This document shows positions 1 to 64,000 of a stretch of 64,000 bases of DNA, in pieces (position 1 is the first letter of the stretch; the number at the start of each line of letters is the position of its first letter). Under the pieces are notes generated by a model that was given only the letters and a program-made list of their open reading frames with translations, was not told the DNA's origin and searched no databases. The stretch is from Candidatus Bathyarchaeota archaeon (lineage in GTDB: Archaea > Thermoproteota > Bathyarchaeia > Bathyarchaeales > Bathycorpusculaceae), in contig CAWEPZ010000008.1 in assembly GCA_963811105.1 (NCBI GenBank), positions 54,936-118,935 of the forward strand, written 5' to 3'. The position numbers and the translations under genes were made by a program.

Positions 1-1
1 T

Positions 2-1729
2 TTAATTTATGACGGAAGATGTTATGAGACTCTAACTAAAGTCATGCCTCAAATAATCAATGGTTCAATCGTCAATCAGCCGGCATCTGTTTGGGAATGC
101 TTTGACCTGCAAACAGGACAAGTATATTGGGATCAGACAGGCATAACCCAACCCCCGACATTCATTACCTACGGCAGTAGTAGTCCAAGCGTACCCGGTG
201 CGACTTCAGGTGAGACATCTGCAATTTACTTGGTATACATAGGCAGTAGCAGACTCGTAGAATATGACCCATACACAGGAGCCGTAGTCGTGAACGTTTC
301 AATTCCAGTGACATCAGGCACAGTCTATGCGGACCCCTGGGTTCTAAGCATACAAACAATTGGAACAGGCGCAGCAACGCAGTACTATTTAATTAACTGG
401 ACCGTTACGGGAACTAGCACAAACTTTGCAACAAGAGTGAATAGCAACGTTTCTTATCCGTTCAGCACAATAGGCACTGCTGACTTCGAATCAATGATAG
501 CTGTCAACACAGCCTCGATAACGCCTTCAGCTACCGGAACAGCTCAAGGCCAAATCCTTATGGGCTCCAGCTTAGTAACAGGAAAACTGCTATGGAACGT
601 TTCAACCAGCGTTACCGCTTCGGAAATTTTCTTCGCATCGCTTACTTTTGTCGCTGACCATGGAAAATTCGCCGCACGCATGGATGATGGTTACATTGAA
701 GCATGGGATCTGAAAACTGGCGCAGTAGCTTGGAAAACTTTGATGCCTACTCCCTGGGGAGAATTTGGAGTTTACGATGTATATTCGGCATATGGCCTTC
801 TTTATTCAAATGCATATGATGGCGTTCGCGCACTTAACTGGACCAACGGAAACATAGAATGGACATACCAATCAGACGCTGTTCCATTCGAAACTCCATA
901 CACTAACTCAACCGGTTCAGACGTTTACTCTTTCAGTGCACCGGGATATGTTGCTGACGGAAAAATCTACACATTCAATTGCGAACACACCCCCAGCGAG
1001 CCCTTAACCAGAGGATGGAAACTCTACTGCATCAACGCTACTACAGGTGCGGGCATATGGAACATAACGTTCATGAGTTTAGGACAGAATGGACCTGGCG
1101 CTAGAGGCTTCCAAGGTGCTATTGCCGGAGGCTACCTCGCATACATCAACGAATATGACGGCTACCTTTATGTTTTCGGCAAAGGACAATGCGTAACCTC
1201 AGTCTCAGCTCCACAAACAGCAATCACTTCAGGAACGCCAGCAATCATTTCAGGTACAGTCATGGACCAATCACCAGCACAGTCAGGCACGCCAGCCGTT
1301 TCAGACGCATCAATGGGAACATACATGGAGTACTTGCATATGCAACAGCCAATCGACGGACTATTCCATAACACAATCGTTACGGGTGTCCCAGTATCTA
1401 TTGATGCAGTTGACCCTAACCAAAACTATATACACATTGCAGATACCACGAGCGATGTCAGTGGATTATTCTCATACACTTGGACTCCAACACTCGCAGG
1501 TGACTACAAGATATATGCAACATTTGCAGGTAGCGGTTCTTACGGAAGCTCATATGCAGAAACAGCAGCCCATGTTGTCAATGCACCAGCGACAACATCT
1601 ACTCCCACGCAAACAACTCAAACTTCAGCAGCAACCGCAACAGACGTAATGGCATACACAGTTGCCGCCGCCGTCGCCATAATCATAGCAATCGCTATCG
1701 TTGGTTTACTGTTACTTAGGAAAAAATAG
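2..1729 (+). CDS. PQQ-like beta-propeller repeat surface protein with C-terminal Ig-like domain and TM anchor (5'-partial)
   Basis: Frame is open from base 2 (LIYDGRCY matches IIYAGRCY of the paralog at 18553-21192). It has repeated 'D/N..TG...W' propeller motifs, EHTP and MEYLHMQ motifs, a Thr-rich linker and a TM helix ending in RKK. Confidence 0.85.
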   Translation, partial: LIYDGRCYETLTKVMPQIINGSIVNQPASVWECFDLQTGQVYWDQTGITQPPTFITYGSSSPSVPGATSGETSAIYLVYIGSSRLVEYDPYTGAVVVNVSIPVTSGTVYADPWVLSIQTIGTGAATQYYLINWTVTGTSTNFATRVNSNVSYPFSTIGTADFESMIAVNTASITPSATGTAQGQILMGSSLVTGKLLWNVSTSVTASEIFFASLTFVADHGKFAARMDDGYIEAWDLKTGAVAWKTLMPTPWGEFGVYDVYSAYGLLYSNAYDGVRALNWTNGNIEWTYQSDAVPFETPYTNSTGSDVYSFSAPGYVADGKIYTFNCEHTPSEPLTRGWKLYCINATTGAGIWNITFMSLGQNGPGARGFQGAIAGGYLAYINEYDGYLYVFGKGQCVTSVSAPQTAITSGTPAIISGTVMDQSPAQSGTPAVSDASMGTYMEYLHMQQPIDGLFHNTIVTGVPVSIDAVDPNQNYIHIADTTSDVSGLFSYTWTPTLAGDYKIYATFAGSGSYGSSYAETAAHVVNAPATTSTPTQTTQTSAATATDVMAYTVAAAVAIIIAIAIVGLLLLRKK

Positions 1730-2045
1730 AATAAACAAGAAACCCACAAAACCCTTTTCCTTTTTTATTAAGGTACGAAATCAGGCTTAACGTCACACTA
1801 CAAAATAGGCCGCCAAGTTGCACGAGCTTCAAAAACATTGTAAAAAAGTGTCTTCGCGAAAATAAATTTGAAGTATTCTGGTATATGAAGTTGATATATG
1901 GTTTCTAACCAATTATTATAGTATTAAGACTTGCGCAACTGTATTGCTAAATTCGGTACAACTCGATGAAAGAAATATCGCTTATAACGCATGACTTGAC
2001 TGTGGAATATATCTGAAGAAAGTGACTGCGTTGACTGTAGAATTA

Positions 2046-2386
2046 ATGGAAACTGCCTTTAGACGTCGTGGAAATTTTGGCACACTAACCGAAATTATGG
2101 GTATCTGCAAGAATGGGTGTTCGTCGACTCAAATCATGTTTAAAGCGAACCTTAGTTTTACCCAACTGAAACAGTATTTGGCTTCTCTTTTAAAATGGGT
2201 CTCCTTGAAAAGGTTGAGCGTGAGGGTAAGCGCCTCTATAGGTCGACAAATAAGGGTTTGGAGTTTATGGTTCTGCAACAACAAATAATTAATCTGTTAA
2301 ATGATAAAGACTCGAGATGTTGTTCTAAGCGTCCTTTATCGGGCGTTATTCTTTTCCCACGAAATAATTCAAGGTTAATGTTTTAA
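2046..2386 (+). CDS. Winged-helix transcriptional regulator (archaeal HTH_45-like), frameshifted near 2192
   Basis: TQIMFKANLSFTQLKQYLASLLK continues in another frame as MGLLEK...LYRSTNKGLEF. One A is missing in an A-run. Confidence 0.75.
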
Positions 2387-2578
2387 AAATTTTCTTGTGA
2401 AGTATTCACTGATTTTTTAGACGTTTTATTGAGTCTGCTTCGTGTGCAGTTTATGTCTGTGTGGTTTCCAAGCAAGGTATAATGCTGTAGTTAAAATGAG
2501 AGCTAAATTTTTTATATTTGAGAAGAGGAGGCTGTTAATAATAAGATGCAAATTTCCCAGTGCCAATGTAGAGGTTTG

Positions 2579-3235
2579 TTATGTTATTCTGGTGGCTGTT
2601 TCTATGATGACACCTTTTTTTCCCAGAGTATAAGTTAGCCTTCGCGTCGGGATTATTGTTCCTGACATTTTCCTTATTATCAGATGTCTCATGGTTGAGT
2701 CGGCTGACCAAGTTAATGCGAAGTTTATTGAGCCTTCCGCGAAATGGTTCAAGGTTGCTTCCGCTTGCGGGTCTTGCATGCCTTCAGTGATAAGGATCAG
2801 ATGGAAATTTTGGCTTTTTCTGTTCTGATGCGTCATGGCAGTTACTAAGTTAGCGATTTCTCCGATTTTGTGGATAAGCAACAGCTCTGAAAGAGAGTCA
2901 ATCACAATGGTTCTACACTGCTGCATTTCCTCTAAAACATTTTTCAGCAGTTCATTTGAGGTTGTGTTTTTGAGGCTCTTGAATCTCCAAGCCCCCGCAT
3001 CCTCACACGACACTGTGTCCCATCCGTAAGCCGCCATATCCTCTCGAACGCTCTCTGCCGAAACGTTAACTGTAAAATAAGTGACTGGACACGTCTGCAC
3101 CCTGTTGAATAGGACTTGTTTTGCAAAGACTTCGTTTCCTGAACCTGGCGCACCTGTGAGAAGTATGATTTTTGGGGGCAGTCCGCCCATTAAGAATTCG
3201 TCGAGGCCGGCAATTCCAGTTTTCACAGTTTTCAT
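2579..3235 (-). CDS. KaiC/RAD55-family RecA-fold ATPase (single domain, degenerate Walker A)
   Basis: Starts VKTGIAGLDEFLMGG, with GAPGSGNE, IVIDSLS and LIIRKM motifs. Confidence 0.85.
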   Translation of the reverse strand: MKTVKTGIAGLDEFLMGGLPPKIILLTGAPGSGNEVFAKQVLFNRVQTCPVTYFTVNVSAESVREDMAAYGWDTVSCEDAGAWRFKSLKNTTSNELLKNVLEEMQQCRTIVIDSLSELLLIHKIGEIANLVTAMTHQNRKSQNFHLILITEGMQDPQAEATLNHFAEGSINFALTWSADSTMRHLIIRKMSGTIIPTRRLTYTLGKKGVIIETATRIT

Positions 3236-3402
3236 TGACAGTTAACCTTTTCTGATATGAATATGAATTGCTTAGTATTAACTTTTGTAGAGTTAAGATA
3301 TTAATTACATGTCCAATTGCTTTTCATTACCTTTTTTTAAGGTCAAAGAATTGAATGATTCTAACTTTTTTTGTTGTTATTCTTGATATATTTTAGAAAT
3401 TG

Positions 3403-3444
3403 AATATAGAGTATTAATTCATCATACTTTTAAGCATGCACTTC
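3403..3444 (+). promoter_or_regulatory. Pilin upstream motif copy 1 plus TATA-like element
   Basis: AATATAGAGTATTAATTCAT...TTTAAGCATGCACTTC; similar sequences at 9881 and 13398. Confidence 0.6.
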
Positions 3445-3486
3445 TAAATGGAGAACCAGTAAATCAAGAATAAAGGCGAAATAGAA

Positions 3487-3966
3487 ATGAAATTTGGAAA
3501 AACAATAAGGAATTTCCGTAAAGATGTACGCGCAATCTCACCAGTAATTGCCACTCTACTAATGATAGCCATCGCAGTCGTCGCTTCCTTAGTTACTTAC
3601 GCTTGGGTTATGGGATACATGAACTTCACAACAGAGAAGACCGGCAAAGCAATACAGATACAGAGTGTTTCCTACAGGTACGGAGGACCAATTGACGTAT
3701 TTACAATATATGTACAAAACGTTGGCGACTCAGATCTTCAGCTTAGCAACTGCTAACAGTGTCATTCATAAACGGTGCAGTATCTACGGCCTCGGGATAA
3801 CTGGCACCTCTGGAGCTACCACTACTCTGAGATAAGGGCTAATACAGCCATCTATAACTGGCAACAGCGCGCAAGTCTACTAGCAGGCGTTCAATCGATA
3901 ACTATCAAAGTGACAACAACAGACGGAACATTCAGCCAAATAACTCAGCAATTCACTATCGTATAA
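3487..3966 (+). CDS. Archaeal type IV pilin (probable major pilin), with several frameshifts at about 3745-3870
   Basis: Class III signal peptide (RA/ISPVIATLLMIAIAVV), IYVQNVG motif, and C-terminal ITIKVTTTDGTF matching the other pilins. Confidence 0.8.
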
Positions 3967-4058
3967 GTGTGGATTGTTTTGAGCATTTTTTCTTTTATTT
4001 TTTTTATTAACAGAGTCGATGAAGGAAGCGTTAACATGAATGAGGGGAAATCGCTAAG

Positions 4059-5726
4059 TTGACATCTCAAAGGAAACTATTTTCGCGCAAGAAACCAGTA
4101 AAACTTCTGGAACCTGTCTTAGATTTATCTGAAAAAATAGGTAAGAAAAAAGGTTTGTCCCTAAAAGTACCATCATTCACCAAAAAAACAAGGTTGCCAA
4201 ATCCTGTTGCTCCCATTCCTGACAGAGAGATACCAGTTTCCGAGCCAGTTAACGAGAAAATCCTCGAAACTTACTCTCTCATTGAGCCTTATTGTCACGT
4301 GAATATTGTGAAGGATTTGGACAGGGGAAACATAAGATACGTGGTTGATGAACCAAAACTCACAATCGAAGATGAAACTCACCTTAAGCGGTTAAAAGAA
4401 ATTCTTAATCAAGTAATAACCCTAAAGCCATCAGATTTACAATCAAAAGAGACTGCTGGAAAATACTTAGTTGAGAAGAGTAAAGAAATTTTTGACAACT
4501 ACGATTTTAAGATAGATGCAGCAACACAAGGTAAACTTCTTTACTGCATTGTTAGGGATAATCTCGGTTTTGGAAAAATAGATTCCCTAATGCACGACCA
4601 ATTAATTGAGGACCTTTCATGCGATGGAGTTAATATCCCAATCTTCGTTTGGCATCGCAAGTCCGAGTCCATACCAACAAACATTCGTTTTGAGACTGAA
4701 GAGGAACTTGACTCATTCGCTCTGCGACTTGCATATATGTGTGGAAGTCACGTTTCCATAGCTCAACCACTATTAGATGCAAGTCTTCCGGATGGCAGCA
4801 GAATCAACCTTACTTACGGCAAAGAGGTTACGCGTAGAGGCTCAACTTTTACCATAAGAAAATTCAAACTTGACCCATTCACAGTAACCGATCTAATTAT
4901 TTTTGGCACTATCTCAGCGGAGATGGCTGCTTTCTTGTGGTATGCAGTAGAAAATCGAGTTTCAATCCTGGTGGCTGGCGGTATTGCTGCTGGCAAAACT
5001 ACACTTTTAAACTGTCTAAGCATGTTCATAAAAGCCGACTTAAAAGTCGTATCCATCGAAGATACACCTGAGATTAACCTTCCACATGAAAACTGGATTC
5101 CGGCTACCACTAGATCACATTTTGGAATAGCCACAGACTCTGCAGACGTTACATTATTTGATCTTCTGAAAGCTTCATTGAGACAAAGACCAGACTACAT
5201 CATAGTTGGTGAAATCAGAGGAGCAGAAGCATACACTCTTTTCCAAGCTGTAAGTACAGGGCACCTTGGGATGTCAACCGTTCACGCTGAATCAGTTGAA
5301 TCAGCGGTTTACCGTTTAGAATCAGCACCAATGAACATTCCTCGAACTCTCATCGCTGGAATAGACATCATATTGGTTCAAAAACGAGTCGAAATAAAAG
5401 GCAAACCTGTGAGAAAAACGGTTGCCGCCTCAGAAATCGTTGGTTTAGATCCTCGTTCAGGAGAAATATTAACAAACGAAGTGTATAGATGGAACGCGAC
5501 TGATGAAACATTCGATTATACTGGTCGAAGTTATATTCTTGAGAAAATAGCTGAAAAAACAGGAATAAGCATTGAGCAGGCTGAAGAAGAACTCAAAAAT
5601 AGAAGAAAAATAATAACCTGGATGGCTAAAAAGGGCATTCGAAATTACAAAGACGTATCCAACATAATTCGATCGTATATGGAGAATCCTACTCGCATAC
5701 TTGCGGAGGCATTAAAAGACGAATAA
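4059..5726 (+). CDS. Type IV pilus assembly ATPase (FlaI/ArlI-VirB11 family)
   Basis: Walker A GGIAAGKTT, SIEDTPE, LRQRPDYIIVGEIRG, and TGH...STVHA His box. Confidence 0.95.
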   Translation: MTSQRKLFSRKKPVKLLEPVLDLSEKIGKKKGLSLKVPSFTKKTRLPNPVAPIPDREIPVSEPVNEKILETYSLIEPYCHVNIVKDLDRGNIRYVVDEPKLTIEDETHLKRLKEILNQVITLKPSDLQSKETAGKYLVEKSKEIFDNYDFKIDAATQGKLLYCIVRDNLGFGKIDSLMHDQLIEDLSCDGVNIPIFVWHRKSESIPTNIRFETEEELDSFALRLAYMCGSHVSIAQPLLDASLPDGSRINLTYGKEVTRRGSTFTIRKFKLDPFTVTDLIIFGTISAEMAAFLWYAVENRVSILVAGGIAAGKTTLLNCLSMFIKADLKVVSIEDTPEINLPHENWIPATTRSHFGIATDSADVTLFDLLKASLRQRPDYIIVGEIRGAEAYTLFQAVSTGHLGMSTVHAESVESAVYRLESAPMNIPRTLIAGIDIILVQKRVEIKGKPVRKTVAASEIVGLDPRSGEILTNEVYRWNATDETFDYTGRSYILEKIAEKTGISIEQAEEELKNRRKIITWMAKKGIRNYKDVSNIIRSYMENPTRILAEALKDE

Positions 5727-5730
5727 GCGG

Positions 5731-6597
5731 TTGCTATCTCTCTTTCTTAGAACGGCAAAGTTTGTTCCTCAATCTCTTATTACAGAATTAAAGAGCATGC
5801 AGGATAATCTATCTAAAGCCGCGGTTAAAATCACCTTCGAAGCTTACTTGGGCTTAATGGCCTTCTCAACAATAATAGCTGCAGTGTTAGGCTTTGGAGT
5901 TTCATTACTGATATTCTCAATTAGACTTCCAATTGTACCTGCATTGGTATTTTCAATAATAGCTGCGATGGTCACTGGCATTGTCGTATTTGGGTTTTGT
6001 TATGTTTACCCTGTTCTCACGATTTCGTCTAAGGTGAGAAAGATAGAGTCAAATTTGCCATTAACAGCTAATTTCATGGCGGTGCTAGCAAGTTCAGGCA
6101 TGCCTCCCGAACGTATTTTTCGATCCTTAGCAAATGTCGGCGATGAATTCGGGGTTGGAGAAGAAATACGTCGTGCCATTGCTGATACCGAATTGATGGG
6201 TTTGGATTTAAATGATGCTTTGAGACGCGCATCTGTAAGGTCGGCTTCAAGAAAGTTTGGCGCAATGTTAGATGGCATTGTCACTACTTCCCACATGGGT
6301 GGCGATTTGGCGTCTTTTCTTAGAGATGAGTCAGAAAAAGCCAAAAAGCTGCGGGTTACTTCAATGAAAAGTTTTCTAGATAGTCTTGCAGGCATGGCCG
6401 AAGTCTACGTCAGTTTCATGATTGCACTGCCCTTGGTCCTTGTAGTTATGCTCTCTGTAATGTCATTCTTAGGCGGCGGATCAATGCTTGCCGGTATGGA
6501 TCCTCAAACAGTTTTGTTACTTATGACCTTCATAGTAACACCTGCAGGTGTAGGAATAATGTTGCTAATGGTCGATTCAATGACACCTCCGAGGTAA
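5731..6597 (+). CDS. Type II/IV secretion F-family (TadC/ArlJ-like) membrane platform protein
   Basis: IESNLP..ANFMAVLASSGMP motif and TM helices, directly after the ATPase. Confidence 0.9.
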   Translation: MLSLFLRTAKFVPQSLITELKSMQDNLSKAAVKITFEAYLGLMAFSTIIAAVLGFGVSLLIFSIRLPIVPALVFSIIAAMVTGIVVFGFCYVYPVLTISSKVRKIESNLPLTANFMAVLASSGMPPERIFRSLANVGDEFGVGEEIRRAIADTELMGLDLNDALRRASVRSASRKFGAMLDGIVTTSHMGGDLASFLRDESEKAKKLRVTSMKSFLDSLAGMAEVYVSFMIALPLVLVVMLSVMSFLGGGSMLAGMDPQTVLLLMTFIVTPAGVGIMLLMVDSMTPPR

Positions 6598-6603
6598 ATA
6601 ATA

Positions 6604-7452
6604 TTGGGCAAAGTTGCAATTAAAAAAAGACAATTAACTTTGGGGCTTTCGATACTTGCCGTAATAGTAGCTGTAGCAATTATCGCTATCGTATCATTCT
6701 CGGCATTAACAACTTATATCAATGAAATCTTTTTTGTTAGCATATTAGTGATATTAGTCCCTTCGGCTATTCTTGATTTGAAACACCAACGATGGATATC
6801 CTCAATAGAAAACCAGATGCCTCTGCTCGTCAGAGGAGTTGCAGAATCTCAGGAAACCGGGATGACCTTAATTAGAGCTTTGGAAAAAGTTGTCGACAAC
6901 AAAATGGTCAGTGGTCCCCTTTCAAAGGAAGTCAAGCAGTTAGTTATTGAAATGTCCTGGGGTACATCTTTTGAAGATGCACTAACCAATTTCAAAAATC
7001 GCATAAACTCACCCATAGTGAACCGCTTCTGTGTTCTTGTTTTGGAAGCAAGCCGATCAGGGGGAACAATCAAGAAAGTATTCACTGCAACTGCAGGTTT
7101 CATGGAGGAAATGAAGGATATCGACAGGGAAACCGACGCCCAAATGAAACCTTACATAATAGTGATTTATGCGGCCTTTGCAGTGTTTATAGTTACAGCA
7201 ATTCTGCTGGTGCAATCGTTTTTTGCTCCCATGAGTGGTTCTCAGCAAATATCAAGCAATACCGCCATTGCTGGAGTTGGCGGATTAAAGGATTTCTTCT
7301 ATCAAGACATGTTGGTTTCAGGTTTAACAGGCGGATTGATGGCAGGAAAAATCGGGGAACGCAGAGTAGCTGGAGGTATGAAACACTCAATCCTACTAGT
7401 CGTAATTGGATACGCCATATTCTTTGCAGGTATACCGCCCAACTGGATGTAA
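6604..7452 (+). CDS. Type II/IV secretion F-family (TadC/TadB-like) membrane platform protein
   Basis: IENQMP..VRGVAESQETGMTL, WGTSFEDAL and GMKHS motifs. Confidence 0.9.
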   Translation: MGKVAIKKRQLTLGLSILAVIVAVAIIAIVSFSALTTYINEIFFVSILVILVPSAILDLKHQRWISSIENQMPLLVRGVAESQETGMTLIRALEKVVDNKMVSGPLSKEVKQLVIEMSWGTSFEDALTNFKNRINSPIVNRFCVLVLEASRSGGTIKKVFTATAGFMEEMKDIDRETDAQMKPYIIVIYAAFAVFIVTAILLVQSFFAPMSGSQQISSNTAIAGVGGLKDFFYQDMLVSGLTGGLMAGKIGERRVAGGMKHSILLVVIGYAIFFAGIPPNWM

Positions 7453-7457
7453 AAAAA

Positions 7458-7910
7458 ATGAAGAAACTATTTAGAAACCGAAAGGCAGTTTCACCAGTGA
7501 TCGCCACCGTATTGATGATATTAGTAACAATGGCTGGTATGTCGATTCTTTTTGGGTTTGTGATTTCATATTCTGATGCGTACAAAGCAGGTGTTGGAAG
7601 TTCTGTTATGGAGTCTTTAACCGTCGAAGACATATGGTTAAGCCCGCATACTACCACTTATAATTCTGAAGTTCAAATATCTGTCTACAATGTTGGAAAA
7701 GTAGATTCCACAATAACATCGATGTATGCAAACGGCTTAAAATTAACTGAAAATGGCACCCTCAACTTAAACAAACCCATAGCCGTTGGCCAACATCTAA
7801 CCATAACTCTTGACTGGAGCCCGAACCGTTGGGTTCATGGTCAAGAATATACATTTAGAGTTTCAACATTGAGCGGATCTAACTTCGACATTAAATATAC
7901 AGCGCCATAA
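7458..7910 (+). CDS. Archaeal type IV pilin (minor)
   Basis: RKA/VSPVIATVLMI class III signal and VYNVG motif. Confidence 0.9.
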   Translation: MKKLFRNRKAVSPVIATVLMILVTMAGMSILFGFVISYSDAYKAGVGSSVMESLTVEDIWLSPHTTTYNSEVQISVYNVGKVDSTITSMYANGLKLTENGTLNLNKPIAVGQHLTITLDWSPNRWVHGQEYTFRVSTLSGSNFDIKYTAP

Positions 7911-7925
7911 ACTGGGAGATGAAGA

Positions 7926-8408
7926 ATGTTGATAAAGCGACTATTAAAAAACAAGAAGGGAACAGCTGAAGTAATCGGATCAGTAATGTTCATTGTTATA
8001 TTACTGTTCTTCTTTACAAACGTGTACTTGTGGCATGACACTGCAACAAAAGAAATGAACGATCTCTATGTTCAGAAGATAAACTCGCCAATTACGATTT
8101 CAATAATGTCGAGTCCTTACGAGTTGAATGTAACCAATAAAGGTGGCGTAGATGCTAGACTTTCAATTTTGTGGGTGGATGTGACATCGGCCAGTTCCGG
8201 TAGCCCCGATCGGTTTCATGGTTACTTCAATCTTACACAATTAAATATTGTTGTCCTTCCAGGGTCAAGCATCCCAGTTTCTTGGAATTCTGTCGGCACT
8301 TTGAATAGTTTGGATGAAAGTTATAATCCCCAATCTGGTGATATATTGCAGCTTAAAATGGTTACAAGCGTTGGAAATACTGCTGCTTGTCGATACCCCC
8401 AAGGTTGA
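7926..8408 (+). CDS. Pilin-like protein with class III signal peptide
   Basis: KKG/TAEVIG followed by a hydrophobic helix, VTNKGG motif; last gene of the operon. Confidence 0.75.
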   Translation: MLIKRLLKNKKGTAEVIGSVMFIVILLFFFTNVYLWHDTATKEMNDLYVQKINSPITISIMSSPYELNVTNKGGVDARLSILWVDVTSASSGSPDRFHGYFNLTQLNIVVLPGSSIPVSWNSVGTLNSLDESYNPQSGDILQLKMVTSVGNTAACRYPQG

Positions 8409-8611
8409 AAATTTGTAGCTTATTTTTCTTCTTATTTCCCAAGATTTTACCCAAGAAGATGATCTTCTGGTCGGTGCCACTTTTCTATTTACTTGTTTTT
8501 GTTGTTTGGTCATAAGGAATTGCCTTTTCTTAGCTTGTCTGTCGATAGAGCATAATTTTTTTTCGTTTGATTGTTCGTTTATGAATATGTCTGCCTTTAG
8601 TTTTTTGGGGT

Positions 8612-9737
8612 CTAGTTTACATGCACTATTAGGGGTCTGTTAGAGATTATCCCATTGAATATCCATTCGCCAAGTGCTAAATATGGAAGAGAGCTTGAGG
8701 TGCCTACCATGTTTGAGAGGTTTTCAATATCTTCTTTGTTTGTTGTTTTTCCAATTATTTGCGTGCCAATTTGAGATAGAACACTTCCTCCAAGTTGGGC
8801 TGGATGGGTAGTTAAGAGACATGCAAATATGCCTGTTTTTCTTCCTTCAGAGACAACTTGATCTAGTGTTTCTCCGATAAGATTTTCTGATTCCTCGATA
8901 ATTAGGAATAGTGGCTTGATTTTATCTTCCAATCTTAGTTTTAGTAGCATTTGTAGAGCTTCGATGTAGAAAGCCCTTTTTTCTTTGGGTGCTAATCCGT
9001 AGCCATTTAGAATTGATGTTTGTCCTCTCTTTATTTCTTTAGCCAGAGCATCTTTATCCATTTTTGAATTAACCACAATGGCTTTAGCGTGTGTTTCTAG
9101 AGCGTTTGAGTATTCATTATACGGGTCAAATACAATTATTTGACCTGGAGTTTTGCCGTATATTTCTTGAATCAATAATTTGGCAAGGTGAGTTTTTCCT
9201 GCGCCAGCTACAGCAGTGATGATTGCGTGTTTTGAAGTTAACTCTTGTGCATCTATAAAGCACTTAATGCTTCCGCTACTATCTTGCTCATGAGCCGATG
9301 AACCTTCAAAGGTTCCTATTTGAATAGGCATCTTGAAGACTTCTCCTTTTGCATTTCTATTCAGGATGTCTTCAAGAAACTTTTTTAATGGAATATAGAC
9401 TCGGCACCCCGGATTTGGGGGAACCAAAACTTTGCCCATTGGTTTAACTTCATTTCTAAGATCAATGTATCCCTCGATTTTTGCAGTTGCTAGCATTTTA
9501 CCAATTTTGTCGCCTATGGTTGAACCCGCAACTTCCTCATAGCTAGTATATATCAGTAATAACTGCCAAGACCTGGCATGCTTCACCAAAAAGCGGATGG
9601 TCAATAAGGACATAATCATATTTTTCCAAACTGCCCTTGTTCTTTGGGGGACTGACCAGAAAACAGAATTGCCCCGTATGGGTATCATTGGATACTAATC
9701 CAAAATGTTCCCTTATGCGAACGTTTGAAAGATCCAT
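8612..9737 (-). CDS. HerA/DUF87-like P-loop ATPase with N-terminal HAS-barrel-like region, +1 frameshift near 9549
   Basis: KHAIITAVAGAGKT, IVFDPYNEY, FLIIEESE, EGRKTG and VLSQIGTQI motifs. The N-terminus MDLSNVR...VLAVITDI lies in the adjacent frame. Confidence 0.8.
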
Positions 9738-9797
9738 TAATCTAACCTCTAAATTGGTATTCTCTATTTGATGTGTTGAGGATTTTAATTTATCGGA

Positions 9798-9822
9798 GTA
9801 CAAATTCAGTGTACAAATTCAG
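9798..9822. repeat. Tandem 12-bp direct repeat GTACAAATTCAG in the divergent herA/pilin intergenic region
   Basis: Perfect copies at 9798-9809 and 9811-9822. Confidence 0.8.
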
Positions 9823-9880
9823 GACATTTCCCTGGATAATCTGTTGCGATTCAACTTGGCTAATTTATCCATACAGCAAT

Positions 9881-9919
9881 AATACAGAGCAATAATTCAT
9901 GTTTGTTAAATATCACTTC
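9881..9919 (+). promoter_or_regulatory. Pilin upstream motif copy 2 plus TATA box
   Basis: AATACAGAGCAATAATTCAT-GTTTG-TTAAATATCACTTC. Confidence 0.65.
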
Positions 9920-9982
9920 ATCATAGCTAGCGCTTAGACGAAAAAATAGTCTACAAACTATTAATTATGAAGGAAAAAACAA

Positions 9983-12547
9983 TTGACAAGAACAAAAAAT
10001 GTAAAAAACACTACTAAATTCGAACGCTCAATCAAAGCAATATCTCCAGTCATCGCAACTCTACTAATGATTGCTATCGCAGTCGTTGCCTCGCTAGTCG
10101 TCTACGCTTGGGTAACAGGCTACATGGGCAACACAACATCCAAAGCTGGAAAAGCCATACAAATCCAAAGCTTCGCTTCCCAAGGTGGCAACTTGGTTAT
10201 CTACGTGCAAAACGTAGGCCAAGGAGACGTAGAACTCAATAGAGACCAAAGCGTCTACGTAAACAGCAACTTGATACCTCTCAGATCAACCACTGCAGGC
10301 AAAAATTCCAATAGTAGCAGGTCAAACTGTAGAATTGCTGACTGACTTTGCTATACACTGCAGGCACCAAGGTCAACATCAAAGTAACCACAACCGACGG
10401 CACTTTCATGACAGCAACAGGCACAGGTGGCTCAAGCAATCCAACAACCCCAGCAACTACGTATCCTGTTAGTTTTGTGTTGGGTGCTGGTGGTTAATCG
10501 ATGAATCCAGTCGGTTCTCAAACTGTTGGTGGAACTATTGCGATAACGGCAACAGAAACTACCGGGCATCACTTTACTTTTTGGAGTAGCAGTACAGGCT
10601 CTATCACTTTTGGCGATGATAACTTAGCTTCAACAAGTGCCACAATCAACGGTGCAGGTACAATAACAGCAAACTTTGCAGCCGATACAGTTCAGTACTC
10701 TGTTACTTTTGCTAAGTTAGGTGATGCTAGTGCAGTAATTAGTCCACTAGCTGGAACGTACTCTTATGATGCTGGTTCATCAGTTCCAATTACAGCTACT
10801 GCCTCTTCTGGGAATCACTTTACCTCTTGGAGTAGCAGTACAGGCTCTATCACTTTTGGCGATGATAGCTTAGCTTCAACAAGTGCCACAATCAACGGTG
10901 CAGGTACAATAACAGCAAACTTTGCAGCCGATACAGTTCAGTACTCTGTTACTTTTGCTAAGTTAGGTGATGCTAGTGCAGTAATTAGTCCACTGGCTGG
11001 AACGTACTCTTATGATGCTGGTTCATCAGTTCCAATTACAGCTACTGCCTCTTCTGGGAATCACTTTACCTCTTGGAGCAAAACGGGGTCTATCACTTTT
11101 GGTGATGATAGCTTGGCTTCAACAAGTGCCACAATCAACGGTGCAGGTACAATAACAGCAAACTTTGCAGCAAACACACGTGTTAGGTACTGATGGTTTT
11201 TCAATGAATCCAACTGCTGGTTCTCATAATGTTGGTGGAGCTATTGCGATAACAGCAACGGCAAATACAGATTTCCACTTTGCATCTTGGACTGGCACAG
11301 GCTCAATTACCTTCGCCGATGCTAACGCTGCATCTACTACGGCCACGGTTAATGGTGCGGGCTCGATAACTGCAAACTTTGCAGCAAACACTGTTAATTA
11401 TAATATTGTTGTCACTAATCCTGCTGGTTCTCATGGCACGATTGCTCCATCTGGTACTACTTCTTATGCAGCTGGTGCTACTCCGAGCTTCACGATTACA
11501 GCAGATTCTGGTTATCACATTGCAAGCGTAACGACTAATGCTGGTGCGCAGGCTCTTACTTCGCCTTATGTTTTTCCAGCTCTAGCTGCTGATGGAACTT
11601 TAACCGCAACATTTGCGGCAAACATTGTTAGCTATAATATTGTTGTGACTCAAACTACCAATGGTGCAATTGATCCTTCTGGTACTACTTCTTATGCTGC
11701 TGGTGCTACTCCGAGCTTCACGATTACTCCTGCTGCTAATTATCACATTGCGACTATAGTGACTAATGCTGGGTCTCAAACTGTTACTACACCTTCCGGT
11801 CAGGCTTATGTGTTTCCAGCTCTAGCTGCTGATGGAACTTTAACCGCAACATTTGCGGCAAACACAGTTGTTGCTACAAAGTTAGTGTTTGCTGCAGGTT
11901 CTTCTCAGACTTTAACTGCCGGCGTTATTTCGCCAACTGCGATAATAGTCCAACGTCAAGATGCATCCAATAATCCTGTTTCGACTGGCACTGCTCAAAT
12001 TACCGTCACGTTGAGTACAGGTTCTTCAGGCGGCGTGTTCTATTCAACTGCCGGTGGTACAACTGCGATTACTTCGATTACTATCGCTGCAGGCTCGAGT
12101 AGTTCTGCTGGTTTCTATTACAAGGATACTGTTGCTGCTGCTCCAACATTAACTGGTGCTTCTTCTGGTTTGACTTCCGCTACCTCACAGTTCACGATTA
12201 ACGCTGCGGCTGCTTCCAAGTTGGTTTTCACGGTGCATCCAGGAACGGTCCAACACAATGTAGTTTCGACAGTGTTTACTGTACAACGCCAAGATCAGTA
12301 TGGAAATCCAACTACAACAGGAACTGCAACTGTAACCTTAGCGAGCGACGGCGGATCCCGAGGTCACTTTTACTCTGATTCTGCGGGTCACAATGAGATA
12401 ACCTCCACTATAACAATTGCTGCTGGATCTAATGCGTACAATTTCTATTATCAAGACACAACCAGCAGTCCTCCTCAGACACGAACGATCACTGCGACTT
12501 CATCTTCTTTAACGACGGCTTCGACAACGATTTCCGTTATCACATAG
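9983..12547 (+). pseudogene. Giant pilin/adhesin: pilin domain, InlB-B-like repeats and two C-terminal Ig-like domains; disrupted
   Basis: KA/ISPVIATLLMI signal. Frameshifts near 10305, 10352 and 11180 and an in-frame TAA at 10495-10497. Repeats have the pattern G.hF..W...ITANF. Confidence 0.8.
10581..11171 (+). repeat. Near-identical 246-bp (82-aa) intragenic tandem repeat, about 2.4 copies
   Basis: Units begin TTGGAG at 10581, 10827 and 11073; the first two differ at only a few bases. Confidence 0.9.
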
Positions 12548-13397
12548 AAAATCTATTTTCCGTTCTTTTTTTTTGTAATTTATCTTTATAACATTTCAAT
12601 CGTTTTTGTATGATACGTTCTGTGAAAGATTTTCAAATTATTATAGGTAAAATAAATCTTAAAACGACTCGAATGAACCCACTTTAGGAAACCCGCCTTG
12701 AGATTTACTGGTGACTTAGGTCCATGGGTTCAAATTAGCTACCTGGTTTTTGTTAGTTTTTATATTTTAAGTCTCCCTACATTCCTTTCTTTTTTTTGGA
12801 ATTCAAAAAAGTAACATTGCCCATTAATAAAAAACAACTATCTTCACCGAGAAGAACTCTGGCTTTCTTACCTGATTCAAACTTGATAACAATTAAAGCC
12901 TTCCTTAAACATAAGCTTGCAACGGATTCCTCGGAGATATTTTTAGATGAAATATTAGTAAGAACTCACAGGAAACTGAATTGTTGAGAATAGAGCAATA
13001 TTTGCTGCTTATTAATAGTGGTTAAGGCTTCATTTAAATTATTTTTCCTAAATTCTTCATTTATTTAATGTTGAACAGACGTAAGATTAATTCACTAATA
13101 TCACAAAGGTATTTGCATATAATAAGAAGTCTTATGAACAAAACTTTCAAGATAACGAAGTGTAAAAAAAGTGAAGTTGCAAGGAAACTCTTAGCCAAGG
13201 AGAAACAGAGGAGTTCCAGCAGAGTTTGGAATTTTGTGGTACCCTTCACATAAGATGGGCAATAATAACCCCATATTAGTCAATTCCACCTCTCACCAAA
13301 AAATCTTTTAGAAAAAACAGACGAAGAAAGACAAAGAGTGCCTGTTAGCGATTCTGGCTTACAAGATTACCTTTTACTTGCCTATTTAAGAATTCTC

Positions 13398-13436
13398 AAT
13401 ATAGAGTATTGCTTCATGGGTCTTAAATATCCCTTC
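13398..13436 (+). promoter_or_regulatory. Pilin upstream motif copy 3 plus TATA box
   Basis: AATATAGAGTATTGCTTCAT-GGGTC-TTAAATATCCCTTC. Confidence 0.65.
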
Positions 13437-13505
13437 CAGCAAGAATAGCATATAATTTAACGCTAATTTAACAATTGGACAAATGGTAAAGGAAGAAGAG
13501 AAGAA

Positions 13506-16341
13506 ATGAGAAAAATAACTAAATTTAAACGGTCAATTCGTGCAATATCTCCAGTAGTTGCAACTTTACTAATGATTGCCATTGCAGTTATTGCAGCACT
13601 GGTAGTTTATGCTTGGGTAACAGGCTACATGGGCAATACTACAAACAAAGCTGGAAATGCGATACTAATCCAAAGTCTCACAACAGATCAGGATAATAAA
13701 TTAGTTGCCTATGTTCAAAATGTTGGTCAAGGCGACGTAATTCTGGATTCTGGCTACGTAAACGGTGACTTAGCAGCTCAATCGTTAAGCATTTCATTAG
13801 CCAAAGAGGCCACAGTAGCCGTCTCCACAACTTACCTTGTGACATCGGATAACTCATTAACGATAAAAATAGTGGCCACTGATGGTACTTTCACTCAGTT
13901 TACAGGATCTCCTGATTTTGAAAACGGGCATGCAACCACTTATCCAGTAGTCTTTAATTTAGGTACAGGCGGCGCTTCCATGGTTCCCTCAGGAACACAT
14001 TCGTATACAGCAGGAACCCTGGTAGCAGTACACACATTAGCTTTGTCGAGTTATCAATTTTCATCCTGGACCAGCACAGGAAGCATCTCTTTTGATTCTA
14101 CAACTTCGGCTTCCACAACTGCCCATATTGACGGAGTAGGAACTGTAACAGCTAATTTTGTTGCTGTGCAGCCATCTCAAAACTATCAAGTAACATTCAA
14201 CTTGGGCCAAGGCGGATCGTCCATGACCCCAACGGGTACTAAAACATACTCTGGCGGTTCATCAGTGCCTCTTTCAGCAATAACTTTGTCGGGTTATCAG
14301 TTTTCATCCTGGACATGTACAGGCACAATTTCGTTTGACTCGGCAACTTCTGTCTCGACAGTAGCACACGTAAACAGCGCAGGTTCAATCACCGCCAACT
14401 TCATAGCCACTCAACCCACACAGAACTACCAAGTGAGCTGGATCTTAGGCACCGGTGGATCTTCAATGAACCCCACTGGAACCCAAATCTATGCGGGTGG
14501 TTCAATCGTGACAATTTCCGCGATTCCTACTTCAGGATACCAGTTCTCATATTGGGCCAGTTCAACTACTGGGTTTATTTCATTTGGCTCAGTAACCTCA
14601 GCTATCACAACAGCACAAATTAGCGGCACCGGTTCTATTACAGCTAACTTTATTCAAATTCAAACCGACCAAAACTATCAAGTAACATTCAGCACAGATG
14701 GCGGCGGAAGCACCTCAACTACAAACCCAACTGGAACTCAAACATACGCAGCTGGAACAATAGTTCCAGTAAGCGCCACTGCCGGTTCAGGCTACCAATT
14801 CTCATCTTGGAGCAGTACAGGGTCAATTTCCTTTGACGCTTCAACTTCAACTTCAACAAATGCTCTAATTAACGGAGAAGGATCAATCATTGCCAACTTC
14901 ATAACCCCACAAACAAGCCAGAACTACCAGGTTACCTTCACATTAGGCACAGGTGGAACATCCATGAACCCCACTGGCACTCAGACTTACGCAGGCGGCT
15001 CCGCTGTCCCAGTATCTGCGGTTGCAGCATCAGGATATCAATTCTCCTCTTGGATAAGCACAGGCTCGATATCATTTGACTCCACAACATCAAGCTCAAC
15101 AATCGCCCACGTCAACAGTGCAGGTTCCATTACTGCTAATTTCGCTCCTATCGCAACAGGTCAAAACTACCAAGTTACATTCGCCCTAGGCACGGGAGGG
15201 GCATCTATGAATCCATCCGGAACCCAGATTTATGCCGCAGGCTCAACAGTAGCTATCAGCGCGACTTCCGCTTCTGGCTACAAGTTTTCTAGCTGGACGA
15301 GCTCAGGCAGCATCTCTTTCGATGGTGCAACCTTAGCGTCAACAAATGCTCATATAGGTAGCGACGGCACGATAACAGCCAACTTTGCTGCAAGTCAACA
15401 TATCATCACTGTCACTCAAGGTTCTAATGGTGTTATTGCTCCTGGAACAACTGCTGTAAACGAAGGTGCAAGTCAGACTTTCATCATAACCCCCAACAAC
15501 GGCTATCATGTTCTCGACGTAACCGTGGACAGTTCATCGAAAGGCGCTGTTACCTCTTGGACCTTCAACAATGTCCAAGTAGATCACACTATAACTGCGA
15601 GCTTTGCAAGCGGTGCCTATCATACTATTACAACTTCTGCAGGCCCAAATGGGCAGATAAGTCCTTCAGGTTCAGTACAAGTTTTAGATGGTGCCAGCCA
15701 AACATTCACAATCACACCTAGCAACGGATACATAATCGCCAGTTTAATGGTTGACGGCGCTTCTGCAGGCTACGGACAATCATACACATTCACAAACGTA
15801 GTGGCAGACCACACTATAACCACTAGCTTCACGACCGGATCAACACTGATTAACACTGGCTACGATGGAAATCCATGGGACAACAACTGGATGGCAGGCG
15901 GAAACCCACCATGGCGTGCAGCCACAGGTGAAGGCGTCTTAGGAAGCACTGCCGCAAAATCTGATTCCATAGTTGGAGACTCCGGGCCATTTACTTCCAA
16001 CTCTTTGAATACTCAAGGAGGAACAACTATCCGAATAACCTTCATGTATAAAGTACAAAACACAAACTCTGCAAATGACCTCAAGATAGAATACTGCGCA
16101 ACCAACTCCGGCACACTCCCTAACCTCAACCCTGGAAGCACTGACTTCACTACAATTGCAGGTATAGGCCAAACCACTCCAAGTAACACTTGGACCGTAG
16201 GAAGCGTCACCTTTACGAGCACAGCAAATCCAACAGCATTCAGAACACACTTCTATTTCAGATTCGAGAGTACCCTCCAAACACACAGTGGTGCTTGCTG
16301 AGAGCACATGGATCGACAATGTAATAATCACTACTGTCTTA
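13506..16341 (+). CDS. Giant pilin/adhesin: pilin domain, about 8 InlB-B-like repeats and a C-terminal beta-sandwich; probable frameshift near 16293, 3' end approximate
   Basis: RA/ISPVVATLLMI signal, six GY.FS.W...I/VTANF-type repeats and two ITP.NGY..D repeats. The alternative frame after 16293 reads LAESTWIDNVIIT. Confidence 0.85.
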
Positions 16342-16442
16342 GTCTGCAACAAGGGAAAAAATTCCCAACTCTCCCTTTGTTTCAAACATTTAAAGTCTTA
16401 AAAAATATACGAAAAAAATAAAACTATCAGGACAGATAAAAC

Positions 16443-17177
16443 ATGAAAACAAAAGTAACATCAACAATAGTTCTTCTAAGCCTACTATCTATTGTCTTAA
16501 CTCCATTAGTTTTAGGTCAAACTACCACAGTTGGAGTCAAACCCGGAGATACCTTCAACTATAGCTACAGAATCAATTGGGACTCAACCGATCCAACCGC
16601 TACTGTTCCAGCCCAATATGAAGACTTAAACAATACTCAATTCATACGAATTACTGTAATCACCGTTACAGGTTCGTTGATTAATGTAGACTTTACACGA
16701 CACTTCAACAACGGCAGTGAACAAACACAAAATGGAAACATAGATGTCAATACACAGATTCTTGAAATCCCATACAGTGTATTAATAATACGGGCGGATG
16801 CAAACCCAGGAGAAAAGATTTATCCAGCCGGAGGACACGCAATCCTAAACGACACAGCAAAACGGACCTATGAGATTGGTCAAGTCGATACCATTCGATA
16901 TGTTTCGCCTGATACAGCCGGCGCTAACTCCGAAAAGACAGAAATTTATTACAGCCGAACAAACGATGTAGGAGTCGAATATACATCTGTTAGCCAAGAG
17001 ACGTCCGGATCAGCTGTCACAACAACCCGAGAAACAATGTTAATAAGCTCTTGGGTTATTCCAGAGTTTCCAGTCACAACAATTCTCGTGATTCTGCTGC
17101 TAGCTATTCCAATACTGATGATCGCATACAAGAAAAAGAGGCTTTCAAACCACAAATCTTCGGTTCCCCTTAAATAA
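16443..17177 (+). CDS. Secreted surface protein with PEF-CTERM-like sorting signal
   Basis: Signal peptide, VGVKPGD start, and C-terminal VIPEFP followed by a TM helix and KKKR. Confidence 0.8.
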   Translation: MKTKVTSTIVLLSLLSIVLTPLVLGQTTTVGVKPGDTFNYSYRINWDSTDPTATVPAQYEDLNNTQFIRITVITVTGSLINVDFTRHFNNGSEQTQNGNIDVNTQILEIPYSVLIIRADANPGEKIYPAGGHAILNDTAKRTYEIGQVDTIRYVSPDTAGANSEKTEIYYSRTNDVGVEYTSVSQETSGSAVTTTRETMLISSWVIPEFPVTTILVILLLAIPILMIAYKKKRLSNHKSSVPLK

Positions 17178-17220
17178 TAATCTCTATCTTTTTTGTGCAG
17201 TTAAAATCAGCCTTATATGA

Positions 17221-17466
17221 CTAGTAAGCTGTCGCTTTCATGTTTGCCCTATCCCACTGTCTCTTTTTATACAATATATAGCCGAAGAAGTATGCCGATC
17301 CAAAGATCAGGAATGCGCTATCTAAGAAGTTGGGGAAAGAAGGAAAATAAACCCAATGATCAAAGAATGTTGTGAACTTCAATGCGACTCCGACGGTTCC
17401 GAAGAAAAATGCGACCATCAATCCATTAATGAGAACTTCTTTCCAACTCACATTTGAAGCCTTCAC
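17221..17466 (-). CDS. Small membrane protein (two TM helices)
   Basis: GGAGG RBS before GTG; hydrophobic segments. Confidence 0.6.
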   Translation of the reverse strand: MKASNVSWKEVLINGLMVAFFFGTVGVALKFTTFFDHWVYFPSFPNFLDSAFLIFGSAYFFGYILYKKRQWDRANMKATAY

Positions 17467-17724
17467 TTTTTAACCTCCAACCAGTACGGCCCTAAACTTG
17501 TCACAAAAGACTTATAAAAACCATAGAATTCCCTCAATAAAAGCACATGTGGTTCATAGATCCAATAAAAACTACTCCAAAAACTCTAGAAAATGTTTTT
17601 TGAGAAACTGCTGTCAGACAGTTAAATGTTCTAGAAAAGTGAAAAATAGCTTCATAAATCTTATATTCTGTATAACCTATGGTTGCAGCAATCAAATCTG
17701 TTATCGATAAATGGAGACCAATTA

Positions 17725-17931
17725 ATGACAAAATGCCCAAAATGTGGAAAAGAAGTGCCCAAAAAAGGCTGGACAATGGCATGTAAACCTGACGAAACAG
17801 GAAAAAGAACTGATGTCACATTCGGCTTGTGCGAAGAATGCTCACTGATAGTAATAACTAGAATTGCGCAAATCCCAATAAGCTCTCCAGTTACATTTTC
17901 GCAAACTCACGATTTGCCACAAAAAAGCTAA
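17725..17931 (+). CDS. Cren7-like / zinc-ribbon small protein, C-terminus divergent
   Basis: MTKCPKCGKEV.KKGWTMACKPDETGKR...FGLC, with GGAG RBS. Confidence 0.55.
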   Translation: MTKCPKCGKEVPKKGWTMACKPDETGKRTDVTFGLCEECSLIVITRIAQIPISSPVTFSQTHDLPQKS

Positions 17932-18144
17932 TATTATAATAGTATTTACTAAGCAAAAGACCAAAATTTAATTTATCTTATGTGAAAACTTTCCATTTTG
18001 TTGAAATGCTAGGCGGATCGCGTTCTTTGTTGTCATGAAGTTTTTAATTCTGCACACAAGAATTAGAAAATTATCCATTGATCGTTACATTTTTTGAAAG
18101 CAGTAATAAATTCTGTAATTGTGAGTCTTAATTTTAGTGAGAAA

Positions 18145-18327
18145 TCATGCTTTGGCTTTGCATCCTTTGCTGAGGTAGCAGGCGAGACAGTTTTTTTCTT
18201 CTCCTGTGTTCCAGCAGATCTTTACAATTTTTGGAACTGGAACGTCTAACTCTTGTAATGATGTGGAAATCACTGGCATCTCTTGGAGTATTTCGATTTC
18301 TTGCGTTTTTCTGTTTGAGCGGGACAT
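18145..18327 (-). CDS. Small Cys-rich protein (C-x8-CxxC-x5-C)
   Basis: CWNTGEEKNCLACYLSKGC; TATA-like TATATA upstream. Confidence 0.5.
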   Translation of the reverse strand: MSRSNRKTQEIEILQEMPVISTSLQELDVPVPKIVKICWNTGEEKNCLACYLSKGCKAKA

Positions 18328-18552
18328 ATGCTATCTCTATTCGTGTGGTTTAGATATATATCTTGTGTTTCTTAAGACATGAGATTTGATAGCAGTATTA
18401 CAAATTCACATTCAAAAAAGTCTGATAGTGATTGCAGGTTGCCAAAAACCACTTGACTAATTACGACAACTCCAACTTTGGTCATTAAAAACCGATAAAT
18501 TACTTTAACAAAAAAAATAAAAGAAAAGGAGGAACGGTTTTCTTGCTAATCA

Positions 18553-21192
18553 TTACCGCTTTCTGAGTACCAGTATAATTGCTATTGCTGCGATAACGAC
18601 GACAATTGCTATTCCAATTCCCGTGGACACGATCGTCATTGTATAGTCTGCTGCTGCCTGTGCTGCTGCAGGGGTTGAACTTGTTGTTGGAGCTGCTGTT
18701 ACTGTTACGTAGGTGTTTGCCCAGGAACTACCGTAAGAGGCGTCGCCTGCGAAGCTAGCCGTGATTTTATATTGACCTGGAATTGTTGGAGTCCATGAGT
18801 AGCCGAAGGTGCCTGTTTCGTCGCTGTTTGTATTACCAATGTGTACGTAGTTGCCGTTCGGATCAATTGTGTCAATTGATACTGGAACTCCAGTAACCGT
18901 AATGTTGTGGTGTATGCCGTCGATTGGCTGTTGCATATGCAAGTATTCCATGTATGTACTCATTGAATCTTGGGATACACATGCCTTGCCGGGTTGCCCT
19001 GGAGATTGGTCTAAGACTGTGCCAGATATGACTGCGCTTTGTCCTGTTGTTATGGCTGTTTGTGGAGCTGAAACTGTTGCTGTGCTTGGACCTTTGCCGA
19101 TTACATACGTATAGCCATCATATGAGCTTGCGTATGAGAGGTAACCGTCTGAGATACCGCCTGGGAATGTTCGAGAGCCACTTACTCCTGAGTATCCAAG
19201 CAAGTTCCATATGTTTTCGCCTGTGGTCGCGTTGAGGCAGAATATTCGAAGTCCTCTTGTAATTGGCTGAGATGGTGTGTGTTCTGCATTAAATGTGTAG
19301 AGTTTACCGTCAGCAACTAAGCCTGTTGCGTGCCATGCTTGACCTCCGTTGTAGGGAGTCTCAAATGGTTCTGAAGTTGTTTGGAAGAACCATTCGAATT
19401 TGCCTGTGGTCCAGTTGATAGCGTGGACACCGTCATAGCCGTTGTCAAAGATTAAGCCATATGCTGATTGTACATCGTATGCTCCGAATGAACCCCAAGG
19501 CAGAAGCGGAATGTCACTCTTCCAAGCTATTGCGCCAGTGTTCAAGTCCCAACAGTACCATTGTCCGGAAAGCATTCTGCAAGCGAATTTTCCATGATCT
19601 GCAACACCGTCGATGGAGCTGAAGAATGTACCCCAACCATCGCTAGTATCGGTTGTAACGTTCCATAGCAGTTTTCCAGTTGTTAAACTAGCTGCTTGTA
19701 TGAACTGACCTATGGCTACACCTGTTCCAGTGGAACTAATTGATCCTGTAGTTACCGCGATGCCAGAGTCAAAGTCGACTGTGCCTAGAGAACTGAAAGG
19801 CCAGCTTATGTTTCCCCATATCCTTTGACTGAAATTGTCGATTGTCGGTTGACCTCCTCCAATGCCAACAGTTTCGGTGCCAGCGTTATTTGCGATTGTC
19901 CAGTTAATCAATCGGTATTGAGTGTTTAAACCACTTCCGATCGTTTGTATGCTTAAGACCCAGGGGTCAGAGTAGTATGTACCTGTGTTTACGCCTGAGG
20001 GTACTCCAGTGAAGTTGGCTGTAACTACACCTGTGTAGGGGCTATATTTTATTACTCTGCCTGAATTATTTCCCGAAGCGGCTGTCAAAGTTACTAAGTA
20101 TGCGGTGTATGTATGCTGGGCTTCTGCGCCGGGAACTTCCGGACCACCAGGCTCATAGGTTATAATACTAGGCAAGGTTTCGCCAGAGGCTACTGGGCGC
20201 TCCCAGTAAATTTCTCCAGTCCGTAGGTCATAGCAACGCCATTTAGTGACTGCACTTATTGATGATGGGTATTGCCAGGTACCATTAATGAGTGCAGGTT
20301 CTGGAGGTACGCTTACGCTTACATAGCATCTTCCTGCGTAAATTATGCTTGGGATTGGTCCTGCTGCAGTGTTTGAAAGTTGTCCTGCTGTGCTGCCAAT
20401 TAAACCGCCTATGCCTCCTGATACCTTCCAAAGTATGTGGGCACTGCCTGGTGCTAGTGTGTAGGGAACGAATCTGTAGTTAGACATGTAAGTGTTTGTC
20501 TTCGCTGGCCAAATAGAACCACCTCCACGAAGGCCTGTTGTAGGCCAAGCGCCTAGAATAGACCACCATTCTCTGTTGTCTGGTGAGACGGGTCTAGTCC
20601 AGTAATCGGTTGGAATTGGTGCTGGAGGCCATGACGCTACCTGGTCAGCCTGTACTGTGACGTTTACTATTGGCGATGAACATGGCGCATAGTATGCTGA
20701 GTCCATGTATGATGCTGCTGAAGGTCTGTTGGTGCTGTTTGCATAGTAAGTGCCTTGATTGTAGTAGCCTGCGGGGAAGTACATGCCTAGGAAGTCATAT
20801 TTGAAACTATATGTTCCAGTAGTATCTGGTACGTAATTTGCCCATGATGTTGAGTCACCTGCATAAGAATCAAGCGGACCGATAATGTCTTTTGTACCGT
20901 CAGGCTTCGTTACGGTTATTTGGTTGGTTTTTAGAAATATTCTTTGGACGTTAATCGGAGGTTGATTCCATACGTTCACGAGTAGTGCTTGTCCAACACC
21001 GATTGGGCTTGGGTTTACTGCTAAGTATCCTTCCGGCTTAATTGTGACGCTGGGTGTAACACCACTTGGTAGAGGTCCTGCTGCTGGTTGTGTAATAGTC
21101 TGTGCTTTCACTGATATAGTTGCGATTGAGGTAAAACATGAAATCAAAAGAATCATAGTAATGATTGTTGTTTTTAGCATATTATTTTTCAT
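18553..21192 (-). CDS. PQQ-like beta-propeller repeat surface protein, full length
   Basis: Signal peptide, YWTRP, EHTP and MEYLHMQ motifs, TM anchor; clear paralog of 2-1729. Confidence 0.9.
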   Translation of the reverse strand: MKNNMLKTTIITMILLISCFTSIATISVKAQTITQPAAGPLPSGVTPSVTIKPEGYLAVNPSPIGVGQALLVNVWNQPPINVQRIFLKTNQITVTKPDGTKDIIGPLDSYAGDSTSWANYVPDTTGTYSFKYDFLGMYFPAGYYNQGTYYANSTNRPSAASYMDSAYYAPCSSPIVNVTVQADQVASWPPAPIPTDYWTRPVSPDNREWWSILGAWPTTGLRGGGSIWPAKTNTYMSNYRFVPYTLAPGSAHILWKVSGGIGGLIGSTAGQLSNTAAGPIPSIIYAGRCYVSVSVPPEPALINGTWQYPSSISAVTKWRCYDLRTGEIYWERPVASGETLPSIITYEPGGPEVPGAEAQHTYTAYLVTLTAASGNNSGRVIKYSPYTGVVTANFTGVPSGVNTGTYYSDPWVLSIQTIGSGLNTQYRLINWTIANNAGTETVGIGGGQPTIDNFSQRIWGNISWPFSSLGTVDFDSGIAVTTGSISSTGTGVAIGQFIQAASLTTGKLLWNVTTDTSDGWGTFFSSIDGVADHGKFACRMLSGQWYCWDLNTGAIAWKSDIPLLPWGSFGAYDVQSAYGLIFDNGYDGVHAINWTTGKFEWFFQTTSEPFETPYNGGQAWHATGLVADGKLYTFNAEHTPSQPITRGLRIFCLNATTGENIWNLLGYSGVSGSRTFPGGISDGYLSYASSYDGYTYVIGKGPSTATVSAPQTAITTGQSAVISGTVLDQSPGQPGKACVSQDSMSTYMEYLHMQQPIDGIHHNITVTGVPVSIDTIDPNGNYVHIGNTNSDETGTFGYSWTPTIPGQYKITASFAGDASYGSSWANTYVTVTAAPTTSSTPAAAQAAADYTMTIVSTGIGIAIVVVIAAIAIILVLRKR

Positions 21193-21434
21193 TTGTGTTT
21201 TTCTCCTTAGTTTGTTTTTTTTTGCAAAGCCGATAGAATTAGCTTTGTGAGAGTCCTGTATAACATTTGCTTCTTATATGGTTGTGTGGAAAGTGACCAC
21301 TGACGACACCTCAGTAATTTAAGCAGCAAAAAAATATCCTTGGAAACATCTAACCCACAAAAAATTCTTCTCAAAAATAAAAATGTTCTTAAACAGGGAA
21401 ATGCACTTTTTAATTGATTCTAAAGGTGATTTTT

Positions 21435-21872
21435 ATGGCAAGCAATGTTTTAGTTAGAGATGTTATGTCAAAAAACGTTAAGGTGGTAAGAGAAGACACG
21501 AACCTACATGAAGTTATAGCGACCTTGAGTAGCTTCGAAATTAACTCGCTAATCGTCGTCCAAGGGGAAAGACCTGTGGGAATCGTAACTACAAAAGACG
21601 CATTAGTCAGAGGCTTTGAACACGGCCTACCAGTAACAGCCATCAAAGCTGGAATGGTAGCCTCGTCTCCCCTGACAACAATTAATGAAGAAGCATCAGT
21701 TGAAGAAGCAGCTGGACTTATGAAACGTGCAAAAATCAAGCATCTACCGGTATTAAACAACGGCAAACTAGTCGGCATCATCACAGACACCGACATCATG
21801 TTTTCAGTACCATCAATGCTTTCAACAATCGAAGCAGTCTGCCGCCCTCAAAAAAAGACCTCCCTCCAATAG
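21435..21872 (+). CDS. CBS-domain pair protein
   Basis: VRDVM, VGIVT..D, HLPV and LVGIITDTDI motifs. Confidence 0.9.
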   Translation: MASNVLVRDVMSKNVKVVREDTNLHEVIATLSSFEINSLIVVQGERPVGIVTTKDALVRGFEHGLPVTAIKAGMVASSPLTTINEEASVEEAAGLMKRAKIKHLPVLNNGKLVGIITDTDIMFSVPSMLSTIEAVCRPQKKTSLQ

Positions 21873-22053
21873 ACACAAATTCTTAAAATCCTAAACCCTT
21901 TCTTCAAATACTCTACATATCTGACTCGTCTTTGCAGAATAAATGCTCCAAAATCTGATCGCACTTGCAGATATCAAATGTCAAAGAAAAGCTTATCCCA
22001 CTGAAGTATGAAAGTTATACTTAATTAATCAAAAACTAAGTTGTTGATTAAAA

Positions 22054-22326
22054 ATGGATGAAGAAGCTGAAATTGCGATTGTAGGTAGCAAAGGGCAGAT
22101 TGTTATCCCACAAAAATTAAGAAAAGAATTAGCCATATTGCCAAATACCAAACTCTGTGTATACCGAAAAGATGACAAACTAGTCGCAGTGAAACTCAAA
22201 GTTCCGCCTTTAGGTGACTCTACAGAGTTCTTCAAAGAAGCTGATGAACGGAACCTGGGTAAAAAGAAGCCCACCGAAACTATTCAAGTCCCTTTAAGTA
22301 GAAAACGCAAAGGAAAAAAGAAATAA
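22054..22326 (+). CDS. AbrB/MazE/SpoVT-family DNA-binding protein
   Basis: VGSKGQIVIPQKLRKEL. Confidence 0.9.
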   Translation: MDEEAEIAIVGSKGQIVIPQKLRKELAILPNTKLCVYRKDDKLVAVKLKVPPLGDSTEFFKEADERNLGKKKPTETIQVPLSRKRKGKKK

Positions 22327-22366
22327 GCGAACGCCCACAACTAATCCGTTTTACTCAGGTGATTAT

Positions 22367-22921
22367 GTGTCAGCAAAAACTCAAGTAAATATCTCTTCAG
22401 TCTACAGGCTGCTTCATCCAATGCACACCGTACTTGTTTCATGTGTCGGAAAAGCAGGTAAACCAAACGTCACAACCCTTGCATGGGCAATGCCAACTTC
22501 AATTAACCCACCGCTCTTAGCCATAAGTCTATCACCAGCACGCCACTCACACACGTTGATTGAGGAATCAGGAGAATTCATTGTTAACGTTCCAACATTG
22601 GAGCTCTTGCAAGCTGTTTACTCCTGCGGTTCATTAACAGGCAGAAGCTTTGATAAATTCAAAAAAGCAAATCTAACGCCAATGCCAGCTAAAAAAGTCA
22701 AAGCGCCAGCCATACGCGAATGCATCGCTCATCTTGAATGTGAAGTCGACGGCCAACTAACGACAGGAGATCACACAATATTTGTGGGCAAAATCTTAGA
22801 AGCATATGCAGACATGGGAGTTTTCACAGAAAGCGGTTACGACCTCAAAAAGGTGCGGATGCTCTATCATGCAGGCGGCAACAACTTTTTGGTCCTAGAT
22901 CCTAAAATCTATAAGTCCTGA
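22367..22921 (+). CDS. Flavin reductase-like (flavoredoxin-type) protein
   Basis: PNVTTLAW, GEFIVNVP, LECEV and GDHTIFVGKI motifs. Confidence 0.9.
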   Translation: MSAKTQVNISSVYRLLHPMHTVLVSCVGKAGKPNVTTLAWAMPTSINPPLLAISLSPARHSHTLIEESGEFIVNVPTLELLQAVYSCGSLTGRSFDKFKKANLTPMPAKKVKAPAIRECIAHLECEVDGQLTTGDHTIFVGKILEAYADMGVFTESGYDLKKVRMLYHAGGNNFLVLDPKIYKS

Positions 22922-23065
22922 GCTGAAATACGCATTTAACCGGCATCAAGAAATTAGTTTTGGCTGGGCTTTAACTTGAATTTAACCGTAGAGTAGTAAT
23001 AGTGCGTTAGGTTACGCATTTAAGCACGCGATGCAATAATCCAACCCAACAAAAGTGAAATAGTT

Positions 23066-23968
23066 ATGCCCTACGATAAGGAAGAACTTGAAAAATTCCG
23101 TATATCGGGAAAAATTCTGCGTGAAACAAGAGAAGAAATGAGAACTCAAGTTCATGAGAACATGCCAATTATCGAAGTATGCGAGAAGGTAGAAGGATTA
23201 ATTCGGGCTAAAGGAGGCAAACCAGCCTTCCCCTGCAACGTCAGCATAAACGAGGTAGCTGCACATTATACTTCGCCGCCCGGTGATATCTTAACCATTC
23301 CAGAAGACTCCACGGTGAAAGTCGATTTAGGCGTCCAAGCAGATGGCTACGTAACTGATACAGCATTCACAGTCTCTTTTAATCCTGAAGGCAGAAGCAT
23401 GGCCAACACTGCTGAACAAGCACTAAAAACGGCCATTGATAATATTCATGGCGACATGATGCTGAGCAAAATCGGCAGCCTCATAGAAACCACAATAAAA
23501 AACCGCGGTTTCAAACCTATCAGCAACTTAACGGGGCACTCAGTTGGAAGATATCTTATTCATGCAGGCACATCTATCCCAAACGTCGCACAAATATCCT
23601 TCGGAAAAGTAAGAACAGGCGAAGTTTACGCAATAGAACCATTCGTTACATTACCAGACGCAATTGGCAGAGTCGATGACAGCCCACAATCAACAATATA
23701 TCGTTTGGTTAAAGCTAAACCTGTAAAAACTGAATCCGCCAAAAAGATGCAAAAATATATTGAATCAAATTTCAGAACTTTACCTTTTGCTGAAAGATGG
23801 CTAATCGGTGTAGTTCCCAAGGAACACCATAAAGCCGCGTTCAAAGAATTGCTTGTTTCAAAAGCGGTTATGAGTTACCCAGTTTTTGTTGAAGTAAGCA
23901 AAAAACCCGTTGCCCAAGCCGAACACACGGTGCTGATAAAAGATGAGGGCTGTGAAGTTTTAACTTAG
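23066..23968 (+). CDS. map: Methionine aminopeptidase type II
   Basis: AFPCNVSINEVAAHYT, DGYVTDTA, GHS, AIEPF and EHTV metal-site motifs. Confidence 0.95.
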   Translation: MPYDKEELEKFRISGKILRETREEMRTQVHENMPIIEVCEKVEGLIRAKGGKPAFPCNVSINEVAAHYTSPPGDILTIPEDSTVKVDLGVQADGYVTDTAFTVSFNPEGRSMANTAEQALKTAIDNIHGDMMLSKIGSLIETTIKNRGFKPISNLTGHSVGRYLIHAGTSIPNVAQISFGKVRTGEVYAIEPFVTLPDAIGRVDDSPQSTIYRLVKAKPVKTESAKKMQKYIESNFRTLPFAERWLIGVVPKEHHKAAFKELLVSKAVMSYPVFVEVSKKPVAQAEHTVLIKDEGCEVLT

Positions 23969-24399
23969 ACATTGTATGTTTTTTCTTTCTCTTTGACTTC
24001 CTTGTAGATTGCGGTAATCATTTGTTTGCCTGAGCATTTTTGGCATGGAACGTCGAGTTCTTTGTAGACGTAGTCGCCGCGTTGGAATTCTCGCACTGTT
24101 TTGACATCGCAGGTCTTGACTGTGCATTGTATTGTTGTCATTACTTTGGGTATTTCAATTTTCATATCTGCCGTTTGCCTCCTTGATTGGTAAAACGTGA
24201 AAAGTGACATAGCTAAAGCGACAAGACCGATAACCGAGTAAGCTGCCACGGGTGCCAAATCGTTTGGATTAATGGCGTAGAGGTAGGCTGCTACTACTAT
24301 AGATGCAAGCGAAATAACTACAACAATTACGACTATTAGGTTTACGTAGTTTGAGATCTTTTTGGTTGACGCTGATGTTTGATTGTGATCATGTTCCAT
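23965..24399 (-). CDS. Membrane protein with C-terminal zinc-ribbon-like region
   Basis: Two TM helices, then C..C, REFQRGDYV and CQKC. Confidence 0.75.
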   Translation of the reverse strand: MEHDHNQTSASTKKISNYVNLIVVIVVVISLASIVVAAYLYAINPNDLAPVAAYSVIGLVALAMSLFTFYQSRRQTADMKIEIPKVMTTIQCTVKTCDVKTVREFQRGDYVYKELDVPCQKCSGKQMITAIYKEVKEKEKTYNV

Positions 24400-24411
24400 T
24401 TTATAGTCCTC

Positions 24412-25584
24412 CTATTGCCCTACTCCAATGGAGTTGCCGACACCTACGATAATAACTCTGTCGCCTTCTTTGGTTCGCTCCAAGATTACGTTCTTAACTC
24501 GTTCAATGACTGGGTCAACTGCATCATTGATTTCTTTTCGCATAGGTGAAACTGCATCGCCAATGTCTTCTTTGACTATTACAGCGTTGATTGGAATATG
24601 ATACTTTGTCAGCTTCGCTTCAATCTTAAACTGGTCTACGCCTGGTCCACCAATTGCAGCCCCAATACCTTCTGCTACTTCGCCGACCATTTCGCCTTCA
24701 AGTTTCAAGCCTGCATCAATCATGATAACCATGCCAATCTTGCCTTCATTTTCTTCAATAACAGCTTCAACTGCATCGCCTGGTTTGCCAACGTTACCGC
24801 CTGGTCCTTCAGCTTTTATGACCAGTGCTGTTCGTCCTTCAAACGGCACCGTTGCCATCACGCAGTCTTTTGGTAACTTGCGAACTTCGTAGCCGTGCAT
24901 GAGTTTTGCAGCGACTAATGGTCCAGCGCCATCGCCTATAGGCTGACCGTAAGCAAAGGCTTTAAGAGCGCTTCCATATGCTTCGGCTTCTTTCATGACC
25001 ATTGGCAATATCATTTGTATTTGCATTATTACGTAGAGGCTTAGGGTTTTTTTGCCTTGAATGTAGTAGTGCCGTATAACTTTGTAAATGAAGTTTAAAG
25101 CCATTGCCGCTTCTAAAGTGTTTTCTAAGTTGTTCACTTGGACTTCGTCAATTCCTGGCGCCATTAGTTTGACTTCATCTTTTAGTCGCTCATCTCTCAC
25201 ATCTAGAATGTGATCAAGCTTGTACACTATGCCTGCTGGATCCATGCTTTGGGGACCGATTGTAAAGTATTCTAGATAGCGATCAACACGAGTTGAAGGG
25301 TCAACTGTTGGTTTGCCAACCTCTTTTATGGCGTCTATGGCATTTTTTCGCCCTTCCTCTTTTATGAACTTTAATTTATGAAGCGAGTTCTCTACCTCTC
25401 GAATCATAACGTACATTTGGATTCTTTGGCCGTAGAAAATTAGAACGATGAAAAATAGGTACGAAATCAGGCTCAAATATGTAGTCCAGTCACTTGAACC
25501 TCCTAACTGGTTTGTATGTACTGGTAAAGCTATCGCCATTGATAGTTCCCGTGTAATAGCATTGCTTCCCGTAATAAGACTCAA
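24412..25584 (-). CDS. DUF1512-family conserved archaeal protein (start uncertain)
   Basis: PIGDGAGPLVA, KAEGPGG and IVGVGNSIGVGQ C-terminus. Confidence 0.85.
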   Translation of the reverse strand: MSLITGSNAITRELSMAIALPVHTNQLGGSSDWTTYLSLISYLFFIVLIFYGQRIQMYVMIREVENSLHKLKFIKEEGRKNAIDAIKEVGKPTVDPSTRVDRYLEYFTIGPQSMDPAGIVYKLDHILDVRDERLKDEVKLMAPGIDEVQVNNLENTLEAAMALNFIYKVIRHYYIQGKKTLSLYVIMQIQMILPMVMKEAEAYGSALKAFAYGQPIGDGAGPLVAAKLMHGYEVRKLPKDCVMATVPFEGRTALVIKAEGPGGNVGKPGDAVEAVIEENEGKIGMVIMIDAGLKLEGEMVGEVAEGIGAAIGGPGVDQFKIEAKLTKYHIPINAVIVKEDIGDAVSPMRKEINDAVDPVIERVKNVILERTKEGDRVIIVGVGNSIGVGQ

Positions 25585-25667
25585 TTTCTACACCACTTCT
25601 CAAAAAACTATAGACAGTAAGTTATAAAGCTATGCCAAATCGCGCTCTATTAATTGGGTTTATAAGT

Positions 25668-25791
25668 GGGCTGCCAGCTTTCCCAGGTTCGCATGGCCTA
25701 AGACCACACTACAACTGGAAACGGAACACGGTTTAACTTCTGAGTTCGGAATGGGATCAGGTGGAACCCGTGCCCTTTGACCGGCAATCCC
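25668..25791 (-). rRNA. rrf: 5S rRNA (stand-alone)
   Basis: Reverse complement contains CCTGATCCCATTCCGAACTCAGAAGTTAAAC; the termini pair (GGGATTGCCGG / GCTGGCAGCCC). Confidence 0.95.
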
Positions 25792-25979
25792 AGCATTACA
25801 CCTCAACTTTCCTTCATTAACCTTTCGCTTTTTGCATGAATTACTATTGGAGAACCACGAAGTTTTGGAAGCCTGTTTATTTATTAGCGGCTAAGACATT
25901 GTTTTTCTGATTCGTGGAGGCACTGAAGACGGCAAAATTCTTTAGACAATCTTCAGCCATAGAGTCTAGAGGTACCTTA

Positions 25980-26579
25980 ATGATGCAAGGACTTAGAAAA
26001 AAGAGAATCGGAGCTTCCGCGGGCATATTAGCACCCATACTTGCCTTTGCCTGCATCTTGACATCTATCGCATCTTACCCACAATTCAGCTGGAAGAGCA
26101 ACGCCTTAAGCGATTTAGGCATAATCACTGGATTGACTGGACCACTTTTCAATTTTGGATTATACGCCAGCGGGTTCTTAGGATTAAACTTTGCATTATT
26201 AGGTTTATTTTCATATCTTGGAAAAAGCTGGGTTGGCAAAATTGGAGCAATATTTTTTGCAGGTACATCTATTGCGCTTATCGGTATCGGAGTTTTCAAC
26301 GAAAGTTACTCTGGAACACATTTTGCGGTTTCCGTAGCGTTTTTTGTGTTAGCACCCATTTCAATGTTCATCATAGCCTGCGCTTTTTTGTTGTTGCATC
26401 AACCAAGAATGTCAATCTTTACTGTTTTGATTGGGATTGCTGCTGCATCGCCATGGATCTTACAATTTGCCTTTAACTACGTTCCAAATGTGGCAATCCC
26501 AGAGTTTTTATCAGGGCTTGCTTTGTCAATATGGACTATTGCAGTCAGTATCAAAATGATTATGCAAACTAAGAAGTGA
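25980..26579 (+). CDS. DUF998-family membrane protein
   Basis: FSW..NALSDLG, LFN.GL, IGVF.E and IPE motifs; multiple TM helices. Confidence 0.85.
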   Translation: MMQGLRKKRIGASAGILAPILAFACILTSIASYPQFSWKSNALSDLGIITGLTGPLFNFGLYASGFLGLNFALLGLFSYLGKSWVGKIGAIFFAGTSIALIGIGVFNESYSGTHFAVSVAFFVLAPISMFIIACAFLLLHQPRMSIFTVLIGIAAASPWILQFAFNYVPNVAIPEFLSGLALSIWTIAVSIKMIMQTKK

Positions 26580-27581
26580 TTAGCTTTTAATTTTCTGCGT
26601 TGCGTCAAAGTACATTTGAGCGCAACAATATGAGGAAAAAGAAATCTTGCTGCCTTGGCTTTTTGCATATTTGACTGCTTCTTCACTGGGAAAAGCAACT
26701 GCATCCACCCCGGCTTTCAACGCTAAGACATCTGTTTCGCCGCGGGCTGCACCTTTCTGTCGCATACACCCCAATACCAAGGGGATTTTTGGGAACATCA
26801 GTCGCGCCGCCGCGGTCACTTTGGCGATTTCAACTGGTGTTGGTGGCTGCGTTTTCGCCATGGCTGTTCCATGTATAGGCATAAATGCAATTATGACTAG
26901 CGCAGAAGGCTTAACTTGACTTATCATTTTAAGCGCTTCTAATTCGCCGTCTAGTTTGCCTTCGTTTAAACCTACAATAACATGGGGTATAAATTTTAAG
27001 GCTGATTTTTCTAAAGCAATCAGCGAGTTCACGTAATCGTTTGTTGTAACTTTCAGATCGAAAGTTTTCTTTATCGTTTCAGCCGACCCTATTATATCAA
27101 TTAAGGCTGCATCTACCCCGGCAGCTTTGAGCAATTTCGCAGTCTCAGAATTTATTATGCCAGTGTGGACAAAAACGGTTAAGCCTAGCTCTTTCTTGAT
27201 CTTCTTAAGCGAAGGTACAAATTCACCAAGAGGCACTGACCCATCAGGCAAACATCCGCCGCTGATAAGGCAGCCTTGAGCACCAGCTGCCTTTAGCTTC
27301 ACGCATAGCTCAAACAGTTCCGTGGGCGAGAGTGCTGGAAGCATGGTTTCAAGCACTTTTTTACCGCAATGCTTGCAATTCGACGAGCAAGATGTACCTG
27401 TAACTGAGATTGTTGGGAAACTTGTTGGTGAAGAGCAATAATATCTTGTTTTGTAGTATGTGAAGCTGGGGGCGTAGAAGCGAATTTCTTTGGGCTTGAA
27501 TGGATTAAATTCTTTTTCTAGTAAGTTTAAAAGCCCTTTTTCGGTTGAGTTCCAAACTTTTTCGGGAGATAGCTGGGTCAT
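26580..27581 (-). CDS. Radical SAM protein (biotin-synthase-related archaeal family)
   Basis: CxxxCxxC (CSSNCKHC), GCLISGG and LGCMR motifs. Confidence 0.9.
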   Translation of the reverse strand: MTQLSPEKVWNSTEKGLLNLLEKEFNPFKPKEIRFYAPSFTYYKTRYYCSSPTSFPTISVTGTSCSSNCKHCGKKVLETMLPALSPTELFELCVKLKAAGAQGCLISGGCLPDGSVPLGEFVPSLKKIKKELGLTVFVHTGIINSETAKLLKAAGVDAALIDIIGSAETIKKTFDLKVTTNDYVNSLIALEKSALKFIPHVIVGLNEGKLDGELEALKMISQVKPSALVIIAFMPIHGTAMAKTQPPTPVEIAKVTAAARLMFPKIPLVLGCMRQKGAARGETDVLALKAGVDAVAFPSEEAVKYAKSQGSKISFSSYCCAQMYFDATQKIKS

Positions 27582-28242
27582 GTTTTTCGGCTTAATGAAA
27601 TCTTTGCGTTCCTTAATAGTTTAGCGTAGACTGCCAAATGTATCCAATATGAACGTGATTTAGGAGAATTAGTCTTAAGTTCATAGCACTTGTGATTAAC
27701 TCCTTACTCTCACATATAGATATACGAACCACCAATAATGAAAAATTGGAGCGCTTTTTTCCGAAAGATTAAGGTTAAATTATGAAGAGTAAGAATTTGT
27801 TCAGTTACTTGGGGTTTCTTTCAACGATTGGAGGACAGATAATGCCCCTTTGCGAGCCGCGTTCTTAACTTTTTTATAATCTTGCCCGTCACCGACGCTT
27901 TTGCTCATTATAGTCATTTTTTTGCGCAGTTCAATGGCCAAACTCAAGCAACCCAACAATTAATGCAAATAATAACTGCCATATCCAAAGCAGGATGTTA
28001 CCTGAGTCTTAGAGAAGATAGTGAAACCAATAGAGGAGGCAGGAGTAATAATAGAGTTGGCAACAAAGGAATCTGACGCCGAAATGTTACAGCACCCAAC
28101 GGGTAAGCAACTTGAATATAAAGCCTCAGAGCAAAAACAAGAAAAGAAATTGAAAAAAGAAAGAAGACCGACCGAATAAAGAAACTGTTGAACAAAGGGA
28201 AAGCCAACTCTACAACAAACCTAAGAAAAACTGAGCTTGAGA

Positions 28243-28320
28243 TGGTGGGCCGAGGCGGATTTGAACTGCCGACCTTTCGATTATCAGTCGAACGCTCCAG
28301 CCGTGCTGAGCTACCGGCCC
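28243..28320 (-). tRNA. tRNA-Ile(GAT), CCA encoded, no intron
   Basis: GGGCCGGTAGCTCAG...TTCGA-CTGATAA-TCGAA...GTTCAAATC...GGCCCACCA cloverleaf. Confidence 0.97.
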
Positions 28321-28346
28321 ACCTGAAAGAGCACTGAAGTTTAATA

Positions 28347-29732
28347 TTATGTTGGTTTATAAGAATAACGCTTAAGGTTTTCAGAGTTACCATAAATGTT
28401 TTTTGTTTCGCCGCTGAATCGTTTGGGTCGTCGATAGAAATGTACTTGAACTTGGTTGAAGGTGATCTCGTCGTATTTTGTCCAGCCGCCTTTTCCAAGA
28501 TTTCGTATTTCTTCAATTGTTGTAGCTGTCGTTTCTTCGTATTCTTTAGGTTCAAACTTCTTCGCGTGAATGTACTTCATTGAGCTTTCAATGCACTTGT
28601 GACGCAGCAACTGCTTAACTATTAGAACGTTGCCATTGGTGTTTTCAGCAATTGTTGTTCCTCCCCAGTGTCGGATGCTTTTGAAGTTAATGTCCAAGAT
28701 TTGAGGTCGTCCAAGTTTAGCTGCAAGCCTTCTGCGGATGTATAGGAAACTGGTTTCAAGTGAAGCATAAGTCGTTGGGAAAATGCGTTTGTCCTTTTTC
28801 GGCAGCCTGTTAAGCATCGTGAGAAGTTCTCCAGAGATTTCGTATTCGTCGGTGTTATGTCCTTTGACTGGATGCGCGATTGTGAACATGTTACCTTTAA
28901 GGTCAATCCACTCAGCAGCAAGAATTTCTCCTGGGTCCGCGTATGTTTCTTTTATGCTTTGTAGGAAGGCAGCCATTCGTTTACTTGTCGTTGAAGCAAT
29001 TAAGGCGTCAATGTCATCTTCGTTAGGCGTTCTGATTATGGGCGCTTCAATATTATACTCAGGTCTTTTCCAACGGATGCCTTCCATATCGCAGAAAGCT
29101 TGGTAAGCGAAAGCAGCAAGATTCTTAGAACTATCTTTCCACTTCTGGATTTTGCCTGTTTTGTCTTCAAAGGTATGTCGTGCAATCCTTGTTTTTACGT
29201 CCTCTGGATCAAGCAGATTTGCGCCATCTTTGACAAGCCTAATCAATTGCTTGAGATAGAGACTTTCTCCGGCTGCGTCAAAATAGTAGTTTTCTCGCTC
29301 CAGGTAAGCCATGAACTTTGTCAGTAAACCTTTAGCGTCTTGAGGTAGTTTCTCGATGTCTCCGGCAACAGTTTTTATTTCCGTTGCAGAGGTCAAATTT
29401 TTCGTCTCCTTAACGCATATTTGACGTTTAGAAAGGAAGGAGACGCCAGTATTTAATGATAATTCCAATTTTTTTTGTAATGGCTTCTCAGAGAAACGAA
29501 ATCCACATTTCCGGCAAATCCAACGCTGAATTACCTCATCTTTGAGGTAGCGAAGGCCATCTCGCCAGGTCTTAGCGGATCCGCAGCTGGGGCAGTTGGG
29601 GATTTGCGAGGCGGCGCCGGCAGTTAGAACTGAAACCGACTTGCCAGTGATATTATTTCCCAGCTGATTGCCAAATATGCTTATAGGAGACGGAATATTG
29701 GCAAAGCCGCCTGTTCGCTCCCCTTCAACCAC
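28347..29732 (-). CDS. Tyrosine recombinase/integrase-fold protein with N-terminal zinc ribbon
   Basis: CPSC...CRKC ribbon; ETYADPGE in place of the box I TGxRxxE, HPVKG, KSIRH and LLRHK...MKY. Confidence 0.88.
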   Translation of the reverse strand: MVEGERTGGFANIPSPISIFGNQLGNNITGKSVSVLTAGAASQIPNCPSCGSAKTWRDGLRYLKDEVIQRWICRKCGFRFSEKPLQKKLELSLNTGVSFLSKRQICVKETKNLTSATEIKTVAGDIEKLPQDAKGLLTKFMAYLERENYYFDAAGESLYLKQLIRLVKDGANLLDPEDVKTRIARHTFEDKTGKIQKWKDSSKNLAAFAYQAFCDMEGIRWKRPEYNIEAPIIRTPNEDDIDALIASTTSKRMAAFLQSIKETYADPGEILAAEWIDLKGNMFTIAHPVKGHNTDEYEISGELLTMLNRLPKKDKRIFPTTYASLETSFLYIRRRLAAKLGRPQILDINFKSIRHWGGTTIAENTNGNVLIVKQLLRHKCIESSMKYIHAKKFEPKEYEETTATTIEEIRNLGKGGWTKYDEITFNQVQVHFYRRPKRFSGETKNIYGNSENLKRYSYKPT

Positions 29733-29977
29733 TAATAATTAACCTCCAGGACCGCTAAATGTACTGTATGTTCAGGTACGGAAGGTGATTCTAGTTCAAC
29801 GAAGACGGCGCCATAATTATCCAGCAAGGTGAAAGGGTACCTTATGCCTTCAATTCTAAGACACACCGCCATTTTACCTGTAAATTCTTCTCTGGGAATA
29901 ACTAGGCAAGGACCCCATACAGGATCCTGGAGCTGAAGATAACCCTGAGCCTTAAGGAAGTCAAGAAAAACCATCAA
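29732..29977 (-). CDS. Hypothetical protein (element operon)
   Basis: Overlaps both neighbours; GGAGG precedes the integrase start. Confidence 0.65.
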   Translation of the reverse strand: MMVFLDFLKAQGYLQLQDPVWGPCLVIPREEFTGKMAVCLRIEGIRYPFTLLDNYGAVFVELESPSVPEHTVHLAVLEVNY

Positions 29978-30168
29978 CCCTTAGCCCCCATTAATGCAAG
30001 CTTAGTTGTTACTTCATCAAAAACTTTAATTGCCCTATTCATAAGGGTAACATATTCTTCTCGATCAGCTTCGGTTTCGAAGTAGATCAGCATTTTCTTA
30101 CGTTTGTTATCTAGGCCGATTAAGTCAACCTCGGCAGGATAAACCAAAGACATTTTTGTTGTACTCAT
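29974..30168 (-). CDS. Hypothetical protein (element operon)
   Basis: GAGG RBS; 4-nt start/stop overlaps at both ends. Confidence 0.65.
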   Translation of the reverse strand: MSTTKMSLVYPAEVDLIGLDNKRKKMLIYFETEADREEYVTLMNRAIKVFDEVTTKLALMGAKG

Positions 30169-30308
30169 GGTGTCTTAACCTCTGCTTTGGCAGCCTCCGA
30201 TAGGGCAGCATCTGCCAGGTAGAGCTTATTTTGCATGCAAGATTCCCAGTAGCGTTTAGATACTAGGCAAACTCCGGGTATTCTGTAGCAGCCACAAGGA
30301 TTAAACAT
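30165..30308 (-). CDS. 47-aa Cys-rich protein (below ORF-track cutoff)
   Basis: MFNPCGCYRIPGVCLVSKRYWESCMQNK...EVKTP*, with GGAGG RBS and ATGA overlap with the next gene. Confidence 0.6.
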   Translation of the reverse strand: MFNPCGCYRIPGVCLVSKRYWESCMQNKLYLADAALSEAAKAEVKTP

Positions 30309-30312
30309 CAAA

Positions 30313-30537
30313 CTACGGCGCCTCCTGGAAGGAACCTTCAGCGATTACTTGGGTAATTTTGGCGCCGGCTTCTAAATCATCAATGCCTAGGTCGTCACAG
30401 TGCTTAGCAAGACCCAGAGGATCATACTGAACGATGCAATTTAATTCACCATAGACGGGAAACGTAAGCACTGTTTTGCCATTTTTAGTTTCTGAAAGTT
30501 TAGTTCGGCAAATAGGGTACCATGCAGAGTTTGGCAA
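30313..30537 (-). CDS. Hypothetical protein (element operon)
   Basis: GGTGA RBS; starts 3 nt after the RHH stop. Confidence 0.6.
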   Translation of the reverse strand: MPNSAWYPICRTKLSETKNGKTVLTFPVYGELNCIVQYDPLGLAKHCDDLGIDDLEAGAKITQVIAEGSFQEAP

Positions 30538-30540
30538 GGA

Positions 30541-30723
30541 TTATTTCACCCGGCATTTTGCAGCTTTTTGGGCTTCTAGTTGCTCCATTCGCATTCTGGC
30601 GGCTTCACTTAGGAAATCGGCGACGCTTCTGTATTCTCGATTGTCCTGTACGAAATGTGTAACTTTGATGTATAGATTTTTGTTTAGACTTACGCCTTTG
30701 AAGTTTTGATTCTTACCTGGCAA
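30541..30723 (-). CDS. Small ribbon-helix-helix (RHH) protein
   Basis: FKGVSL beta-strand, helix, YRSVADFLSEAAR. Confidence 0.85.
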   Translation of the reverse strand: MPGKNQNFKGVSLNKNLYIKVTHFVQDNREYRSVADFLSEAARMRMEQLEAQKAAKCRVK

Positions 30724-30740
30724 TTAATCTTCCTTCTTTT

Positions 30741-30891
30741 GGTGGTACCTATGCTACATAAACCCACTATGCTAAGACTTAATTAATAATATTTGTGGCA
30801 CATTTAAGGGATAAAAACCCCATTGACTAAAAAAAATAAAGCTTCTTTATTAACACAAAGCCACATATATTATATGGCATCTATGCCACAT
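30741..30891. promoter_or_regulatory. Divergent promoter pair with two operator-like palindromes
   Basis: GGTGGT-N6-GCTACA (30741-58) and TATGGC-N6-GCCACA (30873-90). GCCACAWATATTAT occurs on both strands (30786-99 minus, 30860-73 plus). Confidence 0.65.
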
Positions 30892-30922
30892 CAAACCATT
30901 AAAGCAAACAAAGGGGATTAAC

Positions 30923-31306
30923 TTACCAAAAAAAGACTCAGACTACAAAGGAGTCAGCTTAAAAAAAGAATTAATCAAACAAATAGAAGTATTCATCGAC
31001 AACAACCCACAATACAAGAGCATTTCAGACTTCATTCACGAAGCAGCCAGAATTAGAATGGAAGAAATAAACAAGATAAAAATACTCCCACGGTACGAGC
31101 ACTTCAACATTAACGATACTGGTGTAAGAATAACTGATCGTAAAATCGGCATGATAGCGGAAATTTACATCAAACCCCAGGGAATATTTTGTGATATCGA
31201 CAAAAGCAACACTTGTGAACATATAGACTTCGCATTAACAGTACCCGCCATACAAGAAATAATAACAAGAAAAAGAAAAGAAGGCTGGAACCTCCCAGAG
31301 ATCTAA
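30923..31306 (+). CDS. RHH protein with C-terminal Cys/His (SWIM-like) domain; apparent start codon TTA
   Basis: The frame extends upstream of ATG 31058 as LPKKDSDYKGVSLKKELIKQIEVFIDNNPQYKSISDFIHEAARIRMEE, with a GGGGA RBS. The C-terminal part has FCDIDKSNTCEH. Confidence 0.8.
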   Translation, partial: LPKKDSDYKGVSLKKELIKQIEVFIDNNPQYKSISDFIHEAARIRMEEINKIKILPRYEHFNINDTGVRITDRKIGMIAEIYIKPQGIFCDIDKSNTCEHIDFALTVPAIQEIITRKRKEGWNLPEI

Positions 31307-31554
31307 AATCTTGGCTAACGTCTGAGCTTTCGCCGTTCATGTTTTTTTAATTAATAAAAAGCACATCATAGAAGAATAAGTTTTGATCTTTGTTATCTCT
31401 AATGAAATTTTAATGTAACTAATCTCCAATGTTATACCCTTTTTGTCATTTTTGTTAATAAGATTTTCTAGAGGAAATTTCTGCCAGCCTTATAAGTGGG
31501 CTCTTAGATGGCAAACACTCAAACTCATAGGTTATAATGTATGCAATCCCGCAA

Positions 31555-31737
31555 TCAAGTTCCTTGATTGTTTGATGCGGGAGGTTTTGGTGTAAAGGTG
31601 ACTGTTATGGTTCCGTTCTCTTCTTTGGCGTCCCAGTCGAAGTCTTGGGTGAAAATGGGTTTGAGCACCTTGCTGAATTTTTTAGGAAAAACGAATTCCG
31701 TGGCTTCAATGTCAGCCAGCAGGAGTAACGAGCTCAC
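31555..31737 (-). CDS. Small hypothetical protein
   Basis: ORF with FPKKF...PIF.QDF pattern; family uncertain. Confidence 0.4.
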   Translation of the reverse strand: MSSLLLLADIEATEFVFPKKFSKVLKPIFTQDFDWDAKEENGTITVTFTPKPPASNNQGT

Positions 31738-31994
31738 TTACACTTATGATAGTTGACCACTAAAGGGAAAACAATTTCTTATTCTTTCAATTTTCTCAAC
31801 AAATATTATCGTTAATTTGTTAAACCGTTTTGTTGCCTATTATTTCTAACATCTGCGTACTGTTTGATGATGCACTTTTCATAGTTGACCGGCAGAAATA
31901 GATTAAAAAAATACACGATATTGTGTAAAATTGTGCGCATAACATACGCATATTAACACTTGTAATTTACGTTGCTTTGCTTAAGTCTAAAAAA

Positions 31995-32450
31995 TTATTT
32001 GGGCTGTATAGGCGAGGACTTTTTGGAAAGCTCTGCGTATTTCGCACTCCACTCTAACATTTCAGCTTCAAGCCCACGATAATCCATGTAATCGACCAGG
32101 AGCTCTTTGTAAACTTTGGAGCCGGCGATGATCCCTCGCAAACGCAAAACCTCATACTTATCCAAGCCTGGCTTCTCCAAAGCCTTCAAAGCAGCAACCA
32201 AAGTCTTCAAAGTTTCCTCAACACTTGGCAACTCCTCAGGCAATTCGAGCTTTGAAGAACAACAACACTGATTTTTTTGCTGTTGTTGTTCTCTCAACAA
32301 ACCAAACTTTATTAGTTTTTGACGAATACCCTCTTCCGAGTATTTGCCATCAAAACTAGAAGCAAGCACCCTAAGATCAACAGTTCCAGCTCTAAACCAA
32401 CTGGTTAGTTTCTTTTCATCCTCAAGATCCCAAGGCCTACCTTTAACCAA
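31995..32450 (-). CDS. Mobile-element-associated hypothetical protein (HTH/Myb-like N-terminus, coiled C-terminus)
   Basis: KG.PW..EDEKKL start, ELPSVEETLK.L..AL..L..PGLDK.EVLRLR; AGGAG RBS. Confidence 0.7.
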   Translation of the reverse strand: MVKGRPWDLEDEKKLTSWFRAGTVDLRVLASSFDGKYSEEGIRQKLIKFGLLREQQQQKNQCCCSSKLELPEELPSVEETLKTLVAALKALEKPGLDKYEVLRLRGIIAGSKVYKELLVDYMDYRGLEAEMLEWSAKYAELSKKSSPIQPK

Positions 32451-32573
32451 TATAGATACTCCTAATCAGCTCTAATCTAACCAGAACAATACTTCACCGA
32501 TTGAACAAAAATAGATTATTATCGTATTTACGATAATAACTCATTTATTCATCTAAACCCCAAAACTAACACA

Positions 32574-32765
32574 ATGAGTCTAACGCAAAGAGAGCGCATA
32601 ATTCTGCAATTAGAAACCAAGGGCTTAAGCGACTACAAGATAGCCCGCAAAATCAACACCGACCCACCCTCCATAACAAGATCAAGAAGAAACGCCCACA
32701 AAAAACTCAAACAAGCCCAAACAGACCTACAATACGCACAACAAATAGGTATAACAATGACTTAA
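32574..32765 (+). CDS. Sigma70-r4/LuxR-like HTH protein
   Basis: LTQRER.IL.L..KGLSDYKIARKI...SITRSR..A.KKL. Confidence 0.8.
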   Translation: MSLTQRERIILQLETKGLSDYKIARKINTDPPSITRSRRNAHKKLKQAQTDLQYAQQIGITMT

Positions 32766-32810
32766 ATTTGTTAACTTATTGCATGTTGAATCTTCTTCTT
32801 AACCTTCTAA

Positions 32811-32966
32811 GCGAAACATCCAATAAGCATAGCTCTATCAAATCGCGTATTAGAGAAAATACGTAAAGACGCTTCAAAACAGAAAAGATCAAGAAGCGAA
32901 ATTGTAGAACTACATTTTGAAACCCTTTTCTTCGAGAACTTGGAATTAAAACCGTCTCGAAACTAA
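32811..32966 (+). pseudogene. CopG-like RHH gene lacking an intact start
   Basis: AKHPISIALSNRVLEKIRKDASKQKRSRSEIVELHF; an in-frame TAA lies immediately upstream. Confidence 0.6.
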
Positions 32967-33154
32967 ACGTTTAACCTATTTGCTTAAATTTACAACAATT
33001 CAGGATAATAGCTGCAAAACAGTGAACTTAACTCCGGCATAATGTAGTAGACCACTTTAACAAACAAGATTATGACTGATTAGGCCGAGATAGATAGTGC
33101 AGTTAATGTTTAAAAAAATATTATTAATTGAAAGCATTAGTCAATATTTAGCTA

Positions 33155-33445
33155 TCATTCTAAACATTCAGAAATTTCTGGGTTTCTGGTTAATTCATCT
33201 AAAGACTTGTTTAGCAATACATTGTCTCCAACTTGCGAAACTAATGAGATAGGTAAGCATACAGTTTTTGGACTTCTAAATCTTTTTTTGAACCCAAGGT
33301 CCTCAGATGCTGCTTTTGACAACTTCACATGGAGATGGGTAACTTGCCAAGTGCTAGTGTTTATTTCTCCTCCATTAATCTCTCCGAGGTCAAATCCGCC
33401 TGCACAAATAACATATTTTCCAGAAAGTTCATCAAAACTCACCAT
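33155..33445 (-). CDS. PRC-barrel domain protein
   Basis: ELSGK.VI...G..LGEI.G.EI....WQVTHL and VSQVGDNVLL motifs. Confidence 0.85.
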   Translation of the reverse strand: MVSFDELSGKYVICAGGFDLGEINGGEINTSTWQVTHLHVKLSKAASEDLGFKKRFRSPKTVCLPISLVSQVGDNVLLNKSLDELTRNPEISECLE

Positions 33446-33816
33446 AACAAATCACTAATTAATACCACCAAAATCAGAAATATAATTCTTTCCGTAATAT
33501 CGCGTTAGACAAATTCATGGAGAAAAGATGATTGAATCACCTGAAATTCACTATTTAAGATTAATAAACATGGAGAAATAAAATTCAGCTGATAGAGTGT
33601 ATTTTCTTTCTTTTCCTGTGTCCCATTTTTTAATCTCGAAGCCTGAAATAGAAAATATCAAAAAGTGAGTAAATAGAGCTTCACTTTCAAAATGTCTTTG
33701 TTAAACAATATCTATTGGTAACCATGACCTGAGAGTGTTTTATCCACAGAATAGCTGTCGAATTTTTCAAGAATCAAAAATAGAGGAAGATAGATGTTTT
33801 CTATTTTTTACTGTTT

Positions 33817-34914
33817 TTAAGTTGCTGCTAATCCTGAAGCTGCTGCTGGAACTGAGCTAACTGAAGTTACTTGCCAAAAGCTTCCGTCGCTGTAGACTTT
33901 GAACCCGGTTATGCTACCCCCATTAAGTGTATATAAGAATTGACTGTGTTTGCTGAAAGCTAAATCAAGGGTAGGTACATTGGTTTTTGCCTCTATTGAA
34001 CTCACTAAGTTCAATGCACCCGTATCTGAGATAGAAAATGTTGAAATCGTTCCGCCATGTGCGTTAGAGGTATAGGCAAAGGTGCCCTTTTCATTTATTA
34101 CTACCCAACAAGGGGCATTTCCGAAAGTAGGCATAGCACCACTGATCGTTCTTAAGTTACCTTGGTCAGAAACTACGTATGAGGATAAAGAGTTTGTTGC
34201 GGCTTCACTTAGAACCAATTTGTCTTTGTCTGTGAAAGCAAAGCCATAAGGTCCTCCACCATTGGAGGGTTGAGTTGCTACGTCCTCAGCTATTCCGTCT
34301 GGGCCAACTGTGTACGTGTCAATGATGTTTGTACCTTTTTCTGTTACGACTAATACGTTTCCTTTCGGGTTGAATCCTATCTGTTCGGCTGATGGAGAAG
34401 GCATTCCGCTTAGAGGTTGATTAGATCCAACTAAGTAAGTTAACGTCCCAGTAGTGCTAAGCATAAATCCAGCAATGTTTCCAGATCCGCCAGCATCTAG
34501 CACATATACCCAGTTCTTATCGTTGATAGTTAGGCTAATCGGCATGGTACCGTGTGAACTGACTTTGCTTACAAAATTTAAGCCGTTGTTTTGTACCTTG
34601 AAAACAGAGATTTCGTTGCTTCCAGCATTAACCACAAGTAGGAAACGCCCATCTTGTGTGAGCATTACTGCGCCTTGGCTTGCCAATGCTGCTCCTGTTC
34701 CTGCTCCTTGTGTGGCATAAGAACTAACAAACATGATTGACCCATCTGCAGCTCTACCGTAATACAAAACATTGTTAGATGCAGCATTATCAATAGTGTA
34801 AATGGCTCCCGCAGGTCCAGGAACTGCAGTTACAAAGCTTGCAGCTAAAACCGCTGCTATGACTATTACCACAATACTAAAAAGCGCCAAAAAATTTCTT
34901 TTCGTTTTTTTCAC
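33817..34914 (-). CDS. Secreted lactonase-family 7-bladed beta-propeller
   Basis: Signal peptide; DGRFLLVVNAGSNEISVF, PYGFAF and APCWV repeats. Confidence 0.85.
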   Translation of the reverse strand: MKKTKRNFLALFSIVVIVIAAVLAASFVTAVPGPAGAIYTIDNAASNNVLYYGRAADGSIMFVSSYATQGAGTGAALASQGAVMLTQDGRFLLVVNAGSNEISVFKVQNNGLNFVSKVSSHGTMPISLTINDKNWVYVLDAGGSGNIAGFMLSTTGTLTYLVGSNQPLSGMPSPSAEQIGFNPKGNVLVVTEKGTNIIDTYTVGPDGIAEDVATQPSNGGGPYGFAFTDKDKLVLSEAATNSLSSYVVSDQGNLRTISGAMPTFGNAPCWVVINEKGTFAYTSNAHGGTISTFSISDTGALNLVSSIEAKTNVPTLDLAFSKHSQFLYTLNGGSITGFKVYSDGSFWQVTSVSSVPAAASGLAAT

Positions 34915-35512
34915 CTCCTAATTACTTTGCTTGAATTAAGAGCTATCTGCTAAAACCAGAAACAGACTTATAAGAAATTGTGGTAGTCGTGAAACAAGAT
35001 CAATTAGCTTTTTTCCACAAAGAAGCACGCCAGAAATTTCAGTGTTTTTTGAAAGGAAAATTTTTGTCCACAATTAAAGTAAGTTTACTTATATTGTGAC
35101 TCTTGGTAGTTCTCGTCTCGTTGCTGTGATGCTATATCATCCCTAATTGGAGCCTTACCTCTAATTTGGAGCTTTACCCCTGAATATTGGATAATAGTCG
35201 CACTTTGCGTAATAATTGCAATTGTAGCAGCTGCGGCATTGGCAAAAAAATAAATCATATAGCAAAATTCTTTTTTTTCTGAACAAGGCAAATTGCGCTA
35301 AAAGGAATCTAAACACCGAACTATATAAGCAATTTAGAACCGCTCGCGATTTATGAAGCCAGTTTACAGCAACAAACCAAACGGTATCTGTTCTAATTCT
35401 TTCGCGCTGGGTTCTCTTTCTATAGGGTTTGTGGTATCAGAATGCCAACAACAAAGCCTTAACTTTCCTTTTGAATTGAATCAATAACTAAGAAAATGAG
35501 GTGTTTTATAAA

Positions 35513-35875
35513 ATGCGGGCTTCAATAAATGAATTAACCAAAGTTATGGATACCGAAGAGATGGCTATGTATGAAGGAGTATGGGGTGAAATGCACGTTG
35601 AATATGACGTGTTCAAAACAGCAATGGATGTTACCCCTTACTTGAAAGGACTGCCAAACGACCGTGACCCATGTCCACACTGGGGCATCGTTGTAAAAGG
35701 ACAAATGAAGATAATATACGATGGAAAAGAAGAAATTGCCAAAGCAGGAGACGCCTACTATTTCCCGCCAAATCATACGGCCATGGCAGAACCAGGAACA
35801 GAGGTTTGGGAATTTAGCCCCAACGACAAGCTGCAAAAAACAATGGAAGTTATCAACCGCAACATGGAAGGATGA
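35513..35875 (+). CDS. Cupin-domain protein
   Basis: CPHWG, AGDAYYFPPNH and EFSP motifs. Confidence 0.85.
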   Translation: MRASINELTKVMDTEEMAMYEGVWGEMHVEYDVFKTAMDVTPYLKGLPNDRDPCPHWGIVVKGQMKIIYDGKEEIAKAGDAYYFPPNHTAMAEPGTEVWEFSPNDKLQKTMEVINRNMEG

Positions 35876-36094
35876 TGCCGAAGAAATAGACTGCGTTGTT
35901 TTCCAAAAGATAATTGAGCATTTTATCATCTCTTTTTTGAAAAAAGAAATAGAAAGTCAAAAAAAAACAGAAAAGACAACTTGTGTTATTTTTTAGATGC
36001 GCGACAAAAATTTCCTAAATCCTCGCATGAGCACTAACGAGCTAAGACTTGCAGTAGTTATTCCAACTGCTATAAATGCAAGACAAAGTTCTGC

Positions 36095-36379
36095 TTACTC
36101 AAGCCGCAGGTTATTACCAGGAAGCCAACCAATACCAAGATAGCGACGAAGACCCAAGTCTCCAAGGGCATTCCCATTAACTTCTATTTGGACTCTTTTT
36201 TTCTTTTCGGCCGTTTGTTCTCTTCCCTGCATGAAGGCGTTTTCAGAAGCAGTTATTTCGTCTTCATCAAGCATTTCTTCTCTCTGTTCATCATCATAAA
36301 TATCTTCAGTATCTGCTTCTTCTTCTTGCTTGTCAACATCGTCAGTGTCAACATGCTTCATCTTCCTCTTCTTACTCAT
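36095..36379 (-). CDS. Acidic hypothetical protein (3' end possibly frameshifted)
   Basis: DIYD.EQREEMLDEDEIT..E.AFMQG; divergent from the 36498 gene. Confidence 0.55.
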   Translation of the reverse strand: MSKKRKMKHVDTDDVDKQEEEADTEDIYDDEQREEMLDEDEITASENAFMQGREQTAEKKKRVQIEVNGNALGDLGLRRYLGIGWLPGNNLRLE

Positions 36380-36497
36380 CAAAAACATATATCAAAAATA
36401 TGCAGGACAGAAGCTTATGATGTTAACGAGAACAAAACAAGAGCATTGCACGCTAGATATAAAAGTTCAATGTCGATCTCAATAGATAGAACAAAAA

Positions 36498-36965
36498 ATG
36501 CCTGCAGCGAACACAGTTTTGGAAGTTGAGGATCCCCATTTTACAATTAGGCTCTATGAGGATCTCCTCAAAATTGACTTGAAAGGAAGCTTCAAGAATG
36601 AAATCGAAGAAGCACTAGAAAATAAACCCGTTCTCAAAGAAACACTCGGTAGGATACTTGGCATATTTGTTCCGTTGCACATACGCATAAGCGACATAGA
36701 TTCGGTGCATATGGACGAGACTGGAAAAATCAATATAAGACTCTCTCATCACCGAGATATTACAGTTCAGTTTGAACGCAAAGAAGATGCTGAGAAACTC
36801 GTGGAAAAACTGAATCAATTGCTTTCAAGAGCTGAAACAAAGAAAATCCAAGAAATTAAAGCGAGGCGCAGAGCTGAAAAGGAGAAAATCCAAGTAAGTA
36901 AAGTGAGGAGCAGAGCTGAAAGAAAACGGTATCGCAAGCGCTCGGACGCGGAACGAAGAGTCTAA
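36498..36965 (+). CDS. Hypothetical protein with basic coiled tail (possible PH-like fold)
   Basis: TATA box TATAAA upstream; IRISDIDSV...AEKLVEKLN pattern. Confidence 0.7.
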   Translation: MPAANTVLEVEDPHFTIRLYEDLLKIDLKGSFKNEIEEALENKPVLKETLGRILGIFVPLHIRISDIDSVHMDETGKINIRLSHHRDITVQFERKEDAEKLVEKLNQLLSRAETKKIQEIKARRRAEKEKIQVSKVRSRAERKRYRKRSDAERRV

Positions 36966-37100
36966 AATCGGCGACTTTTAGGCAATTGATTCTGTCTTCA
37001 TTAATGGGTGTACTCTTGGTTTTGCCAAATACTGTTTTTTCAATACCGCTACTCAAACTTTTTTAATGTCAGAATAGCTTACCCTTATGGGCTAGTACTT

Positions 37101-37442
37101 TTGCTTTTTGGACACAAAAATAAATCTCAAAGTGAACTCCAAGTAGACTTAGGCGATTTACAAAACGAAAAAGAAAACCTAACTAGCTTTCTGCAATTAC
37201 ACCTCAAAGTTTCAGTTTCCCAAGTTGAGGACAAGTTGAAGGTAGATTCAGAAACGGTGTCACTACAGGAACTGCAGCATGTAGTGAACAAGTTTGTATA
37301 CCACCGAGACCTAAACAACACTCACTGGGTCTCCGCTGAAGGGTCAACCGTAAAAATTAACAAGCTTAAGGTAACCGAGAAAAAAGAGAAACCTGAGAAA
37401 GAACCACCACACCAAACCGCTGCGCAAAGCTGGGGACTATAA
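37101..37442 (+). CDS. Ribosomal protein eL22-like protein (tentative)
   Basis: VDLGDL...LTSFL...LQHVVNKFVYHRDL...WV...TVKI resembles the eL22 LK.LTKKYL.K..L motif. Confidence 0.45.
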   Translation: MLFGHKNKSQSELQVDLGDLQNEKENLTSFLQLHLKVSVSQVEDKLKVDSETVSLQELQHVVNKFVYHRDLNNTHWVSAEGSTVKINKLKVTEKKEKPEKEPPHQTAAQSWGL

Positions 37443-37618
37443 GAAAATTCCGTTAAATTCGCCAGTTCTTTACTGGTTCTAACAACAAAACAAGCTAGCG
37501 TGCGCTATAGTAAAATCACCAGTACCAATCGTTTTTGGTGCGAGGTAACCATTATTGTTTTTAGTTAACTTGTTTGAGATCCGCTGCATTTTTAAGAGAA
37601 GAAAACAGTATTTGTTAC

Positions 37619-38026
37619 ATGCAGATTGGCTATGTTTTTCTGTGCAGTAATGCTTCGATGATTAAGTGCATGAGAAATAAACGCTTTAGTTGTTCCGATA
37701 AACAAATTAAAGTAGCTCAAGAATTAGAAATAAACACAATCATTTTTTTGCTCAATAATGAAACAGATACACTTCTTGGGCCATTCACTGTTGTTCAAGG
37801 ACCTGAAGATTTGGAAAAGGGAACATGGTACAGTAGCATAGATGAGCATAGCGCTTCCGAAAACCTCAAAGTCGAATGGGAAAGACTACATGAACTAAAA
37901 CACGCAACCGAAAAAATATCCTTTCTGAAAGAAACCAAAGATTGCAGCCTTTCTGATCTACAGACTCAGGAACTACTATCAACATTAAAGGATGCACCTT
38001 TATACACTGAATCGAAATCTGAGTAA
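37619..38026 (+). CDS. DCD (development and cell death)-like domain protein
   Basis: GYVFLCSN.....C....F...IFLLN.ET..LLGPF matches the DCD pattern G.IF.CN..T..EC....F...LFL.N....LYG.F. Confidence 0.6.
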   Translation: MQIGYVFLCSNASMIKCMRNKRFSCSDKQIKVAQELEINTIIFLLNNETDTLLGPFTVVQGPEDLEKGTWYSSIDEHSASENLKVEWERLHELKHATEKISFLKETKDCSLSDLQTQELLSTLKDAPLYTESKSE

Positions 38027-38150
38027 GAAAAAAACAGCCTCCAACTATTGCAAGAAGTAATATTTTTTTAAGCAATCCGAACAGGGAAATGAAAAAACGA
38101 TAAGAACAAGATGAATTTGTTAATGCTCTTTTTCGATAGCTATTTCTAAA

Positions 38151-40592
38151 TCAAATGGGCAGTTCCATTATGAATTTGGTTCCTTTCCCAATCTCACTCT
38201 CAAAGGTGACCGTTCCGCCCATTCCTTCAGTTAACCTTTTAACCACGGCTAAACCGAAGCCCTGACCTTTAGACTTGGTCGTCACAAGCGGCGTAAACAG
38301 ATTGTTTCTAACGCTTTCAGGTATGCCTTCACCTTCGTCCTCAACAGTAATGATGGCTTTGCCATTTTTCGTAACCGCGTTTATGGCGAGTTTTCCCCCG
38401 TTTGGCATTGCTTGAACGGCGTTGTTAACCAAGTTTGTCAATATTCTTCGCATGTAAGCTTCGTCGGTTCTAAGTTTGGGAAAGTCTTTTCTGATGGAAT
38501 ATCTTACAGTAACGTTCCCAGGAATTTCAAGTTGAGCTAAGACCGAGTGAACTATCTGTTTGAGATCGGTTTCTTCGAGTTTTGGCGCCAAAGGTCTCGC
38601 GAAGTCTTGCAGGTCCGCTACAATCTTGTTAATGTAATCAACGTTCTTTTCAATTTCCTGCAGACTTTCTAACGCATTCTTTTTCTCATCACTCTCTGGA
38701 ATAGAAGCTAACTCTGTTTTAGCCAGGTACAGATCGCCAGTTATAGCCTGCAACGGGTTTCGAATATCATGACCAACCATGCCAGCAGTCTGACCAATAG
38801 CTACCATGCGTTCAGAATCTTTAAGCTGTTTGGTGCGGGCTTCAACAAGCTTCTCCAAGTCCTTCCGGTATTCTTCAAGCTTCTCTTCAGCTTCCTTACG
38901 TTCAGAGATATCTCGGAAGATGAGAACGACACCAGTGGTCTTGCCGTCCTTGTCTTTTATGGGTGCGCCGCTGTCGTCGATTGGGACTTCGGTGCTGTCT
39001 TTTCGGATCAAGACTGAGTGGTTAGCCAAACCGACGATTACGCCCTCTTTGAGAACTCTATCTATTGGATTTTCAACTTTCAAACGGGTTTGCTCGTTAA
39101 TTATGTTGAACACTTCTTGCACTGATTTCTTTGAAGCCTCGGCTAGAGTCCAACCAGTTAATTTCTCCGCCACGCTATTCATGAAATCAACTTTTCCTTT
39201 AGCATCTGTGGCAATGACCGCGTCGCCGACACTCGATAGTGTGGTCGCCCAACGCTGTTCACTAGCCCGCAGAGCCTCCTCAGCCTGCTTCCTTTCATCA
39301 ACGTTAACTGAATATATGCGCATTCGCTGATCTTGCGTCAAATAGAATCGTTGATTATACCAGTGACTTTCGATTTTTTCATCTCTATTAAAAGTTCTTT
39401 TCTTTTCATCTCGAAAGGCTTTGACCACTTGTTCCCAGTCGCCAAGCAAACGATGGCTCAGACCCTTGGATTTGAAATCAGGAAACAGATTTTCAGTCGC
39501 CTGATTAGCGTACCGAACAGTGCCATCAAAATCAACTTCAATAATAGGGTTAGGATTAAGCGCCGGGAACGAAGCTAACCTGGAAATCTCTACATCAGAT
39601 TTCTTTCGCCCAGTAATGTCTTCGAACATTGCAACGAAATATTCTTTCTTTGGGCTGTAAGCTGATATTGAATACCATTTTTTGAGCGGTTCAAAATAAG
39701 TCTCAAACTTCACGGCCTGGCCGGTGATTGCCACTTTTCCGTAAGTTCCAATTAGATTAGCTGGATCTTTCTCTATGCCAGGAAAAACAATAGTTACCTT
39801 TTTCCCAATTATTTTTTCCTTTTTTAGCCCTGTTAACTTCTCAAAGGTTTTATTGACCTCGAGAAAAACGTAATCCACAGGTTTTCCTTTCTCATCAAGC
39901 AAGACTTTGTGATAGGCATAGGCGTCCTGCATTTTCTCGAAAAGCACGCTGTATTTATGCTCGCTAAGTTCAAGCGCACCGTTCGCCAGTTTCCGCCTTA
40001 CAGCATTTTCAACTAAACTCCACTTTTTACCCTGCTTGATTAACGTCCCTACATGATTACGTATAACATCAACAACATCCGTGCCGCTGCAGCTTAAGAG
40101 GCAGTAAGTGCATAATGCAATCATCCGGTGCTCTATGATAACTGAGTTGATTGCTTCTTCGTAATCGACAAAACTGGTCCAGAGATCGCGTTCGATCCAG
40201 AACGTGTTTCCAGAAAGACGCAAACCGTCAAACCCATGTTGAAATGCATATTTTTCTTTTTGGACCCAACCCTGCAAGACTCTATTGCAATCAAACTTGC
40301 CGCCCAACAAGTACCAATTATCATATGAGATTATCTCAATCTGCCCTTTCCTAAAATATTCGTCAATATTTGGGAGAACTCGACTAAGTGCCTCTTTTGC
40401 TTCCTTCACTTCTAAAGGCGGAGAAGTAATCCACATGCAAAACTCGTTATTCCTCAAACCTTCGGCAAAATAAGGAACAAGGATATCAATTAGGTCTTCT
40501 TTGCTTTCATAAAACTGGCAAAGGTGAGTCCCCCAAGGAATTTTCCCCACATGACTGACGCCAAATCTGCGCAGTGCATCATTTTTTGCCAT
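38151..40592 (-). CDS. MEDS-PAS sensor histidine kinase
   Basis: WGTHLCQFY (MEDS), PAS repeats, HDIRNPL H-box, and NAVQAM / DEGEGI / GQGFGL N and G boxes. Confidence 0.93.
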   Translation of the reverse strand: MAKNDALRRFGVSHVGKIPWGTHLCQFYESKEDLIDILVPYFAEGLRNNEFCMWITSPPLEVKEAKEALSRVLPNIDEYFRKGQIEIISYDNWYLLGGKFDCNRVLQGWVQKEKYAFQHGFDGLRLSGNTFWIERDLWTSFVDYEEAINSVIIEHRMIALCTYCLLSCSGTDVVDVIRNHVGTLIKQGKKWSLVENAVRRKLANGALELSEHKYSVLFEKMQDAYAYHKVLLDEKGKPVDYVFLEVNKTFEKLTGLKKEKIIGKKVTIVFPGIEKDPANLIGTYGKVAITGQAVKFETYFEPLKKWYSISAYSPKKEYFVAMFEDITGRKKSDVEISRLASFPALNPNPIIEVDFDGTVRYANQATENLFPDFKSKGLSHRLLGDWEQVVKAFRDEKKRTFNRDEKIESHWYNQRFYLTQDQRMRIYSVNVDERKQAEEALRASEQRWATTLSSVGDAVIATDAKGKVDFMNSVAEKLTGWTLAEASKKSVQEVFNIINEQTRLKVENPIDRVLKEGVIVGLANHSVLIRKDSTEVPIDDSGAPIKDKDGKTTGVVLIFRDISERKEAEEKLEEYRKDLEKLVEARTKQLKDSERMVAIGQTAGMVGHDIRNPLQAITGDLYLAKTELASIPESDEKKNALESLQEIEKNVDYINKIVADLQDFARPLAPKLEETDLKQIVHSVLAQLEIPGNVTVRYSIRKDFPKLRTDEAYMRRILTNLVNNAVQAMPNGGKLAINAVTKNGKAIITVEDEGEGIPESVRNNLFTPLVTTKSKGQGFGLAVVKRLTEGMGGTVTFESEIGKGTKFIMELPI

Positions 40593-40782
40593 TAGCCAAC
40601 ACTTTATCCTCAAATAAACGTACTTTGCATAAAAAGCTTTCAGAAAAAGACATTTCAAGATAAAGAAAGGAAATTGGCTGGAAGAAACCGTCGTTTCTCA
40701 GAATGCAAGAAGGTGCACAACTTTGCAATATGATCCTTGTTCACATTCGATTAGAGAAAGAGCCATTCAGCTGTCTTCATTA

Positions 40783-43299
40783 TTAGCGCCGGACGTTTTT
40801 TTTTGAATTTTTGAAATAAGATAATTGGATATGAGAAAATGTAGATGAAGCAAAAGAAGGTTGTTGTCTGTTAGATATTGCTTCTTCATGCCCCATTAAT
40901 CTGAAGAAGTGAATCTTTAACTGGTCGGTTATCAGGAAGCTGAGTAATGCATAACCCCAGACAAAGGCGGCGAATCCCCACCCAATCGGATTCATGAAAA
41001 CGCCGTAGACAGCGAACAATGTGCCAACAACTTGAGTAACCTCAGTAGTGATAAAGAGAATACTGGAAGGAAGCGGACGTTTCCAGAAATGATGCACTCC
41101 TGTGCGTGCTAGATAAATCGTGAGGTGCCCGGCCACTGTCATTTTTAGAAAAATCAGCGTCTGAATCGTGCTGAGGTTCAAATGAAACACGTTTAAGCCA
41201 ATTATGAAAAGGATGAAACTTGAAACGACACCTGTTGCGCCAAGCAGAGAAGCCACAATTAAAACGCCACGCATATTCCAGCGAACGGGTTTTTCCTGAA
41301 CCCTCACATTATCGTAAGCAATTGTCATGATGGGCATGTCATTAAGTAATGCAAGAATAACTATCATAACTGCCGTCAAAGGATAAAAATTGAAGACTAG
41401 AATTGAAAGCGATAAGAAAATTAGAACCCGAGTGGTCTCGGCAATTCGGTAGACGGCATAGTTAGTCATTCGTTCAAAAATTTTGCGGCTTTCTTTTATC
41501 GCATCAATGATAACCGAAAGCCCAGGTTTCGTTAACACCACGTCGGCAGCAGATTTAGCGGCGTCAGTGGCTCCGTCAACGGCTACTCCAGCATCTGCTT
41601 TCTTTAGCGCAGGTGCATCGTTAACTCCGTCACCAGTCATGCCGACAATGTGCCCTGTTTCTTGAAGCAACTGAACAATTCGATACTTATGCTCGGGAAA
41701 AACTTGTGCGAAACCGTCTGCATTTTCAATAATGCCTTTTGTTTCGCTGTCAGGCTTATCTACAAACGAAGAAGCAGGAACTATGTTTGTGCCCAAATTG
41801 ACTTCTTGAGCAATCTGCTTAGCTATGGCAATGTGATCGCCAGTAACCATTTTGACGTTTATGCCCATGTTTTGTGCTGTTTTTATTGTTTCAGCGGAGT
41901 CTTCACGGGGGGGATCGTAAATTGCAAGAAGACCAACTAATTGCCAGTTACCCTGTTCGTCTCCCTTAATTACGCCTAGCGAACGATGACCCTTGCTAGC
42001 AAAAGAGTTTACAATTTCGTTGACTCTATCCTCGATTTCAATTTTGTTTGAAACAAGATCTAAAACAACCTGCGGTGCACCTTTAGCCACTCTGAAGATT
42101 CCCCCATCACGACTCTCTACTGTAGCTTCAGTCTTCTTCGAAACAGGGTCAAACGGCTTAAAATCAACTACACTATATCGACCAAGAACATCGACAACTA
42201 CGTGGATTGACTTAGCTTTGGCAATGACTGCATCGTCAATAGGATCATGATTTTCTGCCCTAGAAGCTAATGCTCCATATAAGAGCGCGTCGTCAATTTC
42301 GAATTTGCCAAAGGCTTGAGCTTCAGCAATAGTGAGCTCATTCTTCGTTATCGTTCCCGTTTTGTCAGAACATAAAACGTCAACTCCAGCCATCTCTTCG
42401 ATTGAAACCAGTTTGCTTACTATGGCTTCTTTTTTGGCGAGAGCGATTGCTCCAACAGCCAAAGTGACTGTTAAAACTGCAGGTAATGCAACAGGTATTG
42501 CGGCCACGGTCAGAACTAGCGCAAATTGCAGAATCTCCAAAGGGTTGGCTTGTCGAACAAGAGCCGCAATAACCACTGCGGAAACCATTATCGCCGCAAG
42601 AATAATCAAATAGTTGCCTATTCTTATGACTGCTTTTTGAAAGTGGCTTCCAGTTTTTGCTTCTGCAACCAACTTGGTGGTTTTGCCAAAAAAACTGCTT
42701 ATTCCAGTTGCGACTACATAAGCATCCATTTCACCTTGCCTAACTATAGCTCCTGCATAAGCAACATCAGAAATATGTTTCTCTACTGGCAGAGATTCAC
42801 CAGTCAACGCAGATTCATCCGCGAGCAAGTAGTCGCCTTTCATGAGCTTAACATCGGCAGGAACTATGTCGCCCAAGCGGACACGTACGACGTCTCCGGG
42901 AACGAGTTCTCTTGAGGGTATCTTCCGCCACATCCCATCTCTCAATACGCGAGCTTCGGGGGCAAGTCGCTTTTTCAACAGCTCTATTGCATTGTCTGCT
43001 TTCCCTTCTTGCCAGAATCCAACCACGGCATTTACAAGTAGCAACGTGAAAATGATTGCAAAATCCTCGTAGTGTTGTATGATTATAGACAGGATTGCCG
43101 CCGCTTCAATCATCCAGGGGATAGGTCCCCAGAAATAGCTCATAAACTTTCGAAAAGGATTTGCTTTCTTTTCTGGGATCTCGTTTGTGCCATACTTCTG
43201 CAGTTTTCTAGCTACTTCTTCGGCTGACAACCCATTTTTGGCGTAGATTGAAAAGGGAGTTTCTTGTTCAATTGCGTTTTTTGACTGACTTGATTTCAC
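40783..43299 (-). CDS. Plasma-membrane proton-efflux P-type ATPase (P3A), copy 1
   Basis: FWGPIPWMIEAAA, TGES, IPVALP, CSDKTGT, KGAP, GDGVNDAPAL and ALLND motifs. Confidence 0.95.
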   Translation of the reverse strand: MKSSQSKNAIEQETPFSIYAKNGLSAEEVARKLQKYGTNEIPEKKANPFRKFMSYFWGPIPWMIEAAAILSIIIQHYEDFAIIFTLLLVNAVVGFWQEGKADNAIELLKKRLAPEARVLRDGMWRKIPSRELVPGDVVRVRLGDIVPADVKLMKGDYLLADESALTGESLPVEKHISDVAYAGAIVRQGEMDAYVVATGISSFFGKTTKLVAEAKTGSHFQKAVIRIGNYLIILAAIMVSAVVIAALVRQANPLEILQFALVLTVAAIPVALPAVLTVTLAVGAIALAKKEAIVSKLVSIEEMAGVDVLCSDKTGTITKNELTIAEAQAFGKFEIDDALLYGALASRAENHDPIDDAVIAKAKSIHVVVDVLGRYSVVDFKPFDPVSKKTEATVESRDGGIFRVAKGAPQVVLDLVSNKIEIEDRVNEIVNSFASKGHRSLGVIKGDEQGNWQLVGLLAIYDPPREDSAETIKTAQNMGINVKMVTGDHIAIAKQIAQEVNLGTNIVPASSFVDKPDSETKGIIENADGFAQVFPEHKYRIVQLLQETGHIVGMTGDGVNDAPALKKADAGVAVDGATDAAKSAADVVLTKPGLSVIIDAIKESRKIFERMTNYAVYRIAETTRVLIFLSLSILVFNFYPLTAVMIVILALLNDMPIMTIAYDNVRVQEKPVRWNMRGVLIVASLLGATGVVSSFILFIIGLNVFHLNLSTIQTLIFLKMTVAGHLTIYLARTGVHHFWKRPLPSSILFITTEVTQVVGTLFAVYGVFMNPIGWGFAAFVWGYALLSFLITDQLKIHFFRLMGHEEAISNRQQPSFASSTFSHIQLSYFKNSKKNVRR

Positions 43300-43575
43300 T
43301 CACAAAGCCTTCTAGTTCGGTAACTGTAAAGGAATTCTAATCGCAAAATAGACAAAAGTCAACACAAAGTCGCTTTTTAATTTTTCTAGTCGATTAACAA
43401 AATCTTCTATATTAAGAGTAAGCTTATGTCACTTTGCTTTACCCATCTTCAGTTTTCGATCCTGCTGTATTTCAGCGCGAGAGGTCTTTCTCTTAGAACC
43501 CTTGTTTCCAAAAATTACGAAGGTCCACTCTCGATTTCCTTCAAATCCAAAGCATTCAGTAAACTTAACAACAAG

Positions 43576-44001
43576 TTATTGTGGGGTGGGGTAGCGCCAA
43601 ATAGCTTCGAGTACGCTTTCAGTAAAGGTTTTTTTGCTCGCATGTTTTGCAAAGTCATTAGCGACTATTATTCCTATGAGTTTGTGGTGCTTCATGACGG
43701 GGAGTCTTCTTATTTTGTTGTTTACCATTCTTCTTGCAGCCACGCTTAGTTGAGCTTCCGGACCAATGGTTATGAGGGGTTTTGTCATTATATCTGAAAT
43801 CTTGGTGTCTATTGGTTTTCTTTTGGCTACCACGCGCCTTACAAAGTCCCTTTCGGTTACTATTCCTCGAGGTGTTTCGCCGTCTAGTACAACTATGTCC
43901 CCAACCCCTTTTTGGACCATTAGTTCTGCAGCTTCAACAATAGTTTTGTCTTTGTCAATTGTTAGCACACCTTCGGTCATAAAATCTTTAACTTTGGGCA
44001 T
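43576..44001 (-). CDS. CBS-domain pair protein
   Basis: GIVTERDF and IRRLPV motifs. Confidence 0.9.
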   Translation of the reverse strand: MPKVKDFMTEGVLTIDKDKTIVEAAELMVQKGVGDIVVLDGETPRGIVTERDFVRRVVAKRKPIDTKISDIMTKPLITIGPEAQLSVAARRMVNNKIRRLPVMKHHKLIGIIVANDFAKHASKKTFTESVLEAIWRYPTPQ

Positions 44002-44244
44002 TGTTATCAAAATATAGTTGTGCCTAATCGGATAAATAATTTGCGACTTCTCAATTCGCAACTTTATCGTCATTCATTGAAGTAATAACTCCCGTTTCCC
44101 TATACAGTTTCTGAGATTGTGTAGGCAAAAAGCGCAATAGCCAAGTTAGAATGTAAGAAATAGGCAAATACGAAACCCCCAGTCAGTGGGGGGCTGCCTC
44201 CACATAAGTATAAAGGACAGCTCTAGATAGAAAGAGACAAAATC

Positions 44245-44565
44245 ATGCTCAAAGGAATAAATACTGATTCGAAAGACCCTGCAAGTTTTCTATTTTCTCT
44301 GAAAGATGTAGAAAATATTTTCTCAGCGTGGGACGAAACACTGAGAAGATGGAAAGATACAAGAGCATTGATTCACCCGTCGAGAATAATTTTCAAAGAT
44401 CAAACAAAATTAAAAAAACTTTACTTGTGTATAAAGAAAACGGAAGCTGAGATATATGGCGAAGAGAATAAAAGTATCTTTAAAATCCTAAAAAATAGTT
44501 TACATTCAGTCTTTTCTGACCAAAGTCAATTCACGCTGAAACATTATTTAATGAATAATCGTTGA
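44245..44565 (+). CDS. Hypothetical protein
   Basis: ORF preceded by TATAAA; no recognised motif. Confidence 0.45.
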   Translation: MLKGINTDSKDPASFLFSLKDVENIFSAWDETLRRWKDTRALIHPSRIIFKDQTKLKKLYLCIKKTEAEIYGEENKSIFKILKNSLHSVFSDQSQFTLKHYLMNNR

Positions 44566-44718
44566 ATTGAGACGCCTCAGTTTTGATTTGTTCCTATAAA
44601 TGAATAAATGTTACTAGTATGTGGACTACCACTATGAGGTAAAATGCTGTAGTCATGCTTACGTGCAAAAATCTCGGAATCGCTATCGGCATTGCTTTTC
44701 AATTGCCTAAAAATAGTT

Positions 44719-46035
44719 TTAAGCAATGGGCTTTGTCTTTTGTGCTCTAAATTCTTCAGCAGTGTAGTCTCTAATTATGCCATGGATACCCTTGCTTATT
44801 ATCCACATAAAAACATAGGATAATACAAAAACCGTACCTAGAACTGCTGGTATAGCAAGCAACTGCAGCCCAAGTTGATGCAATGCTTGCATGCCGCCAC
44901 CAAATAATAGACCATTTGGTAAGCCAGAGCCGCCTCCAAAAGAAGCGAATGAATACTGTGCAAAAAATGCCACCATAATAAAGCCAAATATGCCGCCCAG
45001 AAAGTGACCTGGAAACAGACCAACTGGGTCAGTGAACCATTTGGCTCTTTGAAATATTTTCTCGCCTAAAATGAATACAATCGATCCTAGTATTCCTAGG
45101 ATTACGGCGCTACCTGGACTAATATAACCGGCAACGGGGGTTATAACGATTAAACCTATGAGTATTCCGTTTGCAGCATACAATATACTCGGCATTCTTC
45201 TTGTTTCAAGGTACTTGATAAACATAGTAAACAAAAAGCCAGTTGCAGCAGCCAAAAAAGTGATCATAACCACAATATAGGACTGGATATTTAGTGCTAA
45301 TGTACTTCCTGGATTGAAACCAAACCAGCCAAGCCAAAGAAGAAGAATTGACAAAGACAACCATGGAGTGTTTGGCTTAGGCTGTACTTGTGGGCTTTCT
45401 CGGAATCCTTTCTTTTTTTCCTCTTGCCAAACTCTTAAAACAATAGCTAAACCTGCTGCCCCAGCAGCTCCATGAACAACCAATCCACCTGCAAAATCTC
45501 TTACACCCATAACAAAGAGCCAACCTTGCGGATTCCAAATCCAAGCAGCAGGCAATGCCCAAATGAGAATAAAGTAGGGAATTGAATAAAGAAAGAATGC
45601 TTCCAACTTCATTTTTCTTAGAACAATTACACCGACCAACGCAAGGGTTACTGTAGCGAAAGCGGTTTCAAAGAAGAAATAGGAAGGAAGAGTAACTAGA
45701 TTGTCAAAATACTGTGGACCCATTGACCACCAAACTTGAGTAAATATATCTGCAGAATTGCTTTGGAAACCCCCCATAAACGGAAAATTATATAGAGGAT
45801 TGCCCATTAAGCCCCCGCCTATTGTGGGTGCAAATGCAACGCTAAAGCCGAGAAATGCCATGAAAAAGAATCCAGAGCACGATATCATAATATTCTTCAT
45901 TAAAGCTCTGTTGACGCCTTTGCCAAGTTCACCTCGCTCTAGTATTCCAACTGAAATAGTCATGAGGAAAACAAGGACGCCGCATATCAAGACCCATAGG
46001 TTATTGAAGAGATTTTCTGTTGGAAGAGAAGACAT
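44719..46035 (-). CDS. amt: Ammonium transporter (Amt family)
   Basis: DFAGGLVVH, GWFGFNPGS, DPVG..PGH motifs; multiple TM helices. Confidence 0.92.
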   Translation of the reverse strand: MSSLPTENLFNNLWVLICGVLVFLMTISVGILERGELGKGVNRALMKNIMISCSGFFFMAFLGFSVAFAPTIGGGLMGNPLYNFPFMGGFQSNSADIFTQVWWSMGPQYFDNLVTLPSYFFFETAFATVTLALVGVIVLRKMKLEAFFLYSIPYFILIWALPAAWIWNPQGWLFVMGVRDFAGGLVVHGAAGAAGLAIVLRVWQEEKKKGFRESPQVQPKPNTPWLSLSILLLWLGWFGFNPGSTLALNIQSYIVVMITFLAAATGFLFTMFIKYLETRRMPSILYAANGILIGLIVITPVAGYISPGSAVILGILGSIVFILGEKIFQRAKWFTDPVGLFPGHFLGGIFGFIMVAFFAQYSFASFGGGSGLPNGLLFGGGMQALHQLGLQLLAIPAVLGTVFVLSYVFMWIISKGIHGIIRDYTAEEFRAQKTKPIA

Positions 46036-46051
46036 CTCGGTGCTCTCTCTA

Positions 46052-47200
46052 TTAGTGCAAAATTATTGTCGCAATCAGTCCCAAATGGCTCGTTAATATC
46101 AATACCCCTGAACTGCTTATCGGCAATAAAGACAAAGTTGCTTGTGCTATTGATGGAAAAATTTTCGCGCCTAAGATTATTAGCCATGCTGTAAATACAA
46201 ATGGACCTGTTAAAGTCGGTAGATTAAAACGACTGGTTATTGTGCCGATGAAAGCCGTTACTACAGTTGAGAAAGCTGTGGCGAAAAGCATGACTATGAA
46301 GTTAATTGGTGCGCCATTAAAGGGACTTATTGGCCATAGAAATCCAAGGAAAACACCCATGACGGCCAAGGCTGTTAAGGTTCCGTTAAAACCGTACAGC
46401 CCAATTAGGATGGCGGATCTGTCAGCTTTGAATGCAATCGCGGCTAATGTTGCAGAAAGAGTTCCTATGAATGCTGTAATTCCAGCGAAGTATATTGGAT
46501 ATTGTACTGGAAACCCATAGGGATTTAATGGAATGGTAGCGACGGTTAATCCGATGAAAAGTAAGACTCCTGTCTTCCAGTTTTCCTGGAAGAATACTTG
46601 AGCTATGCCTGTAAAGATCAATTTTACGAATCCGCCAGCGGTGAATTCATTTAATCGTAGGGGTTCTTTTTTCTCTGTGTCTTGAGGATTTTTGAGTAAT
46701 GTGCTTCTTTGTTTTGGTGCAGGTGGAGGACCAGCCAATTTCACGGCGGAAAACTTTTTGGCTGCAAACAGGAAGATCCAAGTTGTTAATACAAACGCTG
46801 AAGTTTCAACAGGAAGGCCAAAAATCTTAGTGAACCAAATTAACGAAGCTGTAATAAAACCAGTTATTAGAGCGCCTATAACCGCTGCAGTTGTTGCTGA
46901 TCTTCCTTTCTCAAGGAACGTATCGCCCAATGCGATAGCCGTTAAAACAGAGTTAAACCCAAAGATTCCATAAGTTAACGCGTTATCAGGTGAAAACAAA
47001 GAAGCTGGTACAAGCTCTATGCCTAAAGCTAAACCAACCAGGCTGCCTGCTATTGATCCAATGACAGCAAAGGCAGCCGCTCTTTTTGAATTAATAGCAA
47101 GAGCAATTACAAAGATAATTCCAACTAAAGGTGACCCCATGAAGAAAACTTGAGCAACTCCGTTAAGAATAAAGTTTATAGTTCCCGAAATTGGATCCAT
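46052..47200 (-). CDS. Urea transporter (UT family)
   Basis: Internal duplication: GVAQVFF / GIAQVFF, GIFGFN / GLYGFN, LPVETSAF / LPTLTGPF. Confidence 0.9.
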   Translation of the reverse strand: MDPISGTINFILNGVAQVFFMGSPLVGIIFVIALAINSKRAAAFAVIGSIAGSLVGLALGIELVPASLFSPDNALTYGIFGFNSVLTAIALGDTFLEKGRSATTAAVIGALITGFITASLIWFTKIFGLPVETSAFVLTTWIFLFAAKKFSAVKLAGPPPAPKQRSTLLKNPQDTEKKEPLRLNEFTAGGFVKLIFTGIAQVFFQENWKTGVLLFIGLTVATIPLNPYGFPVQYPIYFAGITAFIGTLSATLAAIAFKADRSAILIGLYGFNGTLTALAVMGVFLGFLWPISPFNGAPINFIVMLFATAFSTVVTAFIGTITSRFNLPTLTGPFVFTAWLIILGAKIFPSIAQATLSLLPISSSGVLILTSHLGLIATIILH

Positions 47201-47234
47201 AAAAATCACTCTTTTTAGAAGAGGTTTAGCAAGC

Positions 47235-47281
47235 GGTTTAAAGTTATGTTGTTACAATCTGTAACAACATAGTTTTAAACC
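47235..47281. promoter_or_regulatory. 47-bp palindrome: back-to-back TATA boxes flanking a perfect 12-bp inverted repeat
   Basis: GGTTTAAA-GT-TATGTTGTTACA-ATC-TGTAACAACATA-GT-TTTAAACC. Confidence 0.85.
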
Positions 47282-47333
47282 AGCTAGGGAAACTCATAGT
47301 ATTGTTTCTTTTAAAACTAAAAAGGTGAATAAA

Positions 47334-47657
47334 ATGAAACTAGTTCCACGCGAAACAGAAAAAATGATGATTTTTACTGCGGCACGAATGGCTGAGCGAA
47401 GAATGAAAGACGGGCTAAAACTGAATTATCCTGAAGCTGTAGCAATTATAGCTGATTTTGTTCAAGAAGGCGCTCGAAGAGGCGTAATGGTGGCTAAAAT
47501 AGCCAAAGATGCTAGGCATGTTTTGACGATGGAAGACGTAATGCCCAATGTAGCGGATATGATAACTCTGGTGCAGGTGGAGGCAACTTTTCCAGATGGT
47601 ACCAAACTAGTAAGTGTGCATAATCCAATTCAACCAAAGGAGGTAAAGAAGAAATGA
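47334..47657 (+). CDS. ureA: Urease gamma subunit
   Basis: [17 protein letters not shown] and [16 protein letters not shown] motifs. Confidence 0.97.
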
Positions 47658-48031
47658 CCCCAAACACGGTAGGCCAAATAACTCTTGGAAAAGGAGACAT
47701 AGAGGCATTCCAAACTAGAAAATCAATTAAAATGAAAGTGAAGAACACTGGTGACAGAGGTATCCAAGTGGGTTCACACTTCCACTTCTTTGAGGCGAAC
47801 AGGGCATTAGACTTTGACAGAGAAAATGCATATGGCATGAAACTTGCAATTCCAGCAGGCACAAGCGTAAGATTTGAACCAGGCCAAGAAAAAGAAGTCA
47901 CGCTTGTCGAATTCGGAGGCAAAAAATACATCCATGGATTCAACAACCTCGTCGATGGGAGCGTACGGACCATATACCGAAAAGATATTGCACTTAGAAA
48001 AGCTAAGGAACTTAAGTTCAAAGGAGCATGA
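47654..48031 (+). CDS. ureB: Urease beta subunit
   Basis: [18 protein letters not shown] and [12 protein letters not shown] motifs. Confidence 0.97.
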
Positions 48032-49752
48032 AAAAAATGAAAATTCCAAGAAAACAATACTTAGACTTGTATGGACCCACAGCAGGCGATAAAATTCAGT
48101 TAGCAGACACAAACTTGATCATTGAAGTAGAAAAGGATTGTACGTCATTTGGCGATGAGTTAGTCTTCGGTGGCGGAAAGACTGCTAGACAAGGAATGGG
48201 CTTGGCGGCTGGCACCACGCAAGCAGATGGAGCTCTTGATCATGTTATCACCAACGTTGTAGTGTTGGATGCGATACTAGGTGTTGTTAAAGCTGACATA
48301 GGCATTAGAAACGGCATGATCGCCGCAATCGGAAAAGCTGGAAATCCAAGTACAATGGATAACGTCACTGAAAACATGGTTGTAAGCAACTCAACCGAAG
48401 TAACTGCTGGAGAAGGACTGATAGCCACTGCCGGCTTCTTCGACACACACGTACACATGATATCTCCACAGCAAGTATACCATGCAATAGGAAACGGCAT
48501 CACAACATATGTCGGGGGAGGCACAGGACCAGCCGATGGAACAAATGCAACTACCTGCACACCTGGACCCTGGAACATAAGAAAAATGATAGAAGCAATT
48601 GAAGGCTTACCAATCAACTGGCTTTTCCTAGGCAAAGCAAATGATAGTAAACCAGACACGATAGTCGAACAACTTGCTGCAGGAGCCGGAGGACTTAAAA
48701 TGCATGAAGACTGGGGAGCAACGAGGGCATCTTTGGACACCGGCTTAAGCGTTGCAGACGAATATGACGTTCAAATAGCGATACACACTGATTCACTAAA
48801 CGAAGGAGGCTACGTTGACGACTCCATCGATGCAATAGATGGAAGGACAGTACATACTTACCACACTGAAGGAGCCGGAGGAGGACATGCACCAGACATT
48901 ATGAAAATATCTGGAGAACCCAACGCATTACCATCCTCAACAAATCCCACTAGACCATATACCGTCAACACTTTAGACGAACATCTTGACATGGTTATGG
49001 TAACTCACCACCTCAATCCCAAAGTCCCCGAAGATGTAGCATTTGCCGAATCAAGAATCAGAGCCGAAACAATAGCCGCGGAAGACGTATTCCATGATTG
49101 GGGCATTCTCAGCATGTATTCAGCTGACAGCCAAGCAATGGGTAGAACAGGAGAAGTCTCAACCAGATGCTGGCAGACTGCACACAAAATGAAGGACCAA
49201 TTTGGCAAGCTCCCTGAAGACGCTCCAGGGAATGACAACTTTAGAGTTTTGAGATACTTAGCTAAACTGAACATAAATCCAGCAATAACCAACGGCGTTT
49301 CCGATTACGTAGGCAGTCTTGAAAAAGGAAAAATGGCTGACATAGTTCTATGGGACCCAAGATTCTTCGGAGCAAAACCAAACATAGTTTTCAAGGGAGG
49401 CTTTATGGCCTATGCCATGATGGGCGACCCCAATGCATCAGTTCCACCAGTTGAACCAGTCTTCTTCAGACCAATGTTTGGAGGATTCGGTGCAGCAAGA
49501 TCAACAACATCGGCATTATTCACATCAAAACTAGCAATTGAAAACGGCATCAAAGAAAAATACGGCATAAAACGCCAAGTTCTACCAGTATACAACGTAA
49601 GAAACTTGGGCAAGCAACATATGATACGGAACAGCACCCTCGGCGAAATAAAAATCGATCCAGAAACATACAAAGTAACATTCAATGGTAAGCCGGCAAC
49701 TTGTGAACCTGCAAAAACATTACCGTTAACTCAGCTCTATCATCTAGTATAG
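48028..49752 (+). CDS. ureC: Urease alpha subunit
   Basis: Ni ligands present in [27 protein letters not shown] and DSQAMGR. Confidence 0.98.
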
Positions 49753-50142
49753 ATGCTGAGTCTTCCATCCTTTTTTTGGAGTAACATTAATTTGATTAGA
49801 CATTTTACATTAATTTCCAACGTGAAAAACGGAGAAGTAATTAATCCCCAAAAAGTTAAGCATGGAGAAATTGCTGCTCTTAAAATTTCAAATCTTTCCG
49901 GTTGGATTGATCCAAAAACTCATTTAAATTTAGATTTTCCCAATCATCTCATGCGAGAAGTATTTATAGCAGAGAACTTGGACGTAGGCGGCAGGGTAAT
50001 GCTTGAGGATGAAAGATTTATGACAGCTTTTGTGAATCCTCTAGCATACAAACATTTTGGCTTTGTTGATGAAGCCGAAAGGACTGAGCAGCTTAGAGAA
50101 GCCATTTTGAAAGAAAATAAAGAAAAAGAAAGGGGTTTTTGA
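49753..50142 (+). CDS. Uncharacterised protein between ureC and ureE (start uncertain, possibly GTG 49822)
   Basis: Fills the gap exactly; its stop abuts the ureE start. Confidence 0.6.
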   Translation: MLSLPSFFWSNINLIRHFTLISNVKNGEVINPQKVKHGEIAALKISNLSGWIDPKTHLNLDFPNHLMREVFIAENLDVGGRVMLEDERFMTAFVNPLAYKHFGFVDEAERTEQLREAILKENKEKERGF

Positions 50143-50619
50143 ATGATTGTCTTTGAGAAATTAGCAAGCCAAGTCAACATCAAAAAGATTAAAGAAGTCA
50201 CAGCTAACAGGCAAGATGCAATGAGAGGTAGAGTAAGAACTAAGTTGAGCGATGCAGAAGACCTAATAATCAACTTACCTCGAGGTCAACCAATAGGGCA
50301 AGGTGACATTTTTGGGCCTTCAGAAAAAGGAGACTATTATAAAATATTGATCGAACCTGAACTTGTAATAAGGGTAACTTTAGACAAATCACAGAACGAC
50401 GATGTTATAGAGAAAGCAGTAAAATTAGGCTACAATCTGGGTAATCGACATCTCGAGGTTTTGATGGAAGGTGATGCTGTATTTGTTCCAGTTACAATAG
50501 GTGAAGAAAAGGTCAGGAAAATACTGGAATCCATGAAGTTGCCGATTACGTTCGAATCAGTACAAAAAGTAATATCCATGTCTTCAGCAGGATATCATGC
50601 AGGGGAAGAAGAGGAATGA
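50143..50619 (+). CDS. ureE: Urease accessory protein UreE
   Basis: LGYNLGNRH motif; position in operon. Confidence 0.88.
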   Translation: MIVFEKLASQVNIKKIKEVTANRQDAMRGRVRTKLSDAEDLIINLPRGQPIGQGDIFGPSEKGDYYKILIEPELVIRVTLDKSQNDDVIEKAVKLGYNLGNRHLEVLMEGDAVFVPVTIGEEKVRKILESMKLPITFESVQKVISMSSAGYHAGEEEE

Positions 50620-51290
50620 TTTTGACTGAAGACGAAAAACTTCTAAATTTGCTGAGAACTTCCGATTCATTTTTTCCAATGGGATCATTCGCCATGTCTC
50701 AAGGCATGGAACAGGTAATAAATGAAAATTTGTTGCCTAAAGAAAAAGTTGCAAGAATAATAAACATTTATTTAGAAAAAATCTGGAGAACATTCGACCT
50801 TGGCATCTTCTACCAAGCGTTGGAAGCAATAGAAAAGAATAATATAGAATTATTAAAGAAAATTGATGATATCTGTTATTCTTCTAAAGTTACTGAAGAA
50901 AATAGGTCAGCAATCGTCAAGATGGGGCGTAGCATGATGAATGCAACTGAATTCACAGACGACTCGCTAGGGAAAGCTTACAAGAGTCTTATCAAATCTG
51001 ATGCTGCCAATGGAACGTACCCAGTTGTTTTAGCGCTTGTTTCAGTTCAGTTCAACTTCAAAGATTTAGGCGCTTTATCCCTTTTGTACGTTAACTTGAT
51101 GGAAGTCACCGCTTCGTTAGTCAGAATGGGCGTAATAGATTATATAGAAGCTCAAAAGATTCTGATTAATTCAGTAAAATCAATTCAGGTAAAACCTCTA
51201 AAGTTAACTGATTTACACCAAACTTTTCCATTGGCTGATATCGCCTCAATGAGGCACGAATTAAGCCCAAGTAGAATGTTCATGAGTTAA
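50616..51290 (+). CDS. ureF: Urease accessory protein UreF
   Basis: DSFFPMGSFAMSQGME and DIASMRHE...RMFMS motifs. Confidence 0.92.
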   Translation: MILTEDEKLLNLLRTSDSFFPMGSFAMSQGMEQVINENLLPKEKVARIINIYLEKIWRTFDLGIFYQALEAIEKNNIELLKKIDDICYSSKVTEENRSAIVKMGRSMMNATEFTDDSLGKAYKSLIKSDAANGTYPVVLALVSVQFNFKDLGALSLLYVNLMEVTASLVRMGVIDYIEAQKILINSVKSIQVKPLKLTDLHQTFPLADIASMRHELSPSRMFMS

Positions 51291-51312
51291 AAAAGGAGTT
51301 TGATATAGAAAA

Positions 51313-51960
51313 ATGAGTAGTAGAACTGTTAGAATTGGAATAGGCGGCGCAATAGGCTGCGGAAAAACCGAATTAATTGAGAAACTAGTCCCAAAACTTG
51401 TCGAGCAGGGTTTTAAGGTTGGAGCAATATCAAACGATGTTTACTCCAAAGAAGATGCCCGAAGACTTGCAGCAAGGCTTGGCAAAGATATCGACCCAAA
51501 TTTGATCTTAGGAATAGAAACAGGAGGATGCCCACACACAGCCGTAAGAGATGACCCGTCGATGAACATAGATGCTGCTGAGAAACTGGAGAAAGACAAT
51601 CCTGGCTTAGATGTTATCTTGATAGAGTCCGGGGGAGACAACATAACATTAACGTTTAGTCCAAAATTGGCGGACTTCTTCATTTATATGGTAGATGTAG
51701 CTGGCGGAGACAAAACGATACGTAAAGGGGGCTTAGGAATTAAGAAATCTGACTTGCTGTTGATAAATAAAATAGACTTGGCTCCTTACGTTGAATCTAC
51801 GATTCTAGAGTCAGGTGTAAAAACAGCCAACCTTGACCTTATGATGCAAGATGCAAAGAAACTAAGAGGCGACAAACCTACTCTTTTGCTGTCTTTAAAA
51901 GATGGTACCGGATTGGATGAATTATTGAAAATAATTAGAGAAAAGGCACTCTTTAAATGA
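51313..51960 (+). CDS. ureG: Urease accessory GTPase UreG
   Basis: GCGKT, ETGGCPHTAVRDD, ESGGDN and NKIDLA motifs. Confidence 0.96.
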   Translation: MSSRTVRIGIGGAIGCGKTELIEKLVPKLVEQGFKVGAISNDVYSKEDARRLAARLGKDIDPNLILGIETGGCPHTAVRDDPSMNIDAAEKLEKDNPGLDVILIESGGDNITLTFSPKLADFFIYMVDVAGGDKTIRKGGLGIKKSDLLLINKIDLAPYVESTILESGVKTANLDLMMQDAKKLRGDKPTLLLSLKDGTGLDELLKIIREKALFK

Positions 51961-52865
51961 CTCAGGAAGTCGTTCAAGACGTGATTCAAGATTTAACGGG
52001 TTTGCCATCAGCTTTCTCGGAATATGAAGCAGAACAAACAAGACTTGCAGTTGGGTCTGCTGGCAAAAACGCTGTTGCTGAATTGACGTTCATGAAATTC
52101 GGTGATAAAACATATCTTACTGACATTTACAATGAAGTTCCAGCGAAAATTCTAAGAGAACTATACTATGATCCCTATCTGCCTGGTTTGCCATACATTC
52201 TTTTTATGAACCCAACGGGTGGAATAGTGCAAGGAGACCGTTATTTCTACAAGATACAATTAAAAGACGGCGCAGAAGCGTTCATAACCGATACAATGGC
52301 CACAAAAGTATACAAAATGGATTTGAACTATGCCAGCAAAGTGGTGGATGTTTATCTTGGAAAGAACAGTCGATTGGAGTTTCTGCCAAGGGAAACTATG
52401 GCTTTTGTAGATTCCCGTTGGTATCAAAGAGTTACGTTCCATGTCAGCGAAGGCTCAAAATTTTTGTATTGCGATATATTTTGTCCAGGTCGAATTGAAC
52501 GGGGAGAATTTTGGGACTTTGAAATTTACTCCTCAAAAGTAATCATTGAAAAAAACAAAAAACTCGTACTTAATGAAAGTACAACATTCACAAAGAACGA
52601 CAAAGATTCTCTCGACATTATTTTTGGAAATAACAAATTTTACCTGAAAGCATACTGGTATTCAGACAATGCTGTTAACGCCAAGAAAAAGATTGATTTT
52701 CAAAATACATATGGTGGAGCCACACAAATGGCTAACAACCAGGGGCTCATAATAAAAGCGCTTTCAAATGAATTAAACGAGTTAAAGCAAATTCAAAGTA
52801 ATATCTGGAAGGTTTTTAGAAAAACCGAGACTGGGCTAGAAGTTCCCGAGCTTCGAATGTATTGA
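51957..52865 (+). CDS. ureD: Urease accessory protein UreD
   Basis: NPTGGIVQGD, ATKVYKM, LEFLP and PGR..RGE motifs. Confidence 0.92.
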   Translation: MTQEVVQDVIQDLTGLPSAFSEYEAEQTRLAVGSAGKNAVAELTFMKFGDKTYLTDIYNEVPAKILRELYYDPYLPGLPYILFMNPTGGIVQGDRYFYKIQLKDGAEAFITDTMATKVYKMDLNYASKVVDVYLGKNSRLEFLPRETMAFVDSRWYQRVTFHVSEGSKFLYCDIFCPGRIERGEFWDFEIYSSKVIIEKNKKLVLNESTTFTKNDKDSLDIIFGNNKFYLKAYWYSDNAVNAKKKIDFQNTYGGATQMANNQGLIIKALSNELNELKQIQSNIWKVFRKTETGLEVPELRMY

Positions 52866-53018
52866 CTTTATCACAAAGCTCACATTATGATTAAATCGAA
52901 TTGTTTAATTGTTCTTTGAATGCCATTATTCTCATGGACTTCCGTTAGAATAAATATAGAGGCCTTGATCATTCAAATTTGAATAATTTACTGTAGCGAG
53001 GATAAAAGTGATTAGAAA

Positions 53019-53843
53019 ATGTTCACTTCTGAATCCGAGAAAAAACAAAAGAAACGTTTCTTGGAATCATTAAAGATGATCTCGGAATTTGAGGTCCCCT
53101 GGAAAAAGGATTTTGACGATCCAAAGCTTGAGTTCAGGCGACTATTCTCAGAGACTATGGGAACATTTTTTCTTGTATTGGTTGCTGTGGGAGGAAATGT
53201 AGTTTATCTCATGAATGTTGGTGCAGTTAGCCCTATCGCAGATGTTGTGGCACCTGGTCTGATGGTAATGGCGATTATTCTGTTCATGGGAAATGTTTCT
53301 GGAGCGCACCTAAATCCAGTTGTAAGCCTCGCTTTTGCTGCTAGGGGTGACTTCCCGTGGCGTAGAGTCCCAGGGTACATATTAGCGCAATTGACTGGAT
53401 CGGTTGTTGCGTGTTTATTTTTATTTTTAATGTTCGGTAAAATAGGCACATTTGGAGCAACTCTGCCAGGGGCTGGAATAAATGATTTTCAGGCATTTTT
53501 AATGGAGATTATACTTACGGTTGGTTTAATAAGTACGATCTTGGGCACTGCGTCAAAAGCTCAGAATGTGGGGCCGCTCTCAGCGCTTGCTGTTGGAGGT
53601 TATATAATACTCGCAGGACTCTGGGCGAGTCCTATTAGCGGAGCGTCTATGAATCCTGCACGCTCCTTTGGCCCACAACTAATATTGTTAAATTTCGCTC
53701 ATTTCTGGTTGTATGTCGCGGGGCCGATTATTGGCGGATTCATTGCGGTTGGATTAGCCTACATTCTACGGGGACGGGGTGGGGACATTGGGGGAATCAA
53801 AGCGGCTCAAGGAACTCTTGATGAGGCTCAAACATTGAAATAA
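53019..53843 (+). CDS. MIP-family channel (aquaporin-like)
   Basis: SGAHLNPVVS and SGASMNPARSFGP motifs. Confidence 0.93.
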   Translation: MFTSESEKKQKKRFLESLKMISEFEVPWKKDFDDPKLEFRRLFSETMGTFFLVLVAVGGNVVYLMNVGAVSPIADVVAPGLMVMAIILFMGNVSGAHLNPVVSLAFAARGDFPWRRVPGYILAQLTGSVVACLFLFLMFGKIGTFGATLPGAGINDFQAFLMEIILTVGLISTILGTASKAQNVGPLSALAVGGYIILAGLWASPISGASMNPARSFGPQLILLNFAHFWLYVAGPIIGGFIAVGLAYILRGRGGDIGGIKAAQGTLDEAQTLK

Positions 53844-54176
53844 TTATTGTTTGTCTCATGACTTTTCTTTTGATCGCGAAAACTCTCGGCAGGACAAGTT
53901 TCTGAATTCTTATTTCTTGTTGGGCGCGCGTTATGGAGAGCCAGATTTTTATCATTGAATTTTCGTCAATTCTTTAATTCGTTTTTGCACATTTCCAAAG
54001 ATTTCTTTTCCCAAGCTCTCTAAAGAAAGCTTTTCGTTTAAAGAGGATATATGGTGCCAATTCAATGTCTCCGGTGACATAATTACTTCTTTGAAGAAAT
54101 GCACCTTGAGTTATCGAGGAGAAAATCTATTTAAACAATTAGTCTTCGTTTAATACCTTCTAGTTTTGAAACAAAA

Positions 54177-54219
54177 GTGACTTGTTGCTGTCTCGCTACA
54201 CTCACATATGCTTAAGAAA
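54177..54219 (+). promoter_or_regulatory. 43-bp duplicated promoter, copy 1 (TGTTGC-N6-GCTACA plus TATA-like element)
   Basis: 38/43 identical to 54818-54860. Confidence 0.75.
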
Positions 54220-54255
54220 GCTTGACCTGATTATGGCTTGTTTAGGTGTTAAGTT

Positions 54256-54438
54256 ATGAGCGACAAAAAGCTTCATCAGCCCCACACGTTGGGCGCGCCT
54301 TCATCTCAAGAGATACCTGTGAGCGGAGTAGAGCCGAACCAGATTCCTTGTCCAGAATGCGGCAAAACTTTCAAGACCAACTCGGAGATGGAAAGACACA
54401 GAGATACAACGCACCACGAAACAAAAGGACACGAGTAA
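54256..54438 (+). CDS. C2H2-type zinc-finger protein
   Basis: CPECGKTF.....M.RH....H. Confidence 0.8.
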   Translation: MSDKKLHQPHTLGAPSSQEIPVSGVEPNQIPCPECGKTFKTNSEMERHRDTTHHETKGHE

Positions 54439-54442
54439 GAAA

Positions 54443-54772
54443 ATGAGCAGATCAGCGATATCTATTCCTGCTAAGTGGGAACAGTTCCTAAAACAGTTAG
54501 CTAACGATCACCAAGTTGACCTGAATAGTGTTTTCAGTGAATTGTGTGAGTGGGCTTTTTCTAATCCTGAAGGCAAAAAACAGTTTAAACTCTGGTTAGA
54601 CGATGCTTTTCCTCCAAAAGGCGAAGCTGAAGACCAAGCACAAGCGGCAGGCGCCAGAGAAAGAGCACGCAGAGAAGAGGCAGAAGAAGAGTCCGAAGAA
54701 GAAGCTCATGAAGACGAAAACTACAACGAGGACATCGCCGGAGAGAACATCAAAGGGGAATTCAATCCCTAA
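54443..54772 (+). CDS. RHH-like N-terminal domain with acidic tail
   Basis: AISIP..W..FLKQLA....VDLNSVFSEL, followed by a Glu-rich C-terminus. Confidence 0.6.
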   Translation: MSRSAISIPAKWEQFLKQLANDHQVDLNSVFSELCEWAFSNPEGKKQFKLWLDDAFPPKGEAEDQAQAAGARERARREEAEEESEEEAHEDENYNEDIAGENIKGEFNP

Positions 54773-54817
54773 ATTGAGCAAACAAAGTTCTCTAACCACA
54801 TGAGTCTTGGAGCTAGG

Positions 54818-54860
54818 GTGACTTGTTGCTGTCTAGCTACAGCCACATATCTTTAAGAAA
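54818..54860 (+). promoter_or_regulatory. 43-bp duplicated promoter, copy 2
   Basis: GTGACTTGTTGCTGTCTAGCTACAGCCACATATCTTTAAGAAA upstream of the PRC-barrel gene. Confidence 0.75.
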
Positions 54861-54907
54861 ACTGGAACCAACTTTTAGAGTAGAGACTTCAAAAAGGTGC
54901 GCGCATT

Positions 54908-55630
54908 ATGTTACACAAAATCAAAACGCTAAAAGGTTACAAATTGGACAGCCTTGATGGGGAAATAGGGAAGGTCAAAGAATTCTACTTCGATGACACG
55001 TACTGGACAATTCGCTATTTGGTTGCCGATTCAGGGAATTGGCTCTCGGACAGACAGGTGCTGATTTCCCCGCATGCGTTGCTCGCAGTGAATAAAGAAG
55101 AGCAAAACATAATCATTAATTTAACCAAAAAACAGATCGATGACAGCCCACCATTGGAAAGTGATAAGCCTGTCTCCCGACAATACGAGAAAGCCTACCA
55201 TATGTATTATGGCTGGCCGATGTATTGGGTTGGCCCAAACATGTGGGGACGTTATCCCTATATTGAGCGTGATCGTGAAAAATGGATAGAATCTACCCCA
55301 GCTGAGGAAAAGTGGGATCCTCATTTGCGCAGTTCTAACGCTGTGAGTGGTTATCACGTTCAAGCCTGCGACGGCGAGATTGGTAACGTTGAAGATTTTA
55401 TTGTAGATGACGAGGCGTGGGCGATTCGTTATCTAATCATCAATACGCGGAACTGGTGGCCGGGAAAAGAGGTACTGGTTTCGCCAAAATTAATCGAGCG
55501 CGTTAGTTGGAGCGAGTTGAAAGTGTTCGTCAATCTCACTCGCGAGGCCATACGGCAGTCACCCGAATACACCGAGTCCGTACTAGTAGAGGTAAAATCT
55601 GATATACCTGTACTGCACTCGGGACTGTGA
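54908..55630 (+). CDS. Tandem PRC-barrel domain protein
   Basis: Two copies of GY.....DGEIG.V..F..DD..W.IRYL. Confidence 0.92.
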   Translation: MLHKIKTLKGYKLDSLDGEIGKVKEFYFDDTYWTIRYLVADSGNWLSDRQVLISPHALLAVNKEEQNIIINLTKKQIDDSPPLESDKPVSRQYEKAYHMYYGWPMYWVGPNMWGRYPYIERDREKWIESTPAEEKWDPHLRSSNAVSGYHVQACDGEIGNVEDFIVDDEAWAIRYLIINTRNWWPGKEVLVSPKLIERVSWSELKVFVNLTREAIRQSPEYTESVLVEVKSDIPVLHSGL

Positions 55631-55643
55631 GATGCGATTACCT
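55519..55643 (+). repeat. 125-bp direct repeat, copy 1 (3' end of the PRC-barrel gene)
   Basis: Near-collinear with 59553-59677, e.g. GCAGTCACCCGAATACACCGAGTC and TAAAATCTGATATACCTGTACT are identical. Confidence 0.9.
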
Positions 55644-55784
55644 GCGCATTCATCTGGTTGGTCTCAGGATTTACATTGGAACCAAAGGCATAAAACTATC
55701 TGCAATCTCCTCGGTCCCAACAAAAATCAGCAAAAGGTAAAGGCAGTCGAAAGTCAGCCACTTCAGGGTCTTTTTGCCGGGTTT

Positions 55785-56099
55785 TTATTGGGTGCTTGTG
55801 TCCACGCTAACAGCTCTGTAATACAGTTCTTCTCCAATTGTTTTTTTGGTTGTTCTGGTTTCAACGGATCCTTCTTCAGTTAAGTTTTCTAAAGTACGGC
55901 GGAAAAGGGACTCTGGAGCGTCACCATAACCTTCCATAACCACCTGAATAGAATATCCTGTGCCTTCTATTATTTCCTTAATATCGAAAGCTTTATCCGG
56001 ACTCTTGTTCAAAAAAGACAAAATTTTTTCCTTTAATGCATATACTTTTTTTCCCGAATTCCAATCAGCCATATCTTCTGGCGTTTTCTCACTCTCCAA
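55785..56099 (-). CDS. Winged-helix-like protein
   Basis: ILSFL...PDKAF..KEI...TLENL.EEG.V....LYYR. Confidence 0.65.
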   Translation of the reverse strand: MESEKTPEDMADWNSGKKVYALKEKILSFLNKSPDKAFDIKEIIEGTGYSIQVVMEGYGDAPESLFRRTLENLTEEGSVETRTTKKTIGEELYYRAVSVDTSTQ

Positions 56100-56223
56100 T
56101 TATCAACTTGGCCCTTTCGGGTATAATACTTTTTTGTGAACTTTGAAAATCAAGGTGTTTGTAACTATTTCCTTCTGTTAATAACTTTGTGATCGCATAC
56201 TGCAACAACAATTAATAGTTATA

Positions 56224-56335
56224 GATCACGCGCCTGCTTGTTCAATACATAACTTGAAATTTCAAGCGAATCATCTGCCTTCGCGCCACCAAAAATAAAT
56301 ACGCATGGCTTCTCTGGTTTTTCCAAAATCTTCCT
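56224..56335 (-). pseudogene. pgk: Phosphoglycerate kinase internal fragment
   Basis: RKILEKPEKPCVFIFGGAKADDSLEISSYVL contains the PGK GGAK motif. Confidence 0.7.
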
Positions 56336-56781
56336 CAAGGATCAGCCATTTTAACCGTAATATGATTAATCACAGCGCCTACTAAAACAAGGAAGAAGTA
56401 GAAAGTGTAGAAAAAATTAAACCGATGAAGCCTGATTTCTTTCATCATTCTAGAAAAATGTAAATAGTTTTTAAGGCGGAAAATACTTATCTTCAATAGG
56501 AGTTGTCTCGTTTTGTCTAGACGATCTATTTCTAAAACAGAGAAGACTAAGAATGGCAAATTCCTATGCCAATTAGATGGGCAGACATTTGATACGAAAG
56601 CCGACTTGGATAGGCATTTTCGTATGGTCCATATCGCTGAAACGGGTCTGGTATAAACTTTCTTTGAATTGTAAGTTATCATTGTTCACTGGCTAAGCAC
56701 AACAGTTACTTTGTATCATCGATTACGAAAAGCGCGCACGGTTCACCCTCATCTTAGCTGTACGTTTTCTCCGATACAGGT

Positions 56782-57153
56782 TTATTCTTTTTTCAGTTCA
56801 CCTTTTGCTTTTTCCAAAGCTTCAGATTGCTCTTCGTTTAAAACAGGATATTTTAAATTCAGCTTCTCGATTTGCGACACTATAATCTCGGAGATTGATG
56901 CATGGGTGACCCATTTCTTGTCTGCAGGGATAATATACCATGGTGCCCATTGAGTGCTCGTCTGATTAAGGACGTCTTCGTATGCTTCCATATAATCTGT
57001 CCATTTTGAGCGCTCTGAAAGGTCCGTGAGCGAAAATTTCCAATTTTTGTCAGGGTCTTCGAGGCGCTTAAGAAAACGCTGTTTCTGCTGCTGCTTTGAG
57101 ACGTGGAGAAAGAATTTTAGCACTATCGTTCCACTGCGAAATAGGTGCTGGTA
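56782..57153 (-). pseudogene. ppk2: Polyphosphate kinase 2 C-terminal fragment
   Basis: VLKFFLHVSK..QK.RF..RL.DP.KNWKFS..D..ER and APWYIIPADKKW; the N-terminal P-loop half is absent. Confidence 0.85.
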
Positions 57154-57214
57154 GCGCAGGCTGTTGAGTACCATAGAAAACCTTATTTTCGTTCACCAGC
57201 GTATTCTGAACACT

Positions 57215-57631
57215 ATGCGCACAGTTAAAGAAATAATGAAACCTGTCGTCAATATAGGTCCAAACCAGACAGTCTTAGAAGCTGCTAACCTCATGAAGGA
57301 GTCTAATAGAGGCAGTTTGCTGATTGTTGATGGTAAAATTACTGTTGGCATCATAACCGAGAGAGATCTAGTTATAAGATTCATCGCAAGAAACCTGCCT
57401 CACACTACTCCAGTTTCAGAGGTCATGTCATCGCCACTAATAACAATCAACGCTAAGGTTACCCTGAAGAAAGCTGCCAGAATTATGGCCGAACATAGGA
57501 TAAGACGACTTCCAGTCACGGAGAGCGGAGGAGTGAAAGGAATTCTAGTTGCATCTGACGTACTGCGCCAACTGTCCACCAAAACTTTAGCCGAGAATGT
57601 CTGGGAAGCCCTTGGTGTAGAGCACCCGTAG
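57215..57631 (+). CDS. CBS-domain pair protein
   Basis: VGIITERDL and IRRLPV motifs. Confidence 0.9.
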   Translation: MRTVKEIMKPVVNIGPNQTVLEAANLMKESNRGSLLIVDGKITVGIITERDLVIRFIARNLPHTTPVSEVMSSPLITINAKVTLKKAARIMAEHRIRRLPVTESGGVKGILVASDVLRQLSTKTLAENVWEALGVEHP

Positions 57632-57888
57632 CAAGTTTAATCGCGCACGCTTTCCTATCCATAGCATTTTAATTATTGAAGTGCACCCTCTGAAAACTCG
57701 TCCGCGTTTAGGCCGAAATTGAATGCGTCCAAAAAGCAGTTTGTCGCCTCTTCCAAGAGCATACGCTTCACGTATGTTTACTCTGGTTTGCCCATTGAAG
57801 TAAAGTCTACCTACGCCTCAAACATTATTGAGCTCTCCAAGCGTGGCGCGCTCATTTGGGCTATTTGTTTGTGATGGGAAAAAAGATG

Positions 57889-58815
57889 TTATTTTGCGTA
57901 TGCCTCGACAAGGTCGCGTGCCGTTACGATGCCTACTATCTTCCCATTTCTGATGATGGGCAGCCTTCTAATATGTTTCATTGCCATTGTGACCGCGGCG
58001 TGGTGAACGCTTGTTCCAGAAGTGGTGGTGATTAGCGGCGACGAGATTTCTCTGCCCACTTCTGCAGTTAACGGCTTGCCTTTAGCCAAGAAGGTGCTGA
58101 GCAAGTCTCGCTCCGTGAAAATCCCAAACGGGTCTCCTTTACTTGTGACTATGACGCTGCCGATATGCTTCTCACCCATCATCTTGGCTAAGCTTGCTAC
58201 AGGGGTTTTCTCGTCAGCGGTCACAACTTGTTTGGTCATGAAATCATCAACTTTGACCTCGGTTTCAGGAACATCTGGTAGACTCCTGATGAGGTCTGCC
58301 GCCGTTACAACTCCAACAAGTTTTCCACCGCAATCGAACACTGCGAGCCTGCCCTTCTTTTGGACCATTATCTGAGCGGCTTCCTTTATCTTGACCGTTA
58401 GTCCTATCGTAATTAGCGGATACGACATTGTAGCCTCAACTTTTTCCTCTTTAAGGGTTTTTCCAAAAGCAAAAACTTTGCTGAGCATGTCCCTCTCAGT
58501 GACTATGCCCACAGGAGTATCATACTTAGTTACAATCAGGCTTCCGATGTGCTTCTCGCCCATTATTCCCGCGGCCTCAGCCATTGATGCTTCAGGGACG
58601 ATTGTGACGATGTCTCGGCTCATGATTTCCTTTACTTCTTTGTAACGCGATAGGTCACGATGGTACTGCCCTCGCTTCTCTATGTCCAAGCATTCATCAC
58701 AGAGGTCAGAGCTCGGTCTTGTCGAATGCCTTTGGATGACTTCACGAGGATATTGCTTGCAGCTTTTGATCCAATGCCATCGGTCAGGTGCAGGTCCCTT
58801 AACATATTCATCCAT
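57889..58815 (-). CDS. Four-CBS-domain protein with N-terminal His/Cys mini-domain
   Basis: WHW..SC..YP...LCDEC followed by two CBS pairs. Confidence 0.88.
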   Translation of the reverse strand: MDEYVKGPAPDRWHWIKSCKQYPREVIQRHSTRPSSDLCDECLDIEKRGQYHRDLSRYKEVKEIMSRDIVTIVPEASMAEAAGIMGEKHIGSLIVTKYDTPVGIVTERDMLSKVFAFGKTLKEEKVEATMSYPLITIGLTVKIKEAAQIMVQKKGRLAVFDCGGKLVGVVTAADLIRSLPDVPETEVKVDDFMTKQVVTADEKTPVASLAKMMGEKHIGSVIVTSKGDPFGIFTERDLLSTFLAKGKPLTAEVGREISSPLITTTSGTSVHHAAVTMAMKHIRRLPIIRNGKIVGIVTARDLVEAYAK

Positions 58816-58883
58816 TCAAAAACCTCCACAATATGATTAATGTTACAACTATTATTTTTGATTTGTCATGCTTGATATTTTTT

Positions 58884-59420
58884 AGCGGAAGCAATAGCGC
58901 TCAGTGTTGTTTCTTCTCTTGCGCTTGTTGCTAAACCCAAACTGATTTCTTTGCCAATCCAACAATTGCTTGATGGGACGATTGGAGCTGAAATAGCAGT
59001 CTCCTTAATTACTCCAGCCGTAGTTGTAGGAACAGGGTTCGCTCTTAGTCAACCAGAAATATCTTTCCAAGCTCTTGGTTTACTCGTAATCAACGTGATT
59101 TGTCTGGACTTCATAGCTATGTTAGCTTTGTATCTCCGAGGAGTTGGGCTAAAACCACTGCAGCTTGCAAAAGAAAATAAGAGAGACGACAGAAAAAATC
59201 GTAAATAATATTGTTGGAGCAGCTGATAAAATTTCGACGGATGTGATCCTTCATAGACAGAAAAAAGCTGATGTTTTTGTTCAGGTTGAGGCTTCAGAGG
59301 GTCAATGTGGCTCATCTCAGTTGCTCGCAGAAAGAATTTCTGCAGAAATAAGTAAGGAAACTGGTATTTCGAACAAAATAAAATTTTGGTTATTCCAATT
59401 TGCGTCTTTACCTCTTGAAC
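58884..59420 (+). pseudogene. DUF389-like membrane protein C-terminal fragment, frameshifted
   Basis: IGAEIAVSLITPAVVVG and LLVINVI motifs; no N-terminus. Confidence 0.55.
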
Positions 59421-59552
59421 AATTTAGAAAGTCTTTGCCTGAATTTGACACTCGTAGATTAATTGCGAAGATTTTATACTTATTATGGTCTGGCATATCA
59501 CGATGGCGAAAGCTCTCCTAATCATTTTTGGAAAACAAGAAATCTGCTTTGG

Positions 59553-59677
59553 GAAGGTCTTTGTCAATCTTACCCGCGAGGCCACCAAGCAGTCACCCGA
59601 ATACACCGAGTCTCTGCTAGTAGAGATAAAATCTGATATACCTGTACTACACTCGGGACTATGAGATGCGATTGCCT
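59553..59677 (+). repeat. 125-bp direct repeat, copy 2 (orphan PRC-barrel 3' end)
   Basis: Matches 55519-55643. Confidence 0.9.
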
Positions 59678-59735
59678 CAACATTACAATCGCCAATCTAC
59701 AGGGTGCTATAAACTTGTGTATGTTAGTTTCAATA

Positions 59736-59812
59736 GCGTCATAGGCGCGAGCGACTTAGGTGCAATCCTCTTTGAGAGATCCTAAAAGTCGCTGCCTCAA
59801 GCGGTGACGAGG
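59736..59812. other. GC-rich multi-hairpin element (sRNA candidate or ATPase 3' UTR structure)
   Basis: AGCGACTT/AAGTCGCT stem enclosing AGG/CCT and CTCT-TTG-AGAG, with flanking small hairpins; TATAAA at 59708. Confidence 0.4.
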
Positions 59813-59833
59813 AAATGAAACTGTCCATCCAGT

Positions 59834-62648
59834 TCAAGACTTGACCTGCCTTGCAGGGGGCGCTTGCGCGCCGCCCCCCTTCGAACTGGCGATCTTGTGT
59901 AACCGGTCGACGCGCTTATTGACCATCGAACTCACCTTTTCCTTTAGCTTATCGGAAGAGATATTTTTGCTGCGCAATGCAGCGACCTGGTCTGCCAGCG
60001 ATTTGTCTCCAAGCATCGTGAACCAGTTTTCAAAGTCGCCCTCTTCAACATGGAACTTCACTGAAGATGACTCGATATTCTTCACGCTGGCGGCAAGTTC
60101 ATCCAAGCTTTTTGAGGTAACGCCGAGAGATTGCCCGTAATCCCTGTAGAAAGTAAAGTCCTTATCGGGTGTTACCGTTCTAAGGGCGTTGGCGGCCTCG
60201 CCTCCTTCAACTTTTTCGCCCTCGCGATTCAGTAGCTTGTACAGTCGTACTTTGGCAAAGTCTGTCATGACAAAGAGGAGCAACGCATAACCCCACACGA
60301 GTGCGGCTAGCCCCCAGCCCATGGCGGGAAGCAGAATACCGTACACAGTAATTATTGTAGCGGTAATTTGAGTAGCTATAACTGCGAATAGAAGTGGGTT
60401 TGCCGGTTTCACTGACCAAAAGTGACCCTTAGTCCTCGCGACAAATACGGTTAAATGTCCTGCCACTGAGAGCTTCAGGTAAATAAACGATTGAAGCACT
60501 AACGGGTTTAACTTCAGCACATTCAGTCCTATATAGAGAATTCCAAAGGACGAGAAAACCCCGATTATCCCAAGAAACGTCGCTATCCCCAACAAAGTAC
60601 GCATGTCCCATTTCTCAGGTTTATCCGAGTATTTCACGTTGTCATAAGCTATCGTCATGATTGGCAGGTCATTTAGAAGCGCCAACAAAACAAGCATCAA
60701 GGCAGTAACAGGGTAAAACTGGAAAATGACGATTGAGGCAGTCATAAAAAGCAGTACCCGTATGGTTTCGGCGATGCGGTACGTGCAATAATTCGTCATT
60801 CGCTGGAAAATCTTGCGACTCTCTTTAATCGCATCAATAATAACAGAAAGCCCCGGCTTAGTCAGAACTATGGCCGCTGCGGACTTTGCAGCGTCGGTCG
60901 CACCTTCAACAGCAATACCAGCGTTAGCTTTCTTCAAAGCAGGCGCATCATTAACACCGTCACCAGTCATCCCCACAATATGGTCTTTTTCTTGGAGCAA
61001 CTCAACAATTCTGTACTTATGCTCAGGAAAGACCTCCGCAAAACCTTCAGCCTCTTCAACCACGCGCTGAGCTTCACTGTCAGGTTTATCCAAAAAAGCA
61101 GCCGGCAACACAATATCGTTTCCAAGGTTTACTTGGGTTGAAATCTCTTTGGCAATAGCTATGTGGTCACCGGTGACCATTTTCACGCTAACACCCATCG
61201 ATTGTGCGGTCTTTATTGTTTGGGCTGAATCTTCCCTTGGCGGGTCAAACAAAGCGATTAGACCCACAAATTGCCACGTGTTCTCAGTTTTAGTTCGAGC
61301 TACGCCAAGAGCCCGGTACCCTTTCTTAGCGAATTCATTAACATCTTGCGTCAATTTGTCGTTGATTGATTTCTTATCTTCGATCAAAGCCAAAATCGCT
61401 TGAGGCGCTCCTTTAGTTACCTTAAGCTGGCTTCCATCTTCTCCTTGCACTGTTGCCTCTGTTCTCTTTATGACTGGATCGAAAGGCTTAAAACCGGTTA
61501 CTTTGATGTGTTCAATTTTAGCTGCAATAACGGGTATGCTCTTGGTTTTAGTCAAGATTGCTTCGTCGATAGGATCTTTATCTTCTTCTCGTGAAGCGAG
61601 CGCACTGTATAGCAATACGTCATTTTCTGAGAATCCGCCATAAGGTTTAGTTCCTCCCATCGTGAGCGCGTTTTTGGTGATAGTGCCTGTTTTGTCTGAG
61701 CACAGCACATCCATGCTTGCCATTTCCTCAATCGCAACCAATTTGCTAACTATGGCTTCCTTTTTGGCGAGAGCTATAGCGCCTACGGCCATGGTTACTG
61801 AGAGAACTGCGGGAAGTGCTGCAGGTATTCCAGCAACAGTTAAGATCAATGCAAACTGAATGATGTCTAAGATGTTTTGGCCTCGAAAAACCGAGACTAA
61901 AACGATTACGATTACGAGTCCTATCGCTAGGAAAATCAGGTAATCACCTATTTTGCCGATTGCTTTTTGGAAGTGGCTTGGGGTTTTGGCTATCTCTACG
62001 AGTTTGGCGGTTTTGCCGAAAAAGGTTTTTGAGGCGGTGTTGACTACGAGAGCGTTCATTTCGCCTTGTTTGACGATAGAGGATGCGTATCCGATATCGG
62101 AGAGATGTTTTTCTACAGGGAGAGATTCGCCCGTTAGTGCAGATTCGTCGGTTAAAAGATAGTCTCCTTCAATCAGTTTTACGTCGGCTGGGATGATGTC
62201 TCCTAAGCGCAGTCGTGACAATGTCGCCTGGCACCAGTTTCTCAGCCGGCATATCTTGCCATTTGCCATCTCGTTGAACTCGTGCTTTTAGGGCTAATCT
62301 TTTTTTTAGCAGTTCTATGGCGTTGTCAGCTTTGCGTTCCTGCCAGGATCCTACTACTGCATTTACCATTAGTAGAGTTAAAATTATTGCAAAATCAGGC
62401 CATCGTTGGATGACCGCAGACATTACGACTGCTGCCTCAATCATCCATGGAATTGGACCCCAAAAATAATGAAGAAACTTTAGTAGAGGGTTAACTTTTT
62501 TCTCCTGAATTTCATTAGGACCGTATTGCACAAGTCGTTTTTCCGCTTCAGAGGAAGAAAGCCCCCCCTTGCCAGCCGAAAGTTTGCTTAATAGTTCATC
62601 AATATTGGCTTTCTTTGCCTCTTCTGTAGTTAAGGAGTCTTGACTCAT
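59834..62648 (-). CDS. Proton-efflux P-type ATPase (P3A), copy 2, with C-terminal DUF5752-like domain; +1 frameshift near 62216
   Basis: VPGDIV[+A]RLRLGDIIPAD junction, CSDKTGT and GDGVNDAPAL. The tail reads F.FY...G......SLDEL......SVKFH...GDFENW...LGD..LA. Confidence 0.92.
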
Positions 62649-63967
62649 GCATTGACACTCTTAATCAGTTTTGTCATTTCCTTCTTAAGTTCATCAAGTC
62701 TTTTTTGGTCTCTTGCCTCTATCGATAAGCGGAGTATAGGCGATGTGTTTGATGCTCTGATCAGAGCCCACGAATCTGGAAAAACAATTTTGACGCCGTC
62801 AATTGTATCTGTGTTTTTGTATATCTCCACTGCCTTTGTTTTTATCTTGTCTACAACTTGAAACTTCGTTTCGTCAGAGCACTTTATCTCGATTCTTTCG
62901 AAAAGCCTCGACGGCAACTCTTTCACGGCTTCTGACAGTTTCTGCCCCATTTTTGAGACTATTTCCGCCATGTACATACTGTTTATTATCGCATCATCGA
63001 ACCAGAAGAACTTTGGAACACATATGTGTCCAGATTCTTCAACACCAATAACAGCTTTGTGTTTCTTGGTTTCCTGCACCAAAAACGTGTGCCCAACTGG
63101 TACTCGAAACACTTTTTCCCCATATTTCTTAACCTCGTCCTCTATGATGTCTGAACATTCAATGTTGGCGACGACAGGACCCCTTTGAGTTTTCATTATG
63201 TCCCTGATGAAGAGGATCGCACTTTGCTCAGTCATAATGACTTTGCCTGTGTCATCAACGAAAATAGCTCTGTCGCCATCGCCATCAAACGCTATTCCGA
63301 GATCTGCCTTCTCAGAAACAACCTTCTTACACAGAGCGGTCAACGCTTCTGGTTTCGGTTCAGGGTCTCTGTTCGAGAACGTTGGGTCGGGCCAATCAAA
63401 AAGGAAAGTAGCTTTGACACCGATTTTCTTGAGTATCTTCGGAACCAAGAGACAGGCGGCCCCGTTTCCGAAGTCAGCGACCACACTTATTTTCTCTGGT
63501 TTTATTTTCTCAGCCACGAAATTAGCGTATTCTGTGTCCATTCCCTCTATTTTCCTCGATGTTCCTGTGCCTGTTTTAAAGTTTTTTGAGGTGCTTATCT
63601 CTCCCAGTTTTTTGTTTTCGTCTTCGAAGAAACCGACGCCGTCTTGATGGAAGAATTTGACTCCGTTCCACTCCGCCGGCAGATGAGACGCTGTTATGTA
63701 AGCGGTTGCATCATTTTTCATTTTCCAGTTGGCAAAGACACAGAGACTCGCAGGACAGGTTCCGACCAGATTCGCGTTTGACCCAGTTTTTTTCAGTCCT
63801 GAAACGAATGCTTCCTCAAGTTGAGCTCCATGTTCTCTGAAGTCTCGTCCAATGGTGAAGGTGCCAGGGCACAAGGTTCCGGCTGCTTCACCTATTCGAG
63901 TCATAATCTCTTCCGTCAAGTCTTTACCATAAATTCCTCTTATGTCGTAAGCTCTAAAAATACCCAT
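62645..63967 (-). CDS. Phosphoglucomutase/phosphomannomutase family protein
   Basis: IFRAYDIRG, TASH, FDGDGDR, EESGH and RASNTSP motifs. Confidence 0.95.
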   Translation of the reverse strand: MGIFRAYDIRGIYGKDLTEEIMTRIGEAAGTLCPGTFTIGRDFREHGAQLEEAFVSGLKKTGSNANLVGTCPASLCVFANWKMKNDATAYITASHLPAEWNGVKFFHQDGVGFFEDENKKLGEISTSKNFKTGTGTSRKIEGMDTEYANFVAEKIKPEKISVVADFGNGAACLLVPKILKKIGVKATFLFDWPDPTFSNRDPEPKPEALTALCKKVVSEKADLGIAFDGDGDRAIFVDDTGKVIMTEQSAILFIRDIMKTQRGPVVANIECSDIIEDEVKKYGEKVFRVPVGHTFLVQETKKHKAVIGVEESGHICVPKFFWFDDAIINSMYMAEIVSKMGQKLSEAVKELPSRLFERIEIKCSDETKFQVVDKIKTKAVEIYKNTDTIDGVKIVFPDSWALIRASNTSPILRLSIEARDQKRLDELKKEMTKLIKSVNA

Positions 63968-64000
63968 TTTCCGTCACACACTGCTTTCTTTAGGGATATG

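What the first reader, a model, noticed from the sequence alone, without database searches (positions are those of the whole stretch)
28347..31306. CI/Cro-like genetic switch built from two paralogous RHH proteins heading an integrase operon
Seen in sequence: two divergent genes share the same RHH (FKGVSL..YRSVADFLSEAARMRME vs YKGVSL..YKSISDFIHEAARIRME). The ORF track missed the RHH half of the plus-strand gene. The short 60-aa paralog leads a tightly coupled six-gene operon that ends in the integrase, a Cro-like position. The longer paralog has an extra C-terminal C-x7-CxH domain, a CI-like architecture with a possible sensor or oligomerisation domain. The 200-bp spacer is mirror-symmetric: GCCACAWATATTAT occurs on each strand, and downstream of each lies an operator-like site (GTGGTACCTATGCTACAT 30742-59 and ATGGCATCTATGCCACAT 30874-91, 14/18 identical). 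Inference: this is a bistable on/off switch made from RHH rather than HTH repressors. I do not know of this being described for Bathyarchaeia elements.
Basis: partly seen in the sequence, partly recalled or inferred. Interest (0 to 1): 0.8.

Follow-up and report, generated by a model that had tools for sequence, protein, structure and literature searches.

The report
Swappable RHH-pair provirus immunity switch
Two back-to-back, related DNA-binding genes and the repeated sites between them recur, and are exchanged as one block, in archaeal proviruses; they likely decide whether the virus stays dormant, much as lambda's CI and Cro do but with a different protein fold, and the copy in this window lies in what is likely a broken provirus remnant.

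Summary
A 60-aa RHH gene (30723-30541, -) and an RHH plus C-terminal-domain gene (30923-31306, +) diverge across 199 bp. The pair is conserved: 60 of 80 examined relatives have a divergent short RHH within 300 bp, and 35 of 41 paired loci with enough flank carry an integrase, terminase, portal or capsid gene. In 59 of 59 complete pairs both proteins share a ribbon class. Each ribbon type has its own spacer motif; here it is TRGYA-N4-TRCYA at 30743 and 30875. The RHH-spacer-RHH block is swapped between elements whose C-terminal domains stay 85-95% identical. This is the anatomy of a lambdoid immunity region built from RHH proteins. The C-terminal domain (C-x2-[CDH]-x4-C-x-H) had no family or fold match. 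Corrections: the 14/18 repeat alone is chance-level; the right-hand GCCACA is not conserved; two operon genes are optional; this allele lacks a standard start codon and sits in a roughly 5-kb remnant. Binding, mutual repression and bistability are untested. RHH precedents exist (P22 Mnt/Arc, AFV6 AvtR/gp30, SSV1 F55); nine literature searches showed no description of this module. The scan's earlier notes showed no report of this pair.

The parts
30541..30723 (-). Short RHH protein, 60 aa, TTG start, ribbon FKGVSL; first gene of the integrase operon (Cro-like position)
   Evidence: fold inferred from 47% identity to the long protein's RHH domain
30923..31306 (+). Long protein, 127 aa from TTA 30923: RHH (residues about 6-52, ribbon YKGVSL) plus a 74-aa C-terminal domain; candidate maintenance repressor; no standard start codon in this allele before 31058
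   Evidence: model pLDDT 93; NikR match Z 6.2, rmsd 1.6, 46 aligned; 11 synonymous and 2 non-synonymous changes against the C6 copy
31082..31303 (+). C-terminal domain: four-strand meander, C90-x2-D93-x4-C98-x-H100 predicted metal site, two helices; cassette exchange breakpoints map to its start (about 31084-31088)
30743..30756 (.). Candidate operator near the short gene, palindrome TRGYA-N4-TRCYA
   Evidence: strict match at this position in 8 of 8 aligned spacers of this ribbon group
30779..30801 (-). AT-rich TATA-like stretch with an abutting conserved half-site (TRTGGYA on the + strand); inferred promoter of the short-gene operon
   Evidence: promoter role inferred from position, no transcript data
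30860..30873 (+).
30875..30888 (.). Candidate operator near the long gene, perfect palindrome TGGCA-N4-TGCCA
   Evidence: ranked first in the whole window by a matrix trained on three other genomes; strict in 7 of 8 spacers, 8 of 8 with one mismatch
30165..30537 (-). Two small ORFs (74 aa and 47 aa) of unknown function; optional insert
   Evidence: no Pfam or PHROG match
29732..30168 (-). Two small coupled ORFs (64 aa and 81 aa); homologues of the 81-aa ORF lie directly before integrase genes on C6 and C14
28347..29732 (-). Tyrosine integrase, 461 aa, with an N-terminal zinc-ribbon-like motif; last gene of the operon
   Evidence: PHROG 216 E 2e-9; Pfam PF00589 E 0.003, below cut-off
28243..28320 (-). 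tRNA-Ile(GAT), co-oriented, 26 bp after the integrase stop; likely integration target
   Evidence: a close integrase (82% nt) precedes tRNA-Ile in G586 (L110); no duplicate att found
31995..32450 (-). 151-aa ORF whose homologues lie directly upstream of large terminase genes; candidate small terminase, here without a large terminase
   Evidence: C6, L049, L127, L137; role inferred from position

Best explanation
This is likely the immunity and lysis-lysogeny control region of a family of archaeal head-tail proviruses, built from two paralogous RHH proteins that are predicted to compete for the same operators. Shown here: the pair's conservation, its position in proviruses, matched ribbons, ribbon-specific spacer motifs and exchange of the block between elements. 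Inferred mechanism: the long protein, made from a weak promoter, binds TRGYA-N4-TRCYA and keeps the short-gene operon (integrase here; replication or packaging genes in relatives) off, and also limits its own synthesis. Its C-terminal metal-binding domain would receive an inducing signal or add cooperativity. When it is inactivated, the short protein is made first, occupies the site over the long gene's promoter and holds the lytic state. Swapping the RHH-spacer-RHH block would create new immunity groups while keeping the same signal-receiving domain. The window copy is a remnant of about 5 kb that has lost portal, capsid, tail and large terminase, and its long gene may be poorly translated.
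For: Conservation: 60 of 80 RHH+C-domain loci with at least 600 bp upstream have a divergent short RHH within 300 bp. Context: 30 of 41 paired loci with at least 5 kb on the short side carry integrase, terminase, portal or capsid genes, 19 with a co-oriented integrase within 6 kb; extending 8 of the 11 negatives added 5. G439 (L127+L128) has portal, protease, capsid, neck, tape measure, terminase, the pair and an integrase, with the window's ribbon type and palindromes. G302 has a lambda-like order: integrase, long, short, helicase-like gene, portal, capsid. Shared specificity: 59 of 59 complete pairs share ribbon class; identity at the three predicted DNA-contact positions is 0.72 within pairs against 0.37 between pairs (44 pairs after 90% dereplication), while whole-domain identity is 0.46 against 0.36. 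Long and short proteins do not form two clades (0 of 200 bootstrap trees). Four-fold sites are not elevated within pairs (31% against 27%), so the match is not a recent copy. Motifs follow ribbons in 60 spacers. Exchange: C-domains 85-95% identical flank RHH domains 20-43% identical of the other class in three sets. L110 shares the window's integrase (82% nt), tRNA-Ile and C-domain but has the other class of cassette. Ribbons set RHH specificity (PMC3413123, passages).
Against: No binding, transcript or induction data. Because the block moves as a unit, class agreement can come from two old duplications plus linkage; the tree-based test gives only 3 supported independent pairs, 3 of 3 concordant, p 0.25, and the permutation p values ignore kinship. 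Motifs were read by eye from the same spacers; the independently trained matrix ranked the right site first but the left site was not in its top 8. 20 of 80 long genes have no partner within 300 bp, 8 of 18 such orphans also lie near mobile-element genes, and a solitary paralogue is in 56 of 56 genomes of one family, so the long protein can work without a partner. 6 of 41 paired loci showed no hallmark in the DNA held. Loci were the best-scoring hits, not a random sample, and are not independent. This allele lacks a standard start codon for the long gene.
Confidence: 0.62

Rival explanations
1. One-way hierarchy as in P22 Mnt/Arc or AFV6 AvtR/gp30: the long protein maintains repression, and the short one only damps its own operon after induction. 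There is no bistable memory.
For: Long genes without a partner are common. Known RHH systems behave this way (PMC5569661 section 7; PMC2629481 passages). An operator sits just before the short gene in 8 of 8 spacers.
Against: Arc and Mnt have different specificities (reference titles), whereas these pairs keep matched contact residues and have the same palindrome at both promoters, so the short protein would also reach the long gene's promoter.
Confidence: 0.2
2. The short protein is an antirepressor: it forms mixed RHH dimers with the long protein that carry only one C-terminal domain, and so dissolves repression (TP901-1 MOR-like logic, recalled).
For: RHH ribbons pair across the dimer, so matched ribbons also favour heterodimers; inward-facing ribbon positions co-vary too (excess 0.32 and 0.24).
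Against: The largest excess is at the outward-facing positions (0.43 and 0.39). Within class A, helix A shows no excess (p 0.15).
Confidence: 0.1
3. Roles differ from CI/Cro: the long protein activates the short-gene operon from the half-site abutting its promoter, and the short protein is the repressor that maintains dormancy.
For: A conserved half-site lies directly upstream of the short gene's TATA-like stretch; AvtR both activates and represses.
Against: The short gene is co-transcribed with integrase or packaging genes, which a maintenance repressor would not normally be (inference).
Confidence: 0.06
4. Two unrelated uses of a common RHH family (antitoxin or plasmid copy control) that happen to be adjacent.
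For: Structural neighbours include ParD and CopG-type antitoxins.
Against: Fixed divergent geometry in 60 of 80 loci, matched ribbons, ribbon-specific motifs and block exchange; no toxin family matched the window's downstream ORFs.
Confidence: 0.02

Closest known systems
Lambdoid CI/Cro immunity region, including imm434-type swaps (recalled; CI cleavage as summarised in PMC10123103 Introduction)
   Same: Divergent paralogous regulators; short gene heads the early operon; long gene has an extra C-terminal domain; shared multi-site spacer; specificity block exchanged between elements.
   Different: RHH instead of HTH; archaeal promoters; C-terminal domain is a 74-aa predicted metal-binding domain with no peptidase match; two full palindromes and a half-site rather than three operators.
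Phage P22 immI Mnt/Arc (PMC2629481 passages; PMC3413123 passages; divergent layout and Mnt tetramer domain recalled)
   Same: Two paralogous RHH repressors, one longer, in a temperate virus control region.
   Different: Mnt and Arc have different specificities and control an antirepressor as a secondary region; here the ribbons match and the operon leads to integrase, replication or packaging genes.
AFV6 AvtR (gp29) and gp30 (PMC5569661 section 7)
   Same: Archaeal viral RHH regulator binding between its own promoter and that of a second predicted RHH gene.
   Different: AvtR is a tandem RHH with no metal domain, in a filamentous virus genus; no integrase operon or exchangeable cassette is described in the section read.
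SSV1 F55 (PMC5569661 passages; PMC10123103 Introduction)
   Same: RHH repressor controlling archaeal lysogeny.
   Different: Single small repressor stabilised by host RadA; no paralogous partner or C-terminal domain described.
SNJ2 Orf4/7/8, MSTV1 ORF6/7, Tebi-SV1/PV1
   Same: A repressor controls an integrase operon through an operator between promoters.
   Different: Winged-helix repressor with an Orc1/Cdc6 sensor; no RHH pair.

Membership tests
Ribbon-helix-helix superfamily | Beta-strand followed by two helices with RHH geometry | tested here: met
   Model residues 6-52 align to NikR (Z 6.2, rmsd 1.6, 46 aligned), ParD2 and PutA; RHH_1 hits 14 of 80 family members, best E 5e-8, though not the window proteins themselves
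CI/Cro-type switch | Divergent regulator pair with the short gene heading the early operon | tested here: met
CI/Cro-type switch | Both proteins recognise the same operators | tested here: inconclusive
   Matched contact residues and motifs are indirect; independent-pair test p 0.25; binding not measured
CI/Cro-type switch | Opposite affinity order, mutual repression, bistability | not testable with these tools
   needs binding and transcription assays
Lambda CI family | HTH DNA-binding domain | tested here: not met
   the DNA-binding domain is RHH
Lambda CI family | C-terminal S24 self-cleaving peptidase domain | tested here: not met
   the domain is 74 aa with invariant Cys/His; no Pfam family matched the window domain at E 1
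P22 Mnt/Arc immI | Two RHH paralogues controlling an antirepressor gene | tested here: inconclusive
   two RHH paralogues present; downstream small ORFs have no Pfam or PHROG match, so an antirepressor is neither shown nor excluded
SWIM zinc finger (motif recalled) | CxCxnCxH after beta-strands | tested here: inconclusive
   spacing is C-x2-[CDH]-x4-C-x-H; SWIM not among the 25 shown of 112 Pfam families for 125 members; a ZSWIM8 chain appears only at Z 3.1
Intact Caudoviricetes provirus (window copy) | Portal, major capsid and large terminase genes | tested here: not met
   none found in the window by tblastn or local HMMs; met in relatives G439 and G302
Intact Caudoviricetes provirus (window copy) | Flanking att repeats | tested here: inconclusive
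   no tRNA-Ile duplicate found; the contig ends at the window end and the assembly has 15 contigs

The most novel reading that the evidence does not exclude
Proviruses of Bathyarchaeia and ammonia-oxidising archaea independently evolved a full lambda-style bistable switch from RHH proteins, with exchangeable immunity cassettes that recombine at the RHH/C-domain junction. A new zinc-binding domain serves as a shared, protease-free induction sensor, and Nitrosopumilus-type hosts keep the same domain in a conserved chromosomal regulator.
Probability: 0.3. Interest if true: 0.87.

Novelty: new variant of a known kind. Interest (0 to 1): 0.72.

Why it matters
Exit from lysogeny had been studied in only two archaeal viruses before SNJ2 (PMC10123103 Introduction), and the papers read on Bathyarchaeia viruses do not mention repressors. 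This module gives a concrete candidate for head-tail proviruses of an abundant sediment lineage, with named proteins, predicted operators and natural cognate/non-cognate controls. It suggests convergent evolution of immunity groups on a different DNA-binding fold. It also defines an uncharacterised metal-binding domain whose chromosomal paralogue is in cultured Nitrosopumilus species, so the sensing question can be tested.

Tried and rejected
14/18 direct repeat as evidence in itself: chance-level. Mirror symmetry of GCCACA: right arm not conserved. Recent duplication or gene conversion as the cause of matched ribbons: four-fold sites not elevated. att search: no duplicate of tRNA-Ile of 13 bp or more within 80 kb on C8 or 20 bp or more elsewhere, none for its 5' 16-mer in G000 or G586 beyond other single loci. 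Fold searches of the C-terminal domain alone gave nothing clear: best Z 4.0, no Foldseek hit at E 0.001; this shows neither a new fold nor a difference. ESM Atlas hits were all under 0.9, leads only. No RNA holder was listed. Word-based locus scans found little: 2 loci in genome contigs, 5 in viral contigs. A 21-nt operator pattern in metagenomes gave two chance hits in unrelated bacterial-type genes. The sigma-70 scan is not suited to archaeal promoters and was at background. Literature searches listed no paper describing this pair; most subscription papers are outside the library and no supplements were read, so gene tables in PMC10848311, PMC11705971, PMC6563490 and PMC13573593 may annotate members.
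Full report
Observation. The window holds a 60-aa ORF at 30723-30541 (-) and a divergent frame open from 30854 to 31306 (+). From the TTA at 30923 it gives 127 aa whose first 49 residues are 47% identical to the short protein. The structure model (pLDDT 93) matches RHH proteins over residues 6-52 (NikR Z 6.2, rmsd 1.6, 46 aligned). The short gene heads six tightly coupled ORFs ending in a tyrosine integrase (PHROG 216), 26 bp before a co-oriented tRNA-Ile. The 14/18 repeat is reached by 88 of 500 shuffles and the 13/14 inverted repeat by 2 of 500.

Is the long gene real? Against the second copy on contig C6 it has 11 synonymous and 2 non-synonymous changes, 3 and 0 in the RHH half. The nine listed metagenomic variants inside the gene are all synonymous, though eight are the C6 alleles. 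Relatives have ATG or TTG at the codon that is TTA here. The C6 allele has an in-frame TTG eight codons upstream, and other cluster members use other upstream starts. This allele has none of these; only ATT, ATA, ATC and TTA are available. The full protein is under selection in the lineage, but this copy may be weakly made.

Conservation. The genome has three copies of the pair, on C8, C6 and C12. The family profile matched 80 of 301 genomes of the host family and 96 of 401 of the phylum. I examined the top 30 loci of two searches plus fetched stretches, 93 distinct C-domain loci in all; 82 have an RHH, 80 of them have 600 bp upstream, and 60 of these have a divergent short RHH within 300 bp (61 within 900 bp). 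Four further pairs lie in genomes of the family that links to Nitrosopumilus (L146, L147, L151, L181), one with ribbons WRPVQL and WKPVQL.

Context. Of 41 paired loci with 5 kb on the short side, 30 carry integrase, terminase, portal or capsid genes, 19 have a co-oriented integrase within 6 kb downstream, and 13 have head-tail genes. Extending or rescanning 8 of the 11 negatives more sensitively added 5, giving 35 of 41. G439 has portal, protease, major capsid, neck, tape measure, a 65% homologue of the window's 151-aa ORF, large terminase, an ATPase, the pair, a ParB-like gene and an integrase. The window keeps the integrase operon, the pair and the 151-aa ORF but no portal, capsid or large terminase, and no att duplicate was found. 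I read it as a provirus remnant of about 5 kb; a natural satellite is not excluded.

Shared specificity. The pairs fall into a ribbon class with S/T/N and one with K/R at the last contact position. All 59 complete pairs agree (26 and 33); 3 truncated pairs were dropped. After 90% dereplication (44 pairs), identity at the three predicted DNA-facing positions is 0.72 within pairs and 0.37 between; these positions were assigned from the NikR alignment and recalled NikR contacts. The excess persists within each class and peaks at two outward-facing positions. Long and short domains are interleaved on the tree (at least 4 forced changes). Four-fold sites are near background within pairs (68/216 against 1184/4306). 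These tests ignore kinship. On a C-domain tree the class changes 10 times, 3 of them forced, and the short gene follows in 3 of 3 supported independent pairs, p 0.25.

Operators. In 60 spacers, TRGYA-N4-TRCYA is in 7 of 7 of the window's group and 1 of 53 others; TTASTAA in 13 of 14 of the xTIKL group and 0 of 46 others; TGANTCA in 17 of 17 of the YTTVRL group and 2 of 43 others; RTGTGGTD in 13 of 13 of the YRGxxL group and 4 of 47 others. I read these motifs by eye from the same spacers, so the within-group counts are partly circular. Two checks are not: a matrix from three other genomes ranks 30874 first in the window, though the left site is outside its top 8; and four spacers not used to define the motif have the left palindrome strictly and the right one strictly in three.

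Cassette exchange. L047 and L054 are 86% identical over the C-domain and 80% over the downstream operon, but the RHH-spacer-RHH block between does not align. Three sets show C-domains 85-95% identical with RHH domains of the other class. L110 shares the window's integrase (82% nt through tRNA-Ile) and C-domain (69% nt from 31084) but carries the other class; its long gene appears broken at the start. The C6 copy has the window's cassette (95% nt) with an integrase only 36% identical, beside tRNA-Gly. In the genus-wide DNA search many hits begin at 31084-31088, the domain junction; higher conservation of the C-domain could also produce this.

C-terminal domain. It is predicted with pLDDT 97 as four strands and two helices, with C90, [CDH]93, C98 and H100 nearly invariant in 125 sequences. 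No Pfam family or solved fold (best Z 4.0) matched. It resembles a SWIM finger by recalled motif only. It is also fused to other N-terminal domains and is part of a chromosomal gene in 56 of 56 genomes of one family.

Mechanism and comparison. The best reading is a CI/Cro-like immunity region (0.62); a one-way Mnt/Arc- or AvtR-like hierarchy (0.2) and a heterodimer antirepressor (0.1) remain open. It works like a lambdoid switch in anatomy but is not a CI family member. What I saw of each paper: PMC5569661 passages and section 7; PMC10123103 abstract and Introduction; passages only of PMC2629481, PMC3413123, PMC10848311, PMC11705971, PMC6563490, PMC13573593, PMC11529989, PMC11375127 and PMC13612827. 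None of these passages describes this pair; supplements were not read. Lambda imm434 swaps, Mnt's tetramer domain and TP901-1 MOR logic are recalled. The scan's earlier notes gave one look-alike window about a radA-carrying element and nothing on this pair.

Verdict. A real, conserved and exchangeable regulatory cassette, a new variant of a known kind, with function inferred from comparative evidence only. Interest 0.72.

Noticed in passing
L163-L165, L167-L170 (family f38): A solitary chromosomal paralogue of the long protein occurs in 56 of 56 genomes of this family; sources name it a hypothetical protein of Nitrosopumilus. It usually lies divergent from a 300-aa protein and near a methyltransferase-like gene (labels inferred from sequence).
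   Followed up: partly
L176:19959-20351 (FR725450.1, Pro-Nvie1): An unannotated homologue lies in the flank labelled host sequence, divergent from the terminase operon of the Nitrososphaera provirus; it may belong to the provirus.
   Followed up: partly
P0087, P0098, P0151, L035, L172-L175: The same C-terminal domain is fused to other N-terminal domains, some AbrB-like by eye.
   Followed up: no
window 31995-32450 and G000 contigs C2, C3, C6, C7, C11: The candidate small-terminase ORF gives 23 tblastn rows on 6 contigs, and integrase remnants lie beside several tRNAs, so this genome holds many decayed proviruses.
   Followed up: partly
G000:C3:42526 and C14:14323: A 22-bp duplicate of the 5' end of tRNA-Asp, whose upstream neighbour is a co-oriented integrase, hints that this integrase family uses the 5' part of tRNA genes as att.
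   Followed up: partly
window 32574-32966: A LuxR-type HTH gene (63 aa) and a third small RHH frame follow the remnant; a homologue of the HTH gene lies divergent from the portal gene in G302.
   Followed up: partly
many genomes of families f1 and f2: A conserved frame of about 198 aa carries the same RHH type without the C-terminal domain; possibly a host regulator related to the pair.
   Followed up: no
L042, L043, L044: Proviruses with the pair sit directly beside secY, with the short gene leading to terminase and portal and no integrase nearby.
   Followed up: no
L153-L157, L159, L160, L162 (family f46): The long protein without a partner lies between a ParB-like-looking gene and an ATPase gene in a fixed order.
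   Followed up: no
L008 and L055 (G395): Decay of the cassette: L008 keeps both palindromes but no short gene was found; L055 has a frameshift at the start of the long gene.
   Followed up: partly
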